Shown in pieces: positions 1 to 64,000 of a DNA stretch of 64,000 bases. The stretch's first letter is position 1, and every line of letters starts with the position of its first letter. The notes beneath the pieces are model-generated. The model was not told the DNA's origin. It ran no database searches and saw only the letters and a list, made by a program, of their open reading frames with translations. The position numbers were made by a program, and so were the translations under genes. The DNA is from Coriobacteriaceae bacterium (GTDB lineage: Bacteria > Actinomycetota > Coriobacteriia > Coriobacteriales > Coriobacteriaceae): assembly GCA_015062655.1 (NCBI GenBank), contig SUUG01000004.1, positions 1,140 to 65,139 of the forward strand. The letters run 5' to 3'.

Positions 1-2646
1 GTCGATGATCCCCTGCTTGGACTCGAAGTCCCGCGCGTAGATGTCGATCGTGTAGGGCTTGCTCATATCGGCATAGTCGAGCTTGGCGAGGTTTCCGTCG
101 AGGCTCGAGGGCGTGCTCCCCATCATGGAGGTCACGAGCGAGGTCAGCTCCTCGTCGGTCATGTTCATCTTGAAGGCGTCCTTGAACGCGTCGGCGTCGA
201 TGCTCACAGCCTCGGACATCCCCTCGGAGAGCTGCGCGGTGGCGCGCGTCATCGCCTCGGTCATCGCGGTCTCGAGCTGGCTTGAGACCGCATCGACGAC
301 CTCCGTCATATAGGAGGCGAGCGCGGTGTTCAGCCGGTCCTGGATCGCCTTGACCTGCTCCTGCTGCGCCTGCTCGACGGCGCTGAGATCGACGAGGCCG
401 CGCCGCATCGCCGAGGCGATGATCTGCTGCGCGGCGTCACTCGCCAGGTACTGCTCGACCATCGCCCCCGGCTCGTCGCTCGGTTCGACCTCGCCGGCGG
501 CCACCGCGTCGCGGAAGCCCTGCATGAGCTCGTCACCCATCGCGGCAGCGACCTCCTGGTTGATCTTGATCTCCTCAAGGCCCTGCGAGAGGTTTGGCGT
601 GCCGCCATCGGGCGACTGGAGCAGCTGCCCGAGGTCGAGGTCGGGCTGCGGCAGGCTTGAGGAGTCAAGGTCGAAGCTCAGGTCGTCGAGGTCGAGCTGG
701 AGCTTGCCCGGGTCGAAGGTGAAGGCGGCCTCGATCGCCCCGGTGTCGATACTGAAGAGGTTCGCCATATCGAAGTCGGTGGAGCCCTTCCCCTCATCGG
801 CGAAGCTTTTGCCCGTGAAGACGTCCGTCTCCGGCGAGGCGAGCTGGTCTTTGACCACTTGGGAGCCGGCGGCCACCTCGATCAGGTGCTCGGTGAGCTC
901 CGGCGTGTAATAGACCCCCGAGGAGAGCGCCGTCGACTTGGACCCCTCCCGCGCCTGCACGATGCCCGAGACCACGAGGTCCTCGCCCACGGCGATCTGC
1001 TGCGCCACATAGGCGTCGTCGTTGGACTTATCCACCCAGACGCCGAACTCGTCATCACGCTGATAGAGGTTCGAGGAGGGCACGAGCTTGAGTTTGAGAT
1101 CCATGAAGTCGTCGTAGGTGAAGGTGGCGTCGTCCTCATCGACGGTGATCTCCTCGCCGTTCATGTACGCCCGCGTCATCTCATCCAACTTGGTGCGGTC
1201 GCGCAGGCCAAGCGTGTAAAGCATGAGGTCGCTCACGCCGCCGTCGGAGGAGAGCACGAGCACCACCTCGTTGCGGTTCTTCGGCCAGTGCCCCGCCTTC
1301 ACGTCGTAGCCGGCCTTGACCGTGTCGAGGTTGCCCGGCAGCTCGGAGAAGATATCGGATTTCATCATGTCCGACATCATCGGGCCGCCGGCGTTACCGC
1401 CGTAGCCGTATGCGGAGAGCGTGGTGTCGGGGTTGACCTGCTGCACCCCCGACCTCGTGTCGGCCAGGTAGATCCGGGGCGTCACGTTATAGCGGTACGC
1501 GACATCGCTCGCGAAGGCGTCGATATTGCTCTCGTCGCCATCGAGGAAGGTCTTGAGCGCGGCGAGGTCGTTGGTTCCCACACCTTCGAACATCTGGTTC
1601 ACGACGCTTCGCTCGCGCACCTCTCCGTCCTTGACCTCGCCGTCGTCCCCGCTCGCCGCGCCGCCCAGGCCCCCGCCCGCTCCCGAGGCCATGAGCGAGG
1701 TCAGGTCGAAGCCGGTGCTCATGATCTGCAGCGGGTAGGAGGACAGCGTCTCCTCTTCAACGGATGCAACGTAGGCATTCACACCGTTCGCGAGGGCGAG
1801 GATCGCCGCGATGCCGATGATGCCGATGCTCCCCGCGAAGGCCGTCATGATCGTGCGGCCCTTCTTCGTCATGAGGTTGTTGAAGGAGAGGGAGAGCGCG
1901 GTCAGGAAGCTCATGGAGGAGCTCCGGATCTTCTTCTCGCGCTCGCGGGTGCGGTCGGACTCGTCCGGATCGAACGGGTGCGAATCGGCGACCACGTGGC
2001 CGTCGGCGAAGCTCACCGTGCGCGTCGCGTAGCGCTCGGCCAGCTCGGGGTTGTGGGTCACCATGATGACCAGGCGATCTTTGGCGATCTCGCTCAAAAG
2101 GTCCATGATCTGGACGCTCGTCTTGCTGTCGAGGGCGCCCGTGGGCTCGTCGGCGAGGAGGATCTCCGGGTCGTTGATGAGGGCGCGGGCGATGGCCACG
2201 CGCTGCATCTGGCCGCCCGAGAGCTGGCTCGGCCGCTTGTGCGCGTGTTCGGCGAGGCCCACGCGCTCGAGCTCGCGCTGGGCGCGGCGCCGGCGCTCCT
2301 CGAGGCCCACGCCGGAGAGCGTGAGGGCGAGCTCGACGTTGGCGAGCACGCTCTGGTGCGGGATCAGGTTGTAGCTTTGAAACACGAACCCGATCCGGTT
2401 GTTGCGGTAGGTGTCCCAGTCGCGGTCCTTGTAGTCACGGGTGGACACGCCGTCGATCGTGAGGTCACCCGCATCGTAATGGTCGAGGCCGCCGATGACG
2501 TTCAGCAGCGTCGTCTTGCCTGAGCCGCTCGGGCCGAGGATCGCCGCGAACTCGTTGTCGCGAAAGCTGATCGTCACGCCGTCGAGCGCGACCTGCGTGA
2601 AGTCGCCCGTGGTGTATGACTTTCGAATGTCAGTGAGTTGAAGCAT
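1..2646 (-). CDS. Fused ABC transporter ATP-binding/permease (MacB/FtsX-like), 3' end beyond the window
   Basis: Manual translation from ATG at 2646: [23 protein letters not shown]..., Walker [10 protein letters not shown], signature [15 protein letters not shown], Walker [13 protein letters not shown], then FtsX-type TM segment ([25 protein letters not shown]). No stop in the window, so it is absent from the ORF track. Confidence 0.92.
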
Positions 2647-2880
2647 CTGCGCTCGCTTGTCGTGGTTTCAGATGCGGCCGGCGCGGGGCGCTATGGCACT
2701 GCGGGGATCCGTTGTGGTTCTGCGGGGTTGTCGTACCCAGATTGCCCCTCCCTAGCCGCTCGTGCGTGCGCGAACATATACTTTTCAGTGAAAGGTAGAT
2801 GGGCCTCGCGGGATGGCTCCGTGCGCCGCAGGTGGGCGGGCGCGCATATACCCCGGCGGAGCCGCGGCGCTGCGTCCGAA

Positions 2881-2906
2881 AAAAACGGGGCCCGAAGGCC
2901 CCGTCT
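2881..2906 (-). terminator. Intrinsic terminator downstream of the LPXTG gene
   Basis: Minus strand ACGGGGCC-TTCG-GGCCCCGT followed by TTTTT. Confidence 0.85.
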
Positions 2907-2928
2907 CAACAAACCGTTGTCGCCGTCG

Positions 2929-3712
2929 TCACTCCTTGCGCCGCTTGAGCACGAGCGCGGCGATCACCGCGGCCGCACCCAGCCCAACCAGGATCCCGAC
3001 GCCCGCGAGCACATAGTCGCCCGTCTGGGGCAACGTCTTCGCACGGCGCCCCCTCTTGGGGCCGCCTTCTTCGAGCCGATCTCGTTGCCGTCGGCATCAG
3101 TGCTGTTGAGCGTCGCACGGGTGCCGTCACGGGTGTTGCTCGCCACCTTCGCGTCGCCATTGGTCACGTAGGCGTACTCGCCGAGCAGATCGTCGGTGAG
3201 GTCCTCGCCGGTTCCCCAGTACCAGCCCGGCAGGTCGAGGACAGACCGCGCTCGGAGCTGCCGGGCGCCACCGAGTAGCCGCTGTCGCGCACCGCCGCCT
3301 TCACCTGGTCAAGGTTGATGTGGTAGGTTCCGCCGGTGTACCGGGCGTCGTTCACCGCAGCGGAGTGGCGGTTCATGTAGACGTTGTAGACCTCGAGCAC
3401 CAGCTTCAGGTTCCTGTAGTTGTCGACGTCGATGATCGAGCGGTTCATCTTCGCCATGTCGACGTCGTCGGCGGAGGCGAAGTTCGACGTCTCCTCGGAG
3501 TCGTCCGTGCAGTACAGGCCGTACTGGAGGCCGCCCGCCTCGACCGACTCATCGTTCACCATGGTCGCGGTGCCGTCGGCCGTCGTGCCCGCACCGGTGA
3601 AAAAGCTGCTTTCAGACGGTGCGGCGAGAGCCGCGTGCGGGTTCACCATCGCGAGCGCCAGGGCGGCCGCGGCAGCAAGCCCGCACACCATCGTTCTCGG
3701 ATGCCTTCTCAT
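2929..3712 (-). pseudogene. Sortase-anchored (LPQTG) surface protein interrupted by two -1 frameshifts
   Basis: Signal peptide MRRHPRTMVCGLAAAAALALAMVNPHAALA in frame 1; ...VLDLPGWYWGTGEDLTDDLLGEYAYVTNG...GSKKAAP in frame 2; KRGRRAKTLPQTGDYVLAGVGILVGLGAAAVIAALVLKRRKE* (LPXTG + TM + basic tail) in frame 3. Confidence 0.8.
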
Positions 3713-3832
3713 CTCGAAGTCTCCCAACTATAACTGTGCAAATACGTGTGGGAGCAGGGATATGGCAACGGCGGCGCATCCGCGCGGTCAGAAAACGATT
3801 GCACAACTTTTGCGCAGCGAAGGGGGTGGCCC

Positions 3833-5281
3833 TCACACCTTCGGGAACGTCACCGTGACCGTCGTCCCCTGGCCGACCTCGCTGGCCAGGTCGATCCGCG
3901 CGCCGTGGTAGAGCGCGGCGTGCTTCACGATCGCAAGGCCGAGTCCCGTGCCGCCGCGCGACTTCGACCGGCTCTTGTCCACTCGGTAGAACCGCTCGAA
4001 GACCTTCCCCTGCTCCTCGGGGGCGATCCCGATGCCCGTGTCGGCCACGCGCACGAACGGCTCCCCCGCCCCGTTGGCACCGCAGGTCACCGTCACCGCA
4101 CCGCCCGGCTTGTTGTAGCGGATCGCGTTGCTCGTGAGGTTGTAGACGAGCTCGTCCAGAAGGCGCGGCACACCGGCCACCACCGCCGGCTTTGTGCTGA
4201 CCGCGAGCCGCACCTCGTTCTTGCGCGCGATGCCCTCGAGCCGCTGCGTGACGACCTCCACGAGGTGCGGCAGCTCGATCTCCTCGTGTGCGCCGAGCAC
4301 GTCGCCCATGGCCTGGACCCCGCCCTCGGCGTGCTCGGATTCGTCGAGGTTCGACAGGGTGAGGATGTCGTTCACGAGCGAGGTCAGCCGCCCCGCCTCC
4401 CGGTGGATGCGGCCGGCGAAATCCCGCTGGTCCTCCTCGCTGGCCACCATGCCCTCTGCGATGAGCTCGGCGTAGCCCGAGATGGTGGTGAGCGGGGTCT
4501 TCAGCTCATGTGTGATGTTCGCCGTGAACTCGCGGCGCATGCGGTCGTTGTCGGCCAGCACCGCCATCTGCCGCTTGAGCTCCTGGCGCTGCTTCTCGAT
4601 GCGGTCGAGCATGGGGCGCATCTCGGCGTAGGCGTTGTCGACGCTCCGGCGCGGATGGTCGAGATCGACCAAGGTGAGCGGCGCGATGATGGCCCGGGCC
4701 TCGCGGCGGGCCGTCACGAGCGCGACGATGAGGGCGACGCCGGCGAGCGCGGCGACCGGGCCCACGAGCGTGACGAACACGGAGAGCAGGCCCTCCTGCT
4801 CCTTCGCGAGGCGCACCACGGTGCCGTCGTTCAGGCGCACGGCCTCGTAGATCATCACCTCGCCCAACGTGGAGCTCGCACGCCTCGACGCACCCGTGCC
4901 CGAGCGCATGGCCTGTTCGATCTCGGGCCGCTGCGCGTGGTTGCCGAGCCGCGACGCGTCGCCGACGCTGTCGAAGAGCACCGTTCCGTCGGTTCCCACG
5001 AGGGTGACGCGCGTGTCCTCAAGCTTGAGCTGGGTGAGCAGCGTGGTGTCGTCCATCGCGTCGTCGAGGGCGGCCGCAGTGACCGATGCCTCGTCGGCCA
5101 GGCACGAGCGTGTGGACTCCGCGAGGCGCCGCTGCAAGAAGATGGTCCCCGCGAGCGAGAACACCACGATCGCGGCGAGCGCGACGGAGAACACCGACCA
5201 GAACACGCGGTGCGAGAGCGAACGGCGGTCCTGCGAGCGACGGCGCTCGCCGGCCGGCCGGGGGACCTGTTCCTCGGGCAT
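3833..5281 (-). CDS. PhoR-like sensor histidine kinase
   Basis: Two TM segments, H-box ITHELKTPLTTISGYAEL, N-box NAIRYN, G-boxes DTGIGI and GGTGLGLAIVKH. Start placed at ATG 5281 (MPEEQVP) just after the response regulator stop; the upstream ORF extension overlaps the regulator. Confidence 0.9.
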   Translation of the reverse strand: MPEEQVPRPAGERRRSQDRRSLSHRVFWSVFSVALAAIVVFSLAGTIFLQRRLAESTRSCLADEASVTAAALDDAMDDTTLLTQLKLEDTRVTLVGTDGTVLFDSVGDASRLGNHAQRPEIEQAMRSGTGASRRASSTLGEVMIYEAVRLNDGTVVRLAKEQEGLLSVFVTLVGPVAALAGVALIVALVTARREARAIIAPLTLVDLDHPRRSVDNAYAEMRPMLDRIEKQRQELKRQMAVLADNDRMRREFTANITHELKTPLTTISGYAELIAEGMVASEEDQRDFAGRIHREAGRLTSLVNDILTLSNLDESEHAEGGVQAMGDVLGAHEEIELPHLVEVVTQRLEGIARKNEVRLAVSTKPAVVAGVPRLLDELVYNLTSNAIRYNKPGGAVTVTCGANGAGEPFVRVADTGIGIAPEEQGKVFERFYRVDKSRSKSRGGTGLGLAIVKHAALYHGARIDLASEVGQGTTVTVTFPKV

Positions 5282-5286
5282 CCGCC

Positions 5287-5967
5287 CTACTCCGTGGTCT
5301 CGGCGAACCGGTACCCCACGCCGCGGACCGTCTCGATCAGGTGCGCGTGGCCGCCGAGCTTCTGGCGCAGGGTCTGGACGTGCACATCGACGGTGCGGGA
5401 GCCGCCGTCGAAGTCCCAACCCCAGACGCTTTGCAGCAGGGACTCGCGCGAGAAGACGATGCCGGGCTTGCGCATGAGGTACTCGAGGAGGTCGAACTCG
5501 CGCAGGGTGAGCTTGAGCTCCTCGCCGTCCACCGTGGCGCGGCGATGGCTCGGCGACAGGGAGATGCCCGAGAGCTCGAGCGAGTCCGAGACCTTCTTGG
5601 TCATGCCACCGCGGCGCAGCAGGGCGCGGCACCGGCTCGTGAGCTCCATCAGGGAGAAGGGCTTGGTGAGGTAGTCGTCGGCGCCCCCGTCAAGGGCGAC
5701 GACCTTGTCGAGCTCGGCGTCTTTGGCCGTGAGCATCATGATGGGCACCTGGGCGGTCTCCTGGTCAGCGCGAAGGCGGCGCAGGATCTCCAGGCCGTCG
5801 GTGTCGGGGAGCATGATGTCGAGCAGGACGGCATCCGGCACGCGTTTGGCCACCGCGGCCTTGAACTCGCTGTCGCAGCTGAAGCCCTCGGCGTCGATGC
5901 CCTGCTGATGAAGGGCGTACAGGGCGAGCTTGCGGATGTTGTCATCGTCTTCGACGTAGTAGATCAC
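5287..5967 (-). CDS. OmpR/PhoB-family response regulator (PhoP-like)
   Basis: Receiver EDD, LLDIMLP, MLTAK, DDYLTKPF; winged helix with SRTVDVHVQTLRQKL and ETVRGVGYR. Confidence 0.93.
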   Translation of the reverse strand: MIYYVEDDDNIRKLALYALHQQGIDAEGFSCDSEFKAAVAKRVPDAVLLDIMLPDTDGLEILRRLRADQETAQVPIMMLTAKDAELDKVVALDGGADDYLTKPFSLMELTSRCRALLRRGGMTKKVSDSLELSGISLSPSHRRATVDGEELKLTLREFDLLEYLMRKPGIVFSRESLLQSVWGWDFDGGSRTVDVHVQTLRQKLGGHAHLIETVRGVGYRFAETTE

Positions 5968-6001
5968 CGGGCACCCCTTACGGTCGCGTCATGCTGTCAA
6001 C

Positions 6002-6032
6002 ATGATACAACCGGTTTGTAAGCGGGAGGTAA
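6002..6032 (-). promoter_or_regulatory. Putative -10 plus 11-bp-phased direct repeats (OmpR/PhoB-type box)
   Basis: Minus strand TTAC-N7-TTAC, 10 bp upstream of TATCAT, ahead of the response regulator. Confidence 0.45.
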
Positions 6033-6157
6033 GCCGGCGCCGTGCAATCGGCGTGCGGGCTGGGGCAGGGCGATGGACGGGACGTGGCCGTGCGGCCGTG
6101 GGTCCGCGTGGCCGCGCGGCTGCCCGGCCTCCTGGCCAGACGGGGCGTCAAGCAGGC

Positions 6158-7522
6158 CTACGCCTCCGGCCGCTCCGGGGCGGGCAGCGCGATCGTAAAC
6201 ACCGTGCGCTCGGGGGTGGAATCGCAGGAGATCTCGCCGCCGTGCGCGTTAACGATCTCCTTCGCGATCGCGAGACCCAGGCCGGCGCCGCCGTGGTTGG
6301 TCGCGCGCGCCGCATCCAGCCGGTAGAACTTCTCGAAGATCAGTTTGAGCTTGGGCTCGGGGATCGGATCCCCCCGGTTCTCGACGGTGACGCGCACCGT
6401 CCCCTCCTCGCGGGCCGCGCGGAGCCAGATCGTCGACCCCTCGTAGCTGTAGGCTATCGCGTTCTTGATCACGTTGTTGAACACGCGCGCCATCTTGTCG
6501 CCGTCGATGAGCGCCGTGAGGTCGGCGGGCGCCTCGACCTCGATCGTCTTGTCCTGGGCGGCGAGCGTGGGATAGAACTCCTCCGCCACCTGCGAGAGCA
6601 TGAGCGAGAGGTTCACGTAGCCGCGAGTGAGCACGATGTCATGGAAGTCGAAGCGCGTGATGTCGAAGAACTCCTCGATGAGGGCGTCTAGGCGATGAGC
6701 CTTGTCGAGCGCGATGCCCGTGAAGCGGGCCCGCTGCTCAGCCGGCAAATCGGGGGCCTCCTCGAGCAGGGAGAGGTAGCCCACCACGCTTGCGAGCGGG
6801 GTCTTGATGTCGTGGGCGAGGTAGGTGACCAGGTCGTCTTTGCGGCGGGCCTCGTCGCGCAGCGCCTGGGCGCTCGCGCGCTCGCGGTCGCGTACGCGGG
6901 TGAGTGCGCCCTCGACGGCGAGGAAGTCCCCGTCGATCTGACTCCAGTCATCCGGGTTCTCGACGAGCCGGTTGACCACGTGGGCCGCGATCGCGGCGTC
7001 GGCGCCCTCGCGGCCGCGGTCGTAGCCAAGATAGTACATGGAGCGGCCGGCGAAGAACGCCAGGCAGGCGGCGAGCGCGAGGAGGAAGCCGCAGAAGGTG
7101 AACAGGTAATCGACGGTCACGAGCAGGTAGCCGAACGAGGATGTGATCGCGCTCCCAAGGAGCAGGACCATGAGCCAGATGGAGCCGCCGATCACAACAC
7201 AGCGGCGCGCCGGGATGAAGCGGTCGCACAAGACGTAGCCGCCGAACAGGAAGACCGCCAGCAAGGGCAGGTTCTCGAGGCGCACGAGCAGGAAGAGCAG
7301 CAAGGCGAGCACCGCCAGAGCGACGATGCGGCTGTCGACGACCTGCCGCAGATGGCCGAGGACGGTGTTGAAGCTGTCGTCATCCCAGGATGAGGCCGCG
7401 AACGGGTGGGAGGCCTCCTCCGGCCGCGCGGGCTCGCCCCCCGCGGGAGCCGGGGCCCCGTTTTCGAAGGGGCTGACGGGCTTGTGGTCCGAGCCCCTTG
7501 TGATGAAGTCGCGATAGCTCAA
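6158..7522 (-). CDS. VanS-like sensor histidine kinase
   Basis: LAHDIKTPLASVVGYLSLLEEAPDLP, ARVFNNVIKNA, IFEKFYRLDAAR, GGAGLGLAIAKEIV closely resemble enterococcal VanS as recalled. Start placed at TTG 7522 after an AGAAAGG RBS; the ORF-track extension to 7900 looks spurious. Confidence 0.85.
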   Translation of the reverse strand: MSYRDFITRGSDHKPVSPFENGAPAPAGGEPARPEEASHPFAASSWDDDSFNTVLGHLRQVVDSRIVALAVLALLLFLLVRLENLPLLAVFLFGGYVLCDRFIPARRCVVIGGSIWLMVLLLGSAITSSFGYLLVTVDYLFTFCGFLLALAACLAFFAGRSMYYLGYDRGREGADAAIAAHVVNRLVENPDDWSQIDGDFLAVEGALTRVRDRERASAQALRDEARRKDDLVTYLAHDIKTPLASVVGYLSLLEEAPDLPAEQRARFTGIALDKAHRLDALIEEFFDITRFDFHDIVLTRGYVNLSLMLSQVAEEFYPTLAAQDKTIEVEAPADLTALIDGDKMARVFNNVIKNAIAYSYEGSTIWLRAAREEGTVRVTVENRGDPIPEPKLKLIFEKFYRLDAARATNHGGAGLGLAIAKEIVNAHGGEISCDSTPERTVFTIALPAPERPEA

Positions 7523-7990
7523 GGTGCGATGCCTTTCTAGAACTCGCCTTGCAGCAGCAGACCGCCGGGATGGCGCGCCGCCGCGCACTTGGTCCTCCCC
7601 AGTATAAAAAGGGGTGCATCCAGCGTGAATGGAAGACTTGCTTAATATCGGGCTGCAGGGCGCGGGACGCGCGCGGTTGCTGCGGGGCGAGCGGTGCCGG
7701 GGTGCCTCGAGCGGAATGTGGGACGGATGCCGTGGAGCAGGATGCGCGGGCGGCGTGATCCGGACGCCGCGGGATAGAGCCGCGAGATGAGCGCTGTCCG
7801 CTGAACGCCATAGGACAAATGAGCGGGATCCATGCGGAGCCGCAGCATTGCGAGGCGGCGACCCCACACCGCACGGCGTCGCCGCCGCATGACCACGCAA
7901 AGCGACCCATGGCCCCAGCTATGCGGAGCCAGCCACTGCCGCAAGGCCGCTCGGGCCCCCATAGCCCTCTTCTCGCGGCCTTCGCAAACA

Positions 7991-8138
7991 AAAAAGTCGA
8001 TTGTAAGGGGAATTATCGGCTGAGGGCTTTTATCACACGTTTTTGGCGCCATTTTCTCATAGAACTGCCTGTTGGGTGCTTTACTACGGAAAAGTGTATA
8101 TAGCTCCTTCCGGAAAATCCCCTTACAATCGACTTTTT
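7991..8138 (+). repeat. Inverted-repeat-bounded element, copy 1 (148 bp)
   Basis: AAAAAGTCGATTGTAAGGGG (7991-8010) and its perfect complement CCCCTTACAATCGACTTTTT (8119-8138) around an AT-richer core. Confidence 0.9.
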
Positions 8139-8208
8139 GTTTTCAACCAACCCCCCTAATAGAGCCCCGAAGCATGGCAAACGAACAACAAAAGTCATAG
8201 ATCGGCGC

Positions 8209-8913
8209 CTACGCCTCGATCGTGTAGCCCACACCCCAGATGTTCTTGATGAAACGCGGATTCTGGGCATCGTCACCCACCTTCTCGCGCAGGTGGCGGA
8301 TGTGCACCATGACCGTGTTGTTGGACCCCTGCATGAACTTCTCGCCCCACACGGCCTGGAAGAGCTCCTCCACCGGCACCACATGCCCGCGATGCTCGGC
8401 GAGGTAGAGCAGGATGGAGTACTCGAGCGGCGTCAGGCGAACGGAGCGCTCGTCCACGTTCACCGATCGGGCGTCGCGGTTGATCACGAGCCCGTCGAAG
8501 GAGATCACCGCGGAGTCCTCACCGGCCTGGTCGCGGCTGCCGTAGCTCGTGTAGCGCCGCAGCTGAGCCTTCACGCGGGCCACGAGTTCAAGCGGGCGGA
8601 AGGGCTTCACCACGTAATCGTCCGCACCGAGCGAGAGCCCCTCGATCTTGTCGTTTTGCGAGCCCTTCGCCGTGAGCATGATCACGGGATAGGTGTCCTC
8701 GGCCCGAATGGTGCGCAGCAGCTCGAACCCGTCGATATCGGGCAGCATGACGTCGAGGACCGCCAGGTCGAAGCCGGTTTCCAAGATCGCTCGGGCGGCG
8801 TCTGCCCCGTTGTAGGCGAGCGTGACCTCGAAGCCCTCGTTTTTCAGGTAGATGCCCACCAGGTCGGTGATCGTCTTCTCATCGTCGACCACCAGGATAT
8901 GCGGATGCTCCAT
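8209..8913 (-). CDS. VanR-like response regulator
   Basis: ILVVDDE, YLKNE, DDYVVKPFRPLELVARVKAQLRRY, NNTVMVHIRHLREK, WGVGYTIE match the VanR-type OmpR subfamily; ATG 8913 after GAAGGGGG. Confidence 0.88.
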   Translation of the reverse strand: MEHPHILVVDDEKTITDLVGIYLKNEGFEVTLAYNGADAARAILETGFDLAVLDVMLPDIDGFELLRTIRAEDTYPVIMLTAKGSQNDKIEGLSLGADDYVVKPFRPLELVARVKAQLRRYTSYGSRDQAGEDSAVISFDGLVINRDARSVNVDERSVRLTPLEYSILLYLAEHRGHVVPVEELFQAVWGEKFMQGSNNTVMVHIRHLREKVGDDAQNPRFIKNIWGVGYTIEA

Positions 8914-9030
8914 CCCGTGCCCCCTTCCAGCATGCCGACCATTATCGCCAAGATGTCGCACCGCAACGCCATCCCCACATCCGCTTCAGTGAGTTTTAAG
9001 CGTTGCGCGCGCCATGCGGCGGCCGTCGAA

Positions 9031-10374
9031 TCAGGCCGCGTCCAGATCGGTCGCCTTCGGAACCTCGAACAGTTCCTCCCCCGCAGCCGCGCCCGGCTCG
9101 CCCGTGAAGAACCGCACGACCCGGTCCGCCTGAACGAGCAGCCATTCCAGCGGATTCGGCCCCGCCTGGTCCTCGGCCGCGATGAGCTTCACGCTCGCCA
9201 GGGTGCGCCCGCCCTGTTCGGCGCTGAGCGTCCCGACCTCCTCGCCGCGGCGCACGCCGCCGTTCACAGGATTGAGCGAGGCAGCCATCTTGACCTCGCC
9301 GGCCAAGCTGAACACGGCGACCGTCGCCGACGGGTCCTCCACGGTGACGTCGACCGTCCGGTCGGACCAGGCCTCATTGGTCACGCGTGCCACGAGCGGC
9401 GAGCCGTCCGCCGTGGTCTTCACGGTTGTGACCAGCGGGTAGGCAGCCATATGGTTGTAATACCAGGAGGCCACGGTGCGGGTGTCGGCCCAGCGCTGGG
9501 CGTCGCCGTCGCTTCCGAGCGTCACCGTGTACACCTCGCCACCGAGATCCCTTTTGAACGCGCCGACGAAGCACTGCAGCGCGATATAGGTCCCGCCCGT
9601 CTTACCGCCGATGTTGCCATCCTGGCCCCGCAGCTCGTTGCGGTCTTTGAGCGTGATGGATCGGTTCGCCCCGTCTTTGCCGCGCACGGTGATGACGCGG
9701 TCGGCGTCCCCGTCGATGGCGCGGAAGTCCTCGCTTTTCATCGCGTGGGCGAACATCGTTGCGACGTCGCGGGCCGTGGAGTGCATATCGGCCTCCCAGC
9801 CGTCGAAATCGAGGCCGTGCGGGTTGGTGAACAGGCTGTGCTCCATGCCGAGCTCTTTGGCCTTGGCGTTCATCGCGTCGATGAAGGTGTCGTAGGGATC
9901 GCTCGAAGACGGGTCGATCTTTCTGCCCACACTCGTGGCGATTGCCATGGCCGCGTCGTTGCCCGATGCCATGAGCAGGGCTTTGAGGGCGACGGAGAGC
10001 GGCATGGTGTCGCCCTCCTCGAGGTCGGCCGAGGACTGGCCGACGGTCGCCGCCGCGTGATCCACGGTGATCGTGTCGGTGACGTCGGCGTTCTCGAGCG
10101 CCACGATCGCGGTCATGACCTTGGTAATCGAAGCGATCTTGAGCTCGGTGTCGGCCTCGCGCTCGAAATAGACCGTGCCGTCCTGCCCGACGACGATCGA
10201 GGCCTTCGCCTCGATATCGGGGAGGTCCGACTCGGCGAAAGCGCCCGTGGAGGCCGCGGTGCCGCAGATGAGATCGGCGTCCAGGCGGCTCGCAAAGGCG
10301 GGCACGGGCAGGCAGACGAGGCCGGCCGCGAGACTGAGGGCGGCGAGCAGGCGCGAAGGGTGGAGATGGGGCAT
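9031..10374 (-). CDS. D-alanyl-D-alanine carboxypeptidase (peptidase S11, DacA-like)
   Basis: Signal peptide; penicillin-binding motifs SITK (SxxK), SGN (SxN), KTG all intact. Confidence 0.92.
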   Translation of the reverse strand: MPHLHPSRLLAALSLAAGLVCLPVPAFASRLDADLICGTAASTGAFAESDLPDIEAKASIVVGQDGTVYFEREADTELKIASITKVMTAIVALENADVTDTITVDHAAATVGQSSADLEEGDTMPLSVALKALLMASGNDAAMAIATSVGRKIDPSSSDPYDTFIDAMNAKAKELGMEHSLFTNPHGLDFDGWEADMHSTARDVATMFAHAMKSEDFRAIDGDADRVITVRGKDGANRSITLKDRNELRGQDGNIGGKTGGTYIALQCFVGAFKRDLGGEVYTVTLGSDGDAQRWADTRTVASWYYNHMAAYPLVTTVKTTADGSPLVARVTNEAWSDRTVDVTVEDPSATVAVFSLAGEVKMAASLNPVNGGVRRGEEVGTLSAEQGGRTLASVKLIAAEDQAGPNPLEWLLVQADRVVRFFTGEPGAAAGEELFEVPKATDLDAA

Positions 10375-10416
10375 GGGCGCTCCTCAAATCGAGACGCAGC
10401 GGTGCATATGACCCCC

Positions 10417-10422
10417 ATTATA
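10417..10422 (-). promoter_or_regulatory. Consensus -10 box (TATAAT) for the carboxypeptidase gene
   Basis: TATAAT on the minus strand about 40 bp upstream of ATG 10374; GAGGAG RBS present. Confidence 0.55.
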
Positions 10423-10552
10423 ACGGGGAGCGCGGGAGCGGCGAAAACGCGCCCGGCAGGGCCGAACCGGCGCCCGTCGCAAACGCAGGTCCGAAAGGCA
10501 AGGTGCCCCACCAGGGCGAAGCGCCGCGCCGGAGGAAGACGCCCTCGTCCCC

Positions 10553-11533
10553 CTACCCGAACAGCCGCACCGCGTTTCCCCATGCCGCGCGCTGGATCGC
10601 GGCGGGGTCCTCCCCGGTGCGCGCGGCCCGGTCGCGTGCGAGGGCGTCGGCGGTGAAGGTGACCATGGCCGGCTCGCACTCGGACCCGCGCAGGGGCATC
10701 GGGGCCATATAGGGGCAGTCGGTCTCGAAAAGGATCCGGTCGAGCGGCGTGGCGGCGAAGGCCTCGCGCACCCCCTCGTTCCGGTTGAACGTGGCCGCCC
10801 CGCCGTAGGCGATATGGCAACCGAGCTCGCACGCCCGCTCCATCGTGGCCCGATCCTCGCCGAAGCAGTGGAGCACGCACCCCGCACGAGGCACGCCCAC
10901 GTCCGCGAGCACGCGGAAGGCGTCCGCATGGGCCGCGCGGGCCGTATCGCCGGCGGCGTTCCTCAGATGGAGCTCGACCGGCAGGTCGCCCTCTGCGGCG
11001 ATCGAGAGCTGCCGGGAGAACACCTCGATCTGCAGGCCGCGCGGGGCGGGTTCCACCCGGTCATCGAGGTCGACGTGGTAGTCGAGGCCGATCTCGCCGA
11101 TGCCCGCGCAGAGGTCGTCGACGAGGGCGGCGTAAAGTACGGCCTCGATCTCATCCGTGTACGCAGGCGCCCCATAGGGGTGGACGCCCACAAGGTAGCG
11201 CACCCGGTCGATGAGGGCGGACGGGTCATCGACCGCCGCGCCCGCACCCTCGCCCTCGGCGATGAGGCGCCGCGCGTCCGCGAGCCAGGAGCGGAGCCGG
11301 ACCTGGAAGTCCGGGAGCCCCATGTCGTCTCCCACGGGGTCGAAGAGCGTGGTCAGCTGCCGCACGCCGACGAGCGCCGCGCGGGCGAGGCAGGAGGCGG
11401 GGTCCTTCTCCCAGAAGCAGGTGAGGTGGGCGTGGGTGTCGGCGAGCGGGGCGAGGGGGACCGGCGCAGGGTATCCCCGGACTCGGTTTCGGGACCGCTT
11501 GCAGAAGACGAGGGGCTCAAGGGCTCCGCTCAC
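10553..11533 (-). CDS. tatD: TatD-family hydrolase
   Basis: DTHAH, GEIGLDY, ELHLR, LHCF, FETDCPY motifs; start overlaps the trpA stop. Confidence 0.9.
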   Translation of the reverse strand: MSGALEPLVFCKRSRNRVRGYPAPVPLAPLADTHAHLTCFWEKDPASCLARAALVGVRQLTTLFDPVGDDMGLPDFQVRLRSWLADARRLIAEGEGAGAAVDDPSALIDRVRYLVGVHPYGAPAYTDEIEAVLYAALVDDLCAGIGEIGLDYHVDLDDRVEPAPRGLQIEVFSRQLSIAAEGDLPVELHLRNAAGDTARAAHADAFRVLADVGVPRAGCVLHCFGEDRATMERACELGCHIAYGGAATFNRNEGVREAFAATPLDRILFETDCPYMAPMPLRGSECEPAMVTFTADALARDRAARTGEDPAAIQRAAWGNAVRLFG

Positions 11534-12321
11534 GCGGCATGCACCGCCTCGGCCATGCGGGACACGAGCTCGCCCACCGGTCCCGCGGCATCCTCTCCGT
11601 GGCGCTCGATCAGCCCCACGATCGCCGACCCCACGATGGCCCCGTCCGAGAGGGCGGCCATGGCCGCCGCCTGCTCGGGCGTGGAGATGCCGAACCCAAC
11701 GGCCACCGGCGTGTCCGTGACCTCGCGGACGAGGGCCACCATCGAGGCGATGTCGGTCGTGATCCGCTCGCGCGTGCCGGTGACGCCCAGCGAGCTCACG
11801 CAGTACACGAACCCGCTCGCGGAGCGCGCGATCTGCCGGATGCGCTCATGGGAGGTCGGGGCTATCAGACTCACCAGATCGATCCCGCGCTCCGCGAGCG
11901 GGAGGGAGAACTCCTCCTTCTCCTCGAAGGGGACATCGGGAAGGATGAGCCCGTCCATCCCGAGCGCGGCCTGGGCATCGGCGAAGCGCTCGATCCCATA
12001 GGAGTGCACCACGTTCGCGTAGGTCATGAAGGCGAGCGGCACGTCCGTGCGCCGACGCACGCGGGAGACGAGTGCGAAGACGTCATCGGTCGTCACGCCC
12101 TGGGCGCGGGCGCGGAGGTTCGCCCCTTGGATCACCGGGCCCTCCGCCATCGGATCCGAGAACGGGATCCCCAGCTCGATCAGGTCGGCACCTGCCTCGG
12201 CCATCTGGACGACGAGCTCCTCCGACACGGGCAACGTGGGATCGCCGACGGTGACAAACGGTATGAACGCCTTCCTGGGGGCGCCCCGGCCGTCCGTGAA
12301 AGCGCGTGCAATGTTACTCAT
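11530..12321 (-). CDS. trpA: Tryptophan synthase alpha chain
   Basis: [39 protein letters not shown]. Confidence 0.97.
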
Positions 12322-13513
12322 GAAGGTCCTCTCCCCGGTAGCGGGCGATCGCGGCGACGTCCTTGTCCCCGCGGCCCGAAAGCGTGACGATGATGGTCTG
12401 GTCGGCGTCCATGGTCGGGGCGAGCGTCATCGCGTGCGCCACGGCGTGCGCGCTCTCGATGGCCGGGATCACGCCCTCCATGCGGCTCAGATACTCGAAA
12501 GCCTCCACCGCCGCATCGTCGGTGACCGGTACGTACTCCGCGCGGCCCGCGTCGGCGAGGGCCGCGTGCTCGGGCCCCACGCCCGGGTAGTCGAGGCCCG
12601 CGCTGATGGAGTACACGGGGGCTATCTGGCCGTAGGCGTCCTGGCAGAAGTAGCTCTTCATCCCATGGAAGATGCCGACGGAGCCCACGGTCACGGTGGC
12701 CGCGGTCTCCGCGGTGTCCGCACCGCGCCCCGCGGCCTCGCAGCCGATCAGGCGCACCCCCTCATCTTCGATGAAGTGGTAGAAGCTCCCGATCGCGTTG
12801 GAGCCGCCGCCCACGCAGGCGAGGACGGCGTCGGGCAGGCGTCCCGTCTCGGCCAGGCACTGCTCGCGGGCCTCCCGTGAGATCACCGCCTGGAAATCGC
12901 GCACCATGGTCGGGAACGGGTGAGGACCCATGACCGAGCCCAGGCAGTAGTGGGTGTCGTCGATGCGCGCCGTCCACTCCCGGAAGGTCTCCGAGACCGC
13001 ATCCTTGAGCGTGCCGGTGCCGCTCGACACCCCGCGCACCTCCGCGCCGAGCAGACGCATGCGGTAGACGTTCAGCGCCTGCCGCTCCATGTCCTCGACG
13101 CCCATGTAGACCACGCACTCCATGCCCATCAGCGCCGCCGCCGTGGCCGTGGCCACGCCGTGCTGGCCCGCGCCCGTCTCGGCGATGAGGCGCGTCTTCC
13201 CCATGCGGCGGGCGAGCAGAGCCTGCCCGAGCACGTTGTTGATCTTGTGGGCGCCGGTGTGGTTCAGATCCTCGCGTTTGAGGTAGATGCGGGCGCCGCC
13301 GAGATCGCGGGTCATGTTGGCGGCGTAGTAGAGGAGCGAAGGGCGTCCGGCGTAGTCATTCAGCAGCGCGCTCAGCTCCGCAGTGAACGCGGAATCCCCC
13401 TTATAGCGCTCATAGGCCTCCTCGAGCTCCATGACCGCGCTCATCAGGGTCTCGGGGATGTACTGCCCGCCGTGGACACCGAAGCGCCCACGGGAGCTTC
13501 TCGAATTGCTCAT
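12314..13513 (-). CDS. trpB: Tryptophan synthase beta chain
   Basis: [16 protein letters not shown] (PLP lysine), [32 protein letters not shown]; ATG 13513 overlaps the trpF stop. Confidence 0.97.
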
Positions 13514-14151
13514 ACCGACCTTCCTCTCGCCGCCGCGACGGCGGCCTTCATCTTCTCCGGATCCTTGACGCCATCCGTCTCGATCCCGCTGCTCATGTCC
13601 ACGCCCCACGGGCTGACCTCGCGAATCGCCTCTGCCAACGTCTCGGGTGCGAGCCCCCCGGCCAAGAGGAAGGGGCGCGTGACGGGCGCGGCGAGCGACC
13701 AGTCGAAGGCGGTACCCGATCCCTGGCCCGCATCCAGCAGGACGAGGTCGGCGTGGCTCTCCTCGATACGAACCGCGTCCGCGGGGACGCGCGGCCGAAA
13801 CGCCTGGATGATACGGACCCCGCGCGGGAGGCGACCGCGGAGCGCATCGATATAGGGTCGGTTCTCGTTCCCGTGGAGCTGGACGAGATCAAGGCCCGCC
13901 GCCTCCGCCGCCCGCGCCACATAGGGGATGGGGGCGTTCACGAAGACGCCGACGCGGCCGATGCGCGAACGGGCGGCCTCAGCGGACTCGATGGCGTCCA
14001 TAAGCGAGCAGAGCTCGACCAGACGCTCCACGCTGACGCTTCGCGGCGAGGAGGGGACCTCCACCACGAAACCGCACAGGTCCGGCGCGGCGTCGACCAC
14101 GGCGGGGATGTCCTCATCCCTGAACATCCCGCAGAGCTTCACCCGGGTCAT
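13510..14151 (-). CDS. trpF: Phosphoribosylanthranilate isomerase
   Basis: [26 protein letters not shown]. Confidence 0.95.
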
Positions 14152-14975
14152 GACGCACCGCCAACCCCGCGCAGGACGCCGAGCGCCTCCACGCGATCCG
14201 GGGCGCGCATGAGGGTCTCGCCTATCAGGACCGCGTCGATGCCCGCCTCCTCGAGCCGCTCGACATCCGCGCGGCTCGAGACGCCCGACTCCGATACGAA
14301 CAGGCGGCCGGGCCCCACAAGCGGCCGCAGATCGATGCTTCGACCGAAATCGACTTCGAAGGTCTTGAGATCGCGGTTGTTCACCCCGATCACGCGGGCG
14401 CCGGCCGCGAGGGCGCGGGGGACCTCATCTGGCTCGTAGGCCTCGACGAGCGCCGAGAGCCCGAGGTCATGGGCGAGCGCTATGCACGCCGCGAGCTCGG
14501 CGTCGTCTAGAAGCGAGACGATGAGCAGAACCGCCGATGCCCCGATGGCCCGGGCCTGCCACACCATGTACTCGTCCACCACGAAGTCCTTGCGCAGCAC
14601 CGGAATGGACACCGCGTCGGCAACGCGGGCGAGATGGGAGTCGGCTCCCTGGAACCAGGTCGGCTCCGTGAGGCAGCTCACCGCGGCGGCGCCGGCGCGC
14701 TCGTAGTCGAGGGCGATGGCAACCGGGTCGAACGCCCCCGCGGCGATGGCGCCGCGGGAGGGGGACGCGCGCTTCACCTCGCAGATGAAGGACATCCCCG
14801 GACGCGAGAGGGCGCGTTCGAAGGGGTATCCCGGCAAGACGGGAACCGCGCGGGCGCGCTCCCGGAGCTCCGGGAGCGGAAGGGCGGCGCGCTCCGCCGC
14901 CACGCGCTCACGGGTGGCCCCGGCTATGATCTGGAGTATGTTTTCCCTGTTCTCGCGTTCCATGGGCTCACGCAT
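14148..14975 (-). CDS. trpC: Indole-3-glycerol-phosphate synthase
   Basis: [37 protein letters not shown]. Confidence 0.96.
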
Positions 14976-15993
14976 CCTGGGACGTGGCGACGAGGGAGTC
15001 GAGGGTGCGCAGGGCCGCGCCCGAAACGAGCGCCGCGCGCGCCCGCTCGAGGCCCCCGGCGATATCCGGGGCGATCCCGGCCGCGTAGAGGGCCGCGGCG
15101 GCGTTCAGGAGAGCCGCGTCTCGGCGGGCGCCGACCTCCTCGCCCGCGAGGATGGCCCGGACAAGGGCGGCATTGCCCGCGGGCGTCGATCCGGTGAGGT
15201 CCGCCTTGGAGCACCGCGCGAGGCCGAAGTCCTCGGGCGCGATGGCATAGGTGCGAAGCGCCCCGTCCGAGAGCTCGCAGACGGTGGTCGGGGCGCTGAG
15301 CGAGATCTCGTCCATACCGTCCTGGCCGTGCACCACAAGCGCGTGACGGACCCCGAGGTGCGCCAGCGCAGCCGCGACGGACTCGACCAAGGTCTCATCG
15401 TAGACCCCGAGCAGGAAGAACTCCGGGCGCGCCGGGTTGGTCAGCGGCCCCAAGATGTTGAAGATGGTGCGGAAGCCCAGCTCCCGGCGGATGGGGGCGA
15501 CATAGCGCATGGCCCGGTGGTAGCGCTGGGCGAACAGGAAGGCTATGCCGCAGGTCTCGATGAGGCGCTGCGCGAGCGCGGGATCCTGGTCCAGGTTGAC
15601 CCCGAGGGCCTCCATGCAGTCCGCGGTGCCGCAGGAGGAGCTGGCCGCCCGGTTCCCGTGCTTGGCCACATGCGCCCCCGCCCCGGCGGCGATGAGGGCC
15701 GCCGTGGTGGAGATGTTGAAGGTGTTCGAGCCGTCCCCGCCCGTTCCGACGATCTCGAGCACCTCGAGGCCGGGGTGCTCCACGGGCTCCGCGAGCTCAC
15801 GCATGGCGCGGGCGGCACCCGCGATCTCATCGGCCGTCTCCGCCCGATCCGATTTGGTGGAGAGGGCGGCGAGGAAGGCGGCTATCTGGGTGGGGGTCGC
15901 CTCCCCGCTCATGATCTCCCGCATTGCTGAGAAGGACTCCTCGGCGGTGAGGTCCTCCCCGGTGACAACCTTCGCGATCGCTTCTTTGATCAT
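14968..15993 (-). CDS. trpD: Anthranilate phosphoribosyltransferase
   Basis: [44 protein letters not shown]; ATG 15993 (MIKEAIAK). Confidence 0.96.
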
Positions 15994-16613
15994 GACAAGC
16001 ATCCTTTCTGGTTGAAGCCGGTCGCACCGTGCGATCGGCAGATGCCGAGGAAGTTCCCGGCGATGCGGGGGCCCTCGGGCGTGAGGATCGATTCCGGATG
16101 GAACTGGACGCCGTAGGTGGGGTGCGCCACATGCCCGACCGCCATGATCCCACCCGAAGCGGCACCCTCGATGCGGGAGATGGGGCGAAGGCACGCGGGC
16201 AGGGTGCCCTCATCGACCTCGAGAGAATGGTATCGTGCGACCGAGATCACCTCGGGGATCCCGCGGAAGAGCGGGGAGGAGGTGTCGACGCGCGAGCGCG
16301 ACGACTTGCCGTGCATCAGCTCGGCGGCATGTACCACCTTGCCCCCCAGGGCCTCGCAGATGGCCTGGTGCCCGAGGCAGACGCCCAAGATGGGGACGCG
16401 GCCGCTGAAGGCGCGGACGAGCTCCTCGCATACGCCCGCCTCCGCTGGCCTCCCCGGGCCCGGGGAGAGCACGATTCCCGCGGGGCCGAGCGATGCGATC
16501 TCCTCGACGCCGAGCTCGTCGTTGCGCACCACGCGGACGCTCGCTCCAAGACCCCCGATCAGCTGATAGAGGTTGTAGGAGAAGCTGTCGTAGTTGTCGA
16601 TGAGAACGATCAT
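15990..16613 (-). CDS. trpG: Anthranilate synthase component II (glutamine amidotransferase)
   Basis: [35 protein letters not shown]; ATG 16613. Confidence 0.95.
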
Positions 16614-18136
16614 GCGATGCCTCCCTCGGCGACGGAGAGGGCCTCGACGACGGCACGCGCCTTGTTCCGGCATTCCGCGAACTCGCGCGCCGGGTCCGAG
16701 TCGGCGACGATTCCCGCCCCGGACTGCACGCAGACCTCTCCTCCCCTCTTGTAAGCGAGGCGAATCGCGATGCAGGTGTCGAGGTTGCCGGTGAAGTCGA
16801 TGTACCCGATCGCCCCGCCGTAGATACCCCGCCGGGCGCCCTCGAGGTCCTGGATGATCTGGCACGCCCTGATCTTCGGCGCACCCGAGAGCGTGCCGGC
16901 CGGCAGAATGGAGTCGATCACGTCGACCGCATCCCGATCGGACGCGAGGGTGCCCGTGACCGTGGAGCCGATGTGCATCACATGGCTGAACCGCAGGATG
17001 TCATGGTAGGAGGAGACCTCGACGCTTCCCAGCTCGCTTACACGACCCAGGTCGTTCCGCCCGAGGTCCACGAGCATGTTGTGCTCGGCGAGCTCCTTAT
17101 CATCGGCCAGGAGCTCGCGCTCGAGCGCGGCGTCCTCCTCGGGGGTCGCTCCGCGCGGGCGCGTCCCGGCAAGGGGGTAGGTGAAGAGGCGGCCGTCCTC
17201 GAGCCGCACGAGGGTCTCGGGCGAGGCGGCGGCGATCTCGACGTCGTCGCTGGAGAGGAAGACCATGTAGGGAGAGGGATTCGCCGAACGCATGATCCGG
17301 TAGGCGTCGAACAGACTCCCCTCGGCCCGCGCCCTCTGCGGATTGGAGAGGACCACCTGAAAGACGTCCCCCTCGCGGATTCGCTCCTTGGCCGCCGAGA
17401 CCATCTCGGCGAAGCGCAGAGCGTCGTAGCGGCAGGAGAGCTCCTCGAGCAGGCGCAGGGGCTTGAAGGCGTGACGCTGCGTGCCGGCGAGCACCCCCTC
17501 CATCTCATCCAGCTGCCCGAGGGCGCGCTCCCAAGCGGCGTCGACATCGCCCGTCCCCAGGTCGACCGAGGCGATGAGGACCATGCGCTGCCGATAGGAG
17601 TCGAACGCGATCACGCGGTCGAAGAGCATGAGGTCCATGTCGAGGAAGTCGCCGCACTCCAAATCCCCTCGGCTCAGGGAGGGCTCGGCGTACTTGAGGT
17701 AATCGAAGGCGAAGTAGCCCATGAGGCCGCCCGTGAAGGGAGGAAGCCCCTCGATGCGCGGGCTCCGGTGGCGGGCGATGAGCTCGCGCAGGAAGGCGCC
17801 GGGGTGCTCGACGCGGGTGCGCTCCGGCTCGCCCGCGCCCTCGAGGCCGCTCCTGACCGAAAGGACCCCGTCGACGCAGGTGACCTCCATCGTCGGCTTG
17901 AACCCGATGAAGCTGTAACGGCCCCGGCGCTGGTCGGGCTCGGCGCTCTCAAGCAGGAAGCAGTGGTTCGAGACGGCGCGGACGGCACGCAGCGCCTCGA
18001 TGGCGGTGATGCGATCCGATAGCAATTCGCGGGTCACGGGGACGCGCCGATAGCCCCCGTCGCGCGCCCAGGCGCGGACCTCCTCGATGGTGGGCCTCTC
18101 AACCGAGCGCCCCTCCGGCCGCATTCCCTCGCGCAT
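16610..18136 (-). CDS. trpE: Anthranilate synthase component I
   Basis: LLES, ANPSPYM, PLAGTRPRG, KELAEHNMLVDLGRNDL, PAGTLSGAPK, YGGAIG, SGAGIVADS. Confidence 0.96.
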   Translation of the reverse strand: MREGMRPEGRSVERPTIEEVRAWARDGGYRRVPVTRELLSDRITAIEALRAVRAVSNHCFLLESAEPDQRRGRYSFIGFKPTMEVTCVDGVLSVRSGLEGAGEPERTRVEHPGAFLRELIARHRSPRIEGLPPFTGGLMGYFAFDYLKYAEPSLSRGDLECGDFLDMDLMLFDRVIAFDSYRQRMVLIASVDLGTGDVDAAWERALGQLDEMEGVLAGTQRHAFKPLRLLEELSCRYDALRFAEMVSAAKERIREGDVFQVVLSNPQRARAEGSLFDAYRIMRSANPSPYMVFLSSDDVEIAAASPETLVRLEDGRLFTYPLAGTRPRGATPEEDAALERELLADDKELAEHNMLVDLGRNDLGRVSELGSVEVSSYHDILRFSHVMHIGSTVTGTLASDRDAVDVIDSILPAGTLSGAPKIRACQIIQDLEGARRGIYGGAIGYIDFTGNLDTCIAIRLAYKRGGEVCVQSGAGIVADSDPAREFAECRNKARAVVEALSVAEGGIA

Positions 18137-18159
18137 GGTGCACCCCTTCGCCTATGGAG

Positions 18160-18447
18160 GCGGCAAGCGCCCCCGGCCCGATAGAACCCAAGGACGAGCG
18201 ACGTCAACGCCCGCGGTGCCACCTTGGTTCACGGTTTCCCATGCTCTCATACAGGGCGCGCGAACGCCCCGGGCAACTCACGCATGCCCTCCGCGTCGCA
18301 GCCTACTTCGGTATGGGGGGATGCCGCATACCGTTCGGTGCGCCCTCAGCGGCCCACTCATCGTTCTGCATCTCGCCCTGGATCCCACCGCCCCAGGGTC
18401 TCTCTACGCGCATGGACGACTACTTCTCCGCTTCAACGGTTTCTCGA
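18160..18447 (-). ncRNA. T-box riboswitch, Trp-specific
   Basis: Stem I with AGAAGTA, AGAGA and GGTGGGA motifs; specifier GAG-TGG-G (UGG codon at 18354-18356); T-box AACCAAGGTGGCACCGCG (core 18212-18225); TATGAT -10 at 18467-18472. Confidence 0.9.
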
Positions 18448-18516
18448 ATGCCGACAGGTTGGGAGCATCATAACCCAGCGACGCGGACGGCACAAGGCCC
18501 CATCTGTGTCCGAGGG

Positions 18517-19389
18517 CTACCGCACGGACGCCAACCCGGCGGCGAGCCGCACGAAATCGGCCGGGGCGAGCGTCTCCCCGCGGGCGGCGGGAGCGATCCC
18601 GCAGGCGGAGAAGGCGGCGTCGAGCGCGGACTTGTCGAACCCGGCGGCTGCCATGGAGTTCCGGATGGTCTTCCGACGCTGCATGAAGGCCGCATCGATC
18701 ACCCGGGAGACATCCGCGCGCGCAACGCCCTCCGACGGCAGCGGCCCCTCGCCCGGAGCGTGCCGGTCGATCCGCACCACGGCGGAATCCACATGGGGAG
18801 CTGGCATGAAGCAGCGCGGGGGCACCTCGAAGCGGCCCGTCACACGGCCCGTGAGTGCGAGCTTGGCGGTGTAGGCGCCGTAGGCCTTGGTGCCCGGCAC
18901 GGCGGAGATGCGGTCGGCGACCTCCTTCTGCACCATCACCACGGCGGCACGCAGGCCGGGGCGCTCCTCCAGGAAGGAGAGAATGATCGTCGCCGCCACG
19001 TTGTAGGGCAGGTTCGCCACGAGGATCTCGGGCTCGCCGCCGGATGCCTGCGCGACCTCGGCCGCGGAGATCCTCAGCGCATCTCCCATCAGGTAGGAGA
19101 ACGACGGATGCGCGGTCGCGTGGGCCGCGAGCACCGGCTCGAGCTCGGCGTCCATCTCGAGCGAGGTCACGTGCGCGGCCTCCTGAAGCAGTGCCAGCGT
19201 CAGCGTGCCGATCCCCGGGCCCACCTCGAGCACGCGCTCCGTGCCGGAGAGGTCCGCCAGGAGCATGATCCGCTCGATCACATGGTTGTCCACCAGAAAG
19301 TTCTGCCCCAGCCGATGCTTTGTGGCGAGCCCATAGGCGTCGAGCAGCGCCCGCGTGGCGCCCGGGCTCGCAAGCGGGGATGTGGTCAC
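18517..19389 (-). CDS. rsmA: 16S rRNA (A1518/A1519) dimethyltransferase
   Basis: LGQNFL, VLEVGPGIGTLT, VANLPYN, MVQKEVA, PAPHVDS, AFMQRRKT. Confidence 0.96.
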   Translation of the reverse strand: MTTSPLASPGATRALLDAYGLATKHRLGQNFLVDNHVIERIMLLADLSGTERVLEVGPGIGTLTLALLQEAAHVTSLEMDAELEPVLAAHATAHPSFSYLMGDALRISAAEVAQASGGEPEILVANLPYNVAATIILSFLEERPGLRAAVVMVQKEVADRISAVPGTKAYGAYTAKLALTGRVTGRFEVPPRCFMPAPHVDSAVVRIDRHAPGEGPLPSEGVARADVSRVIDAAFMQRRKTIRNSMAAAGFDKSALDAAFSACGIAPAARGETLAPADFVRLAAGLASVR

Positions 19390-19398
19390 CGCGCCCCC

Positions 19399-21000
19399 TT
19401 AGTTCTCCTCCAGGCGCGGGAACAGCGCCTCGCCCTTCTCCACCGGCGTACCGCCTGCGAGCCCGCCCCAGGCGCAGGCCGCGGCGAGGTCGTCCGCGCC
19501 GGCCTCGTCCGCGCAGGAGATGCGGCGCAGCGCCTCGGCCGAGGTCTCGGGCATGAAGGGGACGAGGAGGTGCGCCGAGATCCGGATCGCCTCGAGCAGG
19601 TTGTAGATCACGAAGGCGAGCTCATCGGCGCGAGCCGGATCCTTGGCGAGGGCCCAGGGCTCGGAGTCCTCGATGTAACGGTTGGCGGCACGGATGAGCT
19701 CCATGACCTCGGATGCCCCCTCGCCGAAGGCGAAGGCGGACATCTTCGCGGCATAGCGATCGACGATGCCGTCGGCGATCTCGGCGAGCGGGTTCGGGTG
19801 GGCGGAGGCATCCGACGGGCGCGCCGGGGCGAGGCCGTCGAAGTACTTCGCGCTCATGTTCAGCGAGCGGGAGATGAGGTTGCCCCAGCTGTTCGCGAGG
19901 TCGGCGTTGTAAACCTGGCGCATGCGGGAGAAGGAGATCGCGCCATCCATGCCGGGCACCACGTCGGTCATGAAGTAGTAGCGGTACCCCTCGACGCCGA
20001 GCAGGTCGATGACCTCGCGCGGGGCGATCGCATTGCCGCGGCTCTTGGACATCTTCTCGCCCTTGCCCGTCTCCTCGTTTCGAACCATGAGGAAGCCGTG
20101 GGCGAAGACGCGCTCGGGCAGGGCCTCGCCGATCGCCATGAGCATGGCCGGCCAGATCACGCAGTGGAATCGGATGATGTCCTTGCCGACGATATGCGCC
20201 TGGGCGGGCCAGCGGCGGGCGAACTCCGCCTGGGCGGCCGGCTCGTCGACGCCGTAGCCGACGGCGGTCATGTAGTTGAGCAGGGCGTCGAACCAGACAT
20301 AGGTGACGTGCCCCTCGTCGAACGGCACGGGGATGCCCCAGTCGAAGGTGTTGCGGGAGACCGAGAGGTCGTTGAGGCCGCCGGCGACGAAGCTCTTGAC
20401 CTCGTTCATGCGGAAGCTCGGCTGGACGAACTCGGGGTGCTCCTCGTAGAGCTCGAGCAGGCGGTCCTGGAAGGCGGAGAGCTTGAAGAACCAGCTCTCC
20501 TCCTGCACGCGCTCGAGCGGGCGGTGGCAGTCGGGGCAGAGGTGGTCGGCGCCCTCGTGGCCCTCGTTGGCCTTGGCGACCTGGGTGTCGGTGAAGAAGG
20601 TCTCGTCGGGGACGCAGTACCAGCCGTCGTAGCTGCCCTTGTAGAGGTAGCCCGACTCGCGCATGCGCTCCCAGAGGTACTGGACGGCGGCGCGCTGGCG
20701 GCCCTCGGTGGTGCGGATGAAATCATCGTTGGAGATCTCGAGCTCGGCCCAGAGGTCCTTGAAGAGCGGGGCCTGGGAGTCGCACCACTCCTGCGGGGTC
20801 ATGTCGTGGGCCGCAGCGGCCTCGGCGACCTTTTGGCCGTGCTCGTCCATACCGGTGAGGAAGCGCACGTCATACCCCATGGCGCGGCGGAAACGGGCCT
20901 GGACATCGGCCACGATGGTGGAGTACGCCGTGCCCAGGTGGGGCGCTGCGTTCACATAATAGATCGGCGTGGTGATGAAATAGGACGGTTTCTCGGCCAT
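19399..21000 (-). CDS. metG: Methionine--tRNA ligase (short form, no C-terminal tRNA-binding domain)
   Basis: TTPIYY, HLGTAY, TGMDEHGQK, YVWFDAL, GKDI, KMSKS. Confidence 0.96.
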   Translation of the reverse strand: MAEKPSYFITTPIYYVNAAPHLGTAYSTIVADVQARFRRAMGYDVRFLTGMDEHGQKVAEAAAAHDMTPQEWCDSQAPLFKDLWAELEISNDDFIRTTEGRQRAAVQYLWERMRESGYLYKGSYDGWYCVPDETFFTDTQVAKANEGHEGADHLCPDCHRPLERVQEESWFFKLSAFQDRLLELYEEHPEFVQPSFRMNEVKSFVAGGLNDLSVSRNTFDWGIPVPFDEGHVTYVWFDALLNYMTAVGYGVDEPAAQAEFARRWPAQAHIVGKDIIRFHCVIWPAMLMAIGEALPERVFAHGFLMVRNEETGKGEKMSKSRGNAIAPREVIDLLGVEGYRYYFMTDVVPGMDGAISFSRMRQVYNADLANSWGNLISRSLNMSAKYFDGLAPARPSDASAHPNPLAEIADGIVDRYAAKMSAFAFGEGASEVMELIRAANRYIEDSEPWALAKDPARADELAFVIYNLLEAIRISAHLLVPFMPETSAEALRRISCADEAGADDLAAACAWGGLAGGTPVEKGEALFPRLEEN

Positions 21001-21096
21001 CAGGCACTCCCCTCGCGATGTGTGTGCAGTCTGCTAGTCTATCAAAAGCGAGGCTGCAGGGGGTGTACGGCGGGCGAGAGGCGACACAGGGCGACG

Positions 21097-21804
21097 TCAC
21101 TCCTCCGACATGGCTTCCAGCCCCACCATGGCGAGCACCTCATCCCGACGCGCGAGATACCCATCGCCAGATGCCTCGTCAGCGGCCAGCAGGTCGAAAG
21201 CCTCGTATTCAGAGATGGGAAGCTGCTCGCGATCCGTCTCGCAGATGCGAATGGGCACGTCATCTGATAGGGGAATCTTCGCGAACGGGTGCTCAGCCAG
21301 CGTGTAGGCCTCCGGCACCGCGCGACGCGGGTCGGCGCGGTTCACGAAAACCAGGTACTCCGCTCCCTCGCGCATGAACACCCCTCCATAGCGGTAGGCC
21401 GCCTCGGGCACCAGCAGGCGCCCGCCATCCCATTCGCTCAGACCGATGGGCTCGTAGAGCTCTATCTCATCATCGGGTTCAAATCCATCACCCGCTAGCA
21501 CGGACGTCACGCGCACGCGTGTGAGCGTGGCCACCGGCACGAGCCTCCGCTCGCCCGTGCGCTCGACGCGCAGCACCGCTTCCGCCCCCTCAAGCGGACC
21601 GTACCCGATGAGCTCCGGTGTGAGCTCGGCCTCCCTGTCTATCTGCGCATTTGAGTAGGGCATGGGGGCGTAGGGCAGCGCGCCGATCCCATCGCCCACG
21701 TCCGTGTAACTCACACGCGTCACCACACCCAGGATGGTGCAGGCAACGAGCACCACCGACCATGCGGCGATCCACGGCCACATGCGACGGGCACCCCTTT
21801 TCAT
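21097..21804 (-). CDS. Hypothetical membrane-anchored extracytoplasmic protein
   Basis: One N-terminal hydrophobic segment; start overlaps the ATPase stop. Confidence 0.7.
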   Translation of the reverse strand: MKRGARRMWPWIAAWSVVLVACTILGVVTRVSYTDVGDGIGALPYAPMPYSNAQIDREAELTPELIGYGPLEGAEAVLRVERTGERRLVPVATLTRVRVTSVLAGDGFEPDDEIELYEPIGLSEWDGGRLLVPEAAYRYGGVFMREGAEYLVFVNRADPRRAVPEAYTLAEHPFAKIPLSDDVPIRICETDREQLPISEYEAFDLLAADEASGDGYLARRDEVLAMVGLEAMSEE

Positions 21805-22472
21805 CGCGCACTCACCTCGCTTAGCCGTCCCTCGCTCATCTGGTATCTGAGGTCGCTGACGCGCGCCAACTCCTCGCGATCATGCGAGATCACGATCACG
21901 ATCGCCCCCCGATCGCGCTCCTCGAAGAGGATCCTCCTGATCAGATCCTTGCCATCTTCATCCAGCGCGTTGGTTGGCTCGTCGAGCAAAAGAAGCCCCG
22001 GGGCCAGCATGATCGCCTGGGCGATCGAGAGCCGCTGCCTCATCCCCAAGCTGTAGCTTTTGAGCAAGCGGAGATCATCCGGATCAAGGCCGACGCGCAT
22101 GAGAGCGCGGCGCGGGGCGGCGGGATCGCGCTTCCGCGAGATCGACTCGAGCAGCTCTAGGTTCTCGAGGCCGGTGAACTCGTCCCAGAGCGTGAGGGGC
22201 TCGATCAGGAAGCCCATGTCGGAGGGAAAGGCGCCCCCGTCCGTAATCCGCTCCCCGCAGACCTCGATCTCCCCCTCGTCCACGGAGATGAGGCCGGCAA
22301 TCGCGCGGAGCAACATGGTCTTGCCCGAACCGTTCGGCCCTTGAAGGCCGGTGATCGACATCGCCGGAAACGATGCCGTCACCTGGTCGAGCACCGTCTT
22401 GCCCTTCAGACGCTTCGAGACGCCGCGAACCTCGACACCCACAGCGCGCGTTACCTCATGTTCCCTAAGCAT
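21801..22472 (-). CDS. ABC transporter ATP-binding protein
   Basis: GPNGSGKT, YSLGMRQRL, LLLDEPTNALD, ISHD. Confidence 0.93.
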   Translation of the reverse strand: MLREHEVTRAVGVEVRGVSKRLKGKTVLDQVTASFPAMSITGLQGPNGSGKTMLLRAIAGLISVDEGEIEVCGERITDGGAFPSDMGFLIEPLTLWDEFTGLENLELLESISRKRDPAAPRRALMRVGLDPDDLRLLKSYSLGMRQRLSIAQAIMLAPGLLLLDEPTNALDEDGKDLIRRILFEERDRGAIVIVISHDREELARVSDLRYQMSEGRLSEVSAR

Positions 22473-22481
22473 GACCGTCTC

Positions 22482-23201
22482 CTAAGAACGCTGATGGCCG
22501 AGCAGGCCGCCGTCCACGTAATCGGCGCGTTCGAACGCGATGAGCTGAATCGCGATCATTCCGAGCGCGATCGAGCCCAGCATCGCAGCTTTCACGAGCA
22601 GTTCGGCGGTCGTGAGCTGGGAAGATACGATCGCGATACCCCACCCTATAGACGGCAGGCCGCCGCCGACAACGTTTTGCGCCATGAAATCCCAGACACC
22701 GTACGCGGCTGCCGCCAGAAACGAGATCGCCGGCTCGCGCACAAGGACGGCGGCGATCGTCGAGATCATGCACGCGATGAAAAGCACCGCGGCTTGGAGC
22801 AAGACAGAGCCGCCAAGGGAGATAAGATCCGAAGGGGTGGGTGCCACCGGCAGCACGGAAAACGTCGCTGTCACGTTGATAGCGAGCGAGCAGCACAGGC
22901 TGTAGAGCGCCGCATGTCCCGCACACGCCATAGCCGCACCCCTTCTGCTCTTGAACGACGATGCGAACAGTCCGCTGGAAAACAACGTGAGCGGACGCAT
23001 CCAGACGAGAACCGTAAGCGGCACAAGTAAAAACGAGGCGGTGTTGGAACCGTTACAGAACAGATAGCGATCGAGCCACACCCGCTGCACGAGATCACGC
23101 TGCAAGGCGGCATACTGCAGCACACGGCAAGCAAAAAGCACCGCGATGGCGATGACCAGAAGGGTGTGGCGGCGCATAAAGATGCGGCGGATACCTCTCA
23201 T
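22482..23201 (-). CDS. Putative ABC permease (multi-TM)
   Basis: Several hydrophobic helices; overlapping start/stop with the neighbouring permease. Confidence 0.75.
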   Translation of the reverse strand: MRGIRRIFMRRHTLLVIAIAVLFACRVLQYAALQRDLVQRVWLDRYLFCNGSNTASFLLVPLTVLVWMRPLTLFSSGLFASSFKSRRGAAMACAGHAALYSLCCSLAINVTATFSVLPVAPTPSDLISLGGSVLLQAAVLFIACMISTIAAVLVREPAISFLAAAAYGVWDFMAQNVVGGGLPSIGWGIAIVSSQLTTAELLVKAAMLGSIALGMIAIQLIAFERADYVDGGLLGHQRS

Positions 23202-24070
23202 AGCAGCAAATCCCTCCCCTTCGCACGTGCGGCGACCACAAGCCCAGCGGCCACGATGAAGAGGAAGACAGGCTCGCCGAAGAACAGGGCGGAGGAATCA
23301 AGCGGGATGCCGTAACCGGGTGTCACCAACCGGAAGAACAACATATGAAAGATACCGAGCGAGGAGGATGAGGAGATTGAGTACAAGACGAGCGCGGCCA
23401 CACCGGGGATGACGAGCGCGATCGCCCGCATCCTCCTCATGAGCAGTGAGATTCCCAGTGAGACGACTGACATCAAGCCCGCCCAGAGCGCTGACCAAAC
23501 CATAAACACCGAATTGTACAGATACGGATGGAGTCGATAGAGATCCGAGAAGATGAATTCGTCCGGCAGCAGGTCACGCGTATATAAAGGCACTCCCAAC
23601 GCCCCCTCCATGACCCCCTCGGGGGGAAAGGCGATGATAGCGAGCGCCTGCAAGAGCACCAGCGTCGACAGAACGAGGAGGAACCCGCCCGTGAAGGCGA
23701 CGATCACATGGGAGAGCACGAAAGAACCGATTGATGTCCTTGAGGCGATAACACCTGCGACACCGCGGCGAATATCTTCAGCTGCCGCATCAGAGAACAT
23801 GAGCGCGGCAAGTATGAGCATGAAGAAGTGCAGGTAGACACGCATGGAGTTCACCTGCATGACATCCATATTCCACGCCCAAGCCGTGGCCGGCGAGGGA
23901 AGCTGGGAACAGTCCGCGCCGAAAAAACGGAAGCAGGTCTCCGTGAACGCGATAGCCACGAAGCCCAAAGACACCGTCACCGCAATCCTGAACTGCGGAC
24001 GGCGGGGCATACGCCGGAATTGGACGCCGAGCACGGCGCTGAACCGTGAAACTGAGGCTCCCATGAGCAC
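23198..24070 (-). CDS. Putative ABC permease (multi-TM)
   Basis: About six hydrophobic helices; first gene of the cassette. Confidence 0.75.
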   Translation of the reverse strand: MLMGASVSRFSAVLGVQFRRMPRRPQFRIAVTVSLGFVAIAFTETCFRFFGADCSQLPSPATAWAWNMDVMQVNSMRVYLHFFMLILAALMFSDAAAEDIRRGVAGVIASRTSIGSFVLSHVIVAFTGGFLLVLSTLVLLQALAIIAFPPEGVMEGALGVPLYTRDLLPDEFIFSDLYRLHPYLYNSVFMVWSALWAGLMSVVSLGISLLMRRMRAIALVIPGVAALVLYSISSSSSLGIFHMLFFRLVTPGYGIPLDSSALFFGEPVFLFIVAAGLVVAARAKGRDLLL

Positions 24071-24146
24071 CCCCTGTGAGATCGCCGGGCCGGGTCGGAA
24101 CCCGGACCCCGCCCGGGAAATGAGGAAGAGGGAAGGTCGCAGACAG

Positions 24147-24230
24147 CTAGAAGCTTACCGATCCGCTAATCGCTACGCATCTCACTCGCTCCTTTTCGCC
24201 TATCCCTCCTCCTCTTATCTCGATCTCCAT
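24147..24230 (-). CDS. Possible 27-aa leader ORF MEIEIRGGGIGEKERVRCVAISGSVSF
   Basis: ATG 24230 preceded by AAGGTGA RBS, TAG at 24147-24149; below the ORF-track cutoff. Confidence 0.3.
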   Translation of the reverse strand: MEIEIRGGGIGEKERVRCVAISGSVSF

Positions 24231-24514
24231 AATATCACCTTATTTATGGTTTTACAGTGATCAATCTTTACAAACTAATCGCTCATGCGGGCGAAGAAAT
24301 ACGTTCCGTCCTCGCGAAACTTGCGCGTCTCGAGCATGAGATAGGATCGCTTACTGCATGAAAATCCTCGTTTCGCGTGCAAATATACGGGCGAGCCATC
24401 CATGCGCCCGCGCACGCCGAAACTGCGCCAACTCACCCGCACACATAACCGTAAGGCGAATCGGGGGCGCAGGCGGCGGGACGGATCCCGCAGCCTGCGC
24501 CCCCCACAGACACC

Positions 24515-25609
24515 CTATCGGCGAATGAACCCGAACGGGTGCTCGGGCTTCACGTAGTCGAGCAGGAACAGCTCCTCCTCCGGAACGCGGCCGACGAGGT
24601 TGCGCGTCCCGTCGGCGGGGATGTCCTTGAGGGCCACCTCGAGCTCGCCGCGGTAGTGCGCCATGCCGTCGTTCACCACGAGGACGTCGCCGCGCCTGAA
24701 CACCCCGCACCCCGCGTCGCGCGGCGGGATCGACGTCTCGCGGTGATCCGTGCGCGGGAACGAGGAGCGCAGCATGTACTCGGATGCGTCCCCCCTCGTC
24801 ACATGCTGGTAGTCCCACACGATGCGCTCCTCCACGGGGGGAATACCGGGCACGGTCTCGATCGTCATCGTGACCCGGGAGAGGTCGACCCCCGCGAGCT
24901 CGCGCAGCTCCGCGTCCGTGGCCTCGAAGTCACCGATCAGGATATCGTCCACCAACCCCGAGGCAACCAGGTGCCGCGCCTGGAGGCCGATGGGCCGATG
25001 CCGATCGTCCTCGCAGGTGGGAAGCCCGGCTGATACGGGCCAGGGGCCCACGGTCCCCGGCTGCCGACTGGTCACGAACGCCGCGACCGGCAGGCCCATC
25101 CCGCGGTAGCGCGCGGAGAGCCCCTGAAAGGTCTCCTCGGAGAGGCCCGTGTAGGGCTCCGGGTAGAAGTTGTGGCACACCACCATGTTCCGCATATCCG
25201 CCCCGCGCTCGATCAGGAGGTCGAGCGGGAGGTTGCCGCTCGCGTTGAACTCGATCGCGATGCCAGCGGCGTTCCGGGTCAACATGATGTCCCCCTGATC
25301 GCCGAAGTGCCCGTCGAGCCTGATGATGTCCACGCCCATCTCGGCGAACGGGCCGACGTCCTCGGGGCTCGCGCCCAGGCGCCCGAACACGTCCTCGTTC
25401 GTGTCGACCGACACTGTGAAGCCGAGGTCGTGAGCCATCCGGATGAACCCCGCGAACTCCTGAATCGTCTCATCCGCGCCCCCGCTGACCGAGAGCAGGC
25501 AGGTGAACACCCTGCTGAACCCCAGCCGGGCCGCGCGCTCCAGATAGCTGCGCACGCGCTCCACATCCGTTCGCTCGGGGTACACCGATACGCCAAGTCG
25601 CCTTCTCAT
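24515..25609 (-). CDS. MupG/DUF871-family TIM-barrel protein (putative 6-phospho-glycosidase)
   Basis: LGVSVYP, FSRVFTCLL, IRLDGHF, CHNFYPEPYTGL, GLPTCEDDR, C-terminal RGDVLVVNDGMAHYRGEL. Confidence 0.88.
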   Translation of the reverse strand: MRRRLGVSVYPERTDVERVRSYLERAARLGFSRVFTCLLSVSGGADETIQEFAGFIRMAHDLGFTVSVDTNEDVFGRLGASPEDVGPFAEMGVDIIRLDGHFGDQGDIMLTRNAAGIAIEFNASGNLPLDLLIERGADMRNMVVCHNFYPEPYTGLSEETFQGLSARYRGMGLPVAAFVTSRQPGTVGPWPVSAGLPTCEDDRHRPIGLQARHLVASGLVDDILIGDFEATDAELRELAGVDLSRVTMTIETVPGIPPVEERIVWDYQHVTRGDASEYMLRSSFPRTDHRETSIPPRDAGCGVFRRGDVLVVNDGMAHYRGELEVALKDIPADGTRNLVGRVPEEELFLLDYVKPEHPFGFIRR

Positions 25610-25619
25610 GATCAGCCTC

Positions 25620-27011
25620 CTAGAAATCGAAGTCGAGGTCGGCCAGGTCGATGTCGTCGATCGCCGAGGTGGCGCTGGGCTCCTCGCGCTCCGCGCGCTC
25701 CTGCTCGGCGAGGTACTTCCCATCCAGCGTCTTTATGAAGGGGAGGTAGATGAGGACGCCGCATACGAGCAGGATCGCCTGCCAGACCGCGCCCTGCCAC
25801 CCGCTCACCAGAAAACCCGAGATGATCGCCGGCGTCGTCCAAGGGATGAGGACGCCGTTCGCCACCGGGACCAGGCCCGCGGCCATGACGCCGTAGGTGG
25901 TGACGATGTTGAACAGGGGCACGAGTACGAAGGGGACGAGCAGCACCGGGTTCAACACGATGGGGAGGCCGAAGATGACGGGCTCGTTGATGTTGAAGAC
26001 GCCCGGGCCGATGGAGAGCTTCGCGAGCTTCCGGATTCGATCGGACTTGCAGAAGAACAGCATCGCAACCAGGAGCGAGAGCGTCGATCCACCGCCGCCG
26101 AGCGTGGCGAACAGGCTCTGGAACTGGTAGTTGATGATGTTGGGTGCAGCGAGGCCCGCTGTGATCGCCTCCTGGTTCTGCGCCGAGAGCGCGAGCAGGA
26201 TCGGCTGGTACACCGAGTCGGTGATGCTCGTCCCATGGATGCCGAAGAACCACAGGACGTGCGCGACGACGTACACGAACGCCTGCGCGACGACCGTGCC
26301 GCCCAGGTTCTGCAGGGGGATCTGGAGGAAGGAGTACAGGAACGTGAAGAAGTCTCCCCAGGGCGTCAAGGTGAAGAGCACCCGGACGAGCCACGCGCAC
26401 ACGACGGTGGCGGTCATGGGGATCAGCGAGGAGAAGGCGCGCGAGACGGTCGGGGGAACGCCCTCGGGCATCTTGATCATCAGGTCCTTGCGCACCAGGG
26501 CGCCGTAGAGCTTCACGGACAGGAAGCCCGACACGATCGCCACGAAGACCCCCTTGGAGCCGATCCACCCCAAGGGAACGCTCGCCACCCGGATCGCCGA
26601 GGACGCCCCCTCGGGCGTGAAATCCGTGTACAGCGGGAGCAGGAGCAGCCAGGCGAGGAGCGAGACGATGCCGGCCGACAGGCGGTCGTCAAGCCGCTCG
26701 TGCTCCGCGAAGTTGTATCCCATGAGGAAGGCCACGAACAGCGCCATCATCGACACGGTGCAGGTCCCGGGAACCGAGATCAGCGCCGCGAGCGTCTCGC
26801 CGCCGATGGTCGCGGTGGAGAGGAAGTCCGTCCACGCGGTGATAGGGAAGTTGCCGACCAGGGTGAAAAACGAGCCGACGATGAGCAGCGGCATGATCGC
26901 CGCGAACGTGTCCCTCAACGTGAGCAGATACCGGTTCTTCCCGACGACCTCCGCCAGAGGCATGAGCCGCCGCTCGAAGACACCCATGATGCCGGAATCG
27001 ACATGAGCCAT
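25620..27011 (-). CDS. PTS IIC, cellobiose/lactose family
   Basis: LRDTFAAIMPLLIVGSF, MPEGVPPTV, LWFFGIHG, FNINEPVIFGLPIVLNP. Confidence 0.93.
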   Translation of the reverse strand: MAHVDSGIMGVFERRLMPLAEVVGKNRYLLTLRDTFAAIMPLLIVGSFFTLVGNFPITAWTDFLSTATIGGETLAALISVPGTCTVSMMALFVAFLMGYNFAEHERLDDRLSAGIVSLLAWLLLLPLYTDFTPEGASSAIRVASVPLGWIGSKGVFVAIVSGFLSVKLYGALVRKDLMIKMPEGVPPTVSRAFSSLIPMTATVVCAWLVRVLFTLTPWGDFFTFLYSFLQIPLQNLGGTVVAQAFVYVVAHVLWFFGIHGTSITDSVYQPILLALSAQNQEAITAGLAAPNIINYQFQSLFATLGGGGSTLSLLVAMLFFCKSDRIRKLAKLSIGPGVFNINEPVIFGLPIVLNPVLLVPFVLVPLFNIVTTYGVMAAGLVPVANGVLIPWTTPAIISGFLVSGWQGAVWQAILLVCGVLIYLPFIKTLDGKYLAEQERAEREEPSATSAIDDIDLADLDFDF

Positions 27012-27026
27012 GTTCCGTCCCCTTCC

Positions 27027-27347
27027 TTATGCCGTATGCGTCTTGATGAGCAGGACCGCGTACTTGAGCACGCGCTCCCCGTCCAACCTGCCGTAGTCCC
27101 CGGCGTCGATGACCCCGACGGGAATCCGATCGCCGAACTTCTCGTTCACCTCGTTGAACAGGAAGCCCACCTGGGGCCCCAGAAGCAGGCAGTCGGGCTC
27201 GTCGCGCTCCACGAGCTCGGACACCTTGCCGGAGGAGAAGGCTTCGACGCGCGCGGGCAGGCCGTGCTCGTCCGCCACCTCCTGCATGCTCTTCGCGAGC
27301 ATGCTGGTGGACATGCCGGCGCTGCAGAACAGGTAGATCTTCTTCAT
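27027..27347 (-). CDS. PTS IIB, cellobiose/lactose family
   Basis: LFCSAGMSTSML phosphorylation loop, LLGPQV. Confidence 0.94.
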   Translation of the reverse strand: MKKIYLFCSAGMSTSMLAKSMQEVADEHGLPARVEAFSSGKVSELVERDEPDCLLLGPQVGFLFNEVNEKFGDRIPVGVIDAGDYGRLDGERVLKYAVLLIKTHTA

Positions 27348-27365
27348 GCGGTGCTCCCTCTCGTC

Positions 27366-27704
27366 TCAGTTGCGGTACTCGGACGGGCGCTCCCCGCCCG
27401 AGCGGTCTTGGATGAGCCCGACGATCTGACGCGCCAGATCGAGCGTGGCGATGGCGTTCATCACATGGTCCTGCCCGTGCACCATGATGAGCGTGACGGG
27501 TTCGGGCGCCTTCCCGTTCAGGAGCTCCCTGATCTCGTCGCTCTGGTGCTCATGGGCCTCGTTTATCGCGGCATCGCCTGCCGCTATCAGCGCATCGGCC
27601 TCGGCGAAGCGCCCCTCCCGGGCCGCGGCCACCGCTTGGATCGCCGAGCTTCGCGCCGTTCCGGCGGGGACGATCAGCTTTGAGACCACTTCCTCATCTG
27701 TCAT
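27366..27704 (-). CDS. PTS IIA, cellobiose/lactose family
   Basis: AGTARS, AHEHQS, MVHGQDHVM. Confidence 0.93.
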   Translation of the reverse strand: MTDEEVVSKLIVPAGTARSSAIQAVAAAREGRFAEADALIAAGDAAINEAHEHQSDEIRELLNGKAPEPVTLIMVHGQDHVMNAIATLDLARQIVGLIQDRSGGERPSEYRN

Positions 27705-27758
27705 AGAAATAGCTCCTTCTCTGCGAATTTACATGAATGGGATCCCGGCTCCCCCGCA

Positions 27759-29768
27759 TCACGGGCCGCCCCCTCCCCTCTGCCCGGGGGAGGCGATGGA
27801 GGACAGCTGGGCCATCAGGGACTCGTAGCGCCGGTCTGCGATGAGCGCCCCCATGCGCTCAGGCGAGGAGGAGAGGCGGAGCATGAGCTCGTAGAAGGGC
27901 TTGAGGTCCTCGTCCTCCGAATCGGAGATAAGGATGAGGAAGACGGCCTGGACCTCCTTCCCTCCCCACGAGACGGGCTCGTCCAGCAGCCCCACCGCCA
28001 CGGCGGTCCGACGCGACATCGCACGCAGCGGGTGCGGCATGGCGACGCGGTTCCCGAACGCGGTCGAGGCGATCGACTCCCGCTCGGCAACGGAGTCCCT
28101 GAGCTCCGATGACATGTCGAGAACCCGCCGCGCACAGTCGCAGAGGACATCGAGGGCCTCCTCCCGATCGGATGCGGGCACATGGGCGAGGAAGAGACTC
28201 CGATCGAAATAGCACCGGGGATCGGGGGCGGCCTCGTCCACCGACTCAAGCACCCGCTTCAAGCCCACCACATCCCCCTGGTCGAAGAAGAAGCTCACCT
28301 CGTGGACCGGAACCGGAAGCCGGACCCTGATGGGGACGGTCGTGAACACGCAGTCGATATCGGAGAAGTCGACGTGGGAGAGCTGAGAGACATCGCATGT
28401 TCCGACGGCCCCCAGATAGCCTCCGAGTTGCTCCCTGACGCGCATGGCGAGCAGCTGGGCGCTGCCCAGACCGGATGCGCAGACGATCAGCACGTTCCTC
28501 GGGCGGCGGCCGCTTCTCCGCTGCTGCTCGAGCGCGAGGGCGAACGAGAGTGCAAGGTAGCCCACCTCGTCATCGCTCACGTCGCACGAGAACCTGTCCG
28601 CAAGGATGCGGGAGCCCTCCCGCGCCAGGGAGAAGGCCAGGGGATACCTGCTGACCACATCATCGAGCAGAGGGTTCTCGAGACGCATGCGATGCGCCAG
28701 GCGCACGGTCAGGGGGCCGATATGGCGCGCCAGGTTATCGCGCAGGGACCGGTCGTCTCGGAGGTCGACGTGGAGGCTGCGCCAGACCGCCTCGATCATC
28801 TGGGCCGCGAGGCCGTCCGCCGACACCCCGGGCGCGGACTCGACCTGATGCGCCATACCCACCTGGACCGGGGGGGGGAGGACCGTGCGCTTACCCGAGA
28901 GATGGAGGGCGATGTAGTCGATCTCCACGCCGGGCAGGCGGATCCCAAATATGCGCTCGACCTCGCCTGCGATCGCCTGGGCAACGCCCCTGACGCGCCG
29001 GTCCTCGACCACGAAGCCGCCCAGGCTGTCTTCGGGAAGCACATGCCCGCCCTGCAGCCTGGCGACCGCGACGGCTATGTGGACCACGAGGTTCTGGAAC
29101 GCGATGGGCCTGATCGCGAAACCCATACGGTCCTTGATGCGCTCCACGCTCGCCGAGATGGACTCGATGCCGTAGGGGTCCGCCACGGGGTCGCGACCGC
29201 CCTCTGCGGTGGACCCGCCATCGCCCGCATGGGCCCTGCCACCCACGTTGAGCCGGTCCATGAGGACGCTGGCCAGGCCCACGCGGCGCTCCATCTCGGT
29301 CCCAACGATGCGGATCCCGTAATGGGGCCTCTTCTCCAGCTCCAGCCCGAACGCGCGCAGACGGCCCTCAACGGCCTTCAAGTCGTTCGAGACGGTCCTG
29401 CGCGAGCAGAACATGAGGTCGGCGAGGGCGTCGATCGTGATCCATGTCCGACGGGAGATCAGCTCGCCCAAAAGAAACGAGACGCGCTCCTCCGGCGTCG
29501 AGGGCGCCGGGGGCGCACCCGCCCCCGATCGCATGGCGCGGAGCCACCTGGACAGCGCGGGCCGGTCCCGCGTCTCGAAGAAGAGCCCCGCCGGACCCCG
29601 GGCGATACGGCACCCCGGTGGGAGGAGATGCGAGGCGGCCGCCTCCAGATGCCGCAGCACGCCGATCTCGACGTCGAACCATTCGGCAAGCTCTTCTTCA
29701 GTCTGATAGGGATGCGCATCGATATGCTGGATGAGCGATAGCACACGGTCTTCCGACACGCTCGGCAT
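27759..29768 (-). CDS. PRD/PTS-domain transcriptional regulator (LicR/MtlR-like)
   Basis: N-terminal HTH, PRD regions (NLVVHIAVAVAR, NLARHI), EIIB-like IVCASGLGSAQLL, EIIA-like VAMPHP; ATG 29768. Confidence 0.88.
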   Translation of the reverse strand: MPSVSEDRVLSLIQHIDAHPYQTEEELAEWFDVEIGVLRHLEAAASHLLPPGCRIARGPAGLFFETRDRPALSRWLRAMRSGAGAPPAPSTPEERVSFLLGELISRRTWITIDALADLMFCSRRTVSNDLKAVEGRLRAFGLELEKRPHYGIRIVGTEMERRVGLASVLMDRLNVGGRAHAGDGGSTAEGGRDPVADPYGIESISASVERIKDRMGFAIRPIAFQNLVVHIAVAVARLQGGHVLPEDSLGGFVVEDRRVRGVAQAIAGEVERIFGIRLPGVEIDYIALHLSGKRTVLPPPVQVGMAHQVESAPGVSADGLAAQMIEAVWRSLHVDLRDDRSLRDNLARHIGPLTVRLAHRMRLENPLLDDVVSRYPLAFSLAREGSRILADRFSCDVSDDEVGYLALSFALALEQQRRSGRRPRNVLIVCASGLGSAQLLAMRVREQLGGYLGAVGTCDVSQLSHVDFSDIDCVFTTVPIRVRLPVPVHEVSFFFDQGDVVGLKRVLESVDEAAPDPRCYFDRSLFLAHVPASDREEALDVLCDCARRVLDMSSELRDSVAERESIASTAFGNRVAMPHPLRAMSRRTAVAVGLLDEPVSWGGKEVQAVFLILISDSEDEDLKPFYELMLRLSSSPERMGALIADRRYESLMAQLSSIASPGQRGGGGP

Positions 29769-29847
29769 CTCATCACCCCCGGTATCTATGCGAGACATCA
29801 CCTCAAACGCATTAGCTAGCAGAAGTCTATGAAATGCAAATGATGAG

Positions 29848-29867
29848 TTCCATGAAGGGTTTTGGAA
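29848..29867. promoter_or_regulatory. Dyad TTCCA-N10-TGGAA upstream of the PTS operon
   Basis: Perfect 5-bp inverted repeat in the AT-rich region upstream of the regulator. Confidence 0.35.
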
Positions 29868-29925
29868 GCGGGCAGGCGGGCGGCTGCACCATTGCGGCGC
29901 ACCCGGCCCGACCCAGCGGCCCCGC

Positions 29926-30849
29926 TCAGCCCCGGCGCTCCCGGGCGGCGAGAACGCGCTCGTAGACGGCGCGCCTCTTGAGGGAGTGGCGCTGGCTCAA
30001 GCGCTTGGCGATGGCGGACGCGGGCTCACCGGCGTCGAGCGCCTCCTCGATGTCCGCCGCGAGGGCGGCCTCGGGATCCCCGGCGGGGGCGGATGCCCGC
30101 GGCCGCGGTTCATCGGGAGCCGGCGGGGCCACGACGAGTGCGATCTCGCCTTTCACCTCGGGGCGGGCGGCGAGGATCCCGCTCAGCTCCGCGGCGGTCC
30201 CCCGCAGCACCTCCTCATGGAGCTTCGTCAGCTCGCGGCAGACCGCGACGGTGCGCGCGGGCAGCACCTCGGCGAGGGCGGCGAGCGAGGCCACGACCCG
30301 ATGCGGCGATTCGTAGAAGATGAGGGCCCCGGGAATCGGCGCGAGCTCAACGAGGCGGCGGACCCGCTCGCCGTGCCTGCGCGGCAGGAACCCCTCGAAG
30401 AAGAAGCGGTTGCAGGCGATGCCGCTCGCCACGAGCGCGGTCACGCACGCCGAGGGGCCGGGTAGGACCTCGACGGGGACGTCCGCCGCGCGGGCCGCGT
30501 CCACGAGGACCTGGCCGGGGTCCGATACGCCCGGCATTCCCGCGTCCGAGGCGAAGGCGATTCGCCCGCCCGCCCGCATGCGCTCGACGAGCTCGGGGGC
30601 GCGCTCGGCGATGGTGTTCTCATCGCAGCGCATGAGCGGGCGGGAGATCGCGAGGTGCGCGAGGAGCTTCGAGGTGACGCGCGTGTCCTCGCAGCAGACG
30701 AGGTCGGCCGCGCGAAACGCCTCGGCGGCGCGGGGGGTGAGGTCCCCCAGGTTGCCGATGGGGGTCCCCACCACGCTGAGCAGGCCGGTGCCTGCCGACG
30801 GCGCGGACGAGGCGGACGGGGCCGCCCCCGCGAGGGCTCGCGCTCCCAT
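29926..30849 (-). CDS. rsmI: 16S rRNA (C1402) 2'-O-methyltransferase
   Basis: VVGTPIGNLGD, CEDTRVT, SDAGMPGVSDPG, FFEGFLP, YESPHR, RELTKLHEE. Confidence 0.95.
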   Translation of the reverse strand: MGARALAGAAPSASSAPSAGTGLLSVVGTPIGNLGDLTPRAAEAFRAADLVCCEDTRVTSKLLAHLAISRPLMRCDENTIAERAPELVERMRAGGRIAFASDAGMPGVSDPGQVLVDAARAADVPVEVLPGPSACVTALVASGIACNRFFFEGFLPRRHGERVRRLVELAPIPGALIFYESPHRVVASLAALAEVLPARTVAVCRELTKLHEEVLRGTAAELSGILAARPEVKGEIALVVAPPAPDEPRPRASAPAGDPEAALAADIEEALDAGEPASAIAKRLSQRHSLKRRAVYERVLAARERRG

Positions 30850-30851
30850 GG

Positions 30852-31970
30852 CTACTCGATCATCGCGCGCTCGAGCGTTCCGAGCGCGACCCGGGCGTCC
30901 CACGCAGGGATGCGCCTCTCCGTCTTCCAGGTCTGGAAGTACCAGCCGCTCGTGTCATCGAAGGAGGCGAGCTGGTTCGCCACGAAGACCCGCTCGTAAG
31001 CGGCGCGGCCCTCGGGCGTGATCGAGGCGCTCGACAGCACGGCGGCGCCGGACCACTCCCCCACGATCACCGGGAACCCCGAGGCCTTGGCGGCCCGGAT
31101 GGCCGCGCGGGAACGGGAGATCGCGCTCGCGATTCCGCGCGGGGAGGTGATGTCCTGCGCGGTCTCGTCGCGATAATGGTAGAGATGGAGATCCATGAAG
31201 ACGTTCTTGTAACGCGCCCCGCGCATGAAGCCGCGCCAGCGATCGGCATGGCCCGAGGCCGAGAAGATCACGGCCTTGCTCTCGGGCATGTGGGAGCGCA
31301 CGAGCTCATAGGCGTCGCGGTAGAAGTTGCGCAAGTAGTGGATGGGAATGCCGTCCGTCACCGTGAGGAGGTTCTTCCGCACGCTCATCGTGGGCGAGTC
31401 GAGGAGCTCGATGCCGTACAGGGTGTCCGAGCTGCCGTAACGGGCGGCGAGGCGCTCGAGGACATCGAGCGCGACGTGGCGGCCGTTGGTGGAGGAGTGC
31501 CACTCCGCGATGTAATCGGAGGTGGTGACCGGCTCGTTGGCGTCCCCTTGTCCGCCAGGAACGGTGGCCAGATCGAGCAGGACGCTGACGCGGTGCTTGG
31601 CGCCCCATTCCATCGCGCGGTCGATGTAGTCGACCACGGAGATATGAGCCGCGTCCTCATCCTGGGTGCCGAAGGCGTACCAGGGAACCGGCAGACGGAC
31701 CGAGTTCAGGCCGATCGAGGCGATGCGGCGGAAATCGTCCTCGGAGATGAAGGTCTCATAGTGATGGCGCAGGCACTCGCAGTAGGCGGCGCTGCCCAGG
31801 GCCCGCTGCAGCTCAAGGTCATTCGATGCGCCGGTCGCCGCGAACAGCGACGGGGTGACCCAGGGCTCGGGGATGAACCAGCCCGCAAGGTTCACGCCGC
31901 GCACGCGCTCCACGGCTGCGGAGGGGCGTTTCTGGGATCGTGCGATCTTGACTGGCAGGCCCATGGGCAT
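30852..31970 (-). CDS. Glycoside hydrolase family 5 (exo-1,3-beta-glucanase-like), acid/base motif degenerate
   Basis: VRGVNLAGWFIPEPWVTPSLF, HYETFISEDDF, NSVRLPV, VGEWS; GIELLDSP where GIELLNEP is expected. Confidence 0.85.
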   Translation of the reverse strand: MPMGLPVKIARSQKRPSAAVERVRGVNLAGWFIPEPWVTPSLFAATGASNDLELQRALGSAAYCECLRHHYETFISEDDFRRIASIGLNSVRLPVPWYAFGTQDEDAAHISVVDYIDRAMEWGAKHRVSVLLDLATVPGGQGDANEPVTTSDYIAEWHSSTNGRHVALDVLERLAARYGSSDTLYGIELLDSPTMSVRKNLLTVTDGIPIHYLRNFYRDAYELVRSHMPESKAVIFSASGHADRWRGFMRGARYKNVFMDLHLYHYRDETAQDITSPRGIASAISRSRAAIRAAKASGFPVIVGEWSGAAVLSSASITPEGRAAYERVFVANQLASFDDTSGWYFQTWKTERRIPAWDARVALGTLERAMIE

Positions 31971-31992
31971 GGCGCATCCCCCTTTTCAATGC

Positions 31993-32022
31993 AAAAAAGC
32001 GCCCAGCGAACCCGCCGAGCGC
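31993..32022 (-). terminator. Intrinsic terminator after tRNA-Phe
   Basis: GCGCTCGGCG-GGTT-CGCTGGGCGC then TTTTTT on the minus strand. Confidence 0.8.
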
Positions 32023-32035
32023 CTCTCAGTGCAAA

Positions 32036-32111
<76 letters not shown>

Positions 32112-32232
32112 ATCATATCCGCCGTCGAACGGCAGCTCGTTAAATATACCAGACCGAACCGCGCGGTCAAGAAAAATCTCAGCGGGCGCGGATGCGGCTT
32201 TCCGGCGGAGCGGCGGCAGGGCGGCGCGGCGG

Positions 32233-32700
32233 TCAGCCGCCATCGCGCACGCCAAGAGACACGCGCTCGAGCACGAGTGCCGCGCCCGGACAGGCGAGAA
32301 GCCTTCAGGGCGGCACCTGGCTGTGACGCGCGAGGACCACCCCGTCGGCGCCGATGAAGGCGATGTCGATCGCACATCGCATGAAGCAGGTGTGGACCGA
32401 CGGGCACCTCGGAAGCGCGAGCACGTAGGGGACGCCGTCTGGAGCGCACGCTGAGACGGCGTGCATGCCGAGCAGGCGCTCCCAGAACCTCTCGGCGAGC
32501 ACAAGGCGCGAGCCTCCCCACCCCACAGCCTCCATCGCGGCGCTCGCACGGGCCGCAGCCCTGCCGCCGGTGTCCACGGGCGAACGGGCCGCAGCCCGAT
32601 CACCGGCGCCAGCACCCGCACGGACCGCAGCCCGGTCGCGGGGATCCGCGCTCGCACGGGTCGCAGTCCTGTCGCCATCGCGCACCCGCTCACCCCTCAC
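32233..32700 (-). pseudogene. DUF192-family gene with an in-frame TGA at 32305-32307
   Basis: LAERFWERLLGM...CPSVHTCFMRCAIDIAF...VPP*RLLACPGAALVLERVSLGVRDGG*; GTG 32700 overlaps the TadE stop. Confidence 0.7.
32546..32669 (+). repeat. Four 16-bp repeats at an exact 36-bp period
   Basis: GCACGGGCCGCAGCCC-like units start at 32546, 32582, 32618 and 32654, separated by dissimilar 20-bp segments. Confidence 0.8.
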
Positions 32701-33161
32701 ACGACCACCCCCGGCCGCCAGGGGTCGACCGTCACCGCACGAATATGGGAGAGCTGGGCGGGCGCGCCAAGGGACGCGCCCGCGATCTCGAGCCCTTGCG
32801 GCCACGGCGCGTACCTCATGGTGCAGGTGTAGGTCCTCAAGCTTCCCACCAGCGACAACAGGGGTCCGTCGTCCTGGCCGGAGCCGTCCTCCAACGCCAC
32901 CTCGACCTCGACCGGATAGGGGCCCATCGCCCGCCGCAGCTCGTCCTCCACCGAAGCGGCCGCAGCCGCTGCAGACGCGGCCTCCCCGCCCACCGGCGAC
33001 ACGCCGTGGGCTATGACGATATCGGGGGCCATACGATCGAACCGGGCCGTCGCCGCCAGGAACAGCATGAGGTTGTACACAATCAGCGCGACGACGATCA
33101 TCACCGGCGCAACGACTGCCATCTCGACCGTCGCCTGCGCGCGGTCCTCGAATCCGCTCAT
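32697..33161 (-). CDS. TadE/G-like minor pilin
   Basis: AQATVEMAVVAPV prepilin-like motif plus TM helix. Confidence 0.8.
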   Translation of the reverse strand: MSGFEDRAQATVEMAVVAPVMIVVALIVYNLMLFLAATARFDRMAPDIVIAHGVSPVGGEAASAAAAAASVEDELRRAMGPYPVEVEVALEDGSGQDDGPLLSLVGSLRTYTCTMRYAPWPQGLEIAGASLGAPAQLSHIRAVTVDPWRPGVVV

Positions 33162-35212
33162 CAGGTTCCTCCCATCACATCGCGCAACCGTATGGTCAAG
33201 GGGACGGACCCGCCGCCGGGCAACGGGATCTCGGCGATGACGACCTCCGCCCCCAGGATCCGCTCGCGGACCTCATAGCCCAGGGCGGCGAGGATCGCGC
33301 CGGGATCGGTCGTGCCCAGGGGGATCGACCGCAACCGCGCCTGCGCCTCAGCGACCCCATCGAGATCCGATGCGGCGATCACCCGGCTGCTGTCTGCGAG
33401 CACGGGCTTTCGGTAGCTAAGGTCAACGGGGTCGATGCCGATCGCCGTCATCGCGCTCCGGACGCGGTCGCCCAGCCACCGCGCAACCGGACCGGCCCCG
33501 ACCAGGTCCAGCCCCCTGAAGGCTTCCGCGGCGATCGAATCGAGCCCGTCGGAGAGATCCCCGTACGACACCAGGAGGCTGCCCCAGAGATCCATGACAT
33601 CGCCCAGCACCCCGATCACCGAGGAGCCCGTGCGTCCTTCGAGCGAGCTGAAGAAAGACCCGAGCGCGTTGTTCTCCTTGGTGGCCGGGTCGCGCGAGAG
33701 CACCGCCGCGGAGATCGCGCCGCGGCCGGGCAAGGTGGAGGGCGCGCTGAACGCGGTGTCCATCTGGTCAGGGGCGGGCAGCTCGCCGGATACCGCAACC
33801 GCCACGCAGCCTTCTCGACCCGGCGGGGCGATGCGGGGGCGCTTGCCGACAAGCGCCGCAAGCGCGTCCTCGAACGAGCCTCCTGCGGCCTGCGCCCGCC
33901 CCTGGGCCTTCCGTTCGAGCTCGAGCTCACGGTTGCGGGATGAGACGTAGTCCCGCAGCGCCTCGGTGAACTCCCTAAGGTGGTATTCGAACCCGTTGTC
34001 GATGCTGGTGGAGGCCGCAGGCGCCTTCCCGACATCGCCCACGTCAAACGAGCAGACAGCGCAGGCCCTGGCCTGACCCGCTTCGACGGCCGCCAAGGAG
34101 AGCGGGCGCCCGGCAGGTCCGAGCGCCCCGGGGCACGAGGCGTCGAAATGCAAGGTGAGCCCTCCGCCCTCCTCAGAACTAGGCCAGACCGCCTCGGTGT
34201 ACAGGCGGCTCCGACGAACCTCATCGGTGTTTCGCGGCAGCAGGGGCAGGTCGGCCTCTATGCGCCCGTCAATCTCGCGCACATGCGCCCGCTCCAGCTC
34301 CTCGCAGGCGAAGCGGTAGAAGGCGTGCCGCGCTGCGGCATCCGCGCGGGACTCGACATCCGAGCCCGTGGGCGCGTCGTGGTCGCGGCGCCATCGGTAG
34401 TATGCACGCGCGCGATCGAGCCCGACGGCGGGATCCCAGGTGATGCTCGACGCGTAATCGGGGTTCTGCGCCGCCGTGAGCCCCGAGAGCCTCGCAGCCC
34501 GCTCCTGCATGTTCATGCCCTCCCGCCCGCAGTCGGCGATCCATGCCCGCCGCTTGTCCGCCTCTGACTTCTCAGCGGCCCGGGAGAGCTCCCTCGCAGC
34601 CTCCTCGAGGTCAGCCGCCGCCTCTTCCAGGCCGTCCACAGGAATCTGCTCCCCCTCTAGGGCCGGAAAGTTGGAATCGGATTCCCACGGCACGGCCAGG
34701 GCCGTGCCGGAGAAGCGCGCCCGGTCGGTGCCCTGGGCGGCGCAGACGCGCGTGCCGTTGGCGGCGACCAGGTAAGGAAGGGCCTCCTCGAGGGACCCCA
34801 AACCCCTCGATGCGGAGGTGGCGAAATCGTTTCGGGTCTTGAGGATCCGAATCCCGGCGTCCACCGCCTCCCCCGCCGCGGCGCCCACGCCCGGCACGAG
34901 CATCCCCACCATGCCCACGCCCGTGACGGCGAGGCCTGTGAGTCCCAGGCTCAAGATGCTCGCATCGACGACCGTCGCCGCCGTATAGTAGGAGGACACC
35001 ACGTTCGCCCCGGCCAGAGCGGTGGAATCGGCAGCGACCTGCGCGTCTCCCGCACGGGAGAGCGTCCACACCGCGGTGGCCGCCGAGAACGCGAGTGCGA
35101 GCACCGCGAGCAGCGACACCGCCGCGGTCACCGTGGTGTAGGCCCCGTCCTCAACGAACAGGTCGACTCCCCACCGCGCCGCGGACGGACGCTCACGCCG
35201 GCTCCTTCTCAT
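33161..35212 (-). CDS. Large Tad-locus membrane protein (TadE/G-like N-terminus)
   Basis: EDGAYTTVTAAVSLL...AQVAADSTALAGA Tad-domain-like N-terminus; start uncertain (35212-35263). Confidence 0.72.
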   Translation of the reverse strand: MRRSRRERPSAARWGVDLFVEDGAYTTVTAAVSLLAVLALAFSAATAVWTLSRAGDAQVAADSTALAGANVVSSYYTAATVVDASILSLGLTGLAVTGVGMVGMLVPGVGAAAGEAVDAGIRILKTRNDFATSASRGLGSLEEALPYLVAANGTRVCAAQGTDRARFSGTALAVPWESDSNFPALEGEQIPVDGLEEAAADLEEAARELSRAAEKSEADKRRAWIADCGREGMNMQERAARLSGLTAAQNPDYASSITWDPAVGLDRARAYYRWRRDHDAPTGSDVESRADAAARHAFYRFACEELERAHVREIDGRIEADLPLLPRNTDEVRRSRLYTEAVWPSSEEGGGLTLHFDASCPGALGPAGRPLSLAAVEAGQARACAVCSFDVGDVGKAPAASTSIDNGFEYHLREFTEALRDYVSSRNRELELERKAQGRAQAAGGSFEDALAALVGKRPRIAPPGREGCVAVAVSGELPAPDQMDTAFSAPSTLPGRGAISAAVLSRDPATKENNALGSFFSSLEGRTGSSVIGVLGDVMDLWGSLLVSYGDLSDGLDSIAAEAFRGLDLVGAGPVARWLGDRVRSAMTAIGIDPVDLSYRKPVLADSSRVIAASDLDGVAEAQARLRSIPLGTTDPGAILAALGYEVRERILGAEVVIAEIPLPGGGSVPLTIRLRDVMGGT

Positions 35213-35714
35213 GTGCCGCATTGCTCCCCTCCAACCATCCAGGCCGCCCGTCATAGGCGACATCCACGCTGACCCTCACGTCACCTTGGGAGTTTCGCTC
35301 CCCAAACGCTCCTGCAAAGACGCCGATCACCGGCAAGGGAGACGCCGCCCCCGCGATCGCAACGCGCACAGGCCCATCGCCCGCCGCGCGCACGAGCTCG
35401 ATCTCCCAGGACAGGGGACCTCCGGCATGGAAGATCGCGAGGTCGGGGATCGCGGCGAGACGGCGCAGGGCGAACGCACGGTACGCCTCCTCCCCCTCTG
35501 CCTCGGCGGTGATCATGAGCCGAGCCGTCGAGGCGGCGGCCGCCTCCATCACCGAGCGCGTGTACAGCAAGCAGACGGGCTGCAGGCAGACGAGCAGCAA
35601 GATGAGGAACCCGGGCAGGAGGAGCGCCGCCTCGACCGTCGCCTGGGCACGCTCCTCCGCCCGCCCCGCGCTAGAAAAGAGCGATGTCGAGCGCCCCAAG
35701 CCCACCGAGCGCAT
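35193..35714 (-). CDS. TadE-like protein
   Basis: AQATVEAALLLPGFLILLL; start uncertain. Confidence 0.78.
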   Translation of the reverse strand: MRSVGLGRSTSLFSSAGRAEERAQATVEAALLLPGFLILLLVCLQPVCLLYTRSVMEAAAASTARLMITAEAEGEEAYRAFALRRLAAIPDLAIFHAGGPLSWEIELVRAAGDGPVRVAIAGAASPLPVIGVFAGAFGERNSQGDVRVSVDVAYDGRPGWLEGSNAAHEKEPA

Positions 35715-35895
35715 GAGACGCCGCGCGCTCGGCCGCGCTCGCCAAGACCCCGTTCGCCCCCGCGCGCCAGAGTGCCGCCAGGGCGAGGACGACGGCGAGG
35801 AACGCCAGAACGGTGAGCGCATATTCGAGCGTCCCCTGAGCGATAGATTCGCGAAGCCGACCCCAACGTCTCCCGGCGTCGTACGGCTCACGCAC
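35671..35895 (-). CDS. Small Flp-like pilin
   Basis: GTG after GGGGAGG; AQGTLEYALTVLAFLAVVLAL (G|xxEY motif). Confidence 0.75.
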   Translation of the reverse strand: MREPYDAGRRWGRLRESIAQGTLEYALTVLAFLAVVLALAALWRAGANGVLASAAERAASHALGGLGALDIALF

Positions 35896-35896
35896 C

Positions 35897-36388
35897 TCAC
35901 CTCCCCTGATCAACCGGCAGCAGACGCGTGACACGCACTGTCGCCGTACCGTCTTTCGCCTCGAAGGCGACCATGATGTCCACCGCACCCGTCTCATGGC
36001 GCACCAACGCTCCCCACACCCTTCCCGAAAGATCCAGATAACCGCTCGTGACCAGCGAGGACGTGCCCTCTTCCCTATAGGCCGAAAGAGCGCCCCGCGC
36101 CGCTGCGACCAACCCGCGCTCATCAGACCACGAGACGCAAGCCTGGGTCTCCCCGTTGCCAACGACGCCGGTCCGCCTCTCGAGGTCGTCAAGGAACTCG
36201 CCCGATGATGACGGCGATGCGGGAGCGGAGAGGACCTGCTCGACCGCGGGCGCGGGCGCGCCCTCCGAAGAGGCCGGGGAATCGCGCCCGCCGCCCGACC
36301 GGGGCGCCGCGGCAAGATACGCCGTGAGGGCCACCGCCGCGCAGAGCAGCAGAAGCGAAGCCGCTGAGGGAAACCTGCCGCTCCTCAC
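35897..36388 (-). CDS. Tad-locus hypothetical membrane-anchored protein
   Basis: N-terminal hydrophobic helix; GTG overlaps the Flp stop. Confidence 0.65.
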   Translation of the reverse strand: MRSGRFPSAASLLLLCAAVALTAYLAAAPRSGGGRDSPASSEGAPAPAVEQVLSAPASPSSSGEFLDDLERRTGVVGNGETQACVSWSDERGLVAAARGALSAYREEGTSSLVTSGYLDLSGRVWGALVRHETGAVDIMVAFEAKDGTATVRVTRLLPVDQGR

Positions 36389-36588
36389 AGGCTGTTGATC
36401 CCCGAGGAGATGGCATCCCACAGAGAGGAGATCTTGTCGCGGAAGGCGATGATCGCGATGATGGCTATCACCACCAGCACGCCCACCAGGATCGCGTACT
36501 CCGTGGTTCCCTGGGCCCGTTCCTCGCGGGTGAGAGCGGCGGCAGCTGCCGCGGACCTCGTGAGGCGGGCTGCGATGCGTTCAAACAT
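36385..36588 (-). CDS. flp: Flp/Fap type IVb pilin
   Basis: RAQG|TTEYAILVGVLVVIAIIAI; 67 aa; GGAGG RBS. Confidence 0.9.
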   Translation of the reverse strand: MFERIAARLTRSAAAAAALTREERAQGTTEYAILVGVLVVIAIIAIIAFRDKISSLWDAISSGINSL

Positions 36589-36597
36589 GGTGACCTC

Positions 36598-37245
36598 CTA
36601 GATCATGCCGCCCGCCGCGAGCAGCGGGCCCAGTATCGACAAGAGAAGAGCCGGCAGTATCAGCGTCCCCGTGGGGATGAGCAGCTTGACGGGAGCCCGC
36701 TCGATCTGGCGCTCCACGTCCGCGCGATGGGCGGCGCGGCACTCCCGGGCCTGGCCGCCCAAGGTGTCCGCGAGTGGGGCGCCGAGCGCGAGCGCCTGGC
36801 CCGTCGCCGTGGCGAACGGCTCGAGGGCGCGCACCCCCATCCGTCGGGCCGCCGCCATGAGCGCTTCCTCGCGCGAAGCAAGCCCCGTCTGCCAAAAGAT
36901 GCGGGCGCGCCCCATCTCCCTCGACAAGGGCCCCGCCCGCTCGGCGCAGTACATCTCCAGCGAGGCGTCGAACGAGAGCCCGGCGCTGAGTCCGAGGCGG
37001 ACCACATCGATCATCTCGGTCACCTCGCCGAGGCCCACAAGCCCGGCATCCCCATCCGGCATCCCAAGCAGGTGGGCCGTCGCCGTGCAAACCCCTCGCG
37101 CCCTCGATCCCACCTGGCCGAGCAGTCGTCTAAGCGCGCCGATCGCCTGCCCCGGCGGCACCGCACCGAGCTGCCAGGTGAGATGGGCCCAGGCCGTGAA
37201 GACGGCGAGGACGAAGAGCACGTCGATCACAGGTCCCCCTTCCAT
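36598..37245 (-). CDS. tadC: TadC-like (type II secretion F family) protein
   Basis: LSAGLSFDASL, GAPLADTL, IERAPVKLLIP. Confidence 0.82.
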   Translation of the reverse strand: MEGGPVIDVLFVLAVFTAWAHLTWQLGAVPPGQAIGALRRLLGQVGSRARGVCTATAHLLGMPDGDAGLVGLGEVTEMIDVVRLGLSAGLSFDASLEMYCAERAGPLSREMGRARIFWQTGLASREEALMAAARRMGVRALEPFATATGQALALGAPLADTLGGQARECRAAHRADVERQIERAPVKLLIPTGTLILPALLLSILGPLLAAGGMI

Positions 37246-38186
37246 CAGATCCTCACCTTCATGATCCGGCTGATCAGCATCCAGGCGATCGCGTTCAGAG
37301 CGAGCGCGACAGCGATCGACGCCGCGCCCGCGGGCCGCATGATCCCTGTGCGAAAATCCGCCGAGAGCAGGGAGAGGGCACCTATCAAAGCAACCGGCAT
37401 GCCCGCCACCATCCGCGCGGACATACGCGCCTGCGCCGTCTTCACGTCGAGCTGGCGCTTCAACTGCATGCGCAGGCCCACAAGATCCGAGGCCTGCACG
37501 AGCAGGTCCCCGAGCGGGGCTCCTGTGCGCCGCGAGACCTTGAGTGCCAGGGCGACCATATCGAGCCCCGGGGCCCGCAGCCGCTCCAGCAGGCTATCGA
37601 GCGCCTCGCTCGCAGGGACGCCGCAGTCTATGGAAAGCCCCACCCGCATGAACTCGGTCTTGACGGGCTCGCGGGCATGGGTCCCCACGAACCGCATCGC
37701 CTGCGCAAGCGAGCACCCCGATCCAAGCGCGATCGCGAGCGCCTTGAACGAGCCGGGCATCGCCTCCTCGAGCTCGCGGGCCCGCCGGTTCCCGACCGAA
37801 CGCGCACCAGCGGCGAGCACGATGGGCACAGCAGCGAGGCCAACCGCCGATCCCAGCGGGGCGCCGAAGAGCAGCGTGCCCGCAAGCGTCGAGGCGGTGA
37901 CGACGATGGCGAACAGGCCGAGCCGCGCGGATCCGTCGGGGGCGAGTCGCGTGACGGCGCCTCCCGGATCCCACGAGCGCAGCGCGTTCGTCACAGAGCC
38001 GGCGGCACCGAGGTCGGGGGCGATCCCGCACCGCTCCACGAGTACCGAACCCACGGCGGCCGAAGCGCAGGTGAGGGCCTCCCATGGGGTGCCGGGTGCC
38101 CGCATCAGGGCCGCGCCCTCGGGCAGAGCCGTTGCGACGCACAGTGCGACCAGCGTCCCTATGCATCCGGGCATGATCTCCTCCAT
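37245..38186 (-). CDS. tadB: TadB-like (type II secretion F family) protein
   Basis: LAIALGSGCSLAQAM, RRTGAPLGDL, KTAQARMSARMV. Confidence 0.82.
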   Translation of the reverse strand: MEEIMPGCIGTLVALCVATALPEGAALMRAPGTPWEALTCASAAVGSVLVERCGIAPDLGAAGSVTNALRSWDPGGAVTRLAPDGSARLGLFAIVVTASTLAGTLLFGAPLGSAVGLAAVPIVLAAGARSVGNRRARELEEAMPGSFKALAIALGSGCSLAQAMRFVGTHAREPVKTEFMRVGLSIDCGVPASEALDSLLERLRAPGLDMVALALKVSRRTGAPLGDLLVQASDLVGLRMQLKRQLDVKTAQARMSARMVAGMPVALIGALSLLSADFRTGIMRPAGAASIAVALALNAIAWMLISRIMKVRI

Positions 38187-39481
38187 CGCTCCACCTCCTC
38201 CGCGTCGATAGCGCCCCGCCTCACGGCCTCCCCTATGAACGGCGGCTCGCTCACGAGTCGCCAGACCGCGTCGGCGGCATCGAACGCCACATGCTCAAAA
38301 AGGCGCACGCCGCCGTCATCGGCCCGCGTCACCCCCGAGAACCCCGATACGAACCGACGCCCATCGGGACGGCGGACCGACATGACGATCCCGTCGAGCG
38401 CCATCGCGATCTGCTCCTCGATGAGGTCGCCGGGCAGGTCGATGCCGTACCGGGCGAGCAGCGTGAGTCTCACCACCGCCTCCTCGGGGCTTCCCGCGTG
38501 GAGCGTGGTGAGCGAACCGTCGTGCCCGGTGTTCATGGCCTGCAGCATGTCGATGCATTCCGCTCCGCGCACCTCGCCCACCACGATTCGGTCGGGCCTC
38601 ATGCGCAGCGCGTTGGCCACCAGGTCGCGGATCGTGACGGCGCCCTCGCCCTCGATCGAGGCCTCCCTGGCCTCCAGCCGGACGACATGGGGATGGCGCT
38701 TGAATTTCAGCTCCGCGGAATCCTCGATCGTGACGATCCGCTCACCGAGAGGGATCTCGCATGAAAGGGCGTTCAGCAGCGTCGTCTTCCCCGAACCGGT
38801 GCCCCCTGCGACCGCGAGATCCTGCCGCAGACGCACCGCCCAGGTGAGCAGCTGCGCGTACCAGCTGGGAAGCGAGCCCGCCCCCACCAGCTCATCCAAG
38901 CTCCCGATGCGGTCGGAGAACTTGCGGATCGTGAGCAGCGGGCCATCGAGCGCGATCGGCGGAATCACCGCGTTGACGCGAAACCCGCTCGGGAGCCGCG
39001 CGTTCACCAGCGGGCTCCGCTCATCGATGCGCCGCCCGAGCGGGGAGATGATGCGGTCGATGATGATCCTGATCTGCTCATCGGATTCAAAGAGGTCGTT
39101 GAGCGGGAACAGCCTGCCCTCGCGCTCGAAAAACGACGTACCCGTGCCGTTGACCATGACCTCCGTCACCGAATCGTCCTCAAGCAGCCGCTGCAGGGGA
39201 CCGAGCCCCACCACGTCATCGAGGATCTCCGCCGCGAGCCGCTCGCGCTCCCGCGAAGAGAGCTCCCGCGCCGCGCCGGTGTTGAGCACGGCGACGACCG
39301 CCGGCCTGAGCTCCGTGCGCGCGCTTTCGGGATCGGCGGCCACCGCGATCTTGGCCACCTCGGAGAACCCGACGCGCTCGAGCATCTCCCGCTTCGCCGA
39401 CGCCTTGGCGTCGCGCAGCAGCCGTTCGGCCGTCCGGTCCCCCTGCGCACCGCCGGCACGCACCCGCTCCGCCACGCTCAT
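38159..39481 (-). CDS. cpaF: CpaF/TadA pilus assembly ATPase
   Basis: VTEVMVNG, RRIDERSP, LTIRKF, GGTGSGKTT, ALRMRPDRIVVGEVRG, MNTGHDGSLTTLHA. Confidence 0.95.
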   Translation of the reverse strand: MSVAERVRAGGAQGDRTAERLLRDAKASAKREMLERVGFSEVAKIAVAADPESARTELRPAVVAVLNTGAARELSSRERERLAAEILDDVVGLGPLQRLLEDDSVTEVMVNGTGTSFFEREGRLFPLNDLFESDEQIRIIIDRIISPLGRRIDERSPLVNARLPSGFRVNAVIPPIALDGPLLTIRKFSDRIGSLDELVGAGSLPSWYAQLLTWAVRLRQDLAVAGGTGSGKTTLLNALSCEIPLGERIVTIEDSAELKFKRHPHVVRLEAREASIEGEGAVTIRDLVANALRMRPDRIVVGEVRGAECIDMLQAMNTGHDGSLTTLHAGSPEEAVVRLTLLARYGIDLPGDLIEEQIAMALDGIVMSVRRPDGRRFVSGFSGVTRADDGGVRLFEHVAFDAADAVWRLVSEPPFIGEAVRRGAIDAEEVERWRRSCPDA

Positions 39482-41064
39482 GCGCCCTCACCTCCCTTGT
39501 TCCTCCACGGCAGGCGAATCCGCGGCCGCGCCTCAACGCGCCCCTGACCGCCGCCATCCCCGCCGTGCACCTCGCATCCCAACTCGCGCAGCGTCTTCAC
39601 CGTGAAGGACCGCACGCTCCGGGCGAACTCGCTCTCCCCCGCCATCAGCTCGTGCATCCGCCCGTAGGACGCGAGCTCAAAGACCTCGGAGCCGCCGTCG
39701 GAGATGCGCGCACGGCTTTTCAGCGATGTAGCCATCTCGAAGCGCATGGCGGCGTCCTCCCCGCAGGACGGGGCGCCGTACCGCATGAGCACGCTCGCCA
39801 TCTTGGTCCGCGGCACCCCGAGCCTGCCGGCGAGGTCCACCAGCCGCGATGCCGAGGAGCACGAGGAGGGGCCGGCAGACCCCACGATGAGGCAGCGGTC
39901 CGCCGCCGCGGCCGCAGCCGCCGCGGCATCTCCCCAGAACACCGAGGTGTCGATGAAGACCACGTCGGAGAGGCTGCGCAGCACGGCGATGAGGCGCTCG
40001 CACGGCTCACCCATCATCTCCGCGAGCTCGGGCCGCTCGATCGGGCCCCAGAGCGTGAGACCCGGCGCGATGCGCATCGCCGTCGCCTCGATGTCGGCAT
40101 CGGCGATCACCCCCTCCCCCGCGCTGCGGATGCGCATGAGATCGCGCGGCTCGTCGACGCCGAGCAGACGGTGCGCGTCTCCGAACATCAGGTCGAGGTC
40201 GATGACCGCCGCCCGCAGGCCCGCGCGCGCGGCGCAGCAGGCCATGGCGCATATCAGGGTGGTCTTCCCCGATCCGCCCCGGCCCGAGAGGGCCGTGACG
40301 ACCGGGGCCCGCGGCGTATCGGGGGCAGGGGCCGGGCACGCGAACGGCTGTCGCTGCAAGGCGTCGTTCGGCGAGGCGGCAGATGCGGACTCGGGGTCCC
40401 AGGAGACCGGACTGCTGACGGAGACGGTCGCGGAGTCCCGTGGAACCGGGCTGCCGGAGGGCGCTGACCCCTGGGGGACCGGGCTGTCCGCAGGGCAACG
40501 CCCAGCCTCCGGATCGGCCGCCCTGTCCGGGTCACTGCGGTCGGTTTCCGCAGCCCGCACGGGGCACTCCTCTTCAAGGCTGCCGTCTCGCCCCTGGTCC
40601 ACCCAGGTCCGGTAACGTTTGCCCTCACCTGCGCGGTCATCGCAGCGGACGGGCCTTTTCCCATGCTGCTCGGCCCGCGAGGACCCCTCCACGCGCGCCT
40701 CACCCGCATGCTCCGCGGTATCGATGCCGGCGTCATCCGCCGCGATGACCTCTGTCGCGCCCGCGAAGAAGAAGCGGGCGACCATGCCGGGATCGAGCCG
40801 GTCGGCGATCACGACGATCTCGGGTGCGCAGCCGCTGCGCGCGATCTCCGTGACCGTTTTCTCCACCGCTTCCCCAGAGGCGCCGCGGGCGGCGATCACC
40901 GCGCCCAATGCCCTGTTCGGCAGGGTTTCGGACGCGAGAGCCGGATGCCCCACGCCGCTGAATCTCAAGATCTGCGCGTTCGGCGTGCGGGCCTCGATCT
41001 CCTGCGCCACCTGGACCAGGTCCTCGCGCCCGCAGCACGCCAGCCACAGGCCCGCCATCACCAA
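39478..41064 (-). CDS. CpaE/TadZ-like MinD/ParA-family ATPase
   Basis: Degenerate receiver-like N-terminus, low-complexity linker, deviant Walker A SGRGGSGKTT, DLDLMFGD. Confidence 0.8.
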   Translation of the reverse strand: MVMAGLWLACCGREDLVQVAQEIEARTPNAQILRFSGVGHPALASETLPNRALGAVIAARGASGEAVEKTVTEIARSGCAPEIVVIADRLDPGMVARFFFAGATEVIAADDAGIDTAEHAGEARVEGSSRAEQHGKRPVRCDDRAGEGKRYRTWVDQGRDGSLEEECPVRAAETDRSDPDRAADPEAGRCPADSPVPQGSAPSGSPVPRDSATVSVSSPVSWDPESASAASPNDALQRQPFACPAPAPDTPRAPVVTALSGRGGSGKTTLICAMACCAARAGLRAAVIDLDLMFGDAHRLLGVDEPRDLMRIRSAGEGVIADADIEATAMRIAPGLTLWGPIERPELAEMMGEPCERLIAVLRSLSDVVFIDTSVFWGDAAAAAAAAADRCLIVGSAGPSSCSSASRLVDLAGRLGVPRTKMASVLMRYGAPSCGEDAAMRFEMATSLKSRARISDGGSEVFELASYGRMHELMAGESEFARSVRSFTVKTLRELGCEVHGGDGGGQGRVEARPRIRLPWRNKGGEGA

Positions 41065-41807
41065 CCACCTCCCGATGAATCTGCGACCGGACCGGACGCG
41101 TCGTCCTTCCCGCCGGCCGCCTCTTCCTGCTCTTCCTGCGCATCACGGGAGCCGGAAGCGCTGCGGCTGCCCGCCGCAGATGCATCCCGCCCCGGCACCA
41201 CCAAGGAAAGCGGAGCCTGGGACATCGCGATGAGCAGCTCCTGCACGCAGGAGGGATCGACAGCGAGCGTCACCCAGGTAAGGTCCGCCCCGCTCGAGGC
41301 GAGCGCGCTCGTGTCCACGATGCTCGCAGCGCAGATGCGGTCGGCGACCCCGTTTCGGAACGCGTAGACGTCGACGGCGTCACCGCGCGCGAGGGCCCCG
41401 CCCACGGCATGCTCCGGATCGCTCGCGATGGATACGGCCACCGCGCCCCCGGGCACCTCCACCGCATCGCTCCGAGCCTCGAAGTACAGGGGGCAGAGCA
41501 CCGCCCGCTTGGGTATGCGGGAGGTCGCCACCTTTCCGGCAACCGCAGAGAGACTGGTCTCGGCATCCGCCGGCGCCAGATGGGCGACCCACTCCTCAAC
41601 GGTCACATTCGCCTCATCGATCGTGTCGCCCGGCGCGATATCCCGCGTCGCCACGCACACTGGCACCAGCTCCCCGCCGAAACGGGCAAGCGCCTCCTCG
41701 CGCTCCCTACCCGCCTCCTCGCGCACCGTCGCCGCGTAACCCAACGCCACCAGCGCGGCGACCACGCCGGAGACCACGCTCACGATGAGCCTCGTCCTCT
41801 GCTTCAC
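41058..41807 (-). CDS. cpaB: CpaB/RcpC (SAF-domain) pilus assembly protein
   Basis: N-terminal TM, VCVATRDIAPGDTI SAF motif, LARGDAVDV. Confidence 0.85.
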   Translation of the reverse strand: MKQRTRLIVSVVSGVVAALVALGYAATVREEAGREREEALARFGGELVPVCVATRDIAPGDTIDEANVTVEEWVAHLAPADAETSLSAVAGKVATSRIPKRAVLCPLYFEARSDAVEVPGGAVAVSIASDPEHAVGGALARGDAVDVYAFRNGVADRICAASIVDTSALASSGADLTWVTLAVDPSCVQELLIAMSQAPLSLVVPGRDASAAGSRSASGSRDAQEEQEEAAGGKDDASGPVADSSGGGW

Positions 41808-41915
41808 GGGACCCCCTCTCACGCCTCGCCCGATAGATCCATTGTTGTGGCGTTGGGCTGTGAGGGGGCTGGGAAGGAAAAGAAGTCGCGCACGACCTTA
41901 CGGGTGGCTGCCCGC

Positions 41916-41969
41916 AATCTGAAGCCTCGGTCAGATTCTTGACCGAACCTCCGTGCACCGCATCAGATT
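41916..41969. promoter_or_regulatory. Dyad AATCTGA-N8-TCAGATT plus a third half-site upstream of the Tad operon
   Basis: 41916-41922 and 41931-41937 are perfect complements; TCAGATT recurs at 41963-41969. Confidence 0.5.
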
Positions 41970-41977
41970 CCGGATAT

Positions 41978-42004
41978 AAAAAGACCTCCCATTCCAGGAG
42001 GCCC
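41978..42004 (-). terminator. Intrinsic terminator after rsgA
   Basis: GGGCCTCC-TGGAAT-GGGAGGTC then TTTTT on the minus strand. Confidence 0.7.
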
Positions 42005-42044
42005 TTTCAAAGCGGAATCGAGATTTCCCTGTTCAATCGAGGAG

Positions 42045-43259
42045 TTACGGGAGCTTCACATCGGGATCGAGGTTCTGTGCGCTGACGCGCATCTCTTGGG
42101 CGAGCGACAGGAACGCCTCGACACGTCGCCCATCGATCTCGCCTTCGGCAACGGCCTCGCGCACCGAGCAACCCGGCTCATGCGTGTGCGTGCAGTCGTT
42201 GAACCGGCAGCCGCGGGAGGCGCGGGCGATATCGGGGAAGGTCCGCGCGAGGCCGAGCTCGTGCCCGACAAGCGGGAGGCTCCGAAGCCCCGGCGCGTCC
42301 GCGATCACCCCATGAGGGCCGGGCACCTTGCACATGACCCGGGCGACGGTGGTGTGGCGACCGCGATCATCGCGCTCGCGCACCGCTCCGGTGGCCAGCG
42401 CCTCATGGCCGAGCAGGGCATTGAGCAGCGTGGACTTCCCGGCACCGCTCTCGCCGAGGATCATCGCGCAGCGGCCGGCGGGCACGCAGGACCGGACCTC
42501 GTCCAGACCGGACCTTTCGATAGAAGAGGAGACGATCACGCGGACACCCGCGCCGGCCAGCGCCCGCGCGTCCCGCTCGGCACAGGCGATCGCCTCGTCG
42601 TCGCACCGGTCGGACTTCGTGAACACCACGACGGGCTCCGCCCCGCAGTCGTTCACCAGCACGAGCGAACGGGCGATGCGGTCGCGCATGAGCGAGCCGG
42701 GGTCGCGGTCGGCGCCCAGCGGATGCACGATGAAGATCACATCGACGTTGGCGGCGAGGGTCTGCCGGTCGCCGCGGTTCTTCCCTCGCCACCGCTCAAA
42801 CGCGGTGCGACGGGGCAGCACCCGTTCGATAACCCCCTTGTCGTGGCCGGGGTCGACACGCACCGCGACCCAGTCCCCCACAGCGGGGAGCATGGCATCT
42901 TGGTCAGGGTCCTGCTTGGCGAACGAGACGGCGTGCTCTGCACGCAACGTCACCGCCTCGGTTGCCACCAGGGGGAACCCGCGGTCGAGACGGATGACGC
43001 AACCCAGCTGAAGGAGCGCCTCCGCTCGGTCGGCACCCGCTTTCAGCCAATCCGAGCGAAACGCGTTCAACGCCCGCTCCTGCTCCGCATCGCAGCGCAG
43101 GTCGACAAAAGCAGGCAGGTCGCGCAGGGAGTCGATAGCGGGAAGCTGAATGTCCGCCTCCGCGGTGCGCCGGGACGGCCGCGCCGCCGACGCCTTGCCC
43201 GTCTTCCGTTTTCCCACGCTACCTCGCTTTCCACGCTTTGCGCTGCCAAGTATAGCCAC
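42045..43259 (-). CDS. rsgA: Ribosome small subunit-dependent GTPase A
   Basis: AANVD, TKSD, GESGAGKST, GRHTT, DAPGLR, CRFNDCTHTHEPGC zinc finger. Confidence 0.93.
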   Translation of the reverse strand: MAILGSAKRGKRGSVGKRKTGKASAARPSRRTAEADIQLPAIDSLRDLPAFVDLRCDAEQERALNAFRSDWLKAGADRAEALLQLGCVIRLDRGFPLVATEAVTLRAEHAVSFAKQDPDQDAMLPAVGDWVAVRVDPGHDKGVIERVLPRRTAFERWRGKNRGDRQTLAANVDVIFIVHPLGADRDPGSLMRDRIARSLVLVNDCGAEPVVVFTKSDRCDDEAIACAERDARALAGAGVRVIVSSSIERSGLDEVRSCVPAGRCAMILGESGAGKSTLLNALLGHEALATGAVRERDDRGRHTTVARVMCKVPGPHGVIADAPGLRSLPLVGHELGLARTFPDIARASRGCRFNDCTHTHEPGCSVREAVAEGEIDGRRVEAFLSLAQEMRVSAQNLDPDVKLP

Positions 43260-43302
43260 TTATCCCCTCAACCAGCACGACCGCAGGGGGTTGGATCAAT
43301 AG

Positions 43303-43450
43303 AAAAAGTCGATTGTAGGGGCTTTTTTCGATTTCTCCGAGTAGCCGCTGTCGAGCGTTCCTATTTATCTGGTCTTTTGCGATCCGCCGGTTGTGCAAAT
43401 CAGCCCTTTACTGGCAAGAACGCCATTTATCCCCCTACAATCGACTTTTT
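43303..43450 (-). repeat. Inverted-repeat-bounded element, copy 2 (148 bp)
   Basis: AAAAAGTCGATTGTAGGGG (43303-43321) / CCCCTACAATCGACTTTTT (43432-43450). Confidence 0.9.
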
Positions 43451-43528
43451 CCTTCGAGCAGCCTCCGCCATGCATAACAAAACATGTTAATCTAGCCCGC
43501 ATCGCCTCTAACGAGCCAGCCCGCAAGC

Positions 43529-43557
43529 AAAAAAGGCCCCGAGCAACCTCGGGGCCC
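43529..43557 (-). terminator. Intrinsic terminator after the P-type ATPase
   Basis: GGCCCCGAG-GTTG-CTCGGGGCC then a T run on the minus strand. Confidence 0.8.
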
Positions 43558-43597
43558 TTCGAATCGACGCGAATCGGCACGCAGCACGCTACGGCAG

Positions 43598-46273
43598 TTA
43601 CTCCGCCTCAACCGCGCGCATGATGGCCTTGTAGATCTCCATCAGCGGGATGATCAGGAACGCCAGGCCGAGGGCGCAGGCGAGCGCCTCGATCGGCAGC
43701 GGCATGAAACCGAATATCTTAGCCAGCGGGTCGAACTCCACCACGACCACGGTGAGCACGAACGCGAGGATCGCAGCACCCCAGAGCCACTTGTTCTGCT
43801 TCTTCATCGAGAAGATCGAGGCGCGGCGGCTGCGCATGTTGAAGCAATGGAAGATCTCCACCATCGACAGGGTGATGAACGCCATGGTCACGCCCTCGTC
43901 GTCTGCGGTGCCGGCGACCATCGCGGCGATGTCGATATGCCCCATGTCGAAGTACACGCCCGCAAAGAACGACGCCAACACGAGGAGGGTGATGATCACG
44001 CCCTGCACGAAGGTGTCGAGCCCGAGACCGCCGGCGAAGATGCCGTCGGAGGCGTTACGGGGCTTGCGCTTCATGACGTCGCCCTCGGCCTCCTCCATAC
44101 CGAGCGCGAGCGCCGGGAAGGAGTCGGTGATGAGGTTGATCCACAGCAGCTGGACCGGCTGGAAGATCGTGAAGCCGATCAGCGTGGCGACGAACACCGA
44201 GAACACCTCGGCGAGGTTCGCGGAGAGCAGGAACTGGATGACCTTGCGGATGTTGTCGTAGATCCGCCGGCCCTCCTCCACCGCGTTGATGATGGTGGCG
44301 AAGTTGTCGTCGGCGAGCACCATGTCCGCCACGTTCTTGGTGACGTCGGTGCCGGTGATGCCCATGCCCACGCCGATGTCGGCGCGCTTGATGGACGGCG
44401 CGTCGTTCACGCCGTCGCCGGTCATGGCCACGATGTTGCCGCGGCTCTTCCAGGCGTCGACGATGCGGGTCTTGTGCTCGGGCTGGACGCGCGCGTACAC
44501 GCTGTACTCGGTGACCTTCTCGTGGAAGTCGGCATCGGAGATGCGGTCGAGCTGGGCGCCGGTGATGGCCTGGCTCGCGTCGGTCACGATGCCGAGGTCG
44601 CGGGCGATCGCGACGGCGGTGTCGATGTGGTCGCCCGTGATCATGACCGGACGGATCCCGGCCTCGCGGGCCTCGATGATGGCCTGCTGCACCTCGGGAC
44701 GGACCGGGTCGATCATGCCGGAGAGGCCGCAGAACACGAGGTCGTGCTCGAGCGCCTCAGGAGAGAAGTCGGCCGGGGCCTCGGCGTGGTCGCGGCTCGC
44801 GAGGGCGAGCACGCGCAGGGCCTCGTCGGCCATGCCCTTGTTGGCGGCGAGGATCTCGGCGCGGCGCTCGTCGGTGAGCTCCACGATCTTGCCGTTCTCA
44901 TAGACCTGGGTGCAAAGGCCGATGACCACGTCGGGCGCGCCCTTGGTGAACTGCTCGAAGCCGCCGTCGAGCGCCTCCACGACCACCGACATCATCTTGC
45001 GGCCGGAGTCGAACGGAGCCTCGCCCACGCGCGGGTGCTCGGCGCGAAGCCCGGTGAGTCCGGCCTTGGCGGCGTCGCTCACGAGGGCGCACTCGGTGGG
45101 CTCGCCCACGGCCTCGCCCTTCTCCTCATCCCACTGGGCGTCGGAGGCGAGCGCCATGCCGGCGAGGAACTTCTCCTCGGGCGCGGCGAGCACGTGCTTG
45201 ACGACGGTCATCTTGTTCTGCGTGAGGGTGCCCGTCTTGTCCGAGCAGATGATCTGCGTGGACCCGAGCGTCTCGACGGCCGTGAGCTTGCGGATGATGG
45301 CCTGGCGCTTGGACATCTTGGTCACGCCCATGGAGAGCACGATGGTCACGACGGCGACCAGGCCCTCGGGGATGGCGGCGACGGCGAGCGAGACGGCGAC
45401 CATGAAGGTGTCGAGGATCATGCTCGGGTTCGAGAACATCTCGCCGCCGTGGCGCAGGAAGTCGACCGCGAAGATCACGACGCAGATAGCGATCACCATG
45501 ACGGTGAGGATGCGCGAGAGCTGGGCGAGCTTGACCTGGAGCGGGGTGAGCTCCTTTTTGGCGGTGGTGAGGGCGTCGGCGATCTTGCCCATCTCGGTCT
45601 GCATGCCGGTGCCCACCACGACGGCGCGGCCGCGGCCGTAGACCACGACGGAACCCATGTAGGCCATGTTCTTGCGGTCGCCCAGCGGCACGTCGTCCAC
45701 GCCCGCGTCGAGTGCGATGATCTCGGCGTGCTTCTCGACGGGCACGGACTCGCCGGTGAGGGCGGCCTCCTCGATCTTCATGCTCGCGGACTCGAGCACG
45801 CGGCAGTCGGCGGGAACGGAGTCGCCGGCCTCGAGCAGGATCACGTCGCCGGGCACGAGCTCGGCGCTCGGCAGGCTGATGAGCTTGCCGTCGCGGATCA
45901 CCTTGGACTGGGCGGCGCTCATCTCCTGCAGGGCCTCGAGGGCCTGCTCGCTCTTGGCCTCCTGGACCACGCCGAGGACGGAGTTGATGATGACGACGAT
46001 CATGATGATGACGACGTCGGCGATATCCGCCTCGCCCTGCACGGCGCCGGAGATGGCGGAGATGGCGGCGGCCACGATGAGCATGATGACCATCGGGTCG
46101 GCCATCTGCTCGAAGAAGCGCTTCCAGAGCGGGGTCTTCTCCCCCTCCTCGAGCTTGTTGGGGCCGACGCTCGCCAGGCGCTCCGTGGCGGTGGCGGCGG
46201 CAAGGCCCTGCTCCGCACTCGAGCCCTGAGACTCGAGCACGTCCTCAGCCGAAGCTAAGTATTCTTTTTGCAT
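43598..46273 (-). CDS. Cation-transporting P-type ATPase (P2A, Ca2+-ATPase-like)
   Basis: LTGES, AIPEGL, CSDKTGTLT, KGAPD, MITGDH, MTGDGVNDAPS. Confidence 0.96.
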   Translation of the reverse strand: MQKEYLASAEDVLESQGSSAEQGLAAATATERLASVGPNKLEEGEKTPLWKRFFEQMADPMVIMLIVAAAISAISGAVQGEADIADVVIIMIVVIINSVLGVVQEAKSEQALEALQEMSAAQSKVIRDGKLISLPSAELVPGDVILLEAGDSVPADCRVLESASMKIEEAALTGESVPVEKHAEIIALDAGVDDVPLGDRKNMAYMGSVVVYGRGRAVVVGTGMQTEMGKIADALTTAKKELTPLQVKLAQLSRILTVMVIAICVVIFAVDFLRHGGEMFSNPSMILDTFMVAVSLAVAAIPEGLVAVVTIVLSMGVTKMSKRQAIIRKLTAVETLGSTQIICSDKTGTLTQNKMTVVKHVLAAPEEKFLAGMALASDAQWDEEKGEAVGEPTECALVSDAAKAGLTGLRAEHPRVGEAPFDSGRKMMSVVVEALDGGFEQFTKGAPDVVIGLCTQVYENGKIVELTDERRAEILAANKGMADEALRVLALASRDHAEAPADFSPEALEHDLVFCGLSGMIDPVRPEVQQAIIEAREAGIRPVMITGDHIDTAVAIARDLGIVTDASQAITGAQLDRISDADFHEKVTEYSVYARVQPEHKTRIVDAWKSRGNIVAMTGDGVNDAPSIKRADIGVGMGITGTDVTKNVADMVLADDNFATIINAVEEGRRIYDNIRKVIQFLLSANLAEVFSVFVATLIGFTIFQPVQLLWINLITDSFPALALGMEEAEGDVMKRKPRNASDGIFAGGLGLDTFVQGVIITLLVLASFFAGVYFDMGHIDIAAMVAGTADDEGVTMAFITLSMVEIFHCFNMRSRRASIFSMKKQNKWLWGAAILAFVLTVVVVEFDPLAKIFGFMPLPIEALACALGLAFLIIPLMEIYKAIMRAVEAE

Positions 46274-46590
46274 ACTGTCCCCTCCTGGGATTCGTTAGGC
46301 CACCCAGCAGATTGATGCCCGATCATAATTCCCCAGGAGGGGCAAGGGCCCATCAAGGCTGCCGTGCTGAGCGGCATCTTGCAACGACAGATATAGTACC
46401 CGATTGCGCGGACCCAAGCCGTGTTCTCCCGTTGGTTTTCATGCGATCGGGTCGTGCCCCTATACACCATGTCCATGGTATCGCTGTAAGAAGTCGGCAA
46501 CCGAGCGGTTTTATCGGGATGCGAAAAAGCCCGTTGGCTATAATGACGGGGGCAGTAAGAACGATTAACGCACGACATCTGGAGGTCTGC

Positions 46591-48051
46591 ATGTTCAAAC
46601 GCACTAAGATCGTATGCACGATGGGTCCCGCCTGCGACGACGAGAACATCCTGCGCGAGATGATGAAGGCGGGCATGAACGTCGCCCGCTTCAACTTCTC
46701 CCACGGCTCCTACGAGGAGCACAAGGTTCGCATCGAGCGCGTCCGCCGCATCGCCAACGAGCTCGACCTCGCCATCGGCATCCTGCTCGACACCAAGGGC
46801 CCCGAGGTCCGCACCGGCCTGCTCAAGGACCACAAGAAGGTCGAAGTGCACACCGGTGGCAAGATCATCGTCACCGCCCAGCCGACCTCCGAGGACTTCG
46901 CCGGCACCGCCGAGCACATCTCCCTCGATTACCTCGCGCTTCCCTCCGAGGTTGTTCCTGGTTCCCGCATCCTGATCGACGACGGCCTCGTCGGCCTCGA
47001 GGTTGAATCCGTGGACGGCGCCGACATCCACTGCGTCGTGCTGAACAACGGCCTCATCGGCGAGCGCAAGGGTGTGAACATGCCCAACGTCAACATCTCG
47101 CTGCCCGCCATCACCGAGCGCGACCGCCAGGACATCCTCTTTGGCCTCACGCAGAACATCGACTACATCGCAGCCTCCTTCATCCGCGACGGCGCGGCCG
47201 TCGAGGAGATCCGCGACCTCTGCCGCGCGAACGGCGGCGAGCACGTGACGATCTTCCCGAAGATCGAGTGCGCCCTCGGCGTCGACAACTTCGACGACAT
47301 CCTCGAGCACTCCGACGGCATCATGGTCGCCCGCGGCGACCTGGGCATCGAGATCGCGCCCGAGCTCGTGCCGCACATTCAGAAGCGCATCATCAAGAAG
47401 TGCAACGACGCCTACAAGCCCGTCATCACCGCCACCCAGATGCTCGACTCCATGCAGCACAACCCGCGCCCGACGCGCGCCGAGGTCGCCGACGTCGCGA
47501 ACGCCATCTACGACGGCACCGACGCCGTGATGCTCTCCGGTGAGTCCGCCGCCGGCCAGTACCCGATCGAGGCCGTGCGCATGCAGGCCCAGATCGCGCA
47601 CGAGACCGAGAAGCACCTGCCGGCGCACGGCAAGCTCGAGGTCCCCGCGGGCGCCCACGGCACGCGCGTCGTCAACAACGTCGTCGGTCTGTCTGCGGTG
47701 AACATGGCCACCACCGTCGGTGCCAAGTGCATCACTGTCCCCACCACGACCGGCCGCACCGCGCGCCTGGTCTCGCACTTCCGTCCCAACATGCCGATCG
47801 TCGCGTTCTCTCGCCACGAGTGGGCTGTGCAGCAGATGATCATGTACTGGGGTGTCGAGCCGCACTTCGCCGCGATCACGCAGGGCACCGTCAACGGCAC
47901 GATCGTGAAGGCGATCGAGACCGCCAAGGAGCTCGGCTACGTCGAGAAGGGCGACATCACGGTTGCCACCGCCGGCGATCCGCGCATGTCCGTCCAGCTC
48001 GAGGACAAGATCTCCTCGACGAACGTCGCTTACGTCGCCCAGGTTCGCTAA
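46591..48051 (+). CDS. pyk: Pyruvate kinase
   Basis: RTKIVCTMGPA, RFNFSHG, LLDTKGPEVRTG, KIE, MVARGDLG, ATQMLDSM, VMLSGESA; ATG after GGAGG. Confidence 0.97.
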   Translation: MFKRTKIVCTMGPACDDENILREMMKAGMNVARFNFSHGSYEEHKVRIERVRRIANELDLAIGILLDTKGPEVRTGLLKDHKKVEVHTGGKIIVTAQPTSEDFAGTAEHISLDYLALPSEVVPGSRILIDDGLVGLEVESVDGADIHCVVLNNGLIGERKGVNMPNVNISLPAITERDRQDILFGLTQNIDYIAASFIRDGAAVEEIRDLCRANGGEHVTIFPKIECALGVDNFDDILEHSDGIMVARGDLGIEIAPELVPHIQKRIIKKCNDAYKPVITATQMLDSMQHNPRPTRAEVADVANAIYDGTDAVMLSGESAAGQYPIEAVRMQAQIAHETEKHLPAHGKLEVPAGAHGTRVVNNVVGLSAVNMATTVGAKCITVPTTTGRTARLVSHFRPNMPIVAFSRHEWAVQQMIMYWGVEPHFAAITQGTVNGTIVKAIETAKELGYVEKGDITVATAGDPRMSVQLEDKISSTNVAYVAQVR

Positions 48052-48072
48052 ACACGACCGCACGCACGTAAC

Positions 48073-48106
48073 AAGGGCCCGGGGCGCGAAGCGCCCCGGG
48101 CCCTTT
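48073..48106 (+). terminator. Hairpin/terminator after pyk
   Basis: AAGGGCCCGGGGCGC-GAA-GCGCCCCGGGCCCTT then T. Confidence 0.75.
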
Positions 48107-48175
48107 CCCTTGGACGTCATCAGAACGCCCCATCAAAGCTGTTTTCTCGCCGCAGCTCGAACTGCTGCCGCAGCA

Positions 48176-48322
48176 AAAAAGTCGATTGTAAGGGGCTTTT
48201 CCCGCTTACCCTCAGTACACTTTATCTGAACAGAGCGCTATGCTGGGAAAACATGGACTCAAAGTTGTTCAAATCAGCTGTCTACTTTAGAAATCTGAAA
48301 AATCCCCCTACAATCGACTTTT
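48176..48322. repeat. Inverted-repeat-bounded element, copy 3 (core inverted relative to flanks)
   Basis: AAAAAGTCGATTGTAAGGGG (48176-48195) / CCCCCTACAATCGACTTTT (48304-48322). Confidence 0.9.
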
Positions 48323-48394
48323 CCGTTTTCTATAACCCCCCTGACCGGCGATCCCGGCACCTGGTCCTGGGCATCTCGCACAATAAAGAGAAGG

Positions 48395-49468
48395 TTACAT
48401 ACCAAGTGTTGCCCAGTCGATCAGGATCTGCCTTCGCAGCTCTTGCTCGCGCTCGAGGTACGCGCGGCCTTTGGGCGCAAGACGGGCTCCGACGCCGCGG
48501 GCTATGTGTCGCACGACCTCGTCCCACGTCTGGCGCTGGTACAGCTGCCTGCTTGTAAGCAACACCACGTTGTAACCCATGGACTCCAGCGCCGTCGTCC
48601 GACCGGCATCCGACAGATAGCTTTCAGCCCGATCGTGAATGAGGGCGCTTTGGCACTCCACCACCACCGTCTGCCCCTGTCCACGCGGCTCGAGAACGAT
48701 ATCCCCATAGCAGAGGCTCTTCCCTGAAATCCTCTGGGCAGCCCGCGTCAACTGGATGGGCACATTGAGCTGAACCGGGTTGATGCCCGCGCCGCCCAAC
48801 GACCGAGGGAAGCTCAGCAGCATGGCCGCCTGTACCTCGAACGGTGAGGCGGCGACCCCTCGCACGAGGGACGCGGCCCTTTTGAACTTCTTGCAGCCGT
48901 GCATTCCCTCTATCATGCTCGACGCGCGCTCCAGGTCGGATACGTCAAGCAGCGCGGGGCGCCTCCAAAGTGCGGTCGGCCTGCCCGACGCGTCGCGCAC
49001 AGGCTTCCAATCGTCATGGCACCGGCCGCCACCGGCGCTCGATATCTCGTCGATCATCCCATCGAGACAGGCCGGGGCGCTGAAAACCGTGAACGTCCCG
49101 CACAGCTCGTACATGGCCATGCAGAGCTGGGGGACCGACAACGAGCGCGCCATCGTGGCCAGCGCCAGCAACGGCGACACCGAGAGCTCCTCATGCTGCG
49201 GGCCAAACGGGTCCCATCCGGGCAGCTCCGGTAGGAAGTGCCCCTTCACGCCCTGAATCCCTGAGCACGCCCCGCGCCTCTCAGTCAGGATGTGCAGAGG
49301 CGAGGAGAACAGGCCGGCTCCGCCCTTCACGTCCAGAACGCCGAATTGCATCAGCGCCTCTCGCCCGATCGGGGTGCCCAGGCACTCCGGTCCGGGAAGC
49401 ATCTCCCTGATAAGCGGCGGGATGCGATGGTATTGAAATGCGGAGGCGCCGCAGAGGATGCGTTCCAT
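48395..49468 (-). CDS. Hypothetical protein with a C-terminal DUF559/Vsr-like PD-(D/E)XK nuclease domain
   Basis: AASPFEVQAAMLL then YGDIVL...VVVECQS..IHD...SDAGRTTALESMGYNVVLLTSRQL, the pattern of DUF559-type folds; ATG 49468. Confidence 0.7.
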   Translation of the reverse strand: MERILCGASAFQYHRIPPLIREMLPGPECLGTPIGREALMQFGVLDVKGGAGLFSSPLHILTERRGACSGIQGVKGHFLPELPGWDPFGPQHEELSVSPLLALATMARSLSVPQLCMAMYELCGTFTVFSAPACLDGMIDEISSAGGGRCHDDWKPVRDASGRPTALWRRPALLDVSDLERASSMIEGMHGCKKFKRAASLVRGVAASPFEVQAAMLLSFPRSLGGAGINPVQLNVPIQLTRAAQRISGKSLCYGDIVLEPRGQGQTVVVECQSALIHDRAESYLSDAGRTTALESMGYNVVLLTSRQLYQRQTWDEVVRHIARGVGARLAPKGRAYLEREQELRRQILIDWATLGM

Positions 49469-49663
49469 GACGTGGCCTTTCGATCGCCCAGCTGACCAGC
49501 CGAGCATGCCACACCCCATCTACGCGCCTTGTATACGAAGTCTGCTGAAATCTGACAGAGAGGTGCCCCGCAGCTGAACCGCCCTGCTCGCACCTGCCGC
49601 AGAACCGCAGACGCCCACAAAACCGCGCAAGAAACTTCACGAAACGGGCGAAAACCCTCGCCG

Positions 49664-50509
49664 TTACGCCCCGTGCCCCGAGATCTCCGCGCGCTCGGCG
49701 AACCGCGCCTCCGTCGCTTCGAGGACCTCGGCGAACGTGTTCGCGAAGAACTCATCGGTGAGCAGCCGGTACGCGGCATGCTCCTCAAAGCCGCCGTTCG
49801 TACGAACGATCTCGTGCGCCACACCCACGGCCTCGAGCACGAATCGGCGCTTGAGCGGATACTGCGGAAACGCCTCGGCCGCCAAAAGCAGCCGCTCGCT
49901 CGCCTGCGGCACCGATGCGATCCGGCGCGTGCGTCCAAACGCGTCGAAATCCGCCTGCTTCTTGATGCGGAACTGCTCGCTCGGTTTTCCGCCGTGGGCA
50001 TCGAGGTACTCGTTCACCCGGGTGTTCCACAGGTTGTCGGCCAGCAGGTGGGCCCAGGCTCCGAGCACGAGGTCGAGCGTGGAGCGCCGCAGCTCGCAGC
50101 GGCTCGGCGCGGCGTCGGGCGCGGCCGGGGCCGCCGGCGCCCCCGCACCCGCGCAGCGCTTCGGGAAGTGCACCCGGTTCAGGGATTCCTGCTCCTCACC
50201 GATGGAGCGAATCGGCACGATCCCCGCCGCGCCCTCAGCATCGAGCCGTCCCTGCCCCCTCAAGAGCGGCGCCACGAACGTGTCCCAGAACTCCCCCTCA
50301 CGCGGCTTCGGGATGGGCTCCTCGGCGGCGAAGTGCGTGATCCGGTACGGGATGGGTTCCTCCACGCCGGGAACCATGTAGCCCACCATGATGTCGGGCA
50401 CGACGTTGCCGAAGAGGAAGGCGTTTCGATCCCGCACGGCGCGCGCGAGCGCGCCGCCGCGCGCAAGCAGTTCCTCCGTCTGAGCGATATGTATGTTCCA
50501 GCTCGGCAT
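49664..50509 (-). CDS. Zinc-dependent phospholipase C/P1-nuclease-like family protein
   Basis: MPSWNIH, FLFGNVVPD, THF, GAWAHLLAD metal-ligand pattern. Confidence 0.6.
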   Translation of the reverse strand: MPSWNIHIAQTEELLARGGALARAVRDRNAFLFGNVVPDIMVGYMVPGVEEPIPYRITHFAAEEPIPKPREGEFWDTFVAPLLRGQGRLDAEGAAGIVPIRSIGEEQESLNRVHFPKRCAGAGAPAAPAAPDAAPSRCELRRSTLDLVLGAWAHLLADNLWNTRVNEYLDAHGGKPSEQFRIKKQADFDAFGRTRRIASVPQASERLLLAAEAFPQYPLKRRFVLEAVGVAHEIVRTNGGFEEHAAYRLLTDEFFANTFAEVLEATEARFAERAEISGHGA

Positions 50510-50656
50510 GCCCACCCCTCGCGCGTCGCCAACGCTCCCCAGTATACGGCGGCCCGCAGCCCGGCGCTGCCGCGAGCACATATGAAAACGGGCCGCCACC
50601 CGGCAGGATGACGGCCCGCAAACGCCGCGGAACCTGGTGCCCCTTCCCTGCTGCGG

Positions 50657-53110
50657 CTACGAACGCACCTCGCCCTTCACGGCACGGCACACCTTGGTCA
50701 CGAGCTTGTCGTGCACCCGCTCGACCTCCTCGCTGGTGAGCGTGCGGTCCTCGGCCTGGTAGGTGAGGGAGAACGCCATCGACTTCTTGCCGACACCCAC
50801 GCGCACGGGGTCGCGGTACACGTCGAACAGGCGCGCGCCGGCGAGCAGCTTGCCGCCCGCGCTCTGGATCCGCTGCACCAGGTCCTGGTACGTGACGGAC
50901 TCGTCGACCACGATCGCGAGGTCCACGTCCACGCTCGGGAAGCTCGAGAAGCCCTGGTAGCGCTCCTGGCCCCGCGCGGCGCGCAGCAGCTGCTCCACGT
51001 TGAGCTCGAAGGCCGCCACCGGCATGTCGATATCCAGCTCGGCAAGGGCGCTCGGATGCACCTCGCCCACCCAGCCGAGCACGGTGCCGCCCGAGAGCAC
51101 CTCGGCCGCGCGGCCGGGCTGCAAGAACGCGTAGCCGTCGCCCTCAGCCACGCGGAAGCGCACCTTGGCCACGCGCAGCTGCCCGAGCAGCTCCTCGACC
51201 ACGCCCTTCGCCTCGAAGAAGCGCAACGCCCCGTGCTTGTGGTTCCAGGTGTCCTCCGCGGCCGCACCGGACAGCACGCCCGCCACCGAGCGCACCTCCT
51301 TGGGCAGGCTCGCGCGCTCGCGGCCGTAAAAGAGCGTCCCCACCTCGTAGAGCAGCACGTTCGAGGTGCCGTGGGCCTCGTTGTAGGCAACCGAGGCGAG
51401 AAGTCCCGGCAGCAGTGAGCGGCGCATCTCGGTCTGCTCGGCCACGAGCGGGTTCATGAGCGTGACCGGCGTGCCGCGGCCCTCGTCCGTCATGCCGATG
51501 CGCGCGAGATCCCCCGGGGCCGCGAAGCTGAAGCTCGTGGCCTCGTTGAGCCCCGAGGCGCGGAGGATCCGGCCGATCCGGCGCAGCTGGCGCTGCTCGA
51601 GCGTGAGCCCGCCGACGTGGTTTCGCGCCGCGGGCAGCGTGGCCTCGACCCGGCCCATGCCCCACAGGCGCAGGATCTCCTCGATGAGGTCGATCTCGCG
51701 CGGGAGGTCGGGGCGGAAGCTCGGGGGCGTCACGCGGAAGTCCTCGCCGGCGCGCTCGACCGCGCACCCGAGGCGCGTGAGGGCGCGCTCGATGAACGCC
51801 GGGTCGATCTCGGCGCCCGTGAGCGCATGCACGCGGGCAAGCCGCAGCGTCAGCGGCTCGATCTCGCGCGGCGCGGGGTAGACGTCCACGCGACCGGGCG
51901 CCACCGCGCCGCCGGCGAGCTCCTCGATGAGGGCGCAGGCCACGTCCGCCACGTCCGCGCAGCCGGTCTCGTCCACCTGGCGCTCGAAGCGGATGCTCGC
52001 GTCGGAGATCAGCGTGAGGTCGCGGCTCGTATGGCTCGTGCGCCCGGCGTTGAAGCAGGCGCTCTCCACGAGCACGTCCACGGTATCGTCCTCGATCTCG
52101 GAGTCCATGCCGCCCATGACGCCCGCGAGCGCCACGGGCCGCTCGCCGTCGGTGATGAGCGCCATGCCGGCGGCGAGCTCGCGCTCCACCCCGTCGAGCG
52201 TGGTGAACCGCTCCCCTTCGCCGGCGGCGCGCACCGTCACCTGCCGACGGCCGTCGCGCGCAGCGAAGCTCGAGAGGTCGAAGGCGTGCAGGGGCTGGCC
52301 CGTGAGCATCATCACGTAGTTCGTGATGTCGACGATGTTGTTGTGCGGGCGGATGTTCAGCGCCGCGAGCCGCTTCACGAGCCAGTCGGGCGAGGGCCCC
52401 ACCTTCACGCCGCGCACGATGCGCGCGACGTAGCGGCTGCACAACGCGGGGTCGTCGATCGAGACGGAGAGCTCATCGGCCACCGGGGCGCCGACCTCGA
52501 CCTTGATCGCGGGCAGATCGACGTGGAAGTCGCGGTCGTAGATGGCACCGACCTCGCGCGCGATCCCCGTCATGGAGAGGCAGTCGGGGCGGTTCGGGGT
52601 GATCTCGCAGTCGAGCACCGTGTCCGAGGTGCCGAGGTACTCGGCGAGCGGCATGCCCACCGGGGCGTCCTCGGGCAGGATCCATATGCCCGCGTGGTCA
52701 CCCGAGAGGCCGAGCTCGCGCTCGGAGCAGTTCATCCCCGCCGACACCTGACCGCGGAGCTTGCCCTTCTTGATCTCCATCCCGCCGGGGAGCACCGCGC
52801 CCACGAGCGCGGTGACGATGTGGTCCCCCTCGCTGAAGTTCTGGGCGCCGCAGACGATCTGCAGCGGGGCGGGCTCGCCGTCCTCGCCGAGGTTGAAGCG
52901 GCCCACGTCCACCTGGCAGACCCAGAGGTGGTCGGAATCCGGATGGGCGACCTTCCCGACGACCTGCGCCGTGACGATCCGGTCGAAACCCTCGCCGACG
53001 GTCTCGACGGCCTCCACCTCGGTGCCCGTCCGCACGAACTCGCGCACGAGCTCGGCGGGGTCCTCGGGCAGCTCGACCATGGTTTTCAGCCACTCATATG
53101 AAACACGCAT
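50657..53110 (-). CDS. pheT: Phenylalanine--tRNA ligase beta subunit
   Basis: QIVCGAQN, ITPNRPDCLS, NNIVDITNY, FERQVD, RPDLPREIDLIEE, C-terminal FDX-ACB (RDLAIVV-like, LFDVY). Confidence 0.97.
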   Translation of the reverse strand: MRVSYEWLKTMVELPEDPAELVREFVRTGTEVEAVETVGEGFDRIVTAQVVGKVAHPDSDHLWVCQVDVGRFNLGEDGEPAPLQIVCGAQNFSEGDHIVTALVGAVLPGGMEIKKGKLRGQVSAGMNCSERELGLSGDHAGIWILPEDAPVGMPLAEYLGTSDTVLDCEITPNRPDCLSMTGIAREVGAIYDRDFHVDLPAIKVEVGAPVADELSVSIDDPALCSRYVARIVRGVKVGPSPDWLVKRLAALNIRPHNNIVDITNYVMMLTGQPLHAFDLSSFAARDGRRQVTVRAAGEGERFTTLDGVERELAAGMALITDGERPVALAGVMGGMDSEIEDDTVDVLVESACFNAGRTSHTSRDLTLISDASIRFERQVDETGCADVADVACALIEELAGGAVAPGRVDVYPAPREIEPLTLRLARVHALTGAEIDPAFIERALTRLGCAVERAGEDFRVTPPSFRPDLPREIDLIEEILRLWGMGRVEATLPAARNHVGGLTLEQRQLRRIGRILRASGLNEATSFSFAAPGDLARIGMTDEGRGTPVTLMNPLVAEQTEMRRSLLPGLLASVAYNEAHGTSNVLLYEVGTLFYGRERASLPKEVRSVAGVLSGAAAEDTWNHKHGALRFFEAKGVVEELLGQLRVAKVRFRVAEGDGYAFLQPGRAAEVLSGGTVLGWVGEVHPSALAELDIDMPVAAFELNVEQLLRAARGQERYQGFSSFPSVDVDLAIVVDESVTYQDLVQRIQSAGGKLLAGARLFDVYRDPVRVGVGKKSMAFSLTYQAEDRTLTSEEVERVHDKLVTKVCRAVKGEVRS

Positions 53111-53155
53111 TGAAACGTTCCTTCCTGAAGCTCCTGAATCGGGTCCGCGGCGATG

Positions 53156-54232
53156 CTAGAACTGCGCGAGGAAGCGCATGTCGCCGGTCATGAGGGTGCG
53201 GAGGTCGGGCAGGTCGTAGCGGAGCGCCGCGATGCGCTCCACCCCCGCGCCGAAGGCGAACCCGGAGAACTCCTCGGGATCGATGCCGCAGTTCATGAGC
53301 ACGTTGGGGTCGACCATGCCGGCTCCCAGGATCTCGATCCACCCCGAGTGCTTGCAGAAGCTGCAGCCCTCGCCGTGGCAGACCCCGCAGGAGACGTCGA
53401 TCTCGCAGGAGGGCTCGGTGAACGGGAAGAAGTGCGGCCGATAGCGCGTGCGCCGGTCCTCGCCGAACATCGCGCGGACGAAGTGGTCGAGCGTGCCCTT
53501 GAGATCCCCGAAGGTGATGCCGCGGTCGACGACCAGGCCCTCGACCTGGTTGAACTGGGGCAGGTGGCTCGCATCGGCGGTGTCGGGACGGAAGACGCGG
53601 CCCGGGGCGATCATGTAGATCGGCGGCTCCTGCGTCTCCATCGTGTGGATCTGCACGCCCGAGGTCTGGGTGCGCAGCAGGATGTCGGACTCACCGTGCG
53701 CGTGCTCCTCGGGGTGCGAGACGGAGCCCGGCGCGTTGTCGACCACGTAGAACGTGTCACGGGCCGAGCGGCTCGGATGGTCCGTCGGCGCGTTCAGGGC
53801 CGTGAAGTTGTAGTAGCTCGACTCGACCTGCGGGCCGGATTCCACCGTGTAGCCGATGCCGCAGAAGACGTCCTCGATCTCCTCGATGATCTGGCTGATG
53901 AGGTGCTGGTGGCCGATCGCGGGACGTGTGCCCGGCAAGGTGATGTCGATCGCCTCGGCCGCGAGGCGGCGCTCCTGAGCCTCACGGCGCATGGCCTCCA
54001 TGCGGCTGTTGAACAGGGACTCAACCGCGGCGCGGATCTCGTTGGCGCGGCGCCCCACGAGCGGGCGCTCCTCGGGGGCGAGCTTGCCCATCATGCGCAT
54101 CAGGCCCGTGAGCTCGCCCTTGCGGCCGAGCAGCGCCACGCGCGCGGCCTCGAGCCCCTCCTCCGTGGACGCCTCGGATACGAGTTCGCGCGCCTGCGCC
54201 TCCAGCTGCTCCAGATCGTCGATCAGACTCAT
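53156..54232 (-). CDS. pheS: Phenylalanine--tRNA ligase alpha subunit
   Basis: HPSRSARDTFY, LLRTQTS, HLPQFNQVEG, FPFTEPS, EILGAGMV, FAFGAGVERIA; ATG 54232. Confidence 0.97.
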   Translation of the reverse strand: MSLIDDLEQLEAQARELVSEASTEEGLEAARVALLGRKGELTGLMRMMGKLAPEERPLVGRRANEIRAAVESLFNSRMEAMRREAQERRLAAEAIDITLPGTRPAIGHQHLISQIIEEIEDVFCGIGYTVESGPQVESSYYNFTALNAPTDHPSRSARDTFYVVDNAPGSVSHPEEHAHGESDILLRTQTSGVQIHTMETQEPPIYMIAPGRVFRPDTADASHLPQFNQVEGLVVDRGITFGDLKGTLDHFVRAMFGEDRRTRYRPHFFPFTEPSCEIDVSCGVCHGEGCSFCKHSGWIEILGAGMVDPNVLMNCGIDPEEFSGFAFGAGVERIAALRYDLPDLRTLMTGDMRFLAQF

Positions 54233-54254
54233 GTCTTCCCTTCCGTCTTGCCAT

Positions 54255-54522
54255 AAAAAACCGCCCCTGCATGCCCCTCGTGGGACAGGCAAGGGCGGAT
54301 GATTCCGCGGTACCACCTCGCTTGGCTGCCGGATGTGCCCCCGGCATGCCCGCTTTGGCCCGGTCTCGTCCGGACGGACGGCTCCCCTACTCAGCGGACG
54401 CCGCCGTTCAGGTCGCTGCTCGGGAGTGAACTCGGCGCGTCGTCGCGGGACGGGGCTTGCAGCCCACGGCTCCGTCTCTCTCGACCGCGACCAGCGAGGC
54501 GCCGACCTCTCCGTCATCACGT
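54255..54522 (-). ncRNA. T-box riboswitch, Phe-specific, transcription-attenuation type
   Basis: Specifier GAG-TTC-ACT (UUC at 54428-54430), AAGCGAGGTGGTACCGCG T-box, then terminator CCGCCC...GGGCGG-TTTTTT (54255-54298); TGn-TATCCT -10 upstream. Confidence 0.92.
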
Positions 54523-54722
54523 TGGGGGCAAGGATAGCACATCGGGACAAGCAGCGTGATGCGGACCGCCCCGCGCCGCGCCCCCAGATGCCGAGCGTTC
54601 GTAATTGCCGCTTTTCGCGGCCGAAAATGCCGAATTGCGAACGCTCGGCATCCACGCGCTACACTGGTGCCACCGCAAGACCCGCCGCCCGCACGGGTGG
54701 CCCGCGCGCAAAGGAGACCGCC

Positions 54723-56249
54723 ATGGAAGCGCCCTCATCCACACCCGACCAGCTCACCTCAGACCTCCGCGCCCTCGAGCGCGAGCTCTGGACGCAGGAG
54801 TACCTCATGAAGATCTCCGAGTTCGACGGGGCGACGGTCGCCCCTGAGAAGGGGGCCGCCGCCCGCGGCGAGGCGCTCGGCTACCTCGCGGCCAAGAACC
54901 ACGCGCTCCTCACCGGCGAGCGCGCGCAGGAGCTTGTCCGGGCCGGCGAGGCGGCCGTGGAGCGCGGCGACATCACCGACGCCCAGCTCGCCGACGAGAT
55001 CCGCGTCCTCGCCCGCGACCAACGCGAGGCGCAGGCCATCCCCGAGGAGGACGAGGTCGCCTTCACCCGCCTCGTCTGCGAGGCCGACGCCGTCTGGCAC
55101 AAGGCCAAAAACGCCAGCGACTGGGAGTCCTTCGAGCCCTACATCGACCGCCTCGTCGCCGCCATCAAACGCCGCGCCGAGCTCATCGACCCGGACCGCG
55201 ACCCCTACGACGTCATGCTCGACCAGTACGAGCGCGGCCTCACCGCAGCCCAGTTCGACGCCTTCTGCACCGAGGTGCGCGGCACCGTGGTCCCGCTCGT
55301 CGCCGAGATCGGCGAGCGGCCGCAACCCGAGGCCGCCTTCCTCAACGCCCACGTGCCCGAGGGCGTCCAGCGCTCCCTCTCCTACGACCTCATGCGCCTC
55401 GTCGGGCTCGATATGGAGGCCTCCGCGCTCGCCTTCACCGAGCACCCCTTCTCCGAGGGCTTCGCCTCCGGCGACGCGCGCGTGACCACGCACATCTTCG
55501 AGGACAACCTCATGTCCAACGTCTACTCGGTGATCCACGAGGCCGGTCACGCCATCTACGAGCAAAACGTCGACCCCGCCTACGCGTGCACGCGCCTCGA
55601 GGGCGGAACCTCCCTCGGCATCCACGAGAGCCAAAGCCGCCTGTTCGAGAACACGATCGGCCGCTCTCGCGCGTTCATGGGGCCACTGCTCAGGGTGCTC
55701 CGCGCCCACGCACCCGAGGTGTACGGCCAGGTGTCCGAGGACGAGCTCTACCGCGCTGTGAACATCGCCCAGCCCTCGCTCATCCGCACCGAGGCCGACG
55801 AGCTCACCTACCCGCTCCACATCATGATCCGCTACGAGATCGAGCGCGAGCTCTTCTCAGGCGAGGCGCGGGCCTGCGACATCCCCCGGCGCTGGGCCGA
55901 CCTCACCCGGCACTACCTCGGCCTCGAGGTGCCCGACCACGCGCGCGGCGCGCTGCAGGACACGCACTGGAGCGGTGGCAGCTTCGGCTACTTCCCCACC
56001 TACGCCCTCGGCTCCGCCTACGACGCGCAGTTCCTGCCCGCCCTCGAGCGCGACGGCGTCGACGTGGACGCGGCGGCGGCGTCGGGTGACCTCGCCCCCG
56101 TGCGCGCCTGGCTGTGCGAGAAGATCTGGCGCCACGGCCGCGCGAAGGACGCGCCCGAGCTGATCCAGGCCGCCTGCGGCGCCCCGCTCGACGCCGGCTT
56201 CTACTGCGACTACCTCAAGCGGAAGTTCGGCGAGCTCTACGGCCTGTAA
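54723..56249 (+). CDS. Carboxypeptidase, M32 (Taq-type)
   Basis: EHPF, HEAGH (HEXXH), HESQ, IRTEADE, QDTHWSGG, GYFPTYALG. Confidence 0.94.
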   Translation: MEAPSSTPDQLTSDLRALERELWTQEYLMKISEFDGATVAPEKGAAARGEALGYLAAKNHALLTGERAQELVRAGEAAVERGDITDAQLADEIRVLARDQREAQAIPEEDEVAFTRLVCEADAVWHKAKNASDWESFEPYIDRLVAAIKRRAELIDPDRDPYDVMLDQYERGLTAAQFDAFCTEVRGTVVPLVAEIGERPQPEAAFLNAHVPEGVQRSLSYDLMRLVGLDMEASALAFTEHPFSEGFASGDARVTTHIFEDNLMSNVYSVIHEAGHAIYEQNVDPAYACTRLEGGTSLGIHESQSRLFENTIGRSRAFMGPLLRVLRAHAPEVYGQVSEDELYRAVNIAQPSLIRTEADELTYPLHIMIRYEIERELFSGEARACDIPRRWADLTRHYLGLEVPDHARGALQDTHWSGGSFGYFPTYALGSAYDAQFLPALERDGVDVDAAAASGDLAPVRAWLCEKIWRHGRAKDAPELIQAACGAPLDAGFYCDYLKRKFGELYGL

Positions 56250-56341
56250 GCAGCCGCGTTCCCATATGCCCCGCGCAACGCGAACGGGGGCGGCCAGCAT
56301 CGCGCCGGCCGCCCCCGTTTCATGAATCCGCACAGTGGGGC

Positions 56342-59300
56342 TTACCCCAAAAGCTCCACGACGTTCAGGTCGAGCTCGCTCGCCTCGATGATCTCGCGGC
56401 TGCCGAAGACGCACAGCGGCGCCTCCGCGGCTGCCCGCGTGATCTCGGCCCCAAGCCGGCGCAGGTCAGACGGGGTGGTCTGGAGCACCTGCTCGCGCAG
56501 GGTCGCGCGCCAGCCCGCCGGGCGACGGCTGAAGAACTCGCCGTCCTGGCGCAGCGCGAGCGCGAAGGGCTTGAGCGGGGCGTCGAAGCCCGCGGCGGTG
56601 CTCACGATGAAGCCCTCGAACGCGGCCTCGTCGGGCTCGAAGGCGGCCAGCCACTCCCCGGCGCCGGCGATGCGCACCTGGGAGGCGTCGAGCGCGGGAT
56701 CCCGATAGGTGTAGAACGCGAGCTGCCGGTCGTCGCGGGCGCGGAAGCCGCAACCGTAGGCGCCGCCCTTCACGCGGATCTCGTTCCACAGGTAATCGTA
56801 GGAGAGCACCTGCGAGGCCACGTTCCACGTCCCGTTTGTCTCGATCCCGAGCACGCGGGGATCCGTGGCGCGCGCCGCGTAGCACACGTCGCTCGGGATC
56901 ACGAAGGCCTCGGACTTCGGCTCGGGCCAGCGCACCATGAGCTCCTTCTCCGGGGCCGTGCGCTTCGTGAGGCCAAGGGCGCCGCCCATCTCCCAAAAGC
57001 GGGCGTAGTCCTCATCGGACCCGGTGAAGCTCGCCGTCAGGCCCGTCGAGGTGAAGACGCGCTCCTGGAGGTTCCGCATCCGCTCGATGAGCTCGCCCTT
57101 GCGCTCATCGAAGTGCTCGAGCAGGTCGCTGACGAAACGGTAGAAGTCGACGCCGCCCATCTGCTGGGACGCCACCGCCGCCGGGGAGACGTAGCTCATC
57201 GCGCGACTGAGCGCCACCAAGTGGCCGGAGTTCAGGAAGGACTGCTCCATCCTGATCTTGAGCTGGCCGAGCACGTCGCGGATGCGCCCCTCGTCCTCGA
57301 ACAGAGTCTCGGACCACACCTCGCGCGGGATCTCGACCAGGTGCTCGAGCTTCTCGGAGAGCGCCGCGGCCGACATCTTGAGGACCGGGCGCGCGAGGCG
57401 CCAGTCCGGCTGCTGGAAGACCGCGGTTGAGAACGAGAGGAAGCCGAGGTTCGCCGTGATGTGGCTGTCGAGCTCGTCGGCGCTGCGCCGCTTCGTGGCG
57501 AGCTGCTGCAGGAGGTTCGCCATGACGGACGCGTAGGCGAGCTCCGCGAAGCTCACGTGCGTGAGGTCGAAGTAGAGCGTGAGGTACGCGATCCCGCGGG
57601 TGGGGATGGCGTGCTTCAAGCAGGTGATCGGGGCGGTCGTGTCGACCGTGAGCGCCGGTTCGGGACGGGCCGGGCCGATGTCGGACACGCGCAGGCGCGG
57701 CAGGGTCGCCTTCGCCTCGGGCGTGTCGGGCGCCTCCTGGACGCGGCGCAGCGCGGCGACGTTCTCGACCACCCGGTCAAGCTCGTCGTCATCCATGGCC
57801 GCGCGCTTCCCCTCGAGGTCCGCACCCGGCGCGTCGGCGGCGGGCTCGTCAACCGGCACCAGCTCGACCAGGGCATGGTGGCCGCTCTCGAGCACGATCT
57901 CGCGCAGCAGATCCTCGAAGAAGCTGCCCTCGAGCTCGCGGTGCAGCTCGGCGTACACCGGACCGTAGGAGAGGGCCAGCGTCGCGGCGTCATCGTCGTA
58001 CAGCCAGGTTGAAAGAGCGTCGCAGGCGAGCACGACGCCGTCGGCCGTGCCGAAGTCGCGCTGGCGCAGGTCGAACTCGTTGCTGGACAGCACCGCCTCC
58101 AAGCGCGCGCGGGGGATGCCCTCCTCAACCAGGCGGCGGCACTCGTCCTCGATGACGCGACGGAGCTCGCGGGCCGCATCCTCCTTGGCTCCTTGCAGGA
58201 TGATGAGTTCATAGGGCTGCAGGCACGCGGACTGGGTGTAGCTGATCACGTTGCCGCCCAGCCCGGCCGCGAGGATGGCCTTCTTCACCGGCGCCTCGTT
58301 TGAGCCGAGCAGCGCCTCGAAGAGGATACCTGCGCCGATCACGCGCTTGCGGTCGAGGGCGTCGGCGCCGAGCGCGTAGGCCATGCCCGCCAACGCGTGC
58401 TCGGGGGCCGTCGTCATCTTGATGCGCCGGTAGTCGCAGGCGACCGGCTCCTGGCAAAGGAGCGGGTTCGGACCCGCGGCGAGGGCGCGGTCGATCGCGG
58501 CCGGGTCGGGAGCGGCCGAACGGCGTGCTGCCGCATCGCGCTCACGCACCTCGTCACCGAGGTAGCGCTCCTCGAGAAACGCTAGGACGCGGGCGACGTC
58601 GAGGTCGCCGTAGAGCGTGATGTAGCTGTTCGCGAGGTTGTAGTGGCGCGCGTGGTTGTCGAGGAAGGCCTGGTAGGTGAGGTCGGGGATGTGGCGCGGG
58701 TCGCCGCCGCTCTCGCAGGCGTAGGCCGTGTCGGGGAAGAGCGCCGCCGCGACCGCATCGTCGAGCACGCTCATCGGGTCGGAGAGCGCGCCCTTCATCT
58801 CGTTGTAGACCACGCCGTTGTAGCGCAGCTTCGAGGCCGGGTCAGAGGCCGCGGCCCCCTCGGGCACGTCGAGCTCGAGGTGCCAGCCCTCCTGCTCGAA
58901 AATGCTCGGCTTGGTGTAGATAGCCGGATTCAGCACCGCGTCCATGTAGACGTCCATGAGGTTGAGCAGGTCCTGCTCGTTCGTGCTCGCCACGGGGTAG
59001 ACGGTCTTGTCCGGGTAGGTCATGGCGTTCAGGAAGGTCTGCATCGAGCTTTTGATGAGGTCGGCGAACGGCTCCTTGACCGGGAACTTGGCCGATCCGC
59101 AAAGCACCGAGTGCTCCAGGATATGGAAGACGCCCGTGCTGTCGGTGGGCGGGGTCTTGAAGCCGATCGCGAATGCCTTGTTCTCGTCCTCGCTCGCGAG
59201 GTGGAGCAGGCGGGCGCCGGACGCCCGGTGGCGCAGCACATAGGCGGTGACATCGAGCTCGGGGATCTCCTCCCGGCGCTCGACGGTGAAGCCGGAGATC

Positions 59301-59386
59301 GGCTCACCCGAAGCGATAAGCGGGTCCAAGAGGTTCGCCGCGCGCTCGCGCGCGGAGGTCGCTGCCGCGGAATCAGACATAGGCAC
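56342..59386 (-). CDS. M16C insulinase-family peptidase (presequence protease-like)
   Basis: GVFHILEHSVLCGSAKFPVKEPF (HXXEH), FLNAMTYPDKT, GVVYNEMKG, IRVKGGAYG, YRDP. Confidence 0.94.
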   Translation of the reverse strand: MPMSDSAAATSARERAANLLDPLIASGEPISGFTVERREEIPELDVTAYVLRHRASGARLLHLASEDENKAFAIGFKTPPTDSTGVFHILEHSVLCGSAKFPVKEPFADLIKSSMQTFLNAMTYPDKTVYPVASTNEQDLLNLMDVYMDAVLNPAIYTKPSIFEQEGWHLELDVPEGAAASDPASKLRYNGVVYNEMKGALSDPMSVLDDAVAAALFPDTAYACESGGDPRHIPDLTYQAFLDNHARHYNLANSYITLYGDLDVARVLAFLEERYLGDEVRERDAAARRSAAPDPAAIDRALAAGPNPLLCQEPVACDYRRIKMTTAPEHALAGMAYALGADALDRKRVIGAGILFEALLGSNEAPVKKAILAAGLGGNVISYTQSACLQPYELIILQGAKEDAARELRRVIEDECRRLVEEGIPRARLEAVLSSNEFDLRQRDFGTADGVVLACDALSTWLYDDDAATLALSYGPVYAELHRELEGSFFEDLLREIVLESGHHALVELVPVDEPAADAPGADLEGKRAAMDDDELDRVVENVAALRRVQEAPDTPEAKATLPRLRVSDIGPARPEPALTVDTTAPITCLKHAIPTRGIAYLTLYFDLTHVSFAELAYASVMANLLQQLATKRRSADELDSHITANLGFLSFSTAVFQQPDWRLARPVLKMSAAALSEKLEHLVEIPREVWSETLFEDEGRIRDVLGQLKIRMEQSFLNSGHLVALSRAMSYVSPAAVASQQMGGVDFYRFVSDLLEHFDERKGELIERMRNLQERVFTSTGLTASFTGSDEDYARFWEMGGALGLTKRTAPEKELMVRWPEPKSEAFVIPSDVCYAARATDPRVLGIETNGTWNVASQVLSYDYLWNEIRVKGGAYGCGFRARDDRQLAFYTYRDPALDASQVRIAGAGEWLAAFEPDEAAFEGFIVSTAAGFDAPLKPFALALRQDGEFFSRRPAGWRATLREQVLQTTPSDLRRLGAEITRAAAEAPLCVFGSREIIEASELDLNVVELLG

Positions 59387-59486
59387 TCCTTGCCGTCGAA
59401 GTTCATACGACCTATCTTACCCATCGCGCGCGTCAAGCGGCGGCCGGGACGCAAATATTCGCGGAAGGGCGGTGCGCGCCGCGCAC

Positions 59487-59666
59487 CCGGCCAGGGGGGG
59501 TCGGCCAGCGCCTGACCAAGGGTCCGCGCGAAAGCCTGACCACGGGTCCGCTCAAAGGCTTGGCCAGGGTCCCGCTCAAAGGGCCGCCGGAAGGTCTGCC
59601 CGAGGGCCGCGCAAGTGTCTGCCGGGGGGATCCGTCCGAAGACCTGAACACGGGCCGCCGGTCGCA
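59487..59666 (+). repeat. Degenerate ~24-bp tandem array
   Basis: CCTGACCAAGGGTCCGCGCGAAAG (59511), CCTGACCACGGGTCCGCTCAAAGG (59535), CTTGGCCAGGGTCCCGCTCAAAGG (59559) plus more diverged units on both sides. Confidence 0.75.
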
Positions 59667-59717
59667 AAATCCATGTCGGCCGGCCTTCCAAGCGTGTCGC
59701 CAGGACGAGCCGCAAGG

Positions 59718-59866
59718 AAAAAGTCGATTGTAGGGGGATTTTTGTCGACCCCTGTTATAGAGGCCTGTTTTGAACAACCAGCGGCTCGCTTTTCCCCAGA
59801 TGGTTGCTTCGTCTAGGTAAAGTGTACTGAGGGGAGTCCTAAAAATCCCCCTACAATCGACTTTTT
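59718..59866 (+). repeat. Inverted-repeat-bounded element, copy 4 (149 bp, perfect 26-bp IR)
   Basis: AAAAAGTCGATTGTAGGGGGATTTTT (59718-59743) / AAAAATCCCCCTACAATCGACTTTTT (59841-59866). Confidence 0.92.
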
Positions 59867-60323
59867 TATTCTACTAACCCATCGTCTCTGCACGAAATAC
59901 GGGAGCGTCGCCCCGCCCCGATGGACAAATGGCCCGTACCCAGATGCCCTGGAGCGCCAGCGAAGCGATGTCCCCGCCTCCCCGTGCTCCGGCGGGGCGA
60001 TGCCCCTGCGTCCTGGCGCTCCGTCCGCTCAACACCGCGGTGCCCCGGTCAAGTAATGCCGCCGTCCCAGCGTGCCGACCACGCGGTGCCCCCCGCGTTC
60101 CGGCGCACCGGCAGCCCAACGCCGCGCCGGCGGGGCGACGTCGCTGCTTCCCGGCGCTCCGGGCGCCCGATGCCGCGCCACGGCGCCCCGCGCCGGCGCC
60201 GTTCCACGCCCCACAACGACCGCAGGTTCTGCTCATCCTCCGGCTTTCCGTTTCCCCGCCATCCCGGCGCTCCGATGCGATATGGTAGCTGGACTATATA
60301 TCCGGGGAGCAGAGGGAGCAGAT

Positions 60324-61325
60324 GTGAGCCGCGGAGTCCAGGCTGTTGGAAAAAGCGCGACATACGAGCCTGATCAGGCTGTCGAGGGCACCGGTCCCGC
60401 ATCGCGCAACGAGCGCCGAGCTTGGCGCGAGCGCATGAACGACCGCGCGACCCGCACGCTCATCCTCGGCGCGCTCTCCACCGCCGTCGGCGGCGCGTTC
60501 TGGGGGTTCTCGGGCACCGCCGCCAGCTACCTGTTCAAGCTCTACCACGTGGACGTCCTCTGGCTCATGAGCTCGCGCCAGCTCCTCGCCGGCGCGCTGT
60601 TCATGCTGATCGCCGTCACGTTCGACCGCAAGCGCCTCGTCGCGCTCTGGACCACCCCCGCCCACCGGCGCGAGCTCCTCGTGTTCGCCGCCCTGGGCCT
60701 GCTCCTGAATCAGTTCGCCTACCTTGCCACCGTGCAGGTCACCAACCCCGGGACGGCAACCGTCATGCAGTGCCTGCAGCTGCTCGTCATCATGGCCTAC
60801 TCCTGCATCCGCGCGCGCAGGAAACCGCGACGCCGTGAGGTCATCGGCGTGGCCCTCGCGCTCGGCGGCACCTTCCTGATCGCCACCGGCGGCGACCCCT
60901 CGCGGCTCTCGATCCCCCCGATCGGCCTGGCGCTCGGCCTCCTGACCGCCTGCGCCGCCGCGCTCATGGCCATCCTGCCGGTCCGCATCCTGCCGGCCTA
61001 CGGCTCCACCGTGGTGACCGGCTCGGCGATGTTCACCTCGGGGCTCGCGACCAGCGCGGTCGTGCGCCCCTGGGCGTCCATCCCGACGCTCGACACCCAC
61101 GGCTGGATCGCCTTCGCCGTCCTCATCATCGTGGGGTCGCTCCTCGCCTACCTGCTCTACATGCAGGGCGTGAAGGACATCGGCTCCATGCGCGCGGGGC
61201 TCATCGGCACCATCGAGCCCATATCGGCGACCATCACGAGCGCCATCATGGTCGGCACGGTCTTCACCCCCACCGACCTCACCGGCTTCGCGATGATCAT
61301 CGCCATGGTCTTCCTGACGGTCTAG
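60324..61325 (+). CDS. EamA/DMT-family transporter
   Basis: About ten TM helices in two repeats (FWGFSG, ATVMQ, GLIGTIEP); GTG 60324 after AGAGGGAG (alternative ATG 60435). Confidence 0.88.
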   Translation: MSRGVQAVGKSATYEPDQAVEGTGPASRNERRAWRERMNDRATRTLILGALSTAVGGAFWGFSGTAASYLFKLYHVDVLWLMSSRQLLAGALFMLIAVTFDRKRLVALWTTPAHRRELLVFAALGLLLNQFAYLATVQVTNPGTATVMQCLQLLVIMAYSCIRARRKPRRREVIGVALALGGTFLIATGGDPSRLSIPPIGLALGLLTACAAALMAILPVRILPAYGSTVVTGSAMFTSGLATSAVVRPWASIPTLDTHGWIAFAVLIIVGSLLAYLLYMQGVKDIGSMRAGLIGTIEPISATITSAIMVGTVFTPTDLTGFAMIIAMVFLTV

Positions 61326-61351
61326 CGGATCCAGCGGCTGCCGCGCGCCGC

Positions 61352-62296
61352 CTAGAACTCGCCGATCTGCTTGACCTCCGGCTCGAGCTCAACGCCGAAC
61401 CGCTCGCGCACCTCGCTCTGAATATGCTCGATGAGCGCCCGCACGTCGCGCGCCGTGGCCTCGCCGGTGTTCACCACGAACCCGCAATGCTTCTCGGACA
61501 CCTGGGCGCCGCCCACGCGCGCGCCCCGAAGCCCCGAGTCCATGATGAGCTTGCCGGCGAAATAGCCCTCCGGGCGCTTGAAGGTCGATCCGGCGCTTGG
61601 CATCTCGAGGGGTTGCTTCTCCTCGCGGCGGCGCTGGTAGTCCTCCATCGCGGCGCGGATCGCGGCCGCATCGGCCACAGCTAGGCGGAAGGTCGCCGAG
61701 AGCACCACGAGCCCCTCGTCGTGCACGCGGCTCCTGCGGTAACCCATATGGAGGTCGGCCACGGGGATCTCGCGCACCCGGCCCTTCTCACCCGGCTTTC
61801 CGGGCACGTAGACCCGGACGGACTCGAGCACGTCGGCGGTCTGCCCGTCGTAGGCGCCCGCGTTCATATGGCACGCCCCGCCGACCGTCGCCGGAATGCC
61901 CCACAGCGGCTCCATGCCGCTGAGCCCCGCATCCGCCGCGGCCAGCGCGACGTCGCGCAGCAGGGCGCCAGCCTCGGCCGTCACGCGCTCGCCGGACACC
62001 TCGATGCCGGCCATGTTATCCCGGAAGAGCACGACGGCTCCGCGGATCCCGCGGTCGCCCACGAGAAGGTCGGAGCCGTTGCCCACCACCGTCACCGGGC
62101 TCCCGGCGATCGCCAGGGTGTCGAGGACGCGCACGGCCTCCTCCGGGCTGTGGGGCCTGACGAGCACGTCGGCCGGGCCGCCGATCTTGAACGTCGTGTG
62201 CGCGCGCATGGGCTCGACCATCAGCACGTCGTCCTCGCCCGCGATCGCCGCGAGCGCACCGAGCACGTCCTCGTTGAAGCTGTCGTAATCATGCAT
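61352..62296 (-). CDS. murB: UDP-N-acetylenolpyruvoylglucosamine reductase
   Basis: HTTFKIGGPAD, GNGSDLLV, GIPATVGG..MNAGAY, PSAGSTFKRP, VSEKHCGF, LEPEV. Confidence 0.96.
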   Translation of the reverse strand: MHDYDSFNEDVLGALAAIAGEDDVLMVEPMRAHTTFKIGGPADVLVRPHSPEEAVRVLDTLAIAGSPVTVVGNGSDLLVGDRGIRGAVVLFRDNMAGIEVSGERVTAEAGALLRDVALAAADAGLSGMEPLWGIPATVGGACHMNAGAYDGQTADVLESVRVYVPGKPGEKGRVREIPVADLHMGYRRSRVHDEGLVVLSATFRLAVADAAAIRAAMEDYQRRREEKQPLEMPSAGSTFKRPEGYFAGKLIMDSGLRGARVGGAQVSEKHCGFVVNTGEATARDVRALIEHIQSEVRERFGVELEPEVKQIGEF

Positions 62297-62346
62297 AAGG
62301 GCACCTATCGTCCGCTGGATCCAACTGGGAAGACTATACCCCACGG

Positions 62347-62374
62347 TTGAAGAATGCCGTGGGGCGTGTATAGT
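62347..62374 (+). promoter_or_regulatory. Sigma70-type promoter for the FMN-riboswitch operon
   Basis: TTGAAG (62347-62352), 16 bp spacer, TATAGT (62369-62374). Confidence 0.7.
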
Positions 62375-62378
62375 GAGG

Positions 62379-62515
62379 TCGTATGTTTCAGGGCGGGGCG
62401 CAATTCCCCACCGGCGGTGACAGACGGCGAACCCGTCTGGAGCCCGCGACCCGCGCACGCGGTTGACCTGGTGCGATTCCAGGGCCGACGGTCACAGTCC
62501 GGACGGAAGAAACGG
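62379..62515 (+). ncRNA. FMN riboswitch (RFN element)
   Basis: TTCAGGGCGGGGCGCAATTCCCCACCGGCGGT...AGCCCGCGA...GGTGCGATTCC...GCCGACGGTCACAGTCCGGACGGAAGAA; the GGAGG RBS abuts P1, suggesting translational control. Confidence 0.95.
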
Positions 62516-62524
62516 AGGCACCCC

Positions 62525-63061
62525 ATGGGTGGCACCATCAACACAAGAAAAATCGCACTGGCCGGTCTTCTGACCGCCGCATCCCTCATCACGAGCTTCA
62601 TACAGATCCCCATCTTCCCCGCCGCGCCCTGGCTCTCCTACGACCCCTCGGGCGTCATCTGCCTGATCGCGGCCCTCGCCTTCGGCCCGAAGCTCGGCGC
62701 CGCGGTGGCCGTCATCTCATGGCTCCCCCGCATCTTCCTCGACCCCTTCGGCGTGGTCATGGGCGTGCTGAACACCTGCTCGTTCATCATCCCCGCCGCC
62801 GTCATCTACCACCGCGCGCACCGCGGGCGCGCCGCATCCGTCGTTGGCATGGTTGTGGGGGCCCTTGTGGCCATCACGGTGTCGTGCGCGGCGAACCTCG
62901 TCGTCACCCCGCTCTACACCGCCGTCTCGATGGCTGACGTGGTCGCGATGATCCTGCCGATCCTTCTGCCCTTCAACGCGCTCAAGATGCTCATCAACGT
63001 CGTGGCCGGCCAGATCCTGCTCACCCCCTGCATGAACGTCCTCGCCGCACCCGAGCGCTGA
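62525..63061 (+). CDS. ECF transporter S component, probably riboflavin-specific (RibU-like)
   Basis: Small hydrophobic protein (IQIPIFPAAPWLSYDPS...NALK) directly behind an FMN riboswitch. Confidence 0.85.
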   Translation: MGGTINTRKIALAGLLTAASLITSFIQIPIFPAAPWLSYDPSGVICLIAALAFGPKLGAAVAVISWLPRIFLDPFGVVMGVLNTCSFIIPAAVIYHRAHRGRAASVVGMVVGALVAITVSCAANLVVTPLYTAVSMADVVAMILPILLPFNALKMLINVVAGQILLTPCMNVLAAPER

Positions 63062-64000
63062 TGGCGGGGGCCCGGATCCATATCGAGGACACCCGGTTCT
63101 CGTACGGGCGCCACGAGGCCCTTCGCGGTGTGACGCTCGATATCGCCCCTGGCGAGCACGTATGCGTCCTCGGCGGCAACGGTTCGGGCAAGTCGACCCT
63201 CCTCCAGCTCATGAACGCGCTGCTTTTGCCGGACGCGGGCACCGTGCGCGTGGACGGCGCTGACACCGCCACGGCTGACGGCGCCCTTCTCGCCCGGCGG
63301 CGGGCGGCCATGGTCTTCCAGCATCCCGAGGACCAGATGGTCACGAGCATCGTCGCCGACGACGTGGCCTTCGGACCCGAGAACCTCGGCGTCGAGCCGC
63401 AAGAGATCGCGCGCCGCGTGGGTGCCGCGCTCGCCGCCGTCTCCATGACGGACGCCGCCCACCGCGACCCGGCGGACCTCTCCGGCGGCCAGAAGCAGCG
63501 TATCGCGATCGCCGGGGCGCTCGCGATGGAGCCGCGCGCGCTCCTGCTCGACGAGCCGTGTGCGATGCTCGACGCGGCGGGCCGCCGCGAGATCCAGCGG
63601 ATCATTGCCCGCCTCAACGCGCAGGGCATCACGATCGTGCACGTCACGCATTTCATGGACGACGCCCTGGCCGCCGACCGCGTCGTGGTGATGGACCACG
63701 GACAGGTGGCGCTGGAGGGCAGCCCGGCGGAGGTCTTCGGGCACCACAGGTTGATCGAGGGGCTCGGCCTGGAGCTCCCCTTCTGCATGCGGCTCGCCTC
63801 GGCCCTCCGCGCGCGCGGGATCGACGCCCCCTTCGCCACCGAGGACCGCGAGCTCGTCCGCTGGGCCTCCTCGCAGGGCGCTGTGATCGCGGCCGCCCCC
63901 GCAACCGAGCCGCCCGCCGGCACGGCCGCGGCCCGCGCGGACGCGGGCGTCTCCTTCGAGAACGTCTCCTTCTCCTACGCCGCGCGCGGCGGTTCCCATG
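63061..64000 (+). CDS. ECF transporter ATPase with two fused ATPase domains, 3' end beyond the window
   Basis: MAGARIHIEDTRFSY..., GGNGSGKST, VFQHPEDQ, LSGGQKQRIAIAG, LLDEP; a second domain starts at VSFENVSFSY. Confidence 0.9.
   Translation, partial: MAGARIHIEDTRFSYGRHEALRGVTLDIAPGEHVCVLGGNGSGKSTLLQLMNALLLPDAGTVRVDGADTATADGALLARRRAAMVFQHPEDQMVTSIVADDVAFGPENLGVEPQEIARRVGAALAAVSMTDAAHRDPADLSGGQKQRIAIAGALAMEPRALLLDEPCAMLDAAGRREIQRIIARLNAQGITIVHVTHFMDDALAADRVVVMDHGQVALEGSPAEVFGHHRLIEGLGLELPFCMRLASALRARGIDAPFATEDRELVRWASSQGAVIAAAPATEPPAGTAAARADAGVSFENVSFSYAARGGSH

Follow-up and report, generated by a model that had tools for sequence, protein, structure and literature searches.

Four intergenic segments of almost equal length, each bounded by the same inverted repeat (IR) and each with its own drifted interior, lie within a stretch of 64,000 nucleotides (the window; C1:1140-65139) of a 2.07-Mb draft genome (67% G+C, 26 contigs, 98.7% complete). 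They raise the question of what such elements are, and of what has kept their ends and lengths alike while their cores diverged. The first-pass annotation had described these four copies, and all of them were recovered where it had placed them, with the end of copy 3 corrected from 48322 to 48323. The family is referred to as F1, and its features in the window are listed below together with a candidate partner gene.

7991-8138, core on the plus strand: F1 copy 1, 148 bp, inside a two-component operon
8150-8156, no strand assigned: outer-arm remnant ACCCCCC, about 12-14 nt beyond the right IR of copy 1
43286-43291: outer-arm remnant GGGGGT of copy 2
43303-43450, core on the minus strand: F1 copy 2, 148 bp
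48176-48323, core on the minus strand: F1 copy 3, 148 bp, the gene-adjacent 'home' copy
48334-48341: outer-arm remnant AACCCCCC of copy 3
48395-49468, minus strand: P0001, candidate partner gene, called at 357 aa, with its longest ORF extending to 49519
59718-59866, core on the plus strand: F1 copy 4, 149 bp
59876-59880: outer-arm remnant AACCC of copy 4

The F1 elements and their surroundings

Copy 1 separates a response-regulator gene (stop at 8209) from a histidine-kinase gene (start at about 7900), both on the minus strand, and copy 2 lies between the stop of a P-type ATPase gene (43598) and the start of the RsgA gene (43259). Copy 3 is found between convergent genes, 72 bp past the stop of the nuclease-like gene and 125 bp past that of a pyruvate kinase gene, and copy 4 between the divergent genes of a PreP-like peptidase (start 59386, minus strand) and an EamA transporter (start 60072, plus strand).

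The whole genome yields 18 paired F1 copies, every one 147-149 bp long, and no unpaired F1 arm occurs in its 26 contigs, contig ends included. The terminal IR, AAAAAGTCGATTGTARGGGG, is near-invariant among the 18 copies, with a TACAAT directed outward in each IR. Eight occurrences of the 16-nt half-site AAGTCGATTGTARGGG were counted in the window, where dinucleotide-preserving shuffles predict 0.03, and the motif-to-motif length of the elements is 137-139. The core motifs reported earlier, TTTGCACAAC and CCAGTTGAGTGCTTTATCTTGATAAAGTGTAC, are recognizable once the copies are oriented by their cores. Between pairs of copies, the 27-nt ends are 86-89% identical, with the inner 20 bp almost invariant, and the cores are 46-48% identical. 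Because even the most similar pair of copies shares only 64% core identity, F1 has no young copies. An exact Hamming scan for half-sites, used here as the spectrum of end decay, returned 13, 7, 13, 2 and 0 sites at 0, 1, 2, 3 and 4 mismatches of 20, respectively, with the background level beginning at five mismatches. As to its form, the family is MITE-like, as had been suggested: it is dispersed and has terminal IRs. No Rfam family matches the elements and no named family was found for them, in agreement with the first-pass annotation; the only Rfam matches in the window are an FMN riboswitch (62380-62518, plus strand, RF00050, 99.4 bits), upstream of an ORF starting near 63061, and one tRNA gene (32039-32111, minus strand, RF00005, 73.2 bits).

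A motif AACCC(CC)/GGGGGT about 14 nt beyond the IR had also been reported, as a conserved feature outside one end. The motif is real but not one-sided: relative to core orientation, 12 copies have it on a single side, four on both and two on neither. It matches the outer portion of a longer IR of 44-47 nt in the elements of relatives, and since it belongs to a symmetric IR, the argument from flank polarity for flipping fails. No target-site duplication is visible beside the F1 IR or the outer GGGGG motif, although short duplications could have decayed in elements whose cores are at 46% identity. A resemblance to Tn3-like 38-bp ends starting with GGGG was rejected, as it is seen in one copy only and comes with no 5-bp duplications.

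Pfam matches were obtained for 24 of 29 flanking ORFs scanned, and nine more ORFs were judged by eye only. The neighbors are ordinary housekeeping genes, with DnaB/PurA, ProB, NadA, FolB and PurN confirmed by Pfam elsewhere in the genome and GlyA, IleS, PEP carboxylase and Dtd recognized by eye. At least 16 of the 18 copies adjoin the 3′ end of one or both neighboring genes; five are enclosed by convergent 3′ ends and only one by divergent genes, and cores point either with or against transcription. One copy (C13:22485-22633) is 133 bp from the gene of an XerC/D-type tyrosine recombinase (L002; C13:22766-23737, minus strand), at a convergent 3′ end. This recombinase was set aside as a partner and its proximity judged probably coincidental, on account of its XerC/D architecture and as one of only two in the genome; such an architecture is expected for chromosome dimer resolution. 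Another copy (C7:8620-8767) adjoins two overlapping ORFs of 130 and 236 aa (C7:8887-9279 and C7:9179-9889, minus strand) that match the C- and N-terminal parts of the DUF362 domain, respectively; this seemingly split gene may reflect a frameshift or be a pseudogene.

In the closest relative (G014), the junction between the response-regulator and histidine-kinase genes is only about 40 nt long and holds no element, which indicates that F1 copies are lineage-specific insertions. The exact F1 IR pair was not found in 60 relatives, 36 congeners among them, nor was the IR pattern in public genome and metagenome contigs, in which records from this genome or very close to it may be missing. Likewise, no other strains of the species were found through the IR pattern, an exact-protein look-up or near-identical proteins in collections. 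The G+C content is 67% in this genome vs 59-65% at the loci read from congeners.

A nuclease-like gene beside its own repeat

The first-pass annotation had stated that the window contains no transposase or recombinase. This requires a qualifier, because a candidate partner nuclease gene, P0001, lies 72 bp from copy 3; the likely partner was missed although it adjoins an element inside the window. Its homologues are at most 39% identical, and its Pfam scores are below the cut-offs for both DUF559 (PF04480; 13.8 bits, cut-off 20.6) and REase_MTES_1575 (PF18741; 18.1 bits, cut-off 38.2). The paralogues, with 18.4-20.3 bits, also remain below the curated gathering cut-offs of DUF559 and MTES_1575. 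An alignment of 18 sequences nevertheless shows the signature CYxD...ECQGxxxH...SDxDRxxALxxMGYxV of the DUF559/Vsr type, invariant motifs in the N-terminal region, and invariant C-terminal residues D256, E271, H278 and R290, which are conserved residues of the catalytic type.

The AlphaFold model of P0001 has a pLDDT of 85 and a pTM of 0.88. Foldseek detected no whole-protein match to the PDB at E ≤ 0.001, and the N-terminal region of about 230 aa has no structural match there. The C-terminal domain matches locally TnsA of Tn7 (1f1z, probability 0.99) and the DUF559-like NGO0050 protein (3hrl, probability 0.95) and, more weakly, the Vsr-like homing endonuclease I-Bth0305I (3r3p, probability 0.47). 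As modeled, this domain is predicted to be DUF559/Vsr/TnsA-like, with a restriction-endonuclease-like fold.

Homologues of P0001 elsewhere also adjoin IR-bounded elements. One homologue (P0003, locus L030) has beside it a 140-bp element whose IR, AAAAAGTCGCTAAGTAGGGGGCTA, is clearly related to that of F1, and another (P0006, locus L032) a 150-bp element with 30-nt IRs. In the congeners G020, G012 and G034, an element of about 185 bp with IRs of 44-47 nt follows 45-80 bp past the stop of the best homologue and is itself followed by a terminator hairpin. A pattern search showed that exactly one copy of this element is present in 14 of 41 genomes and that 13 of the 14 copies adjoin the best homologue listed; in five relatives, each arm taken singly is likewise unique. 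Expansion in congeners was checked for this single-copy element beside the best P0001 homologue only. In five species, the genes of a paralogue group at about 36% identity are preceded, 52 bp before the start codon, by a 128-bp element, and one gene (on G003:C5) has an element on both sides.

Within the class, members of the protein family were detected in 59 of 151 genomes, spread over 19 of 78 genera. Class-wide, an IR-bounded element of 126-190 bp was detected within 450 bp at 18 of 30 homologue loci, vs none of 11 control loci in relatives, by a strict scanner that missed at least two known positives. The repeat sequence differs among protein subgroups, and the adjoining elements measure about 125-200 bp overall. 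Because none of the gene-element pairs in relatives is syntenic with the locus in this window, they represent paralogous lineages and not orthologues.

Paralogues and repeat families in one genome

Seven intact paralogues of the partner gene were identified in this genome by local tblastn, and a genome-wide inverted-repeat scan revealed many dispersed IR families besides F1, which were delimited by eye from the resulting list. The paralogues with an adjoining family are given below by contig, with half-sites counted at up to two mismatches; the control count for F8 is high (53).

Paralogue on C1: family F1, 38 half-sites, past the stop
Paralogue on C5: family F3, 79 half-sites, past the stop
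Paralogue on C10: family F7, 81 half-sites, on both sides
Paralogue on C11: family F8, 162 half-sites, on both sides
Paralogue on C18: family F4, 42 half-sites, 12 bp past the stop and 102 bp upstream
Paralogue on C26: family F6, 27 half-sites, past the stop

Gene and repeat are associated one to one: a different family lies no more than 300 bp from each of six of the seven paralogues, where random 1-kb segments give a background rate of 9.8% (P = 5.7e-6). The seventh paralogue, on C15, has its own small IR 47 bp past the stop, which was matched to no dispersed family. Three families, namely F2, F5 and F9 (CCCGTTTTCTCACG), lack an adjoining nuclease paralogue. The most abundant family is F2, with about 240 half-sites genome-wide, and none of the seven paralogues adjoins it. 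F2 is a REP-like hairpin (GATGCCGAGCGTTCGTAAT...ATTGCGAACGCTCGGCATC) with arms of about 20-30 nt and loops of 10-30 nt, represented in the window at 54587-54652 (C1:55726-55791). F5 (AGGGGGTCGGTCTGACAGAAGTCCCCGCTGTGAACG) comprises about 11 paired copies of about 175 bp in which each end is a hairpin (for example, C4:75710-75883, C10:206288-206461 and C26:118293-118466).

The family F4 (TGGACAAAAATGACGYTAGTCGGTA) brackets its partner gene (C18:92794-93750) with copies at C18:92600-92782 and C18:93852-94050, and its 19 paired copies share almost no sequence in their interiors. F4 is confined to this genome, and the congener homologues of its partner gene are only 41-48% identical. The IRs of both F1 and F4 are absent from 40 congeners, which are likewise without close homologues of the partner genes; the two families are carried by one of 41 sampled species, this genome alone, so that their co-occurrence with the genes is that of a single genome.

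Conserved ends around a free core are a feature shared by F1, F4, F5 and F6, in which the ends are 87-94% identical and the cores 37-48%. The pattern is less clear-cut in F3 and F7 (ends 70-74%, cores 55-64%). Motif-to-motif lengths are 172, 181 or 191 in F4, 161, 171 or 182 in F6, and 137 or 148 in F5, in steps of about one helical turn, and larger steps are found in F3 (119, 160 and 201) and F7 (65, 109 and 140). The earlier proposal that conserved length and ends with a drifting core reflect constrained spacing is borne out by F1, and the fixed or roughly 10-bp-stepped lengths of its sister families add support. In F4 and F6, where hardly any core position is conserved, the length classes represent a constraint on spacing with free sequence, and the two ends of an element must keep a fixed helical register. 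An inner box, GAG(T/C)A(G/C)AC, was considered as an element common to the families and rejected as not general.

Similar to F1, the families F4, F5 and F6 have no tail of decayed ends. Because the interiors are near saturation, where the ends of neutral relics would carry roughly ten mismatches, the ends appear to be actively kept alike.

Explanations and known systems compared

The explanation that we favor, with a probability of about 0.58, is a partnership of the kind known for REPINs and RAYTs, in which the nuclease recognizes and cuts its cognate repeat and so maintains or spreads it. The REP-associated tyrosine transposase (RAYT) was reportedly described by Nunvar in 2010. In such a partnership, copy 3, 72 bp past the stop of P0001, would be the home copy, and the dispersed 148-bp elements would be gene-less copies. 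The protein would recognize both terminal repeats of its own element, with specificity provided by the variable N-terminal region, and joint engagement of both ends would require them on the same helix face, so that the element length would become fixed or quantized. The nuclease domain would cut at the element ends, repair of the break from other copies would homogenize the ends while the interiors drift, and repair might occasionally seed a new copy in intergenic DNA. The physical association of gene and repeat, its specificity and the conservation of ends over cores are observed; binding and cutting of the repeat by the nuclease, and its copying or homogenization, are what we infer here.

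No other mobilizer was found in the assembly, which lacks a RAYT, a resolvase and any long element with F1 ends. A RAYT or a serine recombinase was rejected as mobilizer since both are absent from the genome; for RAYT (PF01797), no match was obtained in this 98.7%-complete genome, while control genomes match. Several points count against the partnership. There are no young F1 copies, F2, F5 and F9 have no adjoining paralogue, and the Pfam scores are sub-threshold; moreover, we know of no strand-transfer activity in a stand-alone PD-(D/E)XK nuclease. In at least 13 congeners the pair stays a singleton, so the adjoining element may serve the gene as a 3′ UTR, terminator or regulatory site, and its dispersal in this genome could be a side effect or have another cause.

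Part of the same evidence would also fit an ordinary MITE family, that is, deletion derivatives of a DDE-type insertion sequence (IS) whose transposase has been lost or is unassembled, with the nuclease gene merely carrying or neighboring one copy. Terminal IRs, a small uniform size and intergenic, lineage-specific insertions such as that at the response-regulator/histidine-kinase site, which is empty in G014, all speak for it; the lack of recent copies agrees with a lost transposase, and an IS could be missing from a draft of 26 contigs. Yet no unpaired or long-range F1 ends occur anywhere, contig ends included, and no full-length parent element with F1 ends was found in the assembly or in public genome and metagenome contigs (from which near-identical records may be left out). 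Neutral relics should, furthermore, have decayed ends, none of which were found, and a MITE origin leaves unexplained both the IR elements that the homologues possess and the one-to-one pairing of paralogues with families; we therefore regard it as unlikely. Still less can be said for invertible switches, as proposed in the first-pass annotation, in which a shared recombinase would flip the segments as in the Mpi-controlled promoters. IRs of about 20-27 bp do bound a fixed segment of about 100 bp with a conserved asymmetric core whose orientation varies among copies, and an Xer-type recombinase gene lies near one of them. However, the genome has no serine invertase (PF00239, no match) and only two PF00589 genes, both of XerC/D architecture, the neighbors are housekeeping genes, the five copies at convergent 3′ ends leave nothing for a promoter to drive, and F4 and F6 have no conserved core at all. 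Together with the symmetry of the outer motif, this gene context and the missing invertase do not bear out the proposal and make it very improbable. In a table row of PMC9881135, the only related entry in the literature searched, predicted inversion targets are enriched for DUF559 proteins (odds ratio 14.3), which could be taken in favor of inversion, but genes bracketed by IRs would produce such a signal, and gene-repeat pairing likely accounts for it.

The elements might instead be useful to the host as bidirectional terminators, mRNA-stabilizing hairpins, outward promoters or sites bound by a nucleoid or regulatory protein, each kept by selection at its own locus, with the neighboring gene encoding the binding protein and not a mobilizing enzyme. 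The frequent position beside gene 3′ ends (at least 16 of 18 copies, with five convergent and one divergent), an IR that forms a 13-19-bp stem flanked by A5/T5, the outward TACAAT in each IR and ends conserved without decay are compatible with such roles; helically phased spacing is expected of looped protein-DNA complexes, and pairing is modestly supported for a small 6-bp internal palindrome. On the other hand, a structured RNA was rejected, as RNAalifold gives the terminal stem only and no covariation, and the single variable IR position (R/Y) changes on one arm irrespective of the other, which points to sequence recognition and not to pairing. Cores lie in both directions with respect to transcription, congeners lack any dispersed copies, and the loop would be about 110 nt, unlike those of intrinsic terminators. 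Host use is for these reasons a rather poor candidate as the main explanation.

Dispersed intergenic repeats are common in bacteria and, to our knowledge, the enzyme behind them is usually not known outside REP/RAYT. A partnership of a nuclease and a repeat of this type was not found described in the literature searched. This case adds a subfamily of about 350 aa whose N-terminal region is distinct, the coexistence of six or more pairs within a single small genome, singletons in congeners vs a burst here, length quantization of about 10 bp, and the lack of decayed ends. The candidate enzyme, found by repeated physical linkage, belongs to a large and as yet unstudied set of DUF559-like "hypothetical proteins." This genome, whose 2 Mb hold seven paralogues and no fewer than six expanded families, and whose congeners have the pair as a singleton, is an unusually good model, and the partnership makes testable the cognate-only binding and cutting of repeats, the dependence on helical phase, and cutting as the cause of alike ends with drifting interiors. 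More tentatively, and with some doubt, DUF559-like nucleases with such an N-terminal region might form an unrecognized class of repeat-keeping enzymes that act without transposase chemistry. Each would recognize an IR pair of about 25-45 nt in helical register, cut it, and drive repair-templated homogenization and occasional spread, with at least six mutually orthogonal pairs in this genome. Those pairs would then be a panel of naturally occurring modules that recognize long DNA sites in a sequence-specific way, and a tractable system in which to study how such selfish or mutualistic replicators coexist.

Among known systems, the Mpi-controlled promoters of Bacteroides fragilis are invertons that share one recombinase. 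F1 resembles them in that one IR sequence bounds a fixed-size segment at many loci, and differs in lacking an invertase, a consistent geometry between promoter and gene, and surface or variable genes as targets. The proteins TnsA, I-Bth0305I and NGO0050 superpose locally on the C-terminal domain of the partner protein, which keeps the signature D...E.(Q/H/D)G..H...D..R..L..G. TnsA acts together with the DDE transposase TnsB, and homing endonucleases insert copies of their own gene at empty sites; here, the matches are local only, and dispersal concerns the repeat, with the gene remaining single-copy. The Correia elements of Neisseria are intergenic MITEs of about 150 bp with terminal IRs of about 26 bp and promoter-like hexamers in their ends. 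They are like F1 in size, terminal IRs, promoter-like hexamers, insertion within operons and the lack of an internal transposase gene. Different from the Correia elements, F1 shows no target-site duplication, its cores are near saturation with intact ends, and one of its copies adjoins a specific nuclease-like gene, homologues of which have elements of their own.

The arrangement resembles that of the REPIN-RAYT system (Bertels & Rainey, PMC3337134), although the enzyme here is unrelated, having a PD-(D/E)XK (DUF559/Vsr/TnsA-like) domain in a genome without a Y1/HUH transposase. The elements are also longer (148 bp in F1, up to about 200 bp), with a non-palindromic interior of about 95 nt and fixed or roughly 10-bp-stepped lengths. 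A REPIN is a doublet of GC-rich REP palindromes of 20-40 bp, whereas the F1 arms are not strong palindromes (F5 has hairpin arms), and the population size is one in most congeners. Common to both systems are a single-copy gene beside its own IR element with gene-less copies in intergenic DNA, a lineage-specific repeat that tracks the gene subgroup, arms that are conserved while the spacer is less so, and the presence of several systems per genome.
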